Positions 1 to 43,364 of a stretch of DNA of 43,364 bases are shown one piece after another; the stretch's first letter is position 1; each line of letters opens with the position of its first letter. Both the position numbers and the translations under genes were made by a program. Location of the stretch: positions 1 to 43,364 of the forward strand of contig CAXMOO010000078.1 in assembly GCA_964195005.1 (NCBI GenBank). The letters run 5' to 3'. This DNA comes from an uncultured Gammaproteobacteria bacterium. GTDB taxonomy: Bacteria; Actinomycetota; Acidimicrobiia; Spongiisociales; SHLN01. The notes beneath the pieces were generated by a model. The model was given only the letters and a program-made list of their open reading frames with translations, made no database searches and had not been told where the DNA came from.

Positions 1-1341
1 GCGCCCTGCCTGCATCGCGAACACACGGTCGACGCCGTCAAATCCGGCAGCCAACTCTTCAATCCGCTCCAGCCGCCGCACGTACGACTCGAGCGTCTCG
101 CGCCGGGCACCGGGCCGGGAGGCGGATACCGCGTCGGCTGCCTGGGTGAGTGTCGCCAGCAGCGTCCGCGGCTCGACCTCGTTGTGGTGGGCCTCAATGG
201 CATGCACGATGGCCGGGTCCTCGCCGAAGCGTCGCGCTATCTCTGCCCCGATGAGGGCGTGAGATCCATCAACCTCGTGGCTAACGGCCTTGCCAACGTC
301 GTGCAGCAAAGCCGCTCGCTTAGCTTCGGTGGCGTCGACCCCGAGCTCGGCCGCCAGCATCCCCGCCAGATGGGCAGCCTCAACTGAATGGCCCAGGACG
401 TTCTGTCCGTAGGAAGTCCGGTACTTGAGGCGTCCCAGCAGCGTCACCAGCTCGACATGCAATCGGGCCACGCCCACCTCGAGCAGCGCCCATTCACCGG
501 CGTCGCGGATGCTCTGCTCCACCTCAGATTGCGCCTTGGCGTGTGCCTCCTCGATGGAGCCTGGATGGATGCGCCCGTCCACCACCAGGTTCTGCAGGGC
601 GATCCTGGCGGTCTCTCGCCGAATGGGGTCGAAGGTCGACAGGGTCACCGACTCCGGAGTGTCGTCAACAATCAGGTCGACTCCCGTGATCGCCTCGAAG
701 GACTTGATGTTCCGGCCGTCCCGGCCGATTATCCGGCCCTTCATGTCATCGGAGGCCAGATGAACCACCGACACGGTTGAATCCGAAGTCACTTCAGCCG
801 CCATCCGTTGAATCGCCGAAATGAGAATGCGTCGGGCCCGTCGATCTGATTCCTCGCGCGCCTTCAGCTCGAGCTCTCGCACCAGGACCATTGCATCGCG
901 CCGGGCCTCATCCTCCACTTTGGCGAGCAAGACCTCCTTGGCGGCCTGGCTGTCGTAGTCCGCCACTTGCTCGAGTTCCCGGCGGGCTTGCCCGAGCAAC
1001 TCGCTGGTTTGCTCCTTCAGATCCGCTACCTCAACCTCGCGAGCCTGGACGTTCTGGTCACGCTGGACGAGGTTGGCCTCTCGCTGCTCCAGAGTTTCCT
1101 CCCGGCGGGCGATGCGCTCCTCGGCGGCTGCCACTTCAACCCTCCTGGATTCCAGGCTGTGATCCTCAGCCCCTCGATACGACGTCGCCTTCTCGATCGC
1201 CCGAACTTCCGCCTCGTGCAGCGTCCTCTCTGCCTTGGACAACAGCGAGTCGCTACGGTGGCCCCCGGTGCGCAGTAACGCCATCGCCAGCCCGACGCCT
1301 ACTCCGATCACCAGGGCAATGGTGGCTACGAGCCATTCCAT
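1..1341 (-). CDS. rny: Ribonuclease Y (TM anchor, coiled coil, KH and HD domains); C-terminal end runs off the window
   Basis: My own minus-strand translation from CAT at 1339-1341: MEWLVATIALVIGVGVGLAMA, then a long E/R/A-rich coiled coil. KH motif DDMKGRIIGRDGRNIKSFEAITGVDLIVDD; HD motifs LLHDVGKA and HHNE. Open in frame to position 1 (447 codons). Absent from the ORF track because no stop lies in the window. Confidence 0.9.
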   Translation of the reverse strand, partial: MEWLVATIALVIGVGVGLAMALLRTGGHRSDSLLSKAERTLHEAEVRAIEKATSYRGAEDHSLESRRVEVAAAEERIARREETLEQREANLVQRDQNVQAREVEVADLKEQTSELLGQARRELEQVADYDSQAAKEVLLAKVEDEARRDAMVLVRELELKAREESDRRARRILISAIQRMAAEVTSDSTVSVVHLASDDMKGRIIGRDGRNIKSFEAITGVDLIVDDTPESVTLSTFDPIRRETARIALQNLVVDGRIHPGSIEEAHAKAQSEVEQSIRDAGEWALLEVGVARLHVELVTLLGRLKYRTSYGQNVLGHSVEAAHLAGMLAAELGVDATEAKRAALLHDVGKAVSHEVDGSHALIGAEIARRFGEDPAIVHAIEAHHNEVEPRTLLATLTQAADAVSASRPGARRETLESYVRRLERIEELAAGFDGVDRVFAMQAGR

Positions 1342-1374
1342 GCTGTCTCCGTTTCCGGAGAGCCAAACGCGCGC

Positions 1375-1396
1375 GTGCCGAGCTAACGCTCGGCAC
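1375..1396 (-). terminator. Perfect 9-bp stem / 4-nt loop hairpin between recA and rny (likely recA terminator or rny leader structure)
   Basis: gtgccgagc-taac-gctcggcac read directly. About 157 nt downstream of the recA stop and about 34 nt upstream of the rny start. No clean U-tract follows (gcgcgcguuugg). Confidence 0.45.
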
Positions 1397-1552
1397 ACAT
1401 AACGCGATAAGCACGCTCGGGTTGGTAACGCTACGTCAGCGTTTAGGCCCCGGCGTGCTCGTATTCATTTGCAGTTGACTCTCTTAGTTTTCGCGAGTTT
1501 TAGTGTGCTCTTCGAATCTTACCCCACGTGTCAAGTGACGGGGACGGGCCAT

Positions 1553-2623
1553 CTAATCCTCGACGAGCTCGACTTCTCCGGTCTCGGCCTCGTCTGTAGC
1601 CCCGGCGTCGGTATTGCCTTCTTCAGCGCTCTCCTCCCCGCTACCCAACCCGACCGCGTCGAGGACACGGGCCTCGAGCTGTATTGCCACCTCCGGGTTC
1701 TCGCGAAGGAACAGCTTGGCCTTCTCACGACCCTGACCAAGCTGATCGCCATCGAACGTGTACCAGGCACCGCTCTTACGAACGATGTCATGCTCAACTG
1801 CCACGTCGACGAGACTGCCCTCTCGCGAGATCCCCTCACCGAACATGATGTCGAACTCGGCGATCTTGAAAGGAGGCGCCACTTTGTTCTTGGCGATCTT
1901 GGCCTTGACCCGATTTCCGCTGAAATCGGTGCCGTCCTTGATCGATTCGATGCGCCGGATGTCGATGCGGACCGACGAATAGAACTTGAGGGCTCGACCG
2001 CCGGGCGTCGGTTCGGGACTTCCAAACATCACACCGATCTTCTCCCGCAACTGGTTGATGAAGATGGCCGTGGTGTCGGAGCGGTTGATGGTGCCGGCCA
2101 GCTTGCGCAGCGCCTGCGACATGAGACGGGCTTGCAGCCCAACGTGGCTCTGACCCATCTCCCCTTCGAGCTCGACACGGGGAACGAGAGCGGCCACCGA
2201 GTCGATGACCACGACATCGAGGGCACCCGAGCGGATCAGCATGTCGGTGATTTCGAGCGCCTGTTCGCCGGTGTCCGGCTGAGAGATTTTTTTAATGATA
2301 CGGCGACCACCGAGAGCTTTGGCGTATATCGGATCCAGTGCATGCTCTGCGTCTATAAACGCGGCGATTCCCCCGTTACGTTGTGCCTCGGCCACCACAT
2401 GGAGCGCCAATGTCGTTTTTCCGCTCGCTTCCGGTCCGAATATCTCGACAATGCGACCCCGGGGCACTCCCCCGATTCCCAGTGCCAGGTCGAGGGACAG
2501 CGCGCCGGTGGAAATGGCGGCGACATTACGCACGTGGCTTTCACCCAGTTTCATGATGGCGCCGGTCCCGAATTGCTTCTCAATCTGGGACAATGCCATG
2601 TCGAGGGCTCCGTCTCGCTCCAC
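1553..2623 (-). CDS. recA: Recombinase RecA
   Basis: [10 protein letters not shown], Walker [48 protein letters not shown], long acidic C-terminal tail. I place the start at GTG 2623 ([13 protein letters not shown]) because AAGGAAGG lies 7 nt upstream. The ORF-track start at 2755 would add 44 non-RecA residues. Confidence 0.95.
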
Positions 2624-2652
2624 TTTCAACCCTTCCTTTGTTGACTCATCGC

Positions 2653-2675
2653 AATGTACCTGTCGCCTGTGACAA
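2653..2675 (-). promoter_or_regulatory. RecA-NDp-like (PafBC-type) promoter candidate for recA
   Basis: Minus strand reads TTGTCACAG-N8-TACATT. The published actinobacterial RecA-NDp consensus is tTGTCRgtg-N8-TAnnnT. The -10-like hexamer ends about 30 nt upstream of the GTG start. Confidence 0.4.
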
Positions 2676-2734
2676 ACTACACGGGGCGAACTACAGAGCT
2701 GTAAGTCTATCTTTCTGGACGCAGTCACGCTACC

Positions 2735-2748
2735 CGAACGTGTGTTCG
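2735..2748. promoter_or_regulatory. LexA / SOS box (CGAAC-N4-GTTCG palindrome) upstream of recA
   Basis: cCGAACgtgtGTTCGa read directly. Matches the actinobacterial/Gram-positive LexA operator TCGAAC-N4-GTTCGA. Lies about 112 nt upstream of the recA start, between recA and the 3' end of the MFS gene. Confidence 0.7.
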
Positions 2749-2794
2749 ATAGCAATCACCTCTCCACGGCGGGGGAAACGGGTGGGTATGGGAC

Positions 2795-4360
2795 TCAGGT
2801 CACTTCGGAAGTCGGCTCGGTTTCGTGGCGGACGGTCCCAGTCCCCACCGCATCCCGATCGGGGTGGAAGTACCACACGATGCCGGCAGCGGCCACGAGA
2901 ACACCGGCCGCCACCCACATCGACACCTGCATACCTTCTGTGAACGCTTGCGCGGCCGCGTCGACCAACGCCCGGCCGACCTCGCCGCCCAGCTGTCCTG
3001 CCACCTGGATCGCCGCGCCGATGGAGTCTTCTGCTGCCGCCGCCGCTTGGGCGGGAAGGCCGTCGGTGACGTTGCCGAGCCCGTTTCTATATCCCACCGA
3101 CAGCAGCGAGCCGAGCAGAGCAATACCCACCGCGCCCCCCACCTCGCGAGTGGTGTCGTTGACGGCCGAGCCGACGCCGGCCTTGGCGCGCGGCAGCGAC
3201 GACACGATCGCCTCGGTGGAGGGAGGCATCAAGAAGGCCAGGCCGGACGCGATGAGGATGATGGCAATGACCACCAACCCGTAGTGAGTGCCAGGGCTCA
3301 CCAGGCCCAATCCTGTCATTCCGAGCGCGGAAACCAGCAGCCCGGCGGTGACGGTCCTGCGCGCTCCGACCTTGGCGGCTACTGCGGCACTGCGTGGCGC
3401 CACCACCACCATGGTGGCTGCGAACGGAAGCGTCCTGACGCCAGCTGCCAACGGCGAGTGGCCCTGGGCAAACTGGAAGTACTGCGTGATGATGAAGAAC
3501 ATTCCGAACATCGCCAGGAAAGAGAGGGTGATGGCCACGCTCCCGAGGGCGAAGAAGCGGTTTCGGAAGTAGCGAGGATCCAGCATCGGCGCGTCGACCC
3601 GGAGCTCCCAGCGGATGAAGCCAACCAGCAGCACGGTCGCGGCTGCAAACGAGCCCAGCACGAGCCCATTCGTCCAGCCTCGCTCCGGACCCTCGATGAT
3701 GGCGAACAGCATCGCGGTGAGCCCGGCCATGGATAGAAGCGCCCCCACCGGATCAAACGCCCGCCGGTTCTCGTCGCGAGAAGTGGGAACTATGGCGACG
3801 ACCGCCACGAGGGCAACCACAGCGATTGGAATATTGATGAAGAAAACCGAGCCCCACCAAAACGCTTCTAGCAGAAGGCCCCCACCCAATACTCCGATGG
3901 CGCCTCCGGCTCCGGCGAAGCCGGCCCAGATGGCGATCGCCTTGGCGCGCTCGTGCGGCGGGAACACCACGGTGATGATTGACAGCGTGGCCGGCATGAT
4001 CAGGGCGGCCCCCACCCCCATGGCGGATCGCGAGGCGATTAACTGCATGGCAGACCCGGAAGATGATGCAGCCAGGGCGCCGCCCATGAAGATGAGAAAG
4101 CCGGCGACGAGCGCCTCTTTCCGGCCGAATCTATCGCCGAGCGCCCCCGCCGGGAGCAACAAACCGGCAAAAACGAGGGCATAGGAATCGAAGATCCACA
4201 AGAGCTCGGTGTTCGTGGCGTCGAGCGCGTCTCGAATCGAGGGGATGGCAAGGTTGAGTGAGCTGACGCCCGCCACCACCAGGATGAGGCTCACACACAT
4301 GACCCCCAACACCCACCAACGGCGGGGGTGACCCGTCTCGACCATGGTTGCTTCTTCCAA
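2795..4360 (-). CDS. MFS transporter, DHA2 (EmrB/QacA-like, ~14 TMS) drug:H+ antiporter family
   Basis: 521 aa and hydrophobic throughout. N-terminal MFS signature LLPAGALGDRFGRKEALVAGFLIF; length and TM count fit DHA2. Confidence 0.85.
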   Translation of the reverse strand: MEEATMVETGHPRRWWVLGVMCVSLILVVAGVSSLNLAIPSIRDALDATNTELLWIFDSYALVFAGLLLPAGALGDRFGRKEALVAGFLIFMGGALAASSSGSAMQLIASRSAMGVGAALIMPATLSIITVVFPPHERAKAIAIWAGFAGAGGAIGVLGGGLLLEAFWWGSVFFINIPIAVVALVAVVAIVPTSRDENRRAFDPVGALLSMAGLTAMLFAIIEGPERGWTNGLVLGSFAAATVLLVGFIRWELRVDAPMLDPRYFRNRFFALGSVAITLSFLAMFGMFFIITQYFQFAQGHSPLAAGVRTLPFAATMVVVAPRSAAVAAKVGARRTVTAGLLVSALGMTGLGLVSPGTHYGLVVIAIILIASGLAFLMPPSTEAIVSSLPRAKAGVGSAVNDTTREVGGAVGIALLGSLLSVGYRNGLGNVTDGLPAQAAAAAEDSIGAAIQVAGQLGGEVGRALVDAAAQAFTEGMQVSMWVAAGVLVAAAGIVWYFHPDRDAVGTGTVRHETEPTSEVT

Positions 4361-4489
4361 GGGCCCAACCCTTTGTCAGTGATTCCTAGTGGCTGTGGAT
4401 GGAACACTAAGGCGTGTCTCGACCATCGAGTGCATGGCGATTTGGGCGAGAAGGGCGTACGCGAGCACACGCTTTTTCCGATGGACCGC

Positions 4490-4659
4490 CTAGTGTCCTG
4501 CGTCGTAAGTTTGTGCTGATATCGCCGAGGACTCGGCGTTCACGGCAAGGACGCAGGACGAAGGCATGGCGGGGCTACGTCGAGAACGAGGACGCAGCCA
4601 GGGGCGTCGAGGCCCGGCGAGATTCTGTGCAGGACTTGTGACGCGGGACACTAGTGTCC
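4490..4659 (+). repeat. R2 intergenic element, copy 1 (CTAGTG...CACTAG termini, AGGACG-rich core)
   Basis: Core 4547-4565 is 19/19 identical to 21063-21081. After a 12-nt variable spacer, 4578-4608 matches 21094-21124 at 28/31. Arms 4490-4504 and 4640-4654 are complementary at 15 positions (one G-T). Confidence 0.6.
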
Positions 4660-4664
4660 GCCCG

Positions 4665-5222
4665 ATGCGCCTCGGCATCGATCTCGACGGCGTAGTTGCC
4701 GACTTCAACAAAGGCTGGATCGACCGCTATAACGCAGAGTTCGGCTCGGAGCTCAAACCAGAATCAGTGACGATGTGGGACGGCATGGAGCAGCTCACCC
4801 ACTTCCCCGACATACCCGCCTTCTGGAAGTGGGCCGAGGATTTCGGGAACGGCAGCCTTTTCCGCCACCTGGAGACCTATCCGGCGGCGGTTCCTGCCCT
4901 GGAGCGCTTAACTGCTCAGCACGAAATCGTCATCATCACCACCAAACCGGATTGGGCGGTGTCCGACACCCTGGCCTGGATCGCCGATCACGAGCTCCCA
5001 ACGCGGGAAGTCCACGTCGTGGAATGGTCGACGCCCAAGTGGAGCGTTCTGTGCGACGTCTACCTCGACGACGCCCCGCGCAATATCGAGGGCATCACCG
5101 TGAATCGACCCGACAAGGTCATGTGCCGATTCGTACGTCCGTGGAACGAGCCGGTAGCGGGGGCGAGGGATGTGCACGATTGGGCCGAGTTCGAAGCGCT
5201 GGTTGCCGAGATCGGTAGCTGA
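4665..5222 (+). CDS. HAD-superfamily 5'(3')-deoxyribonucleotidase-like nucleotidase
   Basis: MRLGIDLDGVVADF (DxDxV nucleophile motif) and distal YLDDAP. Size and pattern fit the NT5C-type family. Start moved to the internal ATG at 4665, because the upstream part of the ORF lies in the R2 repeat. Confidence 0.7.
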   Translation: MRLGIDLDGVVADFNKGWIDRYNAEFGSELKPESVTMWDGMEQLTHFPDIPAFWKWAEDFGNGSLFRHLETYPAAVPALERLTAQHEIVIITTKPDWAVSDTLAWIADHELPTREVHVVEWSTPKWSVLCDVYLDDAPRNIEGITVNRPDKVMCRFVRPWNEPVAGARDVHDWAEFEALVAEIGS

Positions 5223-5236
5223 GGCTCGACGCGGGC

Positions 5237-7129
5237 TCAGCAGGTGGAATGCCCGCAGCTGTGGCACTTGCCACATGCTTCGGCGAACTCAAATGATGGC
5301 TGACCGCACACCGGACACACCTCCAGCAAGCTCTGGCCACGTGCGGGCGGAATGACCGGTAGGTCCTCCACTGCTTCCGGTGCCGAGCCTTCGATAGTGC
5401 CTATGTCGGTGCCGGTGGGCCGGCCCCGGTTCAGCACCTGCCACTGTTTGGACCCGTCGCGGTAAACCGTGATGCCCTTGCAACCCAACTCGTATGCGAG
5501 GCGATAGACCGTAGCCACATCATCCACGGTGGCCTCCTTGTGAAGATTGATCGTCTTCGACACCGCGTTGTCGACGTGGCCCTGGAAAGCTGCCTGGTGA
5601 CGTACGTGCCATTCCGAGTCGATCTCGTGCGCCGTCACGAACAGCCGCCGAACGTCCTCGGGGACGTCTTCAAGCCCCTCGACACTCCCCTGCTCCAGCA
5701 ATTGTTCCGCCAGCCCTTCACTCCAGAAGCCGTTCTCGCGAGCGAGTGATTCGAACTGGGGATCGAACTCGGCCAGAACGGTCCCCTCCATGACCCGCCG
5801 GTGGTATGCGAGGGCAAACAGAGGCTCAATGCCGGAGGAACACCCGGCAATAATGCTGATGGTCCCGGTGGGGGCGATCGTCGTCCGGGTGGCGTTACGC
5901 ATGGGACGGTTCTCCCCCCGGGGTCCGTAGATCGATGCCTCCCAATTGGAAAACGAGCCCCGCTCCCCTGCCAGCTCCTCCGAGGCAGCGTCGGCGGCCT
6001 CCTGGATGAACGCCATCACGTCAGTTCCCAATGTCACTGCCCCGACCGAGTCGTATGGAGTGCCGACTGCGACCAACAAGTCAGCCCAGCCCATTACACC
6101 AAGGCCAACCTTGCGATTGCCACGCTTGTGGATTTCCTCTATCTCAGGAACCGGATAATGCGAGCGCTCCACGGCGTTGTCGAGAAACCGGACCCCAAGC
6201 CGCACCGCCTCGCCAAGGGGCTCCCAATCGATATTGCCGTCATCGACGAATCGGCTCAGGTTCACCGAGCCGAGGACGCAGGCCTCGAACGGAAGCAGCG
6301 GCTGCTCTCCACACGGATTGGTCGATTCGATTACTCCGAGTTGCGGTGTGGGGTTCGTCCGTGGCTCGTTGATGCGGTCGAGGAACACGATTCCCGGGTC
6401 ACCGGAGCTCCAGGCCGCCTCGCATAGCCTGGCAAACACCTCGGCGGCCGAGGCCGTTCCTTCTGACTCACCGCTGCGGGGATTGACGATCTCGTAGTCC
6501 TCGCCCGCCAGCGCCTGCGCCATCCAATCCTCGGTGACCCCGACCGAAATGTTGAAATTGGAAATGGCGCCGTCGAGCTTGCAGCCGATGAACTCGTCGA
6601 TGTCAGGATGGTCGACGGCCAGAATCCCCATGTTGGCGCCGCGTCGGAACGAGCCCTGTTTGATGCGCTCGGTGGCAGCGTCATAGATCTCGAGGAAAGA
6701 AACCGGGCCGGAGGCCACCCCCCTCGTTGTGGAAACGAGATCCCCCCGGGGACGAAGCTTGGAGAACGAGAACCCGGTCCCGCCACCGGATTGGTGGATC
6801 TTGGCCGTTAGTTTGAGGGTGTCGAAGATCGAATCCAATGAATCTTCCACAGGGAGAACGAAACAGGCTGCCAGCTGTTGCAACTCCCGACCAGCGTTCA
6901 TCAACGTCGGCGAATTGGGCAGAAACGCCATCGATGCCATGAGGTCGTAGAAGCGCGGAGCCCAGGCCGAGGGATCGCCGCCCCACTCCGCCTCGGCTGA
7001 GGCAATGTCGGTGGCGACCCGCTGGAACATCGCCTCCGGTTCCTCAGTCGGCGTCCCGGTCTCGTCGCGCAAGAGATAGCGGCGCTCCAGCACTTGGCGG
7101 GCATTGGGTGTCAGCGCTAGGTCGATCAC
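5237..7129 (-). CDS. nrdJ: Adenosylcobalamin-dependent (class II) ribonucleotide reductase
   Basis: RRYLLRDETG, LPNSPTLMNAG, ACFVLPVEDSLDSIF, SGGGTGFSFSKLRP, NPCGEQPL, TIAPTGTISI. C-terminal CxxC...CxxC tail (CPVCGQ...CGKCHSCGHSTC). GTG start. Confidence 0.9.
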   Translation of the reverse strand: MIDLALTPNARQVLERRYLLRDETGTPTEEPEAMFQRVATDIASAEAEWGGDPSAWAPRFYDLMASMAFLPNSPTLMNAGRELQQLAACFVLPVEDSLDSIFDTLKLTAKIHQSGGGTGFSFSKLRPRGDLVSTTRGVASGPVSFLEIYDAATERIKQGSFRRGANMGILAVDHPDIDEFIGCKLDGAISNFNISVGVTEDWMAQALAGEDYEIVNPRSGESEGTASAAEVFARLCEAAWSSGDPGIVFLDRINEPRTNPTPQLGVIESTNPCGEQPLLPFEACVLGSVNLSRFVDDGNIDWEPLGEAVRLGVRFLDNAVERSHYPVPEIEEIHKRGNRKVGLGVMGWADLLVAVGTPYDSVGAVTLGTDVMAFIQEAADAASEELAGERGSFSNWEASIYGPRGENRPMRNATRTTIAPTGTISIIAGCSSGIEPLFALAYHRRVMEGTVLAEFDPQFESLARENGFWSEGLAEQLLEQGSVEGLEDVPEDVRRLFVTAHEIDSEWHVRHQAAFQGHVDNAVSKTINLHKEATVDDVATVYRLAYELGCKGITVYRDGSKQWQVLNRGRPTGTDIGTIEGSAPEAVEDLPVIPPARGQSLLEVCPVCGQPSFEFAEACGKCHSCGHSTC

Positions 7130-7227
7130 GTCTTCTCGTCCGGTGAGATCTCTGCCATCCTACGGAGCGGGCAAAGACTCGAGGACCGGGAGCCATCATC
7201 GAAGACCCACTGCTGAAGCGAGATCGG

Positions 7228-8196
7228 ATGGCCCGCGAGGCCGATGAGGACCTCCTCGCCCCCATCGCTACCCGCTCCACACAGTCGAAGGGCCGGGAGA
7301 CCCCCGAGGACCCTGATCCGTACCGGACGTCCTTTGAGCGCGACCGGGATCGCATTCTCCATTCGAAGGCCTTCCGCCGCCTCAAGCACAAAACCCAGGT
7401 CTTCATCAACCCCGAGGACGATCACTACGTCACCCGCCTCACCCACACACTCCAGGTCACACAGATCGGCCGGGCCCTGGCTCAGGTGTTGGGCCTGAAC
7501 GAAGCGCTCACGGAAGCCATCTGTCTTGGTCACGACGTGGGTCACGCGCCATTCGGCCACATCGGGGAGGAAGCCCTCGCCGATTATGTCGGCGCCGAAT
7601 GGCTCCACTCCGCCCAGGCGCTGCGCATTTTCCGGGTCCTCGAGCCTCTCAACCTCACTTGGGAGGTGCTTGACGGCGTGCGGGCGCACTCATGGAAGAT
7701 CGAGCCTCCGCCTGCCACGCCTGAGGGGTCGCTGTGCCGTTTCGCCGACCGCATCGCCTACCTCACCCACGACGTCACGGATGCCACCCGGGCGGGGATA
7801 ATCGAACCGGCCGACCTGCCACGACGATCCCGGGAGCTTTTTGGGGAGCCGGGCAGCCCATGGGTGTCGGCAATGATCGAAGCCGTAATCGAGGAATCGC
7901 ACAACAGCGGCGAAGTGGCCATGGCCCCGGCAACCCTCGACATTATGCACGAGGTGCGCGACTTCATGTTCGACCGGGTTTATCTCCGGCCTGAGTCCGA
8001 AGCCCGCCGCCGCCAGGTCTTCACCGTGATCCACGAACTGGTCGACCACTTCCTCGACAACCCGCGGGAGATCCCCGATTCCTTCCGCCAGGCCGAAGCC
8101 GACGTCCTCCAACAGGTGATTGACTACGTGGCGGGCATGACCGATCGCTACGCGTTGCGCCTCCATGATGATCTGTTCCGCCCTGACCGCGACTAG
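7228..8196 (+). CDS. dGTP triphosphohydrolase-like HD-domain protein (short Dgt family)
   Basis: RTSFERDRDRILHSKAFRRLKHKTQVF, TRLTHTLQVTQIGRAL, LGHDVGHAPFGH, C-terminal DYVAGMTDRYA. Confidence 0.85.
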   Translation: MAREADEDLLAPIATRSTQSKGRETPEDPDPYRTSFERDRDRILHSKAFRRLKHKTQVFINPEDDHYVTRLTHTLQVTQIGRALAQVLGLNEALTEAICLGHDVGHAPFGHIGEEALADYVGAEWLHSAQALRIFRVLEPLNLTWEVLDGVRAHSWKIEPPPATPEGSLCRFADRIAYLTHDVTDATRAGIIEPADLPRRSRELFGEPGSPWVSAMIEAVIEESHNSGEVAMAPATLDIMHEVRDFMFDRVYLRPESEARRRQVFTVIHELVDHFLDNPREIPDSFRQAEADVLQQVIDYVAGMTDRYALRLHDDLFRPDRD

Positions 8197-8211
8197 GCCG
8201 AACGCGACTGA

Positions 8212-8228
8212 GCCCGGGAATCCCGGGC
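8212..8228. terminator. Bidirectional hairpin between convergent dGTPase and PhoX-like genes
   Basis: gcccggg-aat-cccgggc, 7-bp GC stem, lying between stop codons at 8196 (+) and 8254 (-). Confidence 0.5.
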
Positions 8229-8253
8229 CCAGTCGTCTTGTATGCCTATTTGG

Positions 8254-9819
8254 TCAGGATCCGGGAATCTTCATCAAGATCAGCTGACCTGCCTCGCGTT
8301 TCTTGGTGAGATCAGGCAAGACCCCGGGGTCGTCGGGGTTGGGCACGACCTCCATCTTCTGGAAGACACCGTGCGATTGCACGTCGAGGAGCCAGGCTCC
8401 AGGGCCGAACCAGTGAGATGCGTCGATGATGCCGCTCGACTCGCCATCCAAGTCGTTCACGGTCGCAACGACCTCCCACGTCCCGGCTGCCAGGTCATAG
8501 CGCCAGATACGGGCGTTGTCATTGTCCTCCTGCACCATCAAGCTGTGGCGGCTCGTGTCGATGTTGTCGGCAGCAACGAACGGCACCGCCACCCTCGGAT
8601 CGGTCGAGTCTCCGTCGGCCAGGATCGTCAGACTGTTCACCAGCTTGGGATTGTCCTTGTTCATCACCATCTTGAAGATGCGCCCGTTGTCGGTCAATCC
8701 AACCGTCCCACTCGGGCCCCGCATCAGCCGTCCGGTAACAGGATCAGGCACCACCCGGCTGCGACCCGTGTCGGCGATGTACACCACGCGGGGTCTGCTC
8801 TTGTTGGTGGCCAGGTCCTCGAGACGAAGGAACTGGAAAACGTTGTTGGCGTTCGACCAGTCCTCCAAGGCGGTCTGCGGAGCATCCCCTGTTGTCCCGT
8901 CGGCGACATCGTCCGGTACCCGGATGAATTCGCCCTGGAAGCTCTCACCCGGATCGAGATCCAGGTAGTCGTTGGCTCCGTTGAACGGATCCAACGGATC
9001 GATCGGGACTCCGTTGACACCCGTCACCCGGAACGCCCACAGGCTGCCCGTGTCCGCCCATACCGACGCGGCGTTGCGCGCTATGTACTCGTAGAGCTGA
9101 GCGGAAGGTCCGCTGAAGGTGTCGTCGGTGGTGAGTATCACCCTCTGTTTGTCCCACCTGCCTGGGACCACAATGGTGTTCTCGTGGTTGAGCCGGCCCA
9201 TCCCTGGTATCGGCTTGAATTCCCCGGTAATCGTGTCGTAAGCAACGACGTAGCCCGCCTGCCGTTGGCCTGCAAGCGACGGGTCGGCACCATAGGTGGC
9301 CCCTGCCGGCACGTCGATGACGTCGTTCGACTCCTCATTGGCGAAGAAGAACGGGTTGGGGAATCCATGTCCGCGGGTGGCCAGGAATGCCGAGCAGAAC
9401 CGAATGAAGCCGGCGCTGGACGGAACTACGACCTCGCCGGCCAGGAACGCACCGCTGTCGCGATCGAGGGTGATCTTGGAAACCGACGCGTCCTCAAAAT
9501 CGGAGAGCGGCGGGCCGATGGCGCCGCTGAGCGGCGGGAACGGCACGGTGGATTGCTCATGAGCCACGTACACGTCCACAGTGTTACCTGCACCGTTAAT
9601 CGCTCCGAGCCCGTCGGGTAGCCCTTCAAACGTGAACCCGTTGATGCTCTCGCCTACGGTGATGATCCCCTGGACGGTACCCGGAACCGTCAGCGTAATA
9701 AATGGATCCTGAGTGGTAAGCCAGCCCTGACCGTGAGCCGAGGCCGGCGCCGGCAGTAAGCCCATAGTCAACGCCACCACCGAAATGACGAGCCACATTC
9801 TTCGTAATCTGAACCTCAC
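8254..9819 (-). CDS. Secreted beta-propeller protein, PhoX/DUF839-like (putative phosphatase)
   Basis: Signal peptide VRFRLRRMWLVISVVALTMGLLPAPASA. Blades with NHENT, LRLEDL, YIADTG, VQEDND motifs reminiscent of DUF839. Start set to GTG 9819, with GGAGGAGG 7 nt upstream. Family assignment is by memory only. Confidence 0.5.
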   Translation of the reverse strand: MRFRLRRMWLVISVVALTMGLLPAPASAHGQGWLTTQDPFITLTVPGTVQGIITVGESINGFTFEGLPDGLGAINGAGNTVDVYVAHEQSTVPFPPLSGAIGPPLSDFEDASVSKITLDRDSGAFLAGEVVVPSSAGFIRFCSAFLATRGHGFPNPFFFANEESNDVIDVPAGATYGADPSLAGQRQAGYVVAYDTITGEFKPIPGMGRLNHENTIVVPGRWDKQRVILTTDDTFSGPSAQLYEYIARNAASVWADTGSLWAFRVTGVNGVPIDPLDPFNGANDYLDLDPGESFQGEFIRVPDDVADGTTGDAPQTALEDWSNANNVFQFLRLEDLATNKSRPRVVYIADTGRSRVVPDPVTGRLMRGPSGTVGLTDNGRIFKMVMNKDNPKLVNSLTILADGDSTDPRVAVPFVAADNIDTSRHSLMVQEDNDNARIWRYDLAAGTWEVVATVNDLDGESSGIIDASHWFGPGAWLLDVQSHGVFQKMEVVPNPDDPGVLPDLTKKREAGQLILMKIPGS

Positions 9820-9973
9820 AGTCGAACCTCCTCCGCTCCTTCGACCACTTGCAGTCGGGCAACGTACCCGACCACCCAAGCCTACCCAACGTGATTAGGA
9901 CGTGCGCCGTTCGCTTTCGACTTCGGCCCTCCGGCGACGAGTAACGTGGGGGATCACCTAGAAAGGGGACAGC

Positions 9974-10357
9974 ATGCTCGCCGACCACACGATCGAGCTA
10001 TCACTACCTGCCTCGGATATTGCCAGGGCCAAGGCGTTCTACCAGGACAAGCTGGGGCTCAAGCCCACCCAGGAGCTGCCCGACGGCGGCGCCTTCTACG
10101 AATCAGGCCAAGCCAGGTTCCTGCTCTATCCATCGCCGTTCGCCGGCACCAACCAAGCCACCGCTGGTGGTTGGGCGGTGAGCAGCGTCCCAGATACAGT
10201 GGCTGAGCTCCGTTCCAACGGAGTCGTATTTGAGGAGTACGATCTCGACGAGCTGAAGACCGAGGACGGAGTAGCCACGACCGAAGAGGGCCTCCGCGCA
10301 GCCTGGTTCAAAGACAGCGAAGGCAACATCCTCGGCGTATTCGAGGAGCCTTCCTAA
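9974..10357 (+). CDS. VOC (glyoxalase/bleomycin-resistance/dioxygenase) family protein
   Basis: 127 aa; ARAKAFYQDKLGL and C-terminal FKDSEGNILGV are typical of a single VOC module. Confidence 0.75.
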   Translation: MLADHTIELSLPASDIARAKAFYQDKLGLKPTQELPDGGAFYESGQARFLLYPSPFAGTNQATAGGWAVSSVPDTVAELRSNGVVFEEYDLDELKTEDGVATTEEGLRAAWFKDSEGNILGVFEEPS

Positions 10358-10986
10358 GACAGCGCGAAGCGGGCCAGCGGTGCATACACCGCTGGCCCGC
10401 GCCCAAGGTGACTCTCGAACACCGTGACATGATCAACAGTTTGACTGAGAGGGAAAGCGGGTACCTGATGGATGAAAGGCCGTACGTCTCGAGGAGGACG
10501 GATCCTGCTCAAGGTGAGGTGAGGATGAAACGGCCGCTCTTCGGGATTGAAGCCCGCTGAAACCGTCGCCTCTTCAACAACGGCAGCGAGCCGGCACAGC
10601 TCGTCGGCGCCGCGGTCCACGCCGAGCCAAAGCACCGTAGCCCGGGCCGGCTTGGGGAACGCTCCCAGGGCGGCAAAGCCGAGGGCGAAGCCGCTCCCCA
10701 GGTCGGCCTCATCCAACCTGGCCAGCAGTTTTTCGTAATCGGTCTGGCTCACTTTCCCCACGAATCGGAGCGTGATGTGCCAGTTCTCAGCGGGTGAGCT
10801 TCTCCCCGGCAGCTGTTCACCAGCCAGGTTGGTCCTCAGATGGGCGGCAAGTCCGTAGCGGAGGTCGGGATCCAGGGCGATCCCGGCGAAGACACGCGGC
10901 TCATAGTCGGGGATCACAATGCCCGGCGCCGCTCTTGGCCGAGCGAGTCGGCCGCCGGCACCAGCCGAGCCCTCACCACCACTCAT
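10354..10986 (-). CDS. thpR: RNA 2',3'-cyclic phosphodiesterase (2H phosphoesterase, ThpR/LigT)
   Basis: Two HxTx motifs: WHITLRF and HPHLTLSR. The true start may lie downstream of 10986, since this ORF overlaps the cinA 3' end by 14 nt. Confidence 0.8.
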   Translation of the reverse strand: MSGGEGSAGAGGRLARPRAAPGIVIPDYEPRVFAGIALDPDLRYGLAAHLRTNLAGEQLPGRSSPAENWHITLRFVGKVSQTDYEKLLARLDEADLGSGFALGFAALGAFPKPARATVLWLGVDRGADELCRLAAVVEEATVSAGFNPEERPFHPHLTLSRIRPPRDVRPFIHQVPAFPLSQTVDHVTVFESHLGRGPAVYAPLARFALS

Positions 10987-12271
10987 CGGTGACGGCCAAC
11001 CGAACCAGGTGGAGAGCGGCGGTGGTGGTGTAAGCCCTAACTCGCTCGCGGTCTCCCGGCATCTTGAAACTCCTGGCCCGACTCCTCTCGGGCGTGGCGA
11101 CTGCCACCACCATCGTCCCGACTGCCTGCTCCTGGGCGTCGGGCCCGGCCGAACCGGTCACAGCCACCACCACATCGACCCCGAGGGTCGAACGGCCGCC
11201 TTCGGCCATGGCCAGCGCCGTCTCTTCGCTCACCACCCCGGCGGCGATCGTATCGTCGGAGACTCCAAGCAGCGTCGCCTTGAGCTCAGCGGCGTAGGCC
11301 ACCACGCTCCCCCGAAAGTGATTGGAGGCACCGGGAACGGATGTCAGACGAGCCGCGAGCATCCCCCCGGTGGCCGACTCAGCCGTTCCCATGGTCCAGC
11401 CCTTGGACTCCAGGGCGTCGAAGATGATCTGCTCGAGCGTCTCATCGTCGGAGCCGAAGATCGAGTCGAGACGCTTTCGGACTTCGACCTCGACCGGGGC
11501 GATCAAGGCATCGGCTTCGTCCTCGGTGGCTGCCTTGGCGGTGAGCCGGATCTTGATCTCGCCGGCCGATGCCAGAAAAGCCATCGTGGGATTGGCCTGG
11601 GCTTCGTACAGGTCGGCGAGAACCTCGGCAACCCGGGACTCGCTGAGGCCGTAGGAGCGCAACACCCGGCTCTTGAGAACGGCTAACTCTCCTCCCTGCA
11701 CCGCCACTAACTCGGGAATCACATGGGCAGCCAGCATGGGCCCCATCTCGGCCGGTACCCCCGGCAGAGCGAAGATTCGCTTGCCTGCCAGGTCGATATC
11801 CAGGCCCGGGGCGGTTCCCTTTCTGTTCTCGATCAGCCTGGCGCCGGCAGGATGCTCGGCCTGCTTGTAATTGGTGGCCGGCATTTCCCGGCCGCGGGAT
11901 GCCCACCAGTCCTCGAGGTGCCGGGCATACTCCTCGCTGTAGGTCATCTCGAGGCCGGTGGCGGCACAGATGCCTTCCCGGGTGAGATCGTCCTGGGTGG
12001 GCCCGATTCCCCCGGTGAGAATCACCGCATCGGCCCGTTCGAGGCTCGCGCTGATTTCGGCAGCCAGCCGTTCGAGATTGTCGCCCACAACGACCTGGTG
12101 GTAGCTGTCGAGCCCGGCCTCGGCCAGCGCGGCACCGATGGTGGCAAAATTGGTATTGACGATTTGGCCGAGCAGCAACTCGGTTCCCACAGCGATGACC
12201 TCGACGCCGAGCGGGTCACTCAACGACGGTACCTGCCAGCTCACTCCCGTATGAAGCGTCGATGAGTACAT
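10973..12271 (-). CDS. cinA: CinA family protein (MoCF-binding domain plus NMN deamidase PncC domain)
   Basis: VIAVGTELLLGQIVNTN, ILTGGIGPTQDDLTRE, C-terminal GTAESATGGMLAARLT. The likely real start is TTG at 12223 (MSDPLGVEVIAVG), which overlaps the rimO stop. Confidence 0.85.
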   Translation of the reverse strand: MYSSTLHTGVSWQVPSLSDPLGVEVIAVGTELLLGQIVNTNFATIGAALAEAGLDSYHQVVVGDNLERLAAEISASLERADAVILTGGIGPTQDDLTREGICAATGLEMTYSEEYARHLEDWWASRGREMPATNYKQAEHPAGARLIENRKGTAPGLDIDLAGKRIFALPGVPAEMGPMLAAHVIPELVAVQGGELAVLKSRVLRSYGLSESRVAEVLADLYEAQANPTMAFLASAGEIKIRLTAKAATEDEADALIAPVEVEVRKRLDSIFGSDDETLEQIIFDALESKGWTMGTAESATGGMLAARLTSVPGASNHFRGSVVAYAAELKATLLGVSDDTIAAGVVSEETALAMAEGGRSTLGVDVVVAVTGSAGPDAQEQAVGTMVVAVATPERSRARSFKMPGDRERVRAYTTTAALHLVRLAVTDEWW

Positions 12272-13529
12272 CCACCAGATCGCCCGGTTTGCCGTGGTCG
12301 AACTCGATGACGCCGTCGATCTCGGGGGCCTCGCGGTAGGAGCGCCCGTAGGGTCGGCCGTCTTCTACCCCGTCGACCAGAACCTCGAGGGTTCGGCCCA
12401 CCATTGCCGCGTTGCGTTCGGCTGTGATTTCTTCCTGGAGGCTCTGCAGGTAGCGCAGCCTTTCCCCCACCACGTCATTGGGGAGTCGCCCGGGGAGGTC
12501 GGCGGCCGGAGTACCTTCTTCCGCTGAATACGGAAAGAACCCTGCCCAGTCGAGCCCGGCTGTCTCCAGGAACTCGGCAAGCTCCTCGACGTCGGCTTCA
12601 GTTTCGCCGGGAAACCCGACGATGAAGCTCGAGCGGGTGGCCGCCTGCGGATTACCGGAGCGTATATCGCCGATGAGCTCCAGAAAGCGGTCGCCGTCGC
12701 CGGGACGTTTCATCGCTCGAAGCAAGTGCCGCGAGGCATGCTGCAGGCTGAGATCGAAGTAGGGGGCGATGCGGGGGTTCGAAGTCATCTCGGCGATCAG
12801 CGCCGGGCGGATCTCCCGGGGATACAGGTAGAGCAAGCGGAACCACTGCACGCCCTCGATATCGGACACGAACCGGAGCAGGTCCTCGATTCCTCCCGGT
12901 GCGTCGATGTCCCTCCCGTAGGCCGCCAGGTCCTGGGCGACGAGAACAATCTCCCGAGCCCCGTCCGCAGCCAACTCCTCGACCTCTTGGCGAATGTTGA
13001 CCGGCGGCCGCGACCGCTGCTTGCCGCGGATGAGCGGAATCGCACAGAAGGTGCAGGGCTTGTCGCATCCTTCGGCCACCTTGACGTATGCGTAAGGAGT
13101 GGTGAGCGTGGGACGGCGAACCTCGTACAGGATGTCCATCGGGCTACGAAGCAGACGTACCGGCTGCCAGTTGGTCAGCCGGTCGAGCGTCCCCACCAGC
13201 TCCCCATAACGGTCGAGCCCCAGCACCGCGTCGGCGGCTGGAAACGCCTCCTCAACCTCCACCCCAAAGCGCTGCGCCATGCAACCGAGCACTACCAGCT
13301 TCGCGTCGTCTCGCTTGGCGTCTTCCGGCTCGATGATGGTGTCGACCGACTCTTCACGGGCGGCCTCGATGAATGCGCAGGTGTTGACCATCACCACATC
13401 GGCATCATCCGGTGAATCTGCGGTTGCGTATCCGGCATCCGCCAGAATTGCGGAGAGTTTGTCTGAATCGACCTGGTTCTTGGCGCACCCGAGGGTCGTG
13501 AGCCACACCCGCCTGGTGTCACTGGTCAT
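12216..13529 (-). CDS. rimO: Ribosomal protein S12 methylthiotransferase RimO (radical SAM, MiaB family, TRAM domain)
   Basis: VWLTTLGCAKNQVDSD, radical-SAM CDKPCTFC, C-terminal TRAM-like region. Start set to ATG 13529 (MTSDTRRVWL). Confidence 0.85.
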   Translation of the reverse strand: MTSDTRRVWLTTLGCAKNQVDSDKLSAILADAGYATADSPDDADVVMVNTCAFIEAAREESVDTIIEPEDAKRDDAKLVVLGCMAQRFGVEVEEAFPAADAVLGLDRYGELVGTLDRLTNWQPVRLLRSPMDILYEVRRPTLTTPYAYVKVAEGCDKPCTFCAIPLIRGKQRSRPPVNIRQEVEELAADGAREIVLVAQDLAAYGRDIDAPGGIEDLLRFVSDIEGVQWFRLLYLYPREIRPALIAEMTSNPRIAPYFDLSLQHASRHLLRAMKRPGDGDRFLELIGDIRSGNPQAATRSSFIVGFPGETEADVEELAEFLETAGLDWAGFFPYSAEEGTPAADLPGRLPNDVVGERLRYLQSLQEEITAERNAAMVGRTLEVLVDGVEDGRPYGRSYREAPEIDGVIEFDHGKPGDLVDVLIDASYGSELAGTVVE

Positions 13530-13551
13530 CGGGTTAGCGTAGCTGCGCCGC

Positions 13552-14736
13552 ATGAGATCCCTCACCCTCCCCCAGGCTCGCCGTATCGCCCTGGCAGCCC
13601 AGGGCCTGGCAGGGCCGCGGCCTGCAGGACGAGTCGACGTTCGCCATTTTCGCCGGGTGATAGGCCGGTTGCACGTGATCCAGCTTGATTCCGTGATCGT
13701 GGCGGTGAGAGCCCACTACATGCCGTTTTTCTCTCGCCTCGGCTCGTACGACCGTGATCGACTCGACGAGTGGATCAACGGGCCCGAAGTCTTCGAGTAT
13801 TGGGGCCACGAGGCCTCTTTCATGTCGACCGACGACTATTCGCTGCTCCGGTATCGGATGAAGGACATGGAGCCGTGGGGCCGGGCGCTCAAGCTCCTCG
13901 AGGACAACCCCCGCTACATCGATTCGATCTACCGAGAAGTGGCCCGCAAGGGACCGCTCACCGTATCGGACCTGGACAACCCCGGGAGTCGCACCGGGCC
14001 GTGGTGGGGATATCACAACGGCAAGACGGCCCTCGAATGGCTCAATGCCGCCGGGAGGATCACTACCAGGGGCCGTGACTACACGTTCAAGAGCGTGTAC
14101 GACCTTTCGAGCCGCGCGATCCCCGCCGAAGCCAGGCGGCAGCGCTTCGGTCGGGCCGAAGCCCAGCGGCGCCTGCTGCTTAAGGCCGCCCGGGCTCACG
14201 GCGTTGGCACCGCGGCAGATCTAGCCGACTACTACCGGATCCGGGTCCCCGAAGCCCGACCTCTCCTCGAAAAGCTCGCCGTTTCCGGCCGGCTGCAGGA
14301 AGTCACGGTGCAAGGCTGGAAGGATCAGGCCTACCTGCATCCAGATGCCGTGCTGCCACGCCGCGTCACGGGCGCCAGGCTGCTCAGTCCGTTCGACTCA
14401 CTCATCTGGGCGCGTCCCCGGGTGAGCCGCCTCTTCGGCTTCGACTACCGGATCGAGATCTACGTCCCCAAACCGCAACGCCGGTACGGCTACTACGTGT
14501 ATCCATTTCTCCTTGACGGGGAATTGGTGGGGCGGGTCGATCTCAAGGCCGACCGCAAGGCCCGCCTGTTGCGGGTGCCCGCCGCCTTCGTGGAACCAGG
14601 TCGTCCCGTTGACCGGGTAGCTGGGCAACTGGCCGTGGAGCTGAAGCTGATGGCCGATTGGCTTGGGCTCGACGGAGTAGCGGTTGGCCGCCGGGGCAAC
14701 CTGGCGACCGATTTGCGGCGCCGAATCCGGGGCTGA
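13552..14736 (+). CDS. Winged-helix DNA glycosylase-like protein (YcaQ/AlkZ-like, DUF1006 family)
   Basis: LTLPQARRIALAAQGL, IQLDSV, AHYMPFFSRLG, FEYWGHEASF, RIEIYVPKPQRRYGYYVYPFL match my recollection of the YcaQ family. Confidence 0.7.
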   Translation: MRSLTLPQARRIALAAQGLAGPRPAGRVDVRHFRRVIGRLHVIQLDSVIVAVRAHYMPFFSRLGSYDRDRLDEWINGPEVFEYWGHEASFMSTDDYSLLRYRMKDMEPWGRALKLLEDNPRYIDSIYREVARKGPLTVSDLDNPGSRTGPWWGYHNGKTALEWLNAAGRITTRGRDYTFKSVYDLSSRAIPAEARRQRFGRAEAQRRLLLKAARAHGVGTAADLADYYRIRVPEARPLLEKLAVSGRLQEVTVQGWKDQAYLHPDAVLPRRVTGARLLSPFDSLIWARPRVSRLFGFDYRIEIYVPKPQRRYGYYVYPFLLDGELVGRVDLKADRKARLLRVPAAFVEPGRPVDRVAGQLAVELKLMADWLGLDGVAVGRRGNLATDLRRRIRG

Positions 14737-14817
14737 CAATACACTGTTAAATCCTGTGGATATACGTTAGTTACCATTAACACTGGAGTCTAGGCGCAGT
14801 CAGGTTTTCCCAGTACG

Positions 14818-15462
14818 ATGCATGTGCTGAAGGCCGGGGTCGAGATGAACTATGGGTGGAGAGTCGGGGTCGTGATAGCACTCATCGTGGTCATGGCCGT
14901 GGCTCTCGCAAGTTTGCTGCTCCGGGATTCTGGTGCGGCCACCGCCGACACCACGCCGGCCCCAACGACCACCTCGCTCCCTCCGACCACTACCTCGACG
15001 ACCACCAGCACCACGACCGCGGCCACGACAACCACTACGACGACCATCAACCCCGAAGCCCGCATCGCCGAAGTCGAGCTGATCCTGGAAGATCTCTACG
15101 TGCGGTGGTTCGACGCCATCTATCGAAAAGACGAGTCGGCGCTCCCCGACATCGTGGCGTTACAGCGCAGTTACGATGCGGCGGTCGACGCAATGCCGGC
15201 CGCCGAATTTCTCGCAGCACCAGCGGAAGCCGGAGTCGACCTTACCGTCAAGGAGATCCTCCTCGACCAGTCCCACTGCCTCGTCGTTGAATTCGAAATG
15301 GATTTGAGCGAGCTCCTGGGTCCAGACCGCGCGCAGAATGGCGTGCGGATACTTTGGCCTAGAGGGGAAGGCGGGACCTGGAGGCTGGCGCGATTGTGGA
15401 GTGGGCCAGGCGATCTCTGGGAGGTTGATTGTGACCTGACCGATCGGACCGAAATTCCATGA
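14818..15462 (+). CDS. Membrane-anchored hypothetical protein with Thr-rich linker
   Basis: TM helix VGVVIALIVVMAVALASLLL, about 45-aa T/P/S linker (TTTSTTTSTTTAATTTTTTT), then a globular ~130-aa domain. Start may be ATG 14845. The stop overlaps the next start (ATGA). Confidence 0.6.
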   Translation: MHVLKAGVEMNYGWRVGVVIALIVVMAVALASLLLRDSGAATADTTPAPTTTSLPPTTTSTTTSTTTAATTTTTTTINPEARIAEVELILEDLYVRWFDAIYRKDESALPDIVALQRSYDAAVDAMPAAEFLAAPAEAGVDLTVKEILLDQSHCLVVEFEMDLSELLGPDRAQNGVRILWPRGEGGTWRLARLWSGPGDLWEVDCDLTDRTEIP

Positions 15463-16358
15463 GATCCGCCGCGGTGGCATTCTTGGTTTCGGTCTCGCTG
15501 ATCACCCAGCTGGCACCGGCGTCTGCCCAGGAAGCGGAGGACTCTGTCCTGTATTGCTGGCACGAGACACGCTTGGTAGACGGATTCGAGTACGCCGACT
15601 TCACAGTTTGCCGCACAGCCGGCGGCGACATCATCTCAAGCACTGCCACCAGCCGGGCACCTCCCGAAATCATCGATGTCAACGTGACCAACGTTTCGGG
15701 GATCGAATGTTGGTACTGGACCACCGTTGAGACATTGTGGGTGGCGTTCGGAATCTCCGGAGACCTCACGCTCCACTTCGGCTACGACCTCGGCGGACCG
15801 GGCGGGCCCATCGTATTCGACTGGTTTGCTCCGCCCTGTCGGTCAGAACCGTTAGAAACCGCCACCAACATCGAACTGGTGTGGGACATCGTCGAGCCGC
15901 ACATCCATGCGGTGCCGAATCCCAATACCAGCCCGACGGTGGGCATCACCGGGCTGGAAACGTTCATCAGTGTCACTCCCCCCGCTCCCATCACCGACGC
16001 GATCGTCTCGCCGGTGACCGGTAACGTGCTCACCGCCGAGATCAAGGTCGCCGAAGTCCACGTCGACTGGGGCGACGGCGCCACCGACAACTTCCCCGAA
16101 GTCACCTTCCCCAATCTCACCGACTATCCGGACGGGATTATTCGCCACGAATACCAGACCAAGACCTGTGCTTCTCCCGGGGCATCAGCCTCGTGCCATC
16201 CCAGCCTCGCCGCCTACCCGATCACAGTGTCCTACGAATGGTTCGTCCGCTGGCGTGTCAACTCCGAGCCCTGGAACATCCTCGCCATCCCCGACACCCT
16301 CACAATCCTCAGCTACGACGTAGACGAAATCATCAGCCGCAACGTCGCCAACGGATAA
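15459..16358 (+). CDS. Secreted hypothetical protein with PKD-like VDWGDG motif
   Basis: Signal peptide MRSAAVAFLVSVSLITQLAPASA. HVDWGDGATDNF resembles the PKD-domain signature. Translationally coupled to the upstream gene. Confidence 0.6.
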   Translation: MRSAAVAFLVSVSLITQLAPASAQEAEDSVLYCWHETRLVDGFEYADFTVCRTAGGDIISSTATSRAPPEIIDVNVTNVSGIECWYWTTVETLWVAFGISGDLTLHFGYDLGGPGGPIVFDWFAPPCRSEPLETATNIELVWDIVEPHIHAVPNPNTSPTVGITGLETFISVTPPAPITDAIVSPVTGNVLTAEIKVAEVHVDWGDGATDNFPEVTFPNLTDYPDGIIRHEYQTKTCASPGASASCHPSLAAYPITVSYEWFVRWRVNSEPWNILAIPDTLTILSYDVDEIISRNVANG

Positions 16359-16383
16359 AAGACCCGGGAGCGTGCCAGGAACC

Positions 16384-16432
16384 CCTCCCCCTCTTCGCCA
16401 TCACTACGCTCAGGCGGTCCTCCCCAAGGAGG
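16384..16432 (+). repeat. R1 C-rich 49-nt intergenic repeat, copy a
   Basis: cctccccctcttcgccatcactacgctcaggcggtcctccccaaggagg. 43/49 identical to 31579-31627 and 42/49 to the reverse complement of 26903-26951. Confidence 0.75.
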
Positions 16433-16463
16433 AAGATGGGAACCGGACTCGAGAGGCTTTAAG

Positions 16464-16492
16464 CCTCCCCCTCCTCACCCACCCCCAGGAGG
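16464..16492 (+). repeat. R1 repeat, internally deleted copy a'
   Basis: cctccccctcctc-accc-acccccaggagg. This equals both ends of copy b with about 20 central nt missing. Confidence 0.6.
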
Positions 16493-16507
16493 ACATGACA
16501 AACCCGC

Positions 16508-17506
16508 CTAGCCGCAGACCGCCTTGAGGTCGGAGTAGGGGTTGATCGACTCCCCGTCGACCAGGATTTCGAAATGGACGTGGAGCTTGGCTCCTTTGGC
16601 GTTTCCGGTGTCGCCAATGTAGCCGATGATCTCCCCGGCCTCGACGCGACCGGCGGGACCGAAGCCGTCCAGGTGGGACCCGATGTAGGTGCGGCCATCG
16701 TCTCCGTACAACCAGAACTGGAGGCCGCCGAGACGGCCGTCGATTCGCTCGACCGTGCCGGCGATGGGGGCCCTGACGGGAGTGTTTCGAGGAGCGAACA
16801 GGTCGTTCCCCTCGTGTGTTCGACCGTTGGGCCTGGCAAAGCCAAAGTCGTTGATGAAGACGGCGCTTGGCACCGGGCAGGTCAGCCTGGTAGCGGACTC
16901 TTGAATCACGAGCTTTGCTCCCGCCCGGATGAAGTTGGGATTGGTGATGCCATTGGCCTCCATGAGAGCTGCGGTGAATGTGTCGTACCGGATGGCAATA
17001 CCGCCGAGAGTCTCGCCGAACTTCACAACATGGGTCCGGAGTGGCGCCGGTTTCTTCTTGGCGGGAGGTTCCTTCCGAGCGGGCGCTTCCTTGACGGGGG
17101 CCTTCTTGTTGGGAGGGTCCGGGGCGGCCGCTTTTTCCGCAGCCGGTATGGTCAGCGGCTTGCCGGAGACGATGAAGTTGACGTTCCGAATCCCATTGGC
17201 TGCCACCAGGGCGGACATTGGTCGACCAAACAGCGCAGCAATCTCCGCCAGGGTGTCGCCCGGCCGCACTACGTAAACCACCGACTGGTCCTGCTCGGAT
17301 TTCCCGGGGATCTCGAGAACCTGGCCGACCCGAATCAGGTTGGGGTTGGAGATGTTGTTGGCATTGACGAGGGCGGCGACCGAGGTTCCGTTTTCGATTG
17401 CGATGGCCGACAGGGTGTCGCCCGACTTGACGACGTAAGACCCGAGACCGGCCGCGCCGAGAAGGAACACGCTGAGAAGGGAGACGAGGGTACGGCGAAG
17501 TTTCAT
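16508..17506 (-). CDS. Secreted peptidoglycan hydrolase: three LysM domains plus M23 metallopeptidase
   Basis: Signal peptide; three [13 protein letters not shown]-type LysM repeats; M23 motifs HEGNDLFA and HVHFE. Confidence 0.85.
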
Positions 17507-17562
17507 TGGTCCAGTCGCTCCGCCCGCCGGGACAGGCTACCCGGAAGTCGCGAAAACCAGGA

Positions 17563-18090
17563 CTATTTCTTTTCGAGCCTGCGGTAGCCACCCCGAAAAT
17601 AGGTAGCCGGGTCATCCAGATCCGCAACTTCGGCTTTCTCAACCAGGCCTTCTACGAGTTGGTGAAAGGGCAAGGTTTTGCTGTCGGCCAATCGGCAAAA
17701 CAGCCGGTTGTGGAGCGAATCCAATACCGGGCCCCAGGGGCTCTGCGTCACCTCGACCTCGGCGAAAGGTCCTCCGGGCCGGGGTCTTGTGCCGGCAAAG
17801 GCTTCGCCGTGCTCTCGCTGAGCATCGTCGAGGATATGGACCACAAAAGCCTCCGTGGCCTCTATCTGTTCCCACAAATCGGTAGTTGGACCGATGAGGG
17901 CGAGCACTGAGGCCGGATCGCCCTCGGCGACCATGAGCGAGGACACGGTAAGCCCGGCCCGCGAATCCTCTCCTCCCGCGGTGACCACCGTTACCGGCGC
18001 TACCAGCCGGCCCCGGAACTGGCGTACCGGATCGCGTTCGTCGGGCGGGTCCTGGAAGGGGTGGTCGTCGTGGATCATCGGCGGGACCAT
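17563..18090 (-). CDS. Flavin reductase-like (FMN-binding split-barrel) protein
   Basis: FRGRLVAPVTVVTAGGEDSRAGLTVSSL pattern is typical of the flavin reductase domain. Confidence 0.7.
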   Translation of the reverse strand: MVPPMIHDDHPFQDPPDERDPVRQFRGRLVAPVTVVTAGGEDSRAGLTVSSLMVAEGDPASVLALIGPTTDLWEQIEATEAFVVHILDDAQREHGEAFAGTRPRPGGPFAEVEVTQSPWGPVLDSLHNRLFCRLADSKTLPFHQLVEGLVEKAEVADLDDPATYFRGGYRRLEKK

Positions 18091-18103
18091 AGCGAGCGCC
18101 GCC

Positions 18104-18135
18104 CTAGACCACTAGACCTTACGGGCCACTAGACC
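18104..18135. promoter_or_regulatory. Three direct CTAGACC repeats in the divergent flavin reductase / P5C dehydrogenase promoter region
   Basis: CTAGACC at 18104-18110, 18112-18118 and 18129-18135, the last two as CACTAGACC. They lie between starts at 18090 (-) and 18175 (+). Confidence 0.4.
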
Positions 18136-18174
18136 CACGGCTCCAGGTTCTATCCTCCGACCTGTGGAGGAAAC

Positions 18175-19716
18175 GTGACTTTTAGCACCGAACCGCTGAC
18201 CGATTTCACGGACCGGACCAATGTCGAGCTCTACCAGGCTGCCCTGAAAGAAGTCCGTGACCAGCTGGGGGCCGATTATCCGCTGATTATCTCCGGCCAA
18301 CGGGTCGAGACGGGTGCCTGGATGGAGTCACACAATCCGGCCAGCATCAGCCAACTCATCGGCCGGTCGGCGCAGGCGGGACCTGGTGAGGTCGATCGGG
18401 CTCTCGAAGGGGCCTGGGATGCGTTCCCGGCTTGGTCGGCGCGTTCAATGAGTGAACGCGCCGATCTACTCCATGCTTTGGCAACGGTTCTGCGGCGGCG
18501 CAGGTTTGAGCTTGCAGCCTGGATGAGCTTCGAAGCAGCTAAGAACTACGCCGAAGCGGACGCAGACGCGGCCGAGGCCATCGACTTTGTTGAGTACTAC
18601 GCGGCCCAGTCGTTGCCTCTGGCCGAGCCGCTGGAGACATTTCCTTACCCCGGCGAAGAAAACACCACCATGCTGCGACCCCTCGGCGCCGGAGCGGTGA
18701 TTTCGCCGTGGAACTTCCCGCTGGCGATTCTCACGGGTATGGCGGTGGGCCCGGCAGCCGTGGGCAACACGTTGGTGCTCAAGCCGTCGCCGGATACCCC
18801 GATCGTCGCCCAGAAGTTCATGGAGTGCGTTGAGGAGGCCGGCTTCCCGCCAGGAGTGTTCAATCTGGTTACGGGCCAGGACGCCGAAATTGGCGATCAT
18901 CTCGTCGACCACCACCGCACCCGCTTCATCAATTTCACCGGTTCACTGAACATCGGAGTTCGGATCAACGAGCGCGCCGCCAAGGTGCACCCCGGCCAGC
19001 TCTGGATCAAAAAGGTCCAGTTGGAGATGGGCGGAAAAGATGCGTTGATAATCGACGAGACCGCCGACCTCGATTACGCCGTGAGTGCGGCAGTTGCCAG
19101 TGGTTTCGGATTCGGCGGCCAGAAATGCTCCGCCATGAGCCGGCTCATCGTGGTCGACGAGATCTACGACGACGTTGTCGCCCGGTTTGGCGAGGCGGTT
19201 GGGGAGCTGAAGGTGGGCCCGGCCGAAGAGAACCCGGACTTTTCGGCTTTGATCAACGATCGCGCTCGCCAGAAGAGCCTCAGCTACATCGGCATAGGCA
19301 CAGACGATGCCCGGCTCATCGCCGGGGGGAAGGCCGGGCCGGACGTGGGCTACTACGTCGAACCGACCGTGTTCGCCGACGTCGACCCCCGGTCCTCCCT
19401 TGCCCAGGAGGAGATCTTCGGACCGGTCGTCTCGGTTATTCGGGCGACCGATTTCGATGACGCGCTCAACATCGCTAACGGCACCCTGTTTGGCCTCACC
19501 GGAGGGGTGATCTCCTCGGAACCTGCCCGCCTGGAACAGGCCCGGCGTGAGTTCGAGGTCGGCAATCTGTACCTGAATCGGAAGATCACCGGTGCATTCG
19601 TCGGCGTGCAGCCGTTCGGGGGGCTGCGCCTGTCGGGGACGACAGTCAAAGCGGGCGGACCCTACTATTTGAGGCAGTACATGGCGGCTAAAACGGTGGC
19701 CGAAAGGAAGCTCTAA
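18175..19716 (+). CDS. pruA: L-glutamate gamma-semialdehyde (1-pyrroline-5-carboxylate) dehydrogenase
   Basis: 513-aa aldehyde dehydrogenase with a RocA/PruA-type N-terminus ([18 protein letters not shown]...HNPA). ELGGKD-like EMGGKD and catalytic [13 protein letters not shown] start with GGAGGAAAC upstream. Confidence 0.8.
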
Positions 19717-19764
19717 CCCTCAGGGCGACTCTAGGAACCGCGCATAGTGGCCGATAGCCATGGT

Positions 19765-19944
19765 ATGAAGAGCACGCTGAAGGTGTTAGGTCTGTTGTCG
19801 GTGGCGGCAGCCGGTGTGGCCAGCGTACTCCGGGCCCGTACCACTGAGCAACACATCAACCGGCCGGTCGCAATAGCCGACCACAACGTATGCCGGCAAC
19901 TCAACCAGGCCATGGACCGCTTCGAGGATCGGTTCGGAACCTAA
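19765..19944 (+). CDS. Small hypothetical membrane/secreted protein (59 aa)
   Basis: MKSTLKVLGLLSVAAAGVASVL hydrophobic N-terminus. No clear RBS; locally lower GC. Confidence 0.3.
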   Translation: MKSTLKVLGLLSVAAAGVASVLRARTTEQHINRPVAIADHNVCRQLNQAMDRFEDRFGT

Positions 19945-20158
19945 TGCCCGCTTAACCTGGCTGGATGTCCGTTCGTTCGGCCTCGATCGCGCTCTCGACC
20001 CTGGCAACTGCCGTAATCGTGGCCCCATGCCCTCTGGCACCTGTTGGCTGCCGGAGCGCTGGCTGCCATCTACCAGCACTACCAGGCTGCCCAACAGAGA
20101 TGAGGGCATATTGTCACTCAGCGATAGGTTTCTCCGTGAACATGACCGGAGGTTTTCG

Positions 20159-20356
20159 ATGATGTGGCCTGAGCCGGAGAACGGCGACGAAGTCTATGTA
20201 CCGTTCGCCCAGCGCCGCCCCTTCCGAATCGCCGCATTGGCCATCACCATCATTGTGGTGCTGGCAATGGTGGCCCTCACCCTGGGTCCCTATTTTTCGG
20301 GACCGCGGGTGGTCCGAGTTCCGGTTACCACAATTCCTCTCGGTCGGCCCATCTAA
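20159..20356 (+). CDS. Small single-TM membrane protein (65 aa)
   Basis: GGAGG at 20148-20152, 6 nt upstream of ATGATG. TM helix IAALAITIIVVLAMVALTLG. Confidence 0.45.
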   Translation: MMWPEPENGDEVYVPFAQRRPFRIAALAITIIVVLAMVALTLGPYFSGPRVVRVPVTTIPLGRPI

Positions 20357-20577
20357 CCGGGCGAAAGCTTCTCCACCCGGCCGGCCAGGGGCCCGGGCCC
20401 GACCGCCGCTTTGAGCGCAGCGATCGCGTCAATCCCCACCGTTCCCTCAGCGAACGCGGCGGCGAAGGCAGCGACGGCCTGGGGAAGCGAGGCAAAAGCG
20501 TCTACCTGGTCGAGATCGGCGGCCCGCTCAGCTGCCGCGATCGCCTCGTCGCTGCGGCCCTTTTCGAGAAGCGTCAA
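20353..20577 (-). CDS. Small Ala-rich helical (TPR-like) hypothetical protein; start uncertain
   Basis: High GC3. The frame stays open upstream of the TTG start and overlaps the end of the preceding ORF. Confidence 0.3.
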   Translation of the reverse strand: MTLLEKGRSDEAIAAAERAADLDQVDAFASLPQAVAAFAAAFAEGTVGIDAIAALKAAVGPGPLAGRVEKLSPG

Positions 20578-20594
20578 GGCCCGTTCGGCTGCCG

Positions 20595-21005
20595 TCAGGG
20601 CTTCGCGCTGTCGCTGTCCGTCGATTCGAGGGCTCCCCTTTCGTCGAGGATCTTGTGGAGGTCTTCATAGCGCTCTTCGAGCTCCTCGAGACGGTTTCCA
20701 GTGTTGATCATCTGGTTGAGCTCCTCGGGAGTCATCCCTCCACCGATCCGAGACGTACCCGTGAACATGCCACGTTTCGTCTTGAACTGTTCCCCCTTGG
20801 CCTTCTTGATGCGCGCTGCCAGGCGCGTGTGCTCTTCGAGGAGCTCGGACGTGGGACGCTGCTCGTCGACTTTGATGCTCCGCAAGGTCGCGCGAAGGGT
20901 GTCGCGACGCCCCTCGAGCTCCACCCGGGCAGTCTCATCCATTTCGCCCTCGAGCGAAGTGAGGACGCCGGACAGCTCACCCAACAACTCGTCGAGCGTG
21001 CTCAC
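20595..21005 (-). CDS. Coiled-coil hypothetical protein, last gene(s) of the 2-oxoacid dehydrogenase operon
   Basis: High-GC3 ORF with heptad-like E/L/R-rich sequence. Start placed at GTG 21005, because the ATG at 21113 lies inside R2 repeat copy 2. Confidence 0.5.
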   Translation of the reverse strand: MSTLDELLGELSGVLTSLEGEMDETARVELEGRRDTLRATLRSIKVDEQRPTSELLEEHTRLAARIKKAKGEQFKTKRGMFTGTSRIGGGMTPEELNQMINTGNRLEELEERYEDLHKILDERGALESTDSDSAKP

Positions 21006-21169
21006 TAGTGCTCTGTCCAGTGACGTTGGCGATGTTGAGGGCGAGTCAGGGGCGGCGCTGGGAAGGACGCAGGACGAAGGCGCACTTGACGTGCGTCGAG
21101 GACGAGGACGCATCCAGCGGCGTCACTGGCCGTCCTGAACGCGGTAAACGTTGCTGGTCGGGGCACTAG
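21005..21169 (+). repeat. R2 intergenic element, copy 2
   Basis: CTAGTG at 21005-21010 and CACTAG at 21164-21169. Internal inverted repeat CCAGTGACG (21017-21025) / CGTCACTGG (21121-21129). Core identical or near-identical to copy 1. Confidence 0.6.
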
Positions 21170-22281
21170 ATGCTCTCAATCCGGTCAACCACGGCGGCCA
21201 TAAAGGCTCGACCCTGGGCGCCGTCTATCAGGCGGTGGTCGTAGGAGAGCGAAATGGGCAGCACCATACCCACCGCAGACGCTCCCCCCTCGACAATCAC
21301 GTCTTCGGTGGCCCGCCCAAAGGAGATGATTGCGGTGGTGCCGTAGGGGATGATCGGCGTTCCGTAGCCGCCCCCCACCGCTCCTATGTTTGACACCGTG
21401 AAAGTCGCTCCTCGCACGTCATCCGGAGTCAGTTTGCCCCCTTTGGCCGATTTCGCCAACCGGATGATGGCATCGGCCAGATCGTGAATCGAAAGATCGT
21501 CTGCTCCTTTGACGACGGGCACGATGAGGCCGTCGTCGGTGTCGGTGGCGACGCCAATGTTGTAGTGCTCGCGGTGCAGGACATCAGAGCCGATGAGGGA
21601 TGCATTGAAGTCCGGAAACTCAACGAGGACAGGAAGCAGGGCAGATATCAGCAGAGCTTCGAGCGGCATCGGCCCCTCCGCCTCGACGAGCAACCTCTTC
21701 CTCTCTGCCAGCAGATTCTCGGCCCTGGCGGAATCGAACGTGGTCACATGGGGAATCTCTCGCCAGGACCTGGAAAGGTGCTCGGCAATGGCAAGGCGCC
21801 GTCGCGAGAGGCGTCGCCGCCGCCCGCTGCCTGCCGCGGCTTCCACGTCGGCCGCTGTGATCCGACCCCCGTCGCCACTCCCCGCCACGGCCGCCAAATC
21901 GACTCCTAGCTCAGCCGCCAACTTGCGTACTGCCGGAAGCGCCTGCCCGCCGCTTGGCGGGCTTGCCTGGGGAAGTGTTCCCACGATGGGAGCCGCTTGC
22001 ACCGGGGCCGCTTGGGGGCCGTCCGCAGGAGCCCATTGCTCGCCGGCCTCGCCGACCACCGCCAGAGTCTTTCCCACCTCCAGGTCTTCGCCCTCCTTTG
22101 CTCCGTGGAACAGGAGCGTCCCCGGATAAGGGCTGGGAATCTCTAAGACCGACTTGTCGGTTTCCACCTCCACCAACGGCTGGTCCATCGTCACCTCGCC
22201 ACCGACCTCGACCAGCCACTTGAGCACCGTGATTTGAGTCAGACCCTCTCCGACATCAGGAACCACAAACTCCTGGGCCAC
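21166..22281 (-). CDS. 2-oxoacid dehydrogenase E2 (dihydrolipoamide acyltransferase)
   Basis: Lipoyl domain VEVETDKSVLEIPSP, E3/E1-binding PAVRKLAAELGVDL, catalytic SYDHRLIDGA. Confidence 0.9.
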   Translation of the reverse strand: MAQEFVVPDVGEGLTQITVLKWLVEVGGEVTMDQPLVEVETDKSVLEIPSPYPGTLLFHGAKEGEDLEVGKTLAVVGEAGEQWAPADGPQAAPVQAAPIVGTLPQASPPSGGQALPAVRKLAAELGVDLAAVAGSGDGGRITAADVEAAAGSGRRRRLSRRRLAIAEHLSRSWREIPHVTTFDSARAENLLAERKRLLVEAEGPMPLEALLISALLPVLVEFPDFNASLIGSDVLHREHYNIGVATDTDDGLIVPVVKGADDLSIHDLADAIIRLAKSAKGGKLTPDDVRGATFTVSNIGAVGGGYGTPIIPYGTTAIISFGRATEDVIVEGGASAVGMVLPISLSYDHRLIDGAQGRAFMAAVVDRIESI

Positions 22282-22282
22282 C

Positions 22283-23263
22283 TCAGCCTCCTTTCAGGGC
22301 ATGGTGGGCGGCGGCCGCGATCCGGTCGGCGCTCGGGACGTAGTGATGCTCGGCCCTGCGCAGTGGCACCACTGTGTCCCATCCGGTCACTCGCTGTATC
22401 GGGGCTTGCAAAGAGTAGAGCGCCTCCTCCTGAATGGAAGCAGCCAACTCGGCTGCGAAGCCGCAAGTGCGGTGACCCTCCTGCACAATGACAGCCCGCC
22501 CGGTGCGGGTCACCGACTCGAGCACCGTATCTAGATCGAGGGGAACCAGGGTCCGCAAGTCAATGACATCCGCCTCATGTCCATCCTCGGCCAACGCCTC
22601 GGCGGCCTCCAGAGCGTCGGGCACCATGGCGCCGTATGCCACGAGGGTCACGTCCGAGCCCCGGCGCCGCCGCGCCGCCTGCCCGAAGAGGACTGGCTCC
22701 GGCGGACTCGCCACCTCCCCTTGCAGCCGCCGGTAGGAGCGGATCGGCTCGAGGAAGATCACCGGATCGGGGTCTTCCACCGCGGTCAAGAGCAGCCCGG
22801 CAGCATCGGCCGGATCCGACGGCACCACCACCTTGAGCCCCGGGGTATGGGCAAAAAGCGCCTCGGTTGATTCGCTGTGATGCTCGGCAGCCCCGATGCC
22901 TGCCCCATATGGAATGCGAATCACCAGCGGAGCCGTGAACCGGTGCCGGGACCGGTGGCGGATTCTCGACACATGGCTGACGACCTGGTCGTAAGCCGGG
23001 TAGAAAAATCCAAGGAACTGGATCTCGGCTATCGGTCGAAGCCCGCTAATGGCCATGCCGAAGGCCGCCCCAACGATCCCCGACTCGGCGACGGGTGTGT
23101 CCACCACCCGCTCGGAGCCATGCTTGGCCTGCAGGCCGTCCGTGACTCGAAACACGCCACCAGTGCGACCGACATCTTCACCCAGGATGACCGTGTCGGT
23201 GTGGCTGGAAAGCACATGGTCGAGGGTCAGGTTCAGAGCCTGTGCCATGTTGACCTCAGACAT
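22283..23263 (-). CDS. 2-oxoacid (pyruvate/branched-chain) dehydrogenase E1 beta subunit
   Basis: Transketolase-like pyrimidine-binding and C-terminal domains: GEDVGRTGGVFRVT, DTPVAESGIVGAAFGMA. Confidence 0.9.
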   Translation of the reverse strand: MSEVNMAQALNLTLDHVLSSHTDTVILGEDVGRTGGVFRVTDGLQAKHGSERVVDTPVAESGIVGAAFGMAISGLRPIAEIQFLGFFYPAYDQVVSHVSRIRHRSRHRFTAPLVIRIPYGAGIGAAEHHSESTEALFAHTPGLKVVVPSDPADAAGLLLTAVEDPDPVIFLEPIRSYRRLQGEVASPPEPVLFGQAARRRRGSDVTLVAYGAMVPDALEAAEALAEDGHEADVIDLRTLVPLDLDTVLESVTRTGRAVIVQEGHRTCGFAAELAASIQEEALYSLQAPIQRVTGWDTVVPLRRAEHHYVPSADRIAAAAHHALKGG

Positions 23264-24293
23264 CCCGATACCTCATCAAGGCCTGTTGTTGACGCACGAG
23301 CTGCGGAGTCTGCTCGGCGAACATGGCTGAGAACACTTCGGCCGGGCCGAGCGGCTCGAGGTCCTCGGCGGCCGCAATAGCGGCCTCAACATCATCGGCG
23401 GCGGAGGTTTCCAGCTCGGCTTGCCTGTCGTCGTCCCAGGAGCCTCGCGATTCGAGATAGCGGCGCACCCGCTCAATCGGGTCCCTCTCCTTCCACGCCT
23501 CCGTCTCGTTCGAATCGCGGTAGCGCCCCGGGTCGTCGGCCGTTGTGTGGGGGGCCATCCGATAGGTCACAGCTTCGATGAGTGTGGGCCCTCCCCCGGA
23601 CCGGGCCCGGTCGGTCGCCGTCTGTGCCGCCGAGTGGACGGCAAAGAGGTCGTTGCCGTCCACCTGCACCCCCGGGAAACCGTAGGCGTCGGCCTTTTGA
23701 GCAATGGTCTCCGAAGCCGTTTGTTCGGCTCGAGGCAAAGAGATGGCGTAATGGTTGTTCTGGCAGAGGAAGACGACCGGCAGTTGGTAGACGCCGGCAA
23801 AATTCATGGCTTCGTGGAAGTCGCCTTCGGAAGTTGCTCCGTCGCCGAACATCGTCATCGCCACCCGGTCACGAGACTGAAGCCGCTCACCCCACGCCAA
23901 GCCGACCGCGTGGATCATGTGAGCCCCAACAGTGATTGAAGGCGGGAGGACGTTGACACCCATCGGCGGGGACCCGCCACGCTCGTCGCCCGTCCTTCCC
24001 AGGAAGAGGTTCATCCACGGATATCCGTGGAACCACATAGCAGCAGCGTCCCGGTAGGTGGCCACCAGCCAGTCATCCGGTTGCAAGGCGGCTGCAGCGC
24101 CGATCTGGGCAGCCTCTTGACCTTCGAAGGACGCGTAAGTGGCTAACCGGCCTTGTTTTTGCAGGGCCGTGCCTTTCCGATCGTAAACACGGGCTGCAAC
24201 GAGAGCAGCGAAGAGGAGCCTGGTCTCTTCATCATCCAATGGCGCCGCGGCGTCCGCGGCTAGCGAGCCGTCGGGCTGCAAGATCTCGAGCAT
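23256..24293 (-). CDS. 2-oxoacid dehydrogenase E1 alpha subunit (ThDP-dependent)
   Basis: GDGATSEGDFHEAMNFA ThDP motif and YRMAPHTTADDP. Overlaps the E1 beta start by 8 nt. Confidence 0.9.
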   Translation of the reverse strand: MLEILQPDGSLAADAAAPLDDEETRLLFAALVAARVYDRKGTALQKQGRLATYASFEGQEAAQIGAAAALQPDDWLVATYRDAAAMWFHGYPWMNLFLGRTGDERGGSPPMGVNVLPPSITVGAHMIHAVGLAWGERLQSRDRVAMTMFGDGATSEGDFHEAMNFAGVYQLPVVFLCQNNHYAISLPRAEQTASETIAQKADAYGFPGVQVDGNDLFAVHSAAQTATDRARSGGGPTLIEAVTYRMAPHTTADDPGRYRDSNETEAWKERDPIERVRRYLESRGSWDDDRQAELETSAADDVEAAIAAAEDLEPLGPAEVFSAMFAEQTPQLVRQQQALMRYRDV

Positions 24294-24329
24294 CGCTGGG
24301 AGGCTAACCGGCTCATCGAACTGCAGTAG

Positions 24330-24599
24330 CTATTGAAAAAGGAGCACCGCTCCCACGACAGACACCACAATCAGCGATGCCGAGAGCCACGCAAGCAACA
24401 GAGCTCGGAAGGCGTCGGCCGCCAGGACATTCGATGTTGGCATTGGCTCCAGGAAAGCTGTCAGGTCGCCCGACATATATCCAGGTCGATTGCGAGGATC
24501 GCAGGCGTTGCTCATACCTGATAGGTCGTCGAACAGCCGAAAACCCACAGAACCAAAATGGGCGGTCACCGACTGACTAGTGCCCGCCCAACCCTCCAA
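24330..24599 (-). CDS. Possible small C-terminally TM-anchored protein; start uncertain
   Basis: Only a C-terminal hydrophobic helix (LLLAWLSASLIVVSVVGAVLLF). No RBS seen. Confidence 0.25.
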   Translation of the reverse strand: MEGWAGTSQSVTAHFGSVGFRLFDDLSGMSNACDPRNRPGYMSGDLTAFLEPMPTSNVLAADAFRALLLAWLSASLIVVSVVGAVLLFQ

Positions 24600-24607
24600 G
24601 CAGACGC

Positions 24608-26833
24608 TTACTGGCTGGAAAACACCGAATCGAGCTCGTCCGGCTCAATGAGAACCTCGCGGGCTTTGGAGCCTTCCGAAGGCCCGACGATCCCCTTGTT
24701 CTCGAGAATGTCCATCACCCGGCCGGCACGGGCAAAACCGAGGCGAAGCTTGCGCTGCAGCATCGAAGTTGAGCCAAGTTGGGATCGCACCACGAGCTCG
24801 ATCGCCTGCCTGAGAATCTCCGGATCTTCCCCACCGCTGTCTGCAGCCGCTTTGGCTTCCTTCTGAGATGCCTCGAAAATCGATTCGTCGTAACGGGCCT
24901 TAGCCTGCTGTTTGACCCAGTCGACAACGCCGTGAACCTCTCTCTCGCTTACCCAGGCGCCTTGAATACGCTCAGGCTTCGGATCGCGAGCCGTCACAAC
25001 CAGCATGTCGCCCAGACCAACGAGCTTTTCGGCACCACCGCCATCGATGATGACCCGCGAGTCGGCCTGCGAAGCGACCGACAACGCCAGCCTCGATGGG
25101 ATGTTGGCTTTGATGACGCCTGTGATCACGTCGACCGATGGTCGCTGCGTGGCAATCACAAGATGGATACCGATGGCCCGGGCCATTTGCGCCACGCGGA
25201 CGATGGCGTCCTCGACGATCTTGCCGGCCACCATCATCAGGTCGTTGAGCTCATCAACCACCAACACGATGTAGGGAAAGCGGTCGAATTTATCGGGATC
25301 GAGCCCACCGGCGTCAAACTTCTCGTGGTAGCCGATTATGTCCCGGACCCCGGCATCGGCCACCAGCTCATATCGCCGGTCCATCTCATCGACCGTCCAT
25401 CGCAGGGCGTCGGCAGCCTTGCGGGGATTGGTGATGACACGGGTCAACAGATGGGGCACACCGTTGTACTGGCCTAATTCGACTCGCTTGGGATCGATCA
25501 AGATGAGACGCACCTGTTCCGGAGTGGTTCGCATCAGCAGGCTGGTAACTATCGAGTTGATACTCGACGACTTGCCGGCCCCGGTGGCGCCGGCGATGAG
25601 GACGTGAGGCAGCTCATCGAGGTTGAGCATGGTGGGGGTCCCCGCGATGTCCATTCCCAGGCCTACCGCGAGCGGATTGTCGGCCGCGTTTGCTTCGGGG
25701 GCGGAGAGGATGTCGCCCAGGGTCACAAGGCGACGGCGCACGTTGGGAACCTCCACGCCAATCGCACTCTTGCCGGGGATGGGGGCGAGGATCCGAACGT
25801 CGGGGGTAGCCAGGGCGTACCCGATGTCGCTGGCGAGACTGGTAACTCGAGCTACCTTGACGCCGGGGGCCAGCTCGATCTCATAGCGGGTGACGGTAGG
25901 TCCAGGGACAATCCGGGTGAGCCGGGCATCAACCCCGTGCTGTCGGAGCGTCTCTTCCAGCTCCCTTCCCGTGCCTTCAAGCGATCTCTTATTGGTTCCT
26001 CCTCCAGTTCCCATGTCGAGCAGCTCGAGGGGAGGTAGCTGATAACTGCCTTTGACCTTGCCAACTGGCGTGGCCGCCTTGCGGGCTTGGGGCTTAGCAC
26101 CCGGTCGGGTCTTAGCAGGAGCCGATCGCGGCTTGCTGGCCGCGGGCCGGTCGCTCGCCGGCGGCGGGGCCGGTTGTGCCGGGGGCGTGGTCGTGCCCAG
26201 AACCGGGCGTTTACGCCCTCGCCAGACTCGGCGGGCCCACGCTCTGGTCCGGCGCGACCAATCGCCGAGGGTTAGCGCAACTTCTCTCACGGTCGTCTCG
26301 GTTGCCAGCATCACGCCTACCCCGATGACCGTGACAACAACGATCAAGGCCCCCCACAGCCCGACCAGGCGCCGCATCGGATATGACATCACCGAGCCGA
26401 TAACGCCGCCACGGGTGGTGACCTCGTCAACTCCAGCCGCTAATGGAATCGTACCTGTAAGGAGGTGAAAAAAAGCCAGGGTTCCGATAAAGACCACTAC
26501 GAGGCCCATCGGAAGATGCGAATGTTCTCTGTGTGCCCTGCCCAACACCAGGCTGACACCAACGATGGCCATGACGCCGGGCACGAAGATGGCCCACACC
26601 CCGAACAGGATCTCGAGCCCCGGCACAAAAAGGCGGCCGAATGGCCCGGCAAGTCCAATGAAACCCAGGAACAACACAGCGCTGACGACCAAGAGGACGA
26701 GGCCCCAGACATCATCGGTCTGACGGCCGAGCCGGGCTCGCAGCGCGTCCCGGAATTGTGCCCAGCCGCTTGGCCGGCTCTTCGATGCCCGCTTCCGCCC
26801 GGAAGCCCCCTTACGGGGTTTCTTTTGTGGCAT
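24608..26833 (-). CDS. ftsK: DNA translocase FtsK/SpoIIIE
   Basis: N-terminal TM helices, Pro/Ala-rich linker, Walker A GATGAGKSS, C-terminal gamma winged helix (RKLRLGFARAGRVMDILE). Confidence 0.95.
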   Translation of the reverse strand: MPQKKPRKGASGRKRASKSRPSGWAQFRDALRARLGRQTDDVWGLVLLVVSAVLFLGFIGLAGPFGRLFVPGLEILFGVWAIFVPGVMAIVGVSLVLGRAHREHSHLPMGLVVVFIGTLAFFHLLTGTIPLAAGVDEVTTRGGVIGSVMSYPMRRLVGLWGALIVVVTVIGVGVMLATETTVREVALTLGDWSRRTRAWARRVWRGRKRPVLGTTTPPAQPAPPPASDRPAASKPRSAPAKTRPGAKPQARKAATPVGKVKGSYQLPPLELLDMGTGGGTNKRSLEGTGRELEETLRQHGVDARLTRIVPGPTVTRYEIELAPGVKVARVTSLASDIGYALATPDVRILAPIPGKSAIGVEVPNVRRRLVTLGDILSAPEANAADNPLAVGLGMDIAGTPTMLNLDELPHVLIAGATGAGKSSSINSIVTSLLMRTTPEQVRLILIDPKRVELGQYNGVPHLLTRVITNPRKAADALRWTVDEMDRRYELVADAGVRDIIGYHEKFDAGGLDPDKFDRFPYIVLVVDELNDLMMVAGKIVEDAIVRVAQMARAIGIHLVIATQRPSVDVITGVIKANIPSRLALSVASQADSRVIIDGGGAEKLVGLGDMLVVTARDPKPERIQGAWVSEREVHGVVDWVKQQAKARYDESIFEASQKEAKAAADSGGEDPEILRQAIELVVRSQLGSTSMLQRKLRLGFARAGRVMDILENKGIVGPSEGSKAREVLIEPDELDSVFSSQ

Positions 26834-26902
26834 CGAAACTGCAGGCTAACCAATCCCCGATATAAACCACCGTCAATTTCGCGCGGCGAGCAGTCGATAT
26901 CA

Positions 26903-26951
26903 CCTCTCTGGGGAGGACCGCCCGAGCAAAGTGAAGGCGAAGAGGGGCAGG
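26903..26951 (-). repeat. R1 C-rich 49-nt intergenic repeat, copy c (minus orientation)
   Basis: The reverse complement cctgcccctcttcgccttcactttgctcgggcggtcctccccagagagg starts 12 nt after the rnj stop. Confidence 0.7.
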
Positions 26952-26963
26952 CTCAAAGCCTGG

Positions 26964-28586
26964 CTAGAACTCCAAAACCACCGGTATCACGACGGGACGG
27001 CGGGCCGTTTCGCGACGGGTGACCGTGCGTACTGCCTGGACGATCTTGCGGCGGCAGTTGTCGGCGTCGGTTTTGCCCTTGCCCAACATGTCGATGATTT
27101 CTGTTTGGGCAGCTTTGAGGATCTCATCCGGCTCATCCATGAAACCATGACTGTCGAGATGGGGGCCGTGTACGACCTCGCCGGTTTGCATGTCCACGCC
27201 GACCGTCACCACGATGACACCATCGTCGGCCAAATGCCTTCGATCGCGGATCGCCGTGCGGACATCTCCCACACCGGTTCCGTCGAGATATACATAACCG
27301 GCGGGAACAGCTCTTCTCAACACCTTGGTCTTCTTCCCGTCGAGAACGATGGCGTCTCCGTCCTCGCACACGACAACCTCGGGGACGTTCATGGCCAGAG
27401 CAAGGTCGGCGTGAGCTCGCAAGTGGCGATACTCGCCGTGGACCGGCACAAAAGCTTGCGGCCGTACGACATTGAGAAAAGTCAGCAACTCGTCACGACT
27501 GCCGTGACCGGAGACGTGCACGTTGGCGTTACGGCCATGAAACACTCGAGCGCCCCGGCGGGTGAGGCCGTTGATAACCTGCGAAACCGACTTTTCGTTG
27601 CCCGGGATAGGCGTCGCCGAGATGAGCACCGTGTCGCCCTCATCCAGTTTGACCTTGCGATGTTCCCCGACTGCCATTAACGACAACGCAGCGAAGGGCT
27701 CTCCCTGACTGCCGGTGGAAATCACGCAGACATCACGCGGCTTCATCTCCAATATGTCGTCAATGCCGACAACGCTGTCCTGAGGCACGTTGATCACCTT
27801 CAGGTCTTGGGCGATATCGACATTTCGCACCATCGACCTGCCGAGAAACGCAACTTTGCGACCGGAGTCGAGGGCCGCATCCACGATCTGCTGAACGCGA
27901 TGAAGGTGGCTGGCAAAGCAAGCGGCAATCACCCGGCCGCTCGACTCCGCAATGATGTCGTAGAGGCTGTGACCCAGGGAGGATTCCGATGGCACGAAGC
28001 CTGACACTTCGGCGTTGGTGGAGTCGGCCAGAAGCAGGCGCACCCCCTGGCGCCCGAGCTCGGCAAACGTTGGCAAATCGGTGGTCCGCCCATCAACGGG
28101 AGTGGGGTCGAGCTTGAAATCGCCGGAATGGACAATCAGCCCCTCCGGCGTTTCAAGAGCTACTGCCGCACCCTGAGGTATGGAATGCGACACCGGCACC
28201 AGCTTGAAACGGAACGGCCCCTGCTCGGTCCATTCGTTGTCCGGCACAGGCTGGAAAACTGCGTCAATCTCGTTTTCCTCCACCCGGCTGGCAGCGAGCC
28301 GAACCGACAACTCCGTCCCGAAGACGGGCACATTGATTTCGGCCAGGAAATACGACAACGAGCCGACGTGGTCCTCGTGGCCGTGAGTGAGGATGACACA
28401 CTCAACGTCGTCTCTGCGCTCCACCAGCCAGCTGAAATCCGGTAACACCAGATCGACGCCAAGCATATGCTCGTCGGGGAACATCAAACCGCAATCGATA
28501 AGGGCAATTCGCCCGTCGATCTCCACTGCGGCACAGTTTCGACCTATCTCACCTAAGCCACCAAGGAAGGTCACCTGGACGCTCAT
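26964..28586 (-). CDS. rnj: Ribonuclease J
   Basis: Metallo-beta-lactamase HGHEDH, beta-CASP and C-terminal domain; N-terminus FLGGLGEIGRNC. Confidence 0.95.
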   Translation of the reverse strand: MSVQVTFLGGLGEIGRNCAAVEIDGRIALIDCGLMFPDEHMLGVDLVLPDFSWLVERRDDVECVILTHGHEDHVGSLSYFLAEINVPVFGTELSVRLAASRVEENEIDAVFQPVPDNEWTEQGPFRFKLVPVSHSIPQGAAVALETPEGLIVHSGDFKLDPTPVDGRTTDLPTFAELGRQGVRLLLADSTNAEVSGFVPSESSLGHSLYDIIAESSGRVIAACFASHLHRVQQIVDAALDSGRKVAFLGRSMVRNVDIAQDLKVINVPQDSVVGIDDILEMKPRDVCVISTGSQGEPFAALSLMAVGEHRKVKLDEGDTVLISATPIPGNEKSVSQVINGLTRRGARVFHGRNANVHVSGHGSRDELLTFLNVVRPQAFVPVHGEYRHLRAHADLALAMNVPEVVVCEDGDAIVLDGKKTKVLRRAVPAGYVYLDGTGVGDVRTAIRDRRHLADDGVIVVTVGVDMQTGEVVHGPHLDSHGFMDEPDEILKAAQTEIIDMLGKGKTDADNCRRKIVQAVRTVTRRETARRPVVIPVVLEF

Positions 28587-29470
28587 GAGTTTTGGGCGTT
28601 CGCCAACGCCTCCTTCACAGCGTCAACTGTTTCCGTGCTCGCCTGGATCAGGGGCAGGCGGGGATCCCCGACCGATCGCCACACCTGGCCCAGCACCCCT
28701 TTGAGAGGCATCGGGTTGGGCTCGAGGAAAAGGGCCTCGAAAACTGGGAGCAGCCGATCGTGAATGGGCTGCGCCGTGTCCAAATCCTTGTCGCGGGCGG
28801 CCGTGATCATCTGCTGAATCTGCTCGCCCACCAGATGGGAGGCCACCGAGACAACACCGACCGCGCCCAGCTTGACCATCGGTAGCGTCATGACGTCAGA
28901 CCCGGAGTAAACCGCAAAGCTCTCGTCCAGATCCTCCAGAGATCGGCGGGTGTAGTCGAGATCCTCAACCGCATCCTTGGTGGCCACGATCCGCGGATGT
29001 TGCGACAGCCGCAACATGGTCTCGACCTCGATGAGCCGGCTGGTCCGGCCCGGAATGTTGTAGACCATCATCGGGATGGCTACGGCATCGGCGATGGCTG
29101 TGAAATGCTGGACCAGGCCTTCCTGAGGAGGCTTGTTGTAATAAGGAGTCACGGCCAGGATGGCGTCGCATCCGACGTCCTCGGCCTCCCGGCTCAGTGC
29201 GATCGAGGCGGCCGTGTCGTAGGTTCCGGTGCCGGCGATTATCGGCGCTCGACCCCCGACGGCCTCCACGACAGTGCGAAAGACGCCCATTTTCTCGTCG
29301 TGGGAGAGAGTAGGCGCCTCGCCTGTTGTGCCACAGACCACTAACCCATCAGTGCCGGATGCGAGCAGCATGCGGGCCAGGTCCCAGGTCGCCTGGTAAT
29401 CGACTGCTCCGGCCTCATCGAAAGGGGTGACCATTGCCGTAAGCACTGAGCCAAACGGTGGAGTCGTCAT
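28583..29470 (-). CDS. dapA: 4-hydroxy-tetrahydrodipicolinate synthase
   Basis: FGSVLTAMVTPF, CGTTGE, YNIPGRT. Start set to ATG 29470. Confidence 0.9.
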   Translation of the reverse strand: MTTPPFGSVLTAMVTPFDEAGAVDYQATWDLARMLLASGTDGLVVCGTTGEAPTLSHDEKMGVFRTVVEAVGGRAPIIAGTGTYDTAASIALSREAEDVGCDAILAVTPYYNKPPQEGLVQHFTAIADAVAIPMMVYNIPGRTSRLIEVETMLRLSQHPRIVATKDAVEDLDYTRRSLEDLDESFAVYSGSDVMTLPMVKLGAVGVVSVASHLVGEQIQQMITAARDKDLDTAQPIHDRLLPVFEALFLEPNPMPLKGVLGQVWRSVGDPRLPLIQASTETVDAVKEALANAQNS

Positions 29471-29612
29471 AACGGCCACGGTAGCAGCCAGGGTTTGCAA
29501 ATAGAGTGCGGGAATATCCTGGACTCCAATAGGATTGACAGTGCTTTGCCTCGCAACGTTGGTGACCTTGCAAATGTTGCGGAGCGAGGCCCTAGCTGCT
29601 CGAGGTGATTGA

Positions 29613-30449
29613 ATGACCGAGTTTGTGAAAGAAGTCGACGCTCCGGAGTTCGCTGTTGAAGTCGTGCAGCGGAGCTATGAGGTGCCGGTCGTAGTCGACT
29701 TTTGGGCGGAGTGGTGTGGGCCCTGCCGCACTTTGGGCCCCATGCTGGAGAGCCTGGCCGAAGAACACGCGGGTGGTTTTGAGCTGGTGAAGGTCGACGT
29801 CGACAAGAACCAGGAGCTGGCGCGCCAGTTCAACGTCCAGGGGATCCCTTATGTGATGGCCTTCAAAGGAGGGCAACCCGTGAACGAATTCACCGGAGCC
29901 CTTCCCGAGGCCCAGGTGCGGGCCTGGCTCGAGAGCATCGTTCCCTCCGTCCTCGACAAGCAGGTGGACGCCGCCCGCGACGCCATGCTGGAAGGCAACG
30001 CCGCTCAGGCCGAAAAGATATTGCGAGCGGTACTCGCCGACAAGATGGACCACGAAGAAGCCGGCACCGCGCTGGCATCCCTTCTGCTGTCTCAGGGCCG
30101 CAACCCTGAAGCACTGGATGTTCTGGCACCGCTGTCCCCCACCGGTGAAGTCGAGAAGCTTCGGGCAACCGCCCGCCTTATCAGCAGCGAAGACCACGAC
30201 CTCTCTGCTCTCACGTCCGCGGTCGACTCTGATCCCGAAGACAGCCAGGCGCGGCTCGATCTGGGCCAGGCCCTGGCAGCCCAGGCCGAATTCGAGCCGG
30301 CCCTCGACCATTTCTTGGCCGTAGTCCGCATGAAGAACTCAGATCTCGAACAGGCTCGCGCGGCGATGGTTAACGTATTCGAGGTTCTCGGCAGCGGTCA
30401 CCCACTGGCCCAGACCTACCGTCGTGAGTTAGCCAACGCCCTCAGTTAG
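29613..30449 (+). CDS. Thioredoxin-domain plus TPR-like protein (YbbN/CnoX-like)
   Basis: WAEWCGPC thioredoxin motif followed by an about 170-aa helical repeat region. Confidence 0.8.
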   Translation: MTEFVKEVDAPEFAVEVVQRSYEVPVVVDFWAEWCGPCRTLGPMLESLAEEHAGGFELVKVDVDKNQELARQFNVQGIPYVMAFKGGQPVNEFTGALPEAQVRAWLESIVPSVLDKQVDAARDAMLEGNAAQAEKILRAVLADKMDHEEAGTALASLLLSQGRNPEALDVLAPLSPTGEVEKLRATARLISSEDHDLSALTSAVDSDPEDSQARLDLGQALAAQAEFEPALDHFLAVVRMKNSDLEQARAAMVNVFEVLGSGHPLAQTYRRELANALS

Positions 30450-31249
30450 TCAGAGGCAGATCCCGGGACGACGGTCCGCAGATTGTGAGCCATTCCCCAC
30501 AGCCGTCCGTATGCCTCGGACTCACTGAATTTGGCGACACGGCGGGCGATCTCCTCGTCGGGCACCGAACCGCGATTAGCTCCCCCGCTGGCGTTTACCG
30601 TCGGCCACTCATCGAGAAATTCCTCAGTTCGATCTGTTGGCTCCAGGCCGAGGAAGCTGAATAGGTAGGCCGCTTGCTGTTTCCGCGCCACTGGATCGCG
30701 GCCGGTGCGGTCGACATCGAACACGAACAGGTCGCCTGAGGCGTAGAGCTTGTGGGCAATCCGCAACGACTCCTCGTAGCGAGCGTGAAATGCTTCGGGC
30801 TCGAAATCGCCCCAGTTCTCCATGCGGAGCGTGGAGTTGTAAACATCGGCCGGATTGCGGATCGCGTACACCCATTGAGGAGGGAACTCACCCAACACCG
30901 AGGCGAAGTCTTCATGGAGCTCCTCGGCGTTCGGCTGCTTGAGCCCAAAACGGCGTTGCCCGGTGTCGTCGTGCATATCCCAGTCGCGGCCGCTCCCCCA
31001 GATGTTTCTCAATAATTCGACGACCCGGGCTTCGACGTCACTTTCCGTAAAGGGCCGCCACGATTGGGAACCCAGAGTCCGGCTCACCTGGCTCAACAAC
31101 TCGAAAATCGCCGGCGTGCTGGCCGGGTCCATCTCCGGGAAGATCACCACGCCGGGGGATGTCTTGATGAACTCGCCAAGCAAGGAGGTCCCCGACCGGG
31201 CCATGCCACAGACAATGATGGGACGGGTTGGTGGAGCTACGGGTGCCAT
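30446..31249 (-). CDS. Sulfotransferase family protein
   Basis: N-terminal PAPS-binding-type loop IIVCGMARSGTSLL; about 267 aa. Confidence 0.65.
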   Translation of the reverse strand: MAPVAPPTRPIIVCGMARSGTSLLGEFIKTSPGVVIFPEMDPASTPAIFELLSQVSRTLGSQSWRPFTESDVEARVVELLRNIWGSGRDWDMHDDTGQRRFGLKQPNAEELHEDFASVLGEFPPQWVYAIRNPADVYNSTLRMENWGDFEPEAFHARYEESLRIAHKLYASGDLFVFDVDRTGRDPVARKQQAAYLFSFLGLEPTDRTEEFLDEWPTVNASGGANRGSVPDEEIARRVAKFSESEAYGRLWGMAHNLRTVVPGSASD

Positions 31250-31335
31250 CGCAGCACAAGACTAGGCCTCGCGTTCCCCAGCGCTCGGCAGGCTTCGGGC
31301 GACGTAGAATCAGAACAGACCACAAGGAGGAAACC

Positions 31336-31512
31336 ATGCTCAAGCCCGGAATGAAGGTGGAGCAACTAACCAAGAAAGTGGGTCAGGTTGCACGCCAGGG
31401 CAAGGTCATCGCCGTCAAGGGGAATTCCATTGAAGTCACCTGGGACGACGACCACACCTCAATCGTCTCACCCGAGAGCCTGCACGCTCTCGGCCAGAAG
31501 TCCAAGGCCTAA
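31336..31512 (+). CDS. Small (58 aa) hypothetical protein, SH3-like/DUF1918-like
   Basis: AAGGAGG 7 nt upstream of ATG 31336: MLKPGMKVEQL...IEVTWDDDHTSIV. The family guess is weak. Confidence 0.5.
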   Translation: MLKPGMKVEQLTKKVGQVARQGKVIAVKGNSIEVTWDDDHTSIVSPESLHALGQKSKA

Positions 31513-31552
31513 TTCAACCCAACTCAAGGGATTTCTCCTTCTCGAGGAGGAA

Positions 31553-31571
31553 GGAGGGAACGGTTCCCTCC
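31553..31571. terminator. Palindromic hairpin ggagggaac-g-gttccctcc downstream of the small gene
   Basis: Perfect 9+9 inverted repeat read directly, lying between convergent genes. Confidence 0.45.
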
Positions 31572-31578
31572 AATTACG

Positions 31579-31627
31579 CCTCCCCCTCCTCGCCCTCGCT
31601 TCGCTCAGGCGGTCCACCCCCAGGAGG
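31579..31627 (+). repeat. R1 C-rich 49-nt intergenic repeat, copy b
   Basis: cctccccctcctcgccctcgcttcgctcaggcggtccacccccaggagg. Confidence 0.75.
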
Positions 31628-31636
31628 ACATAAGAG

Positions 31637-32887
31637 CTAGTTGCGCTCGAGGATCAGGGCGGCTGCCGTCGCTCCGGCTCCGCAGATGCTGACCAGGCCG
31701 TAGCGGACGTCCCGTCGGGCCATTTCATTGGCAAGGGTGGTGATGATGCGAGCGCCCGTGGCTGCAAAAGGATGCCCCACGGAGATCGAGCTTCCGAGCG
31801 GGTTGAGCTTGGTGCGGTCGAGCTTGCCGATGGGCGGCTCCTTCCAGCCTTGCTCCCAAGCCGCCAGATTGGACGCTACCTGGCCACCGAAGGCCTCATG
31901 CATCTCGACAATGTCCATGTCATCCAGTTCCAGGCCGTTGCGGCGCAGGAGCCGGGGGACTGCAACACCGGGGCCCATCAAGAGCCCATCAGCCGGATCG
32001 ATGCCAACAAACTCCATGTCCTTGATGAAAGCCAGTGGCTCAAGACCTTCCACTCTGGCTCGGGCTTCGGCCATGAGGACCACCGCGGCGGCTCCGTCTG
32101 TGAGCGGGCTCGAGTTGCCGGCCGTCAGGGTACCGGTCGGCGTAGGGTCGAAAACCGGCTTGAGTTTTGCCAGTTGCTCCATCGACGTATCCGGACGGAT
32201 GATCGGGTCGTAGTCGAGCCCGTCGAGAGGAACGATCTCGGCCTTGAGCCGACCATCCTCGGTGGCAGCAGCTGCGTTCATGTGGCTTCGGTAAGCGATC
32301 TCATCTTGCTCTTCGCGCGAGATCTTCCATTCCTTCACCATCAGCTCTGTGTGCTCTCCCATCGACAGCCCGGTAGATGGCTCTTCGACGCCGGGGGCAG
32401 TAGGCGCCAGGTCCTTGGGCCGAAGCTTGGCGAACAGCTTCAGCCGGTCACTAAGGGATTTCGCCCCGGCAGCATCCAGAAAGATCCGGCTGGCTTTCTC
32501 GGAAACCAACACCGACGGATTCGACATCGACTCGACGCCTCCGGCCATGCCGACTTCAGCGCGGCCGGCCATGATCGAATCAACCACCAACTCAACCCCC
32601 GAGGCGCTGGTGATGCAATTGTCGGTAATGGTCAGCGAACGAGTCGAAACAGGAAGCTTGCTCGAGAAGTTGACCTCGCGAGCCAGGTGCGGCACCCGAG
32701 CGTCTACCACCACGATTCCAAACACGAGCGTGTCGACAATGTTCGGATCGACGTCGAGTTTGTCGAGGACACCATCAACAGAATGAACGGCCAGGTCAAG
32801 GGCCCTGTGCTTGCGAAACTTCGTGCCGGCCTTGACGAATGGGGTGCGGGCTCCGCCGACGACGGCCACGCGGGTGCTATCACTCAT
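31637..32887 (-). CDS. Acetyl-CoA C-acyltransferase (thiolase)
   Basis: VAVVGGARTPFVKAGT N-terminus and C-terminal GLVSICGAGATAAALILE. Start at ATG 32887 with GGAGGAATCAGGAC upstream. Confidence 0.85.
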   Translation of the reverse strand: MSDSTRVAVVGGARTPFVKAGTKFRKHRALDLAVHSVDGVLDKLDVDPNIVDTLVFGIVVVDARVPHLAREVNFSSKLPVSTRSLTITDNCITSASGVELVVDSIMAGRAEVGMAGGVESMSNPSVLVSEKASRIFLDAAGAKSLSDRLKLFAKLRPKDLAPTAPGVEEPSTGLSMGEHTELMVKEWKISREEQDEIAYRSHMNAAAATEDGRLKAEIVPLDGLDYDPIIRPDTSMEQLAKLKPVFDPTPTGTLTAGNSSPLTDGAAAVVLMAEARARVEGLEPLAFIKDMEFVGIDPADGLLMGPGVAVPRLLRRNGLELDDMDIVEMHEAFGGQVASNLAAWEQGWKEPPIGKLDRTKLNPLGSSISVGHPFAATGARIITTLANEMARRDVRYGLVSICGAGATAAALILERN

Positions 32888-32960
32888 GTCCTGATTCCTC
32901 CAACTTGGTGCACCGTGTTCAACGCGCCCCGGATGTCCAAAATGCCCGAAAACCCGGACC

Positions 32961-33197
32961 TCAACGGTGGGGGTCCCGACGGGTCTCAAGCAAAGCGGCC
33001 AATTCTTCTCTACTCAAGCCCTCGCGCTTAACCCACTTCTTGGCCCACCAAGCAGGGTCGTAGCCGTCGTTGAGATCGGGGATCGGCTCACCGGCGCCGG
33101 GAAGGTCGTCGAAGTCACCCTTTTCCATGGCCTCGCGAATCCGTCGGTCGGCCAACGACGGGATGTACCGCGCATCGATCCTCTTCTTCTCGCTCAT
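32961..33197 (-). CDS. DUF1992 (DnaJ-C28-like) small protein
   Basis: IREAMEKGDFDDLPGAGEPI signature. Confidence 0.7.
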   Translation of the reverse strand: MSEKKRIDARYIPSLADRRIREAMEKGDFDDLPGAGEPIPDLNDGYDPAWWAKKWVKREGLSREELAALLETRRDPHR

Positions 33198-33934
33198 GAG
33201 TCCAACACACTGTCGAGCCCGACCGTTACGCCGGCGAGGTCGGAAACCTTCCTGATAGCTACCAACACGCCCGGCAGGTAGGCAGTCCGATCGGTCACAT
33301 CGTGCCGAATGGAAAGCGTCTCGCCGGGTCTTCCCAAGATGACCTCCTGATGGGCCAGCAGCCCTGGAAGGCGTATTGCGTGGATGGGGACGCCCTCGAC
33401 CAACCCACCCCGGGCTCCCGTCACCAGCTCATTCGATTCCGTGGCCCGCTCCTGGGTCCCGGCAGCTCCGACCCGGCCGGCGGTGGCAATAGCCGTTCCG
33501 GACGGGGCGTCAACCTTCTTGTCATGATGCAACTCGATGATCTCGGCGGCATCGAAATGGCGGGCAGCCTGTTCGGCAAAACGCATTGCCAGCGCCGCCC
33601 CAATTGAAAAGTTGGGAACTACCAAGCAGTTGGGCGGACCATCGCCGAACAGGTCCCTGACCGCGCCGATCCTCTCTTCAGTGAAGCCCGAAGTGCCAAC
33701 CACCGAGTGGAGCCCGAGCCGCTGCCAGGCTTGCAGGTTGTCCATAACGGCATCTGGAGGGCAGAACTCCACCACCACCTCCGCCCCCGCTAGGCCTGCG
33801 CGATCTGCGATCGTCCCGTCCCTTCCCCTGGGGTCGTACCGGCCTGCCAACTCGAGGTCGGCGGCTGCTTCGACTGCGGCCCCGACGAGGCGGCCCATCC
33901 GCCCGGCCCCCCCGGAAACAACCACCCTCGTCAT
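33194..33934 (-). CDS. dapB: 4-hydroxy-tetrahydrodipicolinate reductase
   Basis: VVSGGAGRMG, EIIELHHDKKVDAPSGTA. Confidence 0.9.
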   Translation of the reverse strand: MTRVVVSGGAGRMGRLVGAAVEAAADLELAGRYDPRGRDGTIADRAGLAGAEVVVEFCPPDAVMDNLQAWQRLGLHSVVGTSGFTEERIGAVRDLFGDGPPNCLVVPNFSIGAALAMRFAEQAARHFDAAEIIELHHDKKVDAPSGTAIATAGRVGAAGTQERATESNELVTGARGGLVEGVPIHAIRLPGLLAHQEVILGRPGETLSIRHDVTDRTAYLPGVLVAIRKVSDLAGVTVGLDSVLDS

Positions 33935-35181
33935 GTGATAAAGAATTCGAGCTCGGACGCGGAGTTGGGCCCGGTCGCGCCGATCACGAAGGGACCGCCG
34001 AGGAACTCAATGGCTATCCCCCGGAGGTCCTCCAGTGTCACCGCATCGAACCGGGCCAGTGTCTCATCGAGGCTGAGGTGCGTGTCACCCGTGATTTCTT
34101 CGCGACCGAGGCGGATCATCCGGTTGTTGGGGTCCTCCTGGGTGAGTGCCAGGCTTCCCTGCACATGTCCCTTGGCACGATCGAGCTCTTCGGAAGTCAC
34201 ACCCTGACCTATGACATTGTTGAACTCGGTCTTGACCAATTCGAGAACCTGGTCGGTCTGGCTGGGCGTGGTGCCCACATAGACCCCGAACCCACCGGCG
34301 TCGGCGTAGGGGAACCGGAAGGTGTACACCCCGTATGCCAGGCCGCGCTGCTCACGGATTTCTCGGAATAGCCGCGAGGACATCCCGCCCCCCAGTATGT
34401 GGCTGAGGAGCCCGAAAGCGAACCGGCGGTCGTCACCCCGCACCAGCCCGAGACCCCCGATAACAAGATGAGTCTGTTCGGTCTCTCGATGGCGAATATT
34501 CACACGGGGGTCGACCGACGCCGGGGCATGGTCGTGAGTAGATGATCTCGACTCCCAGTCGCCGAAATGCTCCTCAACCAGCCGGACGACTTCGTTATGC
34601 GCGGCACTTCCGCTGACGGCCACGACGGTGGCGCCGGCGTGGTAACGGCGGCCCCAGAAGCCGTCGATGTCATCCCTGCTCATTTCGGTTATCGACTCTT
34701 TGGTCCCGAGGACCGGCCGCTCGAGTGCATGCCCGCGAAACAGGGCCTGGAAAAACTGCTCAAAAGCCACATCGGTGGGATCGTCCTCGTTCATGTTGAT
34801 CTCCTCCAGCACCACGTGCTTTTCAGAGTCGATCTCGTTCTGGCGAAACGCGGGACGCCGAACCATCTCGCCGAGGATCTCGAGCCCGAGCGGCAGATCG
34901 TCGTCACGCAGGCGGGCCCAGTAGCAAGTTTGCTCTTTGCTCGTAAAGGCGTTGGAGCGACCCCCCACTGCGTCGAAGGACTCGGCAATGTCTCGCGCCG
35001 ACAGGCGATCGGTGCCCTTGAAAAGGAGATGTTCGAGGAAGTGGGCCGCCCCGGCCTCGTTGGTCCTCTCATCCCGGGTCCCGCAATCGGCCCATACTCC
35101 CAGCGCCACCGATCGAACATCGGGCATTTCTTCGGTGATGACCCGCAGGCCGTTGGAAAGTGTTGTCAGTTCGTAGTACAT
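33931..35181 (-). CDS. M16 (pitrilysin/insulinase) family zinc peptidase
   Basis: HFLEHLLFKGT inverted zinc motif. Start set to ATG 35181 (MYYELTTLSNGLRV). Confidence 0.85.
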   Translation of the reverse strand: MYYELTTLSNGLRVITEEMPDVRSVALGVWADCGTRDERTNEAGAAHFLEHLLFKGTDRLSARDIAESFDAVGGRSNAFTSKEQTCYWARLRDDDLPLGLEILGEMVRRPAFRQNEIDSEKHVVLEEINMNEDDPTDVAFEQFFQALFRGHALERPVLGTKESITEMSRDDIDGFWGRRYHAGATVVAVSGSAAHNEVVRLVEEHFGDWESRSSTHDHAPASVDPRVNIRHRETEQTHLVIGGLGLVRGDDRRFAFGLLSHILGGGMSSRLFREIREQRGLAYGVYTFRFPYADAGGFGVYVGTTPSQTDQVLELVKTEFNNVIGQGVTSEELDRAKGHVQGSLALTQEDPNNRMIRLGREEITGDTHLSLDETLARFDAVTLEDLRGIAIEFLGGPFVIGATGPNSASELEFFIT

Positions 35182-35337
35182 CGACGGCGGATGATAGGAA
35201 CGACGAGAGCGCAACGATGAGTCAAAGGGACGAAAAGCCCATTGAGAGACCACACAAGCCGGAATACGGTTGAAGCAGACTCCGGAAGGGAGTTGCCATG
35301 AACGGGACATGGCCGGTCAACCCATCGCCCCACAGGG

Positions 35338-35772
35338 TCAATCCTGCGTCTCCCCGGGGGCAGCAAGTTTCTGGCCCAACAAGCGTTCCACCAGACCAGT
35401 AACCCGGGCGTCAATCTCATCGCGAATGAGCCGCACAGCCTCCAGATCTCTCCCCGCCGGATCGTCGAGCTCCCAATCTTCGTAGGCAATGCCCGGATAA
35501 ACGGGACAAGCATCGCCGCAACCCATGGTGATGACCACATCGGATGCAGCCACCACCTCGTCCTGTAGGACTTTGGGCTGCTCCTGCGAGAGGTCGATGC
35601 CGATCTCGGCCATTGCCTCCAAGACTGCCGGATTGACCTGCTCGGCGGGCTCCGTTCCGGCCGATCGAACATCGATCGATCCCTCGCCGCGCATGGCCGT
35701 GAGAGCCGCTGCCATTTGGCTACGACCGGCGTTGTGCACGCACACGAACAGAACCTGAGAGGAGTCACTCAT
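35338..35772 (-). CDS. arsC: Arsenate reductase, LMW-PTP family
   Basis: VLFVCVHNAGRSQMA (CX5R-S loop) and TMGCGDACP. Confidence 0.8.
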   Translation of the reverse strand: MSDSSQVLFVCVHNAGRSQMAAALTAMRGEGSIDVRSAGTEPAEQVNPAVLEAMAEIGIDLSQEQPKVLQDEVVAASDVVITMGCGDACPVYPGIAYEDWELDDPAGRDLEAVRLIRDEIDARVTGLVERLLGQKLAAPGETQD

Positions 35773-35857
35773 GGCAACCGCAGTCTGGCACTCGATATGG
35801 TGAAGCAGCGTATCAGCGCGTTAGCCTCCCGGCCGTAACCGGAGCTCGAGCAGTCAT

Positions 35858-36997
35858 ATGGCGATAAGCCAGCCGACAATTGAACGCCGATTCCCTACCT
35901 GGGCCCGCCTGCTGCTGGTCATCGGGCTCCTGTATTCGTTCCTCGCCGGCGTCAAGTTTCTCGAAAGCGGCATTAAGGCCTTCGGATCGGATGTAGCCGC
36001 CAACCTCTTCGACGGCATCTCCAACCCGCTGGCGGGCTTGTTCGCAGGGATCCTCGCCACCGTCCTCGTTCAATCGTCGTCGGTCACCACCGCCACCATT
36101 GTGGGTCTAGTCGGTTCCGGCACCCTTCCGTTCGACACCGCCGTACCCATGATCATGGGTGCCAACATCGGGACGACGGTCACCAACACGCTGGCGTCGC
36201 TGGGGCACATTCGACGCAGTGAGGAATTCAAGCGGGCCTTCGCCGGGGCCACGATGCACGACTTCTTCAACCTGCTGGCCGTCTCCGTCCTCCTCCCGTT
36301 GGAGTTGATCACCGGCTTCCTCTCCAAAATCGCCGAGGAAATCGCGGATTGGCTGTCCGATGCCGGTGTCCAGGGCGGCAAGTTGGGAGACAGCCCCCTG
36401 AAGCAAGCGGTGAGCTGGCCGGTTGATCGGGTCAAGGATGTACTCGATGGGGCGAGTGACAACCTGCTCGGCGTGGCATTGCTGGTGATCGGCCTTGCCT
36501 TGATCTTTCTGAGCCTGGCCTTCATCACCAAGAACATGAAGGAGATGCTGGCCGGACGTATCGAGCGATCGATCAACGAGGTCCTTTCCCGCGGCGGCGG
36601 CGTGGCAGCGATGGTCGTCGGCCTGATAATGACCGTCGCCGTCCAAAGCAGCTCGATCACCACTTCGATCCTGATCCCCATCATTGCCGCGGGTGTGCTC
36701 ACACTCCGGAACGCCTACCCCATCACCCTCGGTGCCAATTTGGGCACAACCGTCACTGCGCTACTGGCATCCCTGGCAACCGACCGGCCGGAAGCCTTGG
36801 CAATCGCCCTCACCCACACCCTGTTCAATGTCTTCGGAATCCTGCTCTTCTACCCGTTGCCGCAGCTCCGATACCTGCCCATCAGGGCGGCCGAGAAACT
36901 GGCCGACGTCGCCATATCCAATCGGGCCATTGCTCTCAGCTACGTGGTTGTTACATTCGTCATCATCCCCCTTTTAGGAATAGTGTTGTTGAGATGA
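35858..36997 (+). CDS. Na+/phosphate cotransporter family protein
   Basis: Duplicated QSSS(V/I)TT...GANIGTT / GANLGTT motifs in a polytopic membrane protein. Confidence 0.8.
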   Translation: MAISQPTIERRFPTWARLLLVIGLLYSFLAGVKFLESGIKAFGSDVAANLFDGISNPLAGLFAGILATVLVQSSSVTTATIVGLVGSGTLPFDTAVPMIMGANIGTTVTNTLASLGHIRRSEEFKRAFAGATMHDFFNLLAVSVLLPLELITGFLSKIAEEIADWLSDAGVQGGKLGDSPLKQAVSWPVDRVKDVLDGASDNLLGVALLVIGLALIFLSLAFITKNMKEMLAGRIERSINEVLSRGGGVAAMVVGLIMTVAVQSSSITTSILIPIIAAGVLTLRNAYPITLGANLGTTVTALLASLATDRPEALAIALTHTLFNVFGILLFYPLPQLRYLPIRAAEKLADVAISNRAIALSYVVVTFVIIPLLGIVLLR

Positions 36998-37009
36998 AGG
37001 AGGCCGCCG

Positions 37010-37684
37010 TTGGTCCTTGAGTTCTTCCGACGTGGCTCCGAGAGCCGCCTCGAGCAGATAGAAAGCCAGATCGCCAGAATGTTGGCAGATGCTCGACATA
37101 GTTTCGATCTAGCCGCTAGTTCGCTCCTCGCCGGGGCGCAACCGTCGGCGGTCGGGGCAGACGTGCATGCCACCGACAAGAGAATCAACGCCACCGAGCG
37201 GGAGATCAGGCGCGAGCTGGTCGTTCATGTCAGTGTCCACCAAACCTCGGCCGACGTGCCGATGATCCTGGCGTACATGGCAGTCGCCAAGGATGTTGAG
37301 CGAATCGGCGACTACGCCAAGAACATTTATGACATTGCTTTCCAGGGAATCGATCTGTCGAACGCCGAGGATGTGGAGCAACTCACTTCCTACCGCGACC
37401 GTATATCTCTTCTAATCAGCCAAACTGCTCAAACTTTCCTCGATCGAGCCACAGACGACGCCCGCGAGTACATCAACGAGGGGGACAAACTGCTCGATGA
37501 GTTTGACAAGCGGATTGACGACCTCGCCGCATCAGACGCCCCTTCCACTTTCGGGGTGCCAAGGGCCCTGCTTTTTCGCTATATGAAGCGCATCACCGCC
37601 CACTTGATGAACGTTCTGTCGGCCCTCACGATGCCCCTCGACCAGCTCGCCTATTTCGACGAAGCCAAAGAGGACCGGGTTTAG
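37010..37684 (+). CDS. PhoU-domain regulatory protein
   Basis: Two PhoU-like helical repeats (DKRINATEREIRRE; ERIGDYAKNI). TTG start 6 nt after GAAGGAGG. Confidence 0.7.
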   Translation: MVLEFFRRGSESRLEQIESQIARMLADARHSFDLAASSLLAGAQPSAVGADVHATDKRINATEREIRRELVVHVSVHQTSADVPMILAYMAVAKDVERIGDYAKNIYDIAFQGIDLSNAEDVEQLTSYRDRISLLISQTAQTFLDRATDDAREYINEGDKLLDEFDKRIDDLAASDAPSTFGVPRALLFRYMKRITAHLMNVLSALTMPLDQLAYFDEAKEDRV

Positions 37685-37720
37685 GAAGCAATAGGCAAGA
37701 ATTCTGCTTCCTGCTATTCC
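37684..37720. repeat. Left inverted-repeat unit / convergent terminator hairpin (GGAAGCA-N14-TGCTTCC)
   Basis: The reverse complement of 37706-37720 equals 41255-41269 (15/15). The reverse complement of 37688-37710 matches 41286-41308 at 21/23. Confidence 0.7.
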
Positions 37721-38133
37721 ACGTCGGGCTTTCCTCTGAGCCGCTTCTTTGCGCTCTGGCGCCGCTTGTCGTCGATACGGGACTGCTGCGACGACTTCGA
37801 ACGCTTGGTGGGCACCCGGCGCCGCCTGTCCTGGAGGGCGTCGTCGAGCAGCTCAGCCAGACGTTTCCGTGCCGCCTGACGATTGCGCCATTGGGAGCGC
37901 GAGTCCCCGGCCGTTACTTTTACAACCCCGTCCCGAGCCCTGGTCCCCAAACGGGAAACCAATTTGGAGCGTATCTCCTCGCTTATCGCCCGGCTCGACG
38001 CCACATCCCACCGCAGCTCAGCCCTCGTTGCATTGCGATTGGCATGTTGGCCGCCGGGGCCTCCTGTAGTCGAGAAAGACCATTGCAGCTCATCTTGGGG
38101 GATGAGCAGGTGCCTTCCAACGGGTAGATCCAT
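37714..38133 (-). CDS. arfB: ArfB-like peptidyl-tRNA hydrolase (class I release-factor GGQ domain with basic C-terminal tail)
   Basis: TTGGPGGQHANRNATRAELRWDV (GGQ at 38047-38055) and a Lys/Arg-rich tail. Start set to ATG 38133, giving 139 aa, the usual ArfB size. Confidence 0.8.
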   Translation of the reverse strand: MDLPVGRHLLIPQDELQWSFSTTGGPGGQHANRNATRAELRWDVASSRAISEEIRSKLVSRLGTRARDGVVKVTAGDSRSQWRNRQAARKRLAELLDDALQDRRRRVPTKRSKSSQQSRIDDKRRQSAKKRLRGKPDVE

Positions 38134-38152
38134 GCGTCCACGGTAATGCGAG

Positions 38153-40270
38153 TTGACAGCCACCAGGCAGTATCGTCCACTGATGCGAGATCGCACCCAG
38201 ACCATCCTCGGCGAGATCCTGCCGCCGGAAGAACGTGCCATCGAATCGGTGGTAGCCCGGTATCAGAGGGTCGCCCCTGCCGTTACCCGGTTCGCCCGGA
38301 CGTTGGCCAAAAACGATGAGCTTTCAGTCCGGCTCGGATCCGAAGCAGCCAGCCGGCCGAACGAGGTTGTACTCGACCCGAGGCTTTTCCAGGCGGCTTT
38401 CAGTCGAAGCGCCCCGGTTACTCCCAGCGAGTGTGCTCTGGCCTCGGCCCTGCACGAGGTCGTCCATTTGGCAATCACCGATTTTGGAGAGAAACGATCT
38501 ATCCCTGAGGAGTGGCTGCCAGAAGACACCGAGGACTCCTCCGGGGACCCCGTCCCGCTCCTCGATGCCCTGTCGGCGACAGGCGGAGCACCGGCTGAGG
38601 CACTGTTCCTGGCTTTGGAGGACGCTCGTCAGGAGACGGCTCACCTCAGTGCATACCCCGGTGCCCGCTCGGTACTGGCTGATCTGTACCTGGCGGCCGT
38701 GCCGGACGCTTTCGTCACAGCCCCACCCCTGGGCCAGTTTTCGCTGGCCTGCTTCCTAATCGTGGGCGACTATGTCAAGCGCAACCGCCTCCAAAAGCAG
38801 GCTGAGCCCAATGTGGCGGCCGCGCTCAACGACGCCGTCCCGTTCCTCGACGCGGTAGTCGCCACCACCGACGTGTGGGAAGTCGCCGGATTGACGCTGC
38901 AACTGTTGCAGGTGGCCCGGCTACACGGGCTTGTTACCGACGTCTCTAACACCAAGGTGATCGGAGAGGCAGAAGCCACCCAGAAGGCCGAGCAAGACGC
39001 CATCGCCGAAGGAGTCGACCGGGTGCGCCTTACCACCCCCATCCTCCAAGACGTAGAGCTCTATGACCAGACTAAGGAGGCCACCGCCGGCGACGCCGAT
39101 ACCGCAGCCGACTCGGAAGCCGGGGGCGACCCCGCCACCGACCAGCTGATTCGTGTTTCCGAAGCACCGGTCGTCTATCCGGCGGCAGGCCAGGGTGGCA
39201 AACTCGTGGTCGGCCCGTTCCCCTACCGATTCGAGGCGTTTGCGGCCAGGGGACGAGAAGCGCTCGACGAAGCCGCCCGGGCCTGGGGAGTTGCCCAGCG
39301 TCATATCTCGGGTGAGCTCTGGCCCCTCTTCGTCGCCAATCAACGCCGCGGCCTCCGCTCGGGTTACGACGCCGGGGACCTTTCTCCATATGCCGCGTTG
39401 TTCCTGGGAGCCGGTCACTACCAGCGCATGTTCGAGCGGCGAGCTATTTCCAGCCGGCGCTCCTATGCAGTGAGCCTGCTCGTCGATGGATCCGCTTCGA
39501 TGCTGCAGGCGCGGCGTCTTCCCGGAGGGGGTCGAGCCCCCTGGGGAATGGCGGCGGCCACGCTCGGCGCCTGGACTCTGGCCCGTCTAGCGGATGAGCT
39601 TCAAATCGAGTTCGAAGTGGCTCTGTTCAACCGGGCATTTTCGGCTGCATTCGACGACACCGAGGCGACCTACTTGCAACGGATGCACGGAGCCACCGCC
39701 GGCTTGCGGAGGACACAGGGCAGCCATGCTGAGCGCCTCACCCGCACCGTCAATCATTACGTCCTCAAAGGCTTCGATCAGCGGTGGCGGGCAAGTGAAG
39801 ATGTCCTGGCCGGGCTTTTCTGGACCGCAGCCGAGCCGCGGGCATCTGCCACGCTGGCGACTCGCAACGCCGGGGAGGCTCCACCCGTCTCCATGTTCGA
39901 AAAAGCCGCCAACGTCGACGAGCTCAATGTGGCCTACGCGACTGCGCGGTTGCAATCCAGGCGAGCCACCGTGCCCATCATGGTGGTCCTGGCGGATGGT
40001 ATGACCCGGGGTTCCGTGGAGGCCCTGTCACAAACGGTCGCGCAGGCCGAGAAGGCGGGTACCACAGTGCTTGGCATTGGGATAGGCGACGGAACCGTGC
40101 AGACTGCCTATAGCCGCAATCAGGTGGTCGACCGACCCGATGCCCTCACCCGGGCCATGGTGGATGGTGTGCGATCCGGGCTGCGACGGAGCCTCGCCAT
40201 GTGGGGTGCAGACAGCTGGTGGGCTCGCTCCCACTGGTCGAATGAACCAGACTGGAGTGCTCATGGCTAA
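38153..40270 (+). CDS. CobT-family VWA (MIDAS) protein with N-terminal HExxH motif
   Basis: HEVVH at 38453-38467. MIDAS DGSAS at 39485-39499, then VVLADGMT. The C-terminal 260 aa parallels CobT_C as I recall it (LLVDGSASM, NHYVLKGF, NVDELNV, LGIGIG). Start codon uncertain (TTG 38153 or ATG 38183). Confidence 0.75.
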   Translation: MTATRQYRPLMRDRTQTILGEILPPEERAIESVVARYQRVAPAVTRFARTLAKNDELSVRLGSEAASRPNEVVLDPRLFQAAFSRSAPVTPSECALASALHEVVHLAITDFGEKRSIPEEWLPEDTEDSSGDPVPLLDALSATGGAPAEALFLALEDARQETAHLSAYPGARSVLADLYLAAVPDAFVTAPPLGQFSLACFLIVGDYVKRNRLQKQAEPNVAAALNDAVPFLDAVVATTDVWEVAGLTLQLLQVARLHGLVTDVSNTKVIGEAEATQKAEQDAIAEGVDRVRLTTPILQDVELYDQTKEATAGDADTAADSEAGGDPATDQLIRVSEAPVVYPAAGQGGKLVVGPFPYRFEAFAARGREALDEAARAWGVAQRHISGELWPLFVANQRRGLRSGYDAGDLSPYAALFLGAGHYQRMFERRAISSRRSYAVSLLVDGSASMLQARRLPGGGRAPWGMAAATLGAWTLARLADELQIEFEVALFNRAFSAAFDDTEATYLQRMHGATAGLRRTQGSHAERLTRTVNHYVLKGFDQRWRASEDVLAGLFWTAAEPRASATLATRNAGEAPPVSMFEKAANVDELNVAYATARLQSRRATVPIMVVLADGMTRGSVEALSQTVAQAEKAGTTVLGIGIGDGTVQTAYSRNQVVDRPDALTRAMVDGVRSGLRRSLAMWGADSWWARSHWSNEPDWSAHG

Positions 40271-41261
40271 AAACATCACATTCGAAGACCCCGCCGGCGA
40301 GGGAAAGCCGGTGGAGCTGAAGACCTTCACGGTCCCCAAGAGCTTGCCCGACTATGAGCAACGTGTGGGGAAGGTCCCCGAACCCGATCCTTTCTATATG
40401 GATCTCGGCATGCTCTACCAATTGGCTCGCCTCGAGAGAATCCGTCGCGACCACGCCGACGAACAAGTCCCACTTCATCTCGCGCTCAGAGGTCACATGG
40501 GCACAGGCAAGGACCATGACCTCGAGCAGTTTGCGGCATTGCTCAGGCTTCCGTATTACCGCATACCGTTGACGGGAGAGGTCCGCGACATCACATTGAT
40601 CGGATCGGTCAAACTCCATGGTGACGGCAAAGGAGGAACCGAGAGCCGCTGGGAAGACGGGGACATTACTCGAGCACTGCGCGGGACCGCCCTTATCAAC
40701 CTGTCGGAGCTCAACGCCGCCGGAGCCGAAACTCTGTTTGCCCTGCATGGCTTGCTCGACCGCTACCAGGCCGTGGACCTGCCCAGCGGAGAGACTGTGA
40801 GACTCCCCAAGGATACCCGCTTGTTCGGCACCATGAATCCCACCGACTTGCGCGACTACGCAGGCACCCAGACCCTCAACAAGGCCTTCGCCGACCGGTG
40901 GCTCATATGGGAAAAGGACTTCCCTAATTCAGATCAGCTGACCGGGATGATCAATCGGCGCTACCCGACCTTGGCCGAGTCTTTTGTTGAGGTCATCGCC
41001 CGACTGGCCGTCGAAGTCAACCAATCGTTCACAGCCTCCGACAGCCGCACCCGGGTCGAAACTCCGATGAGCTTGCGGACGGTGCTCGACCGGGTCCCGG
41101 CCGGCTTACGGATGTTCGCCGATGAAGACGATCCCCTGCGGCGCACTTGGGAAGAGTTCGTGCTCCCCCACGTCGATGCCTACGACCGGGACCACTACGA
41201 GACGGTGTGGAGCGCAGTGGCGCGCACCGGGCCGCCCGGGCCGCCGTACACAGAGGAATAG
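40263..41261 (+). CDS. CobS/MoxR-like AAA+ protein with non-canonical Walker A (GKD) and Walker B (SE)
   Basis: GHMGTGKDHDLEQFAALLRLP aligns by eye to CobS G-TGKSTHIEQIAARLNWP. ALINLSEL sits where hhhhDE is expected. Sensor-1 FGTMNP and Arg-finger region AFADRW. ATG 40263 overlaps the upstream stop by 8 nt. Confidence 0.75.
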   Translation: MAKNITFEDPAGEGKPVELKTFTVPKSLPDYEQRVGKVPEPDPFYMDLGMLYQLARLERIRRDHADEQVPLHLALRGHMGTGKDHDLEQFAALLRLPYYRIPLTGEVRDITLIGSVKLHGDGKGGTESRWEDGDITRALRGTALINLSELNAAGAETLFALHGLLDRYQAVDLPSGETVRLPKDTRLFGTMNPTDLRDYAGTQTLNKAFADRWLIWEKDFPNSDQLTGMINRRYPTLAESFVEVIARLAVEVNQSFTASDSRTRVETPMSLRTVLDRVPAGLRMFADEDDPLRRTWEEFVLPHVDAYDRDHYETVWSAVARTGPPGPPYTEE

Positions 41262-41308
41262 CAGGAAGCCACCAGTAGTCGGCAAGAAGCAGGATCCTTG
41301 CCTATTGC
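41255..41308. repeat. Right inverted-repeat unit, with a 21-nt insertion relative to the left unit
   Basis: ggaatagcaggaagc (41255-41269) plus gaagcaggatccttgcctattgc (41286-41308). GAAGC is duplicated on both sides of the inserted 16 nt. Confidence 0.7.
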
Positions 41309-41376
41309 CTATTGCCCTTGGTCAGCAGTCAGCAGTCAGCAGTCGGCAGTCGGCAGTCGGCAATCGGCAATCGGCA
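41298..41376 (+). repeat. Heptamer tandem array: (TTGCCTA)2 TTGCCCT, then (GTCAGCA)3 (GTCGGCA)3 (ATCGGCA)2
   Basis: Read directly. Units sit in strict 7-nt register and change stepwise by one base. The first three units are near reverse complements of the last ones. Confidence 0.85.
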
Positions 41377-41719
41377 GCAAGAACCTCCTTTCTGTGACAG
41401 TGGCCGAGTAGAAGGCCAAGCCACGCTGTGCCAATGCACCAGGCAGGTGATTCTTTTGGTGGCCTCGCTTGCGCCAATAGGCGCAGCTCGTCGCCGTGGT
41501 TGGTCCAGCAGTGTTACGCCATGGTCGGGGTTGAGCGTGTTTGTGTATTGCGCCGAAGATGCGCCGAAACACTGAACGCAGCGCACGCCCCGTGAGGAGG
41601 AATACGGATCATCCTGTTCTGAGTTCGAGGGGCGCAAGCCACCGAGCTCAGACCCGGACCTCGATTTATGGTGTGCGTGTTTGGTGAGACGGACGGAGGC
41701 TTTTTGCACGGTCGGCTGA

Positions 41720-43364
41720 TCAGCGTTGGGTTGGTGTCCTTTCGAGTTGAGAGCCGTCGCCGATCGCGAAAATCGCCTGGGAGGTGGAGGCGACGATGAG
41801 GGTGCCGTCGGGGGCGACGGCGATGGAGGCGTGTAGCTCGAAGGCGTCGTGGATTTGTTGTCCGTCGGCGGTGCAGTTGGCCGGCGGGGCGAGTTCGCTT
41901 GGGTCGGCCGGCACTATTCGCCAGACGCTCTCTCCGCTGGTGGCGTCGAAGGCGTGAACGGCGCCGTCGGGGCGCGGAAGTACGACCAGGTCGCCGACGA
42001 TTATGGGTGACGCCCATTGGCGTTCACAGCGGATTCCGGTCTCAGTCGCCCAAGCAGCCTGGCCGTCGTGGCTGTTGATGGCCTGGACGCCTGTTGAGAG
42101 CGAGCTTGCGAACACGAGAGCGTCGCCGTGTCGGGCAGGGGAGTTTCGCAGGTTGGCGAAGCCGTCCGCGATGCTGCTGGGGTCTGACCCTCGCCATTCG
42201 ATCCTGCCGACATACCTGTCGAGTCCGACCAGGGCCGGCCCATCCGGTCCGCCTTCGACAAGGTAGGTGATGATCACTTTGTCGTCTGCCACTGTTGGTG
42301 CCGCGAAGACCATGATTGGGACCGTTGTGTTGGGCTCCTCGGAAACCCCAACAACTGGTTCGAATTCGATGAGGGTGCGCCACATCTCGAACCCGTCGAT
42401 AGTGAACGCGGCGGCCTCGCCGTGGTCACTGACCGCGTATACCAGTCGCCCGTCGGAGGCGGCCCCTCCTCGGATGGCGCCATCGAATTGAGCGTGCCAT
42501 TTTTCCTTGCCGCCGAGATCGAGAGCCCAGAGGACGCCGGATGCGTCGCCGACCACGACCAGGTCTTCAACGATGAGGGGGTTGGTGAATACGGGCGCGC
42601 CGGTCGTGAACCTCCAAATCTCGGCACCGGTCTTGAGATCGAGACCCCACACGGTTCCTTCATCGCCGGTCGCGATCACGATGTCACCGCTGGCAGCCAA
42701 ACCGTTCACATCGTTGGCGGCAGGGAAGTACCAGCGTCGCTTACCAGTTTGGAGATCGAGGGCGTACACACCATCCGCATCATCACTGGCGCTACGCCGG
42801 CCACCGGCGCTGCCGACGACCACAAGGTCATTCGCGACGATTGGGCTGTTCAGCCATCCCGATATTCCTACTTCCGCCCGCCACCGTCTCCTGGGTTCGA
42901 GGATCGGATCTGCCTGAGAGCACCCCGACCGGGTGATGTCACCCTGAAAGGTGACCCAATCGGCCCCGGCGGCGACGCATTCGGGTAAGAGTCTCGATCC
43001 GGTTGGCGCTTCGAGCGCCTGCAGGAAGGCGGCTGCGATTGGGCCGGCCGTGGAACCCCCGGATGCGCCCCCTTCGACGCTGATCGCGAACGCCAAATCA
43101 TCGGCGAAGCCGACGAACCAAGCCACCGAATCTGTGCTTTCCGCAGTGGCGATCTCGGCGGTTCCAGTCTTTCCGGCAACATCCACACCCTCCACTGCCG
43201 CAGCCTGACCCGTGCCCCTCTCGACCACGGCCTGCATCATGGCTTGCAGGTTGGCGACAACAGTCGGATCGAGCCTCTCAGACGCATCGTTTTCGGTTCC
43301 TGCGATCAGCTTCGGTGGGTGAAACACTCCGGAGGCGGCTGTGGCAGCCACGCTGGCCATGTTG
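41720..43364 (-). CDS. Penicillin-binding protein transpeptidase C-terminal part fused to a PQQ-like beta-propeller; N-terminus outside the window
   Basis: KTG motif in VAGKTGTAEIA...VAWFVGFA, then repeated G.VYALDL.TGK..W / VWGLDLKTGAEIW / LWALDL propeller blades. The frame is open to the window edge. Confidence 0.75.
   Translation of the reverse strand, partial: NMASVAATAASGVFHPPKLIAGTENDASERLDPTVVANLQAMMQAVVERGTGQAAAVEGVDVAGKTGTAEIATAESTDSVAWFVGFADDLAFAISVEGGASGGSTAGPIAAAFLQALEAPTGSRLLPECVAAGADWVTFQGDITRSGCSQADPILEPRRRWRAEVGISGWLNSPIVANDLVVVGSAGGRRSASDDADGVYALDLQTGKRRWYFPAANDVNGLAASGDIVIATGDEGTVWGLDLKTGAEIWRFTTGAPVFTNPLIVEDLVVVGDASGVLWALDLGGKEKWHAQFDGAIRGGAASDGRLVYAVSDHGEAAAFTIDGFEMWRTLIEFEPVVGVSEEPNTTVPIMVFAAPTVADDKVIITYLVEGGPDGPALVGLDRYVGRIEWRGSDPSSIADGFANLRNSPARHGDALVFASSLSTGVQAINSHDGQAAWATETGIRCERQWASPIIVGDLVVLPRPDGAVHAFDATSGESVWRIVPADPSELAPPANCTADGQQIHDAFELHASIAVAPDGTLIVASTSQAIFAIGDGSQLERTPTQR

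Follow-up and report, generated by a model that had tools for sequence, protein, structure and literature searches.

We found that a CobT-like adaptor gene and a CobS-like AAA+ ATPase gene, located in a 43,364-nucleotide stretch of DNA from an uncultured bacterium (GenBank contig CAXMOO010000078.1; hereafter the window), are a core gene pair that is vertically inherited across Acidimicrobiia. The reading that we favor, with moderate confidence, is that the pair has a housekeeping role as a CobST-style motor and adaptor, remodeling a client other than CobN; roles in B12 synthesis, on the ribosome or in defense are each less likely. An earlier note on this DNA had proposed that the pair and a divergent arfB gene constitute a new ribosome-rescue module or cassette. 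The sequence details and the three gene identities in that note (ArfB, CobT-like and CobS-like) are all real, but what it took for a module is a core gene pair that has arfB beside it in about half of loci.

The adaptor gene lies on the plus strand at 38183..40270 and encodes 695 amino acids, with an N domain, an acidic linker, a shaft-like segment and a MIDAS-containing VWA domain. At its full extent the open reading frame covers 38153-40270 (705 amino acids counted from a TTG), which is the protein length given earlier; the reading frame stands, and homologues together with a conserved -10 element move the real start to the ATG at 38183, leaving a gap of 49 nt to arfB. The -10-like hexamer TATCGT (38171..38176, plus strand) is found 6 nt ahead of this ATG. 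We aligned the upstream sequences of 73 loci with at least 60 nt upstream, together with the window, anchoring the alignment at the start codon; in other clades the adaptor-gene element reads TGnGAcAAT and is found 8 nt ahead of the start. The element is conserved in loci with arfB and loci without arfB alike, and its position suggests that the adaptor mRNA may be leaderless.

The N domain covers residues 1-305 and is followed by an acidic, low-confidence linker at about residues 303-340. Within the N domain, the HExxH motif HEVVH (38453..38467, plus strand; H91, E92 and H95) combines with E151, the last residue of EDARQE (38618-38635), into a gluzincin-type motif, and all four residues are invariant across the adaptor family, including a marine branch with 28% identity. 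The HExxH noted earlier is thus both real and conserved. It aligns, with its distal glutamate, to HEvaH…NiiEDvrIE of CobT-like proteins, and since HExxH is present in 38 of 42 full-length relatives, it does not set the adaptor apart from CobT-like proteins. The most conserved adaptor segment (SGELWPLFVANQRRGLRSGYDAGDLSP…ERR; 39308..39442, plus strand) aligns with the pre-MIDAS stretch of CobT-family proteins and of solved CobT, in which the shaft that goes into the CobS ring is located in this stretch (10.64898/2026.07.21.739949). The MIDAS motif of the VWA domain, DGSAS (39485..39499, plus strand; D435, S437 and S439), is completed by D605 in LADGMTRGS (DGMTRG, 39995-40012), giving a complete DxSxS … D arrangement whose four residues are invariant in the adaptor family.

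Searching the adaptor against Pfam returned nothing at E values up to 10 except VWA (E = 0.019), with no match to CobT (PF06213) or CobT_C (PF11775), and a distant family member (P0251) barely reached CobT_C (21.2 bits, cutoff 21). Profile comparisons reached further. Using hhalign against CobT-family proteins, the C-terminal half (shaft and VWA) matched with 99.9% probability (E = 2e-34) and the N domain with 96% probability (E = 4e-9); the profile of those same CobT-family proteins matches solved CobT at 4e-71, and PHROG CobT families match the adaptor at 4e-11 to 1e-5. The full-length AF2 model was poor in the VWA half, while the N-domain model had a pLDDT of 85.9. Against BFVD, the N-domain model matched only viral CobT-like or VWFA proteins (the best 21 matches are all of this type), and Foldseek against the PDB matched it to no solved peptidase or other fold (best E = 0.6, TM < 0.25). 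What supports the metallopeptidase reading is therefore the motif, together with a preprint's comparison of the CobT N domain with M48C (10.64898/2026.07.21.739949). Judged by the profile homology of both halves, the protein encoded at 38183-40270 is a divergent CobT-type adaptor, which bears out the earlier description of a CobT-like protein joining HExxH and VWA.

The ATPase gene follows on the plus strand at 40263..41261 (332 amino acids) and encodes a CobS-like AAA+ ATPase of the AAA_5/MoxR clade. The adaptor stop codon (40268-40270) and the ATPase start (40263) overlap by 8 nt, as had been read from the sequence along with the order T then S, and the two genes are a translationally coupled operon. 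The ATPase scored 48.8 bits against Pfam AAA_5 (gathering cutoff 22), but fell below the CobS equivalog TIGR01650 (42.4 bits, cutoff 558.55), as did its homologue from the marine branch (66.8 bits, same cutoff). A profile of the ATPase searched against the PDB matched the AAA domains of midasin at 9e-28, solved CobS at 5.5e-16, and NorQ and CbbQ at 1e-9 to 1e-6; the phage CobS family phrog_249 was matched at 1e-24.

The altered Walker motifs of the ATPase, also pointed out earlier, proved to be fixed in the family. Walker A (GHMGTGKD; 40491..40514, plus strand) carries Asp (D84) in place of the usual magnesium-binding Ser/Thr, and Walker B (INLSELN; 40695..40715, plus strand) has Ser (S148) where Asp is usual but retains the catalytic Glu (E149). 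Across 26 homologues and the marine branch, both alterations (GKD and LSE) occur without exception. The protein accordingly departs from the canonical patterns GK[ST] for Walker A and hhhhDE for Walker B, but it keeps K83, E149, the sensor-1 Asn and the Arg of ADRW, and K83, E149, N192 and R212 are invariant. At the aligned positions, phage CobS-like ATPases keep GKT in Walker A and midasin domains also read GKT; Walker B aligns with LDELN of midasin and with DE of phage CobS-like ATPases. From this pattern we infer that the change from Ser/Thr to Asp in Walker A and from Asp to Ser in Walker B may be a compensating exchange of magnesium ligands that would leave the enzyme active. The swap could instead signal altered or lost ATPase activity.

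Next, we characterized the pair by its distribution, neighborhood and rate of evolution. The adaptor and ATPase matched in 477 species genomes, and we retrieved 80 loci, all from uncultured Acidimicrobiia-type assemblies. The ATPase gene is directly behind the VWA gene in every locus with enough flanking sequence, and the pair is located in the same recA–ftsK–dapA–dapB backbone in 80 of 80 retrieved loci. ATPase identity is 72-84% across these 80 loci and 56% to the marine branch. Median identities to the window proteins, calculated over 35 loci, were 59.7% for the VWA protein, 74.2% for the ATPase, 59.8% for the M16 peptidase and 58.4% for DapB, so that the VWA protein evolves about as fast as DapB and M16, and the ATPase is slower. 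The pair is also kept at the same position in marine single-cell genomes with 32.5% GC that resemble Actinomarinales, whose genomes are ~1.1 Mb in size (PMC7771536). That the pair is chromosomal, slowly evolving and apparently kept in such streamlined genomes points to a core cellular client and not to a B12-specific or phage-specific role.

The client of the pair is probably not CobN, and we saw no conserved neighbor in the retrieved loci that points to what it is. We propose that the operon would have its own promoter, whose closeness to the ATG makes a leaderless mRNA probable. With the solved CobST and CobSTN structures as a mechanistic template (10.64898/2026.07.21.739949), the ATPase would assemble as a hexameric ring, the adaptor N domain would dock onto the small subdomain of the ATPase, and the highly conserved pre-MIDAS segment would reach into the pore of that ring as its shaft. 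The client protein would then be gripped by the MIDAS face of the VWA domain and be remodeled or loaded through ATP hydrolysis, and the invariant HExxH…E of the N domain may additionally cleave it.

The gene that had suggested a role at the ribosome, arfB, is located on the minus strand at 37714-38133 and encodes a 139-amino-acid ArfB, an alternative ribosome-rescue peptidyl-tRNA hydrolase with its GGQ at residues 27-29. It exceeds the cutoffs of the NCBIfam equivalog NF006718 (127.1 bits, cutoff 100) and of Pfam RF-1 (57 bits, cutoff 35; E = 1.9e-15), has the ~140-amino-acid size of its class without a codon-recognition domain, and ends in a basic C-terminal tail (RRRRVPTKRSKSSQQSRIDDKRRQSAKKRLRGK). 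This is a bona fide, standard single-component ribosome-rescue factor. A -10-like hexamer, TACCGT (38140..38145, minus strand), can be read directly in the sequence 6 nt ahead of the arfB ATG; the layout TAcCGT-N6-ATG recurs among related loci, and its position suggests that the arfB mRNA, too, may be leaderless. At its other end, arfB is convergent with phoU across a gap of 29 nt.

We regard as unlikely the possibility that the pair acts with ArfB in translation quality control or ribosome remodeling, as a midasin-like AAA+/MIDAS machine working on stalled ribosomes, assembly intermediates or released nascent chains. Among 74 informative loci, arfB is adjacent and divergent in 34, at 49-240 nt from the pair, and lies 0.9-2.7 kb away in another 6. 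This linkage is found across clades whose VWA proteins are only about 57% identical, the -10 elements of arfB and the adaptor gene are back to back, midasin gives the best PDB sequence matches, through its AAA domains (9e-28) and its MIDAS domain (E = 0.023), and a survey by Burroughs and Aravind describes no such ArfB neighborhood (PMC6514570). However, arfB is absent within up to 10 kb of the pair in the remaining 34 loci, which include one whole clade, and in three streamlined marine loci that we fetched separately, and the pair is equally conserved there. Adjacency follows clades. As the region is syntenic throughout, and arfB is missing from the neighborhood more often than dapB or the M16 peptidase gene, the adjacency is what background synteny would lead one to expect. 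Moreover, arfB diverges faster than the pair: its median identity is 50%, compared with 58% and 74% for the pair. The midasin score is inflated by the six AAA_5 domains of midasin, the MIDAS match is weak, and ArfB works alone in characterized systems (PMC6514570). Of the co-occurrence expected for the three genes, then, that of the VWA and ATPase genes holds in relatives while that of arfB holds in only about half of loci, which could still reflect a functional link. A bolder form of the same idea, which we consider improbable, is that the pair is an ancient, class-wide and possibly essential bacterial counterpart of midasin-type remodelers that would act with ArfB on ribosomes or rescued chains, with the zincin trimming the product and with swapped magnesium ligands (Asp in Walker A, Ser in Walker B).

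It is similarly doubtful that the pair is a genuine aerobic cobaltochelatase motor and adaptor, with CobN encoded elsewhere, that supplies B12 to enzymes such as NrdJ; an orphan cobST pair making B12 for NrdJ was the mundane alternative in the earlier note. CobS and CobT are the closest characterized single-domain relatives, the domain architecture of the adaptor is the same as that of solved CobT, part for part, and the organism uses adenosylcobalamin, with NrdJ encoded in the window (681.6 bits, cutoff 400). The cobS and cobT genes are often located apart from cobN. Against this, the ATPase scores 42 bits and its marine homologue 67 bits where the CobS equivalog cutoff is 558, its Walker residues are unlike those of CobS, and Pfam CobT and CobT_C have no match on the window protein. 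We found no cob gene among the tested open reading frames of the window, in keeping with the earlier statement that the 43 kb hold neither cobN nor another cobalamin gene, no cobalamin riboswitch in the window, and no cob gene or CobN in those flanks of relatives whose genes carry Pfam assignments. The pair is also kept in GC-32% streamlined marine genomes, which have been described as depending on vitamins in the way other streamlined plankton do (PMC7771536), and it is widespread, whereas B12 genes are reported to be enriched only in sponge-associated lineages of the Acidimicrobiia order UBA5794 (PMC12008989).

The three genes are flanked by inverted repeats, which had been taken as the borders of a cassette. 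The repeats are real and non-random: one pair (37706-37720 / 41255-41269) is 15 nt long and 100% complementary, another (37688-37714 / 41282-41308) is 27 nt long and 89% complementary, and by chance 0.03 and 0.00 such matches, respectively, are expected in the window. The left arm (37685..37720), a 3' hairpin element in the gap between phoU and arfB whose stem GGAAGCA pairs with TGCTTCC, represents the heptamer arrays CAGGAAG and CTATTGC collapsed to a single copy; at the same site, a relative with 97% identity (L005) carries (CAGGAAG)x5-6 and (CTATTGC)x6. The right arms (41255..41316) form a 3' element after the ATPase stop codon, consisting of GGAATAGCAGGAAGC, then GCAAGAAGCAGGATCCTTGCCTATTGC, with CTATTGC repeated. 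In L005 the right arm is gone beyond its first 10 nt, and more distant relatives have unrelated sequence 3' of the ATPase gene. A tandem array of 8 heptamers lies at 41321..41377 (GTCAGCA x3, GTCGGCA x3 and ATCGGCA x2), and its unit is found in two copies in L005 and also in an unrelated contig (L091). The repeat family occurs at another site without the adaptor, ATPase or arfB genes. These repeats are a dispersed, hypervariable family of heptamer-array hairpins that follow stop codons; because the divergent genes each end in the same fast-changing hairpin, two copies face each other and do not mark the borders of a cassette.

That the three genes are a mobile or defense cassette of the vWA–MoxR conflict-system kind, ended by terminal inverted repeats, is accordingly very improbable and largely refuted: although the inverted repeats are non-random in the window, a conflict-system role has been proposed for vWA–MoxR sets (PMC7159879) and phages carry CobS/CobT-like pairs, the repeat arm is missing in the 97% relative and the repeat family occurs without the three genes, the chromosomal position is fixed in every retrieved locus, evolution is slow, there is no third component or effector domain, the order is vWA then ATPase and not the VMAP–MoxR–vWA of the VMAP class (PMC7159879), PADLOC returned no hits on the locus, and the GC content around the three genes (0.59-0.66) is typical of the window (0.60-0.66). 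Nor did we see a transposase or integrase in the annotated flanks. The same fixed backbone, ordinary GC content and negative PADLOC result speak against a self-contained accessory cassette bracketed by the repeats.

CobS/CobT-like pairs without CobN recur in phages and, as reported here, in a whole bacterial class, and the pair described here is a favorable one in which to study them. The identity of the client would reveal a use of the CobST motor design outside tetrapyrrole metalation, and would explain what is done by a conserved “hypothetical protein” found in abundance in metagenomes from oceans and sediments. In addition, the fixed swap of residues between the two Walker motifs amounts to a natural experiment on magnesium binding in AAA+ sites.

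Finally, we compared the pair with the closest known systems. The vWA–MoxR ternary conflict systems (Kaur et al. 2020, PMC7159879) likewise combine a MoxR-clade ATPase with a vWA protein in Actinobacteria, but the pair described here has no VMAP, iSTAND, FtsH or β-propeller third component and no effector domains, has housekeeping neighbors, a fixed architecture and another gene order, and evolves slowly at one position. NorQ–NorD, CbbQ–CbbO and other MoxR–VWA chaperone pairs follow a like principle, in which a VWA/MIDAS adaptor and an AAA_5 hexamer together remodel or metallate one particular client enzyme; however, NorQ and CbbQ are more distant from the ATPase than CobS is (1e-9 to 1e-6), gene order, adaptor architecture and N domain all differ, and no NorB, Rubisco or other client gene is located near this pair. 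Midasin/Rea1 combines AAA_5 domains with a MIDAS domain, gives the best PDB sequence match for both proteins and shares the signature RR…R.Y.V.L.VD.S.SM ahead of the MIDAS. Midasin is, however, a eukaryotic protein whose six AAA domains are all part of one giant polypeptide, the likeness holds at the clade level only, and nothing that we saw points to a ribosomal client for this pair.

Viral CobS/CobT-like pairs and the jumbo-phage MoxR/metallopeptidase–vWA pair (PMC7824862) also join an HExxH N domain to a VWA domain, beside an AAA_5 ATPase, and are likewise orphans without cobN; a chaperone and cochaperone that may also carry out proteolytic processing is the role proposed (Iyer et al. 2021, PMC7824862). 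The N-domain model of the adaptor resembles viral CobT-like proteins from Gordonia phages, a Brevibacterium phage and Haloarcula viruses (TM 0.4-0.56). In contrast to the viral pairs, this one is carried on the chromosome, inherited vertically and slow to evolve; the viral ATPases have only 22-28% sequence identity to the ATPase, and the phage ATPases examined carry canonical Walker residues where those here are swapped.

The CobS–CobT motor of aerobic cobaltochelatase, solved as CobST and CobSTN (PDB 9ujv, 9uka and related entries; 10.64898/2026.07.21.739949), differs from this pair in several respects: the pair scores far under the equivalog thresholds with no cobN or cob context found, its order is T then S with an overlap, it has GKD and SE where CobS has GKS and DE, and it is class-wide, streamlined genomes included. 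The two systems nonetheless share a two-gene layout of AAA_5 motor and adaptor, an adaptor N domain related to that of the CobT family (called M48C-like in solved CobT), a long acidic linker, a pre-MIDAS segment that aligns with the CobT shaft region, and a CobT_C-type VWA domain with a complete MIDAS, with profile homology extending over both halves of the adaptor.

The two plus-strand genes of the pair are a variant, unannotated until now, of the CobS/CobT (MoxR–VWA) motor-adaptor kind beside an ordinary arfB, and the pair and arfB are not a novel ribosome-rescue module. Its moderate interest lies in its being an orphan found throughout a class and in the unusual ATP site of the ATPase. The arfB gene (37714-38133, minus strand) encodes 139 aa with a GGQ motif (residues 27-29) and a basic tail, and its product scored 127 bits against the curated NCBIfam ArfB equivalog (cutoff 100), bearing out an earlier note, made from the sequence by eye, that had described an ArfB-like GGQ protein of this length. 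The large plus-strand ORF next to it is readable from TTG 38153, which had yielded a VWA protein of 705 aa and a gap to arfB of 19-49 nt. Because VWA homologues measured 691-725 aa in gene calls (mostly about 700) and started MR(D/x)R, and because a conserved -10-like element lies 6-8 nt 5' of ATG 38183, we placed the start at that ATG; the CobT-like VWA gene (38183-40270, plus strand) thus encodes 695 aa, and the gap takes its upper value of 49 nt. The two genes are translationally coupled, the ATPase gene (plus strand, 332 aa) starting at ATG 40263 and overlapping by 8 nt the VWA gene, whose stop is at 40268-40270, as had been read earlier. Otherwise, the window holds recA, an MFS transporter, NrdJ (TIGR02504, 682 bits; cutoff 400), cinA, miaB-like, BCKDH genes, ftsK, RNase J, dapA, dapB, an M16 peptidase, a phosphate transporter and phoU, and a search against Rfam turned up neither a riboswitch nor any other RNA family there. 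The M16 peptidase gene (33931-35181, minus strand), beside dapB, gave sub-threshold NCBIfam matches to YfmH/YfmF (about 100 bits; cutoffs 250-285), families associated with EF-P 5-aminopentanol modification. An ORF at 41720-43360 (minus strand) joins a penicillin-binding transpeptidase domain, of which it has the C-terminal part, to a PQQ/BamB-like β-propeller; it nearly touches the window end, and its true N-terminus may lie further upstream, beyond the window.

Direct Pfam, NCBIfam and PDB sequence searches with the VWA protein returned nothing usable, with no Pfam match (VWA E value 0.019), and its identity was resolved solely by profile-profile comparison. A profile search covering 1.84 billion cluster representatives placed a tight VWA family alone at the top, followed after a wide gap by proteins with Pfam CobT and CobT_C. 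Compared with 25 CobT-like proteins, the family matched at 99.9% probability (E value 2e-34), and the roughly 250 aligned columns take in both the pre-MIDAS segment and the VWA domain; the N domain matched CobT-like proteins at 96% (E value 4e-9), with HEVVH…EDARQE of the adaptor aligned to their HEvaH…NiiEDvrIE. The CobT-like profile matched solved CobT at 4e-71, and PHROG phage CobT and CobS families matched both the adaptor and the ATPase. Given this profile homology and the same succession of parts, the CobT-like/CobS-like reading was right at the superfamily level. The full-length AF2 model of the adaptor was poor (pLDDT 60), its Foldseek matches being noise, and a model of residues 1-305 was confident (pLDDT 85.9). 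This N-domain model had no fold match in the PDB, and a solved-peptidase assignment was dropped for that reason; in BFVD, its best 21 matches were all viral CobT-like/VWFA proteins (TM up to 0.56). The adaptor is best conserved over residues 376-420, which align with the shaft-containing pre-MIDAS region of CobT, and the MIDAS and catalytic residues are invariant in the family. HExxH is no distinguishing mark of the adaptor, since 38 of 42 full-length CobT-like relatives carry it.

For the ATPase, AAA_5 was the sole standard family match, with 42 bits against the CobS equivalog (cutoff 558). Its profile ranked midasin first in the PDB, followed by CobS (5.5e-16), NorQ and CbbQ; midasin was rejected as the closest relative, its higher score being a sum over several AAA_5 domains. 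The ATPase site of the family consists of Walker A GKD (40491-40514) and Walker B SE (40695-40715), in which Asp replaces the Walker A Ser/Thr and Ser replaces the Walker B Asp; in solved CobS, Walker A is G71-S78 and Walker B D141-E142. The catalytic Glu, Lys, sensor-1 Asn and the Arg of ADRW are retained. The altered Walker motifs, already remarked on in the earlier note, proved to be conserved: GKD and SE are invariant across 26 homologues and a branch with a 56%-identical ATPase. To judge from the sequences, this swap looks like a compensating (reciprocal) exchange of magnesium ligands. The swap is also present in another locus, L087 (11953-12939).

Scanning one genome per GTDB species, we found relatives of the pair in 477 genomes. 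The 80 loci retrieved all came from metagenome assemblies, most labelled Acidimicrobiia or Actinomycetota, with a few bins under other labels. Some of these (L014, L026, L028, L075 and L080) are labelled Gammaproteobacteria, Kiloniellaceae, Kiloniellales or Acidobacteria despite an Acidimicrobiia-type pair, probably through binning or labelling errors in public assemblies. The ATPase gene lay 3' of the VWA gene wherever the flank was long enough, and the common order was RNase J–dapA–thioredoxin…dapB–M16–[variable]–(arfB)–VWA–ATPase–(HAD)–LOG–MDMPI–BtpA. Median identities to the window proteins across 35 loci were 59.7% for VWA and 74.2% for the ATPase, compared with 59.8% for M16 and 58.4% for DapB; the pair therefore evolves like housekeeping genes or slower. 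A distant marine branch (VWA 28% identical, ATPase 56%), found in single-cell genomes of 32.5% GC, has the order recA–cinA–…–ftsK–dapA–dapB | VWA–ATPase | …MDMPI–BtpA. From the fit of GC content and gene layout, we infer that these are Ca. Actinomarinales, an order with genomes of about 1.1 Mb and a coding density of 97%, whose lineage-wide genes have been argued to be essential (PMC7771536). The pair, in short, behaves as core genes do. Of the 54 loci whose downstream flank exceeds 3 kb, 52 have a LOG (Lysine_decarbox family) gene 3' of the ATPase gene in the same orientation (for example, L003 13816-14859 and L004 13160-14230), with MDMPI_N/DinB and BtpA genes after it. The LOG gene was set aside as an operon partner or client, since the window lacks it over the 2 kb downstream (the PBP–PQQ-propeller gene occupies the minus strand there) and the marine branch lacks it within 10 kb.

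A -10-like hexamer stands 6-8 nt 5' of the start codons of arfB (38140-38145, minus strand) and the CobT-like gene (38171-38176, plus strand), and no Shine-Dalgarno sequence precedes either gene, a layout that suggests leaderless mRNAs for both. At the CobT-like gene, the element takes the form TGnGAcAAT in most clades; given enough upstream sequence, it is kept in loci with and without arfB, which argues that the pair has its own promoter, and the mRNA of the pair is probably leaderless. The layout at arfB is the same on the other strand. A consensus sigma-70 scan found no promoter, TTGACA at 38153-38158 was rejected as a -35 element for lying just 12 nt from the -10, and terminator-like sites did not exceed their frequency in shuffled sequence.

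We mapped the presence of arfB on a neighbour-joining tree of the VWA protein (74 informative loci). Divergent arfB was found at 49-240 nt in 34 of the 74 loci and displaced by 0.9-2.7 kb in 6; in 34, most of them in one large clade, there was no arfB within up to 10 kb, and it was also absent from three marine streamlined loci. The adjacency is old and probably ancestral, and its repeated losses have had no visible consequence for the pair. Where the upstream flank exceeded 3 kb (51 loci), about 41 loci kept dapB and about 45 kept M16, so arfB is the less faithfully kept; it also diverges faster than the pair (median identity to the window 50%). A survey of release-factor neighbourhoods reported no ArfB association besides a pseudouridine synthase (PMC6514570). 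For all these reasons, we treated the adjacency as background synteny, a real functional tie having a minority chance. That the pair acts with ArfB on a translation-linked client would agree with the 34 loci in which they stand divergent and adjacent; it is nonetheless unlikely, as the pair is visibly unaffected by repeated arfB loss and dapB and M16 are kept more faithfully.

A role in B12 synthesis with CobN as the client is quite unlikely as well. Both proteins score far below the equivalogs, the surroundings of the pair lack cob context (no cob genes among the window ORFs tested, in agreement with the earlier statement that the 43 kb held no cobalamin gene), and the pair is kept in streamlined genomes, whereas B12 genes are reported to be enriched solely in sponge-associated lineages of one related order (PMC12008989).

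The inverted copies seen to flank the three genes are real: 37706-37720 and 41255-41269 are 100% complementary over 15 nt, 37688-37714 and 41282-41308 are 89% complementary over 27 nt, and the chance matches expected in the window are close to zero. Outward from each stop codon, both ends start GGAATAG CAGGAAG… and finish …CTTGC CTATTGC. In L005, a 97%-identical relative, the arfB end has (CAGGAAG)x5-6 and (CTATTGC)x6 around the same loop, and the ATPase end has GGAATAG (CAGTCGG)x2 without the remaining element; in remoter relatives, these positions are taken up by different heptamer arrays or by unrelated sequence. When metagenomes were scanned for the hairpin core, one further copy came up, flanked by GCAATAG, GCTTCCT and GCCGACT repeats; the contig has neither arfB nor a VWA or ATPase gene close to that copy. 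Since L005 differs and a further copy occurs elsewhere, the apparent bracket is a dispersed and rapidly changing 3' hairpin element present in two copies, which face each other because the two outer genes are divergent, and the repeats do not mark cassette borders. Folding z-scores of the repeat regions were -0.2 to -1.1, and for sequences of this composition the hairpins are thus of ordinary stability.

Across 1.2 Mb of related loci, period-7 arrays were the second commonest tandem repeat (39 of 171), with 1, 5, 5, 1 and 3 arrays at periods 4, 5, 8, 10 and 11, respectively. Thirty of the 39 lay outside crude ORF calls, though about 84% of the sequence was called coding; arrays with a period that is a multiple of three lay inside ORFs in 100 of 111 cases. 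Heptanucleotide arrays are frequent between genes, often in neighbouring pairs that enclose a short loop immediately 3' of stop codons (window 41298-41377; L005 38-128; L007 13085-13164; L014 10698-10769; L067 9894-9936; L010 1701-1731; L052 6265-6352; and L091, an unrelated contig with the same repeat family, 2000-2060). Copy number varies between 97%-identical relatives (1 vs 5-6). These arrays may be variable terminator or mRNA-stabilising hairpins; we know of no description of heptamer arrays in Acidimicrobiia. With typical GC content, no PADLOC match, a fixed chromosomal position in the retrieved loci, a repeat that is a dispersed hairpin element with one arm absent in L005, and none of the third component, effector domains or rapid evolution of vWA–MoxR ternary conflict systems (PMC7159879), the earlier idea of a self-contained mobile or defence cassette of the pair and arfB is largely refuted and highly improbable. 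Overall, the earlier observation is confirmed, and its interpretation is supported in part.

A motor-adaptor pair of the CobS/CobT kind also has counterparts in viruses. Adjacent AAA_5 and CobT-like genes occur, in either order, in actinobacteriophages (82 Gordonia phage records), in Haloarcula viruses, and in phages of Roseobacter and Rhizobium (L090 3347-6807; L085 1827-5645; L086 2052-5894). The 4-5 kb of flank retrieved around them contains no annotated cobN, and orphan CobST-like pairs are thus a recurrent theme. In the recent CobST and CobSTN structures, the N domain of CobT is M48C-like and docks on the small subdomain of CobS; about 90 disordered linker residues follow, then a shaft reaching into the CobS ring and a MIDAS VWA domain turned towards CobN. 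By analogy, a hexameric ring of the ATPase would grip the shaft and N domain of the adaptor, whose MIDAS face would hold a client, and ATP hydrolysis would remodel or load that client. The intact HExxH…E of the N domain may add a processing step, as proposed for a jumbo-phage pair of MoxR and metallopeptidase–vWA proteins (PMC7824862). The adaptor repeats the CobT order of N domain, linker, shaft region and MIDAS VWA domain. The phage CobS-like ATPases and midasin domains that we aligned retain GKT and DE, whereas the ATPase here has GKD and SE; on the alignments, it is this ATPase site, and not HExxH, that sets the family apart from its CobT/CobS relatives.
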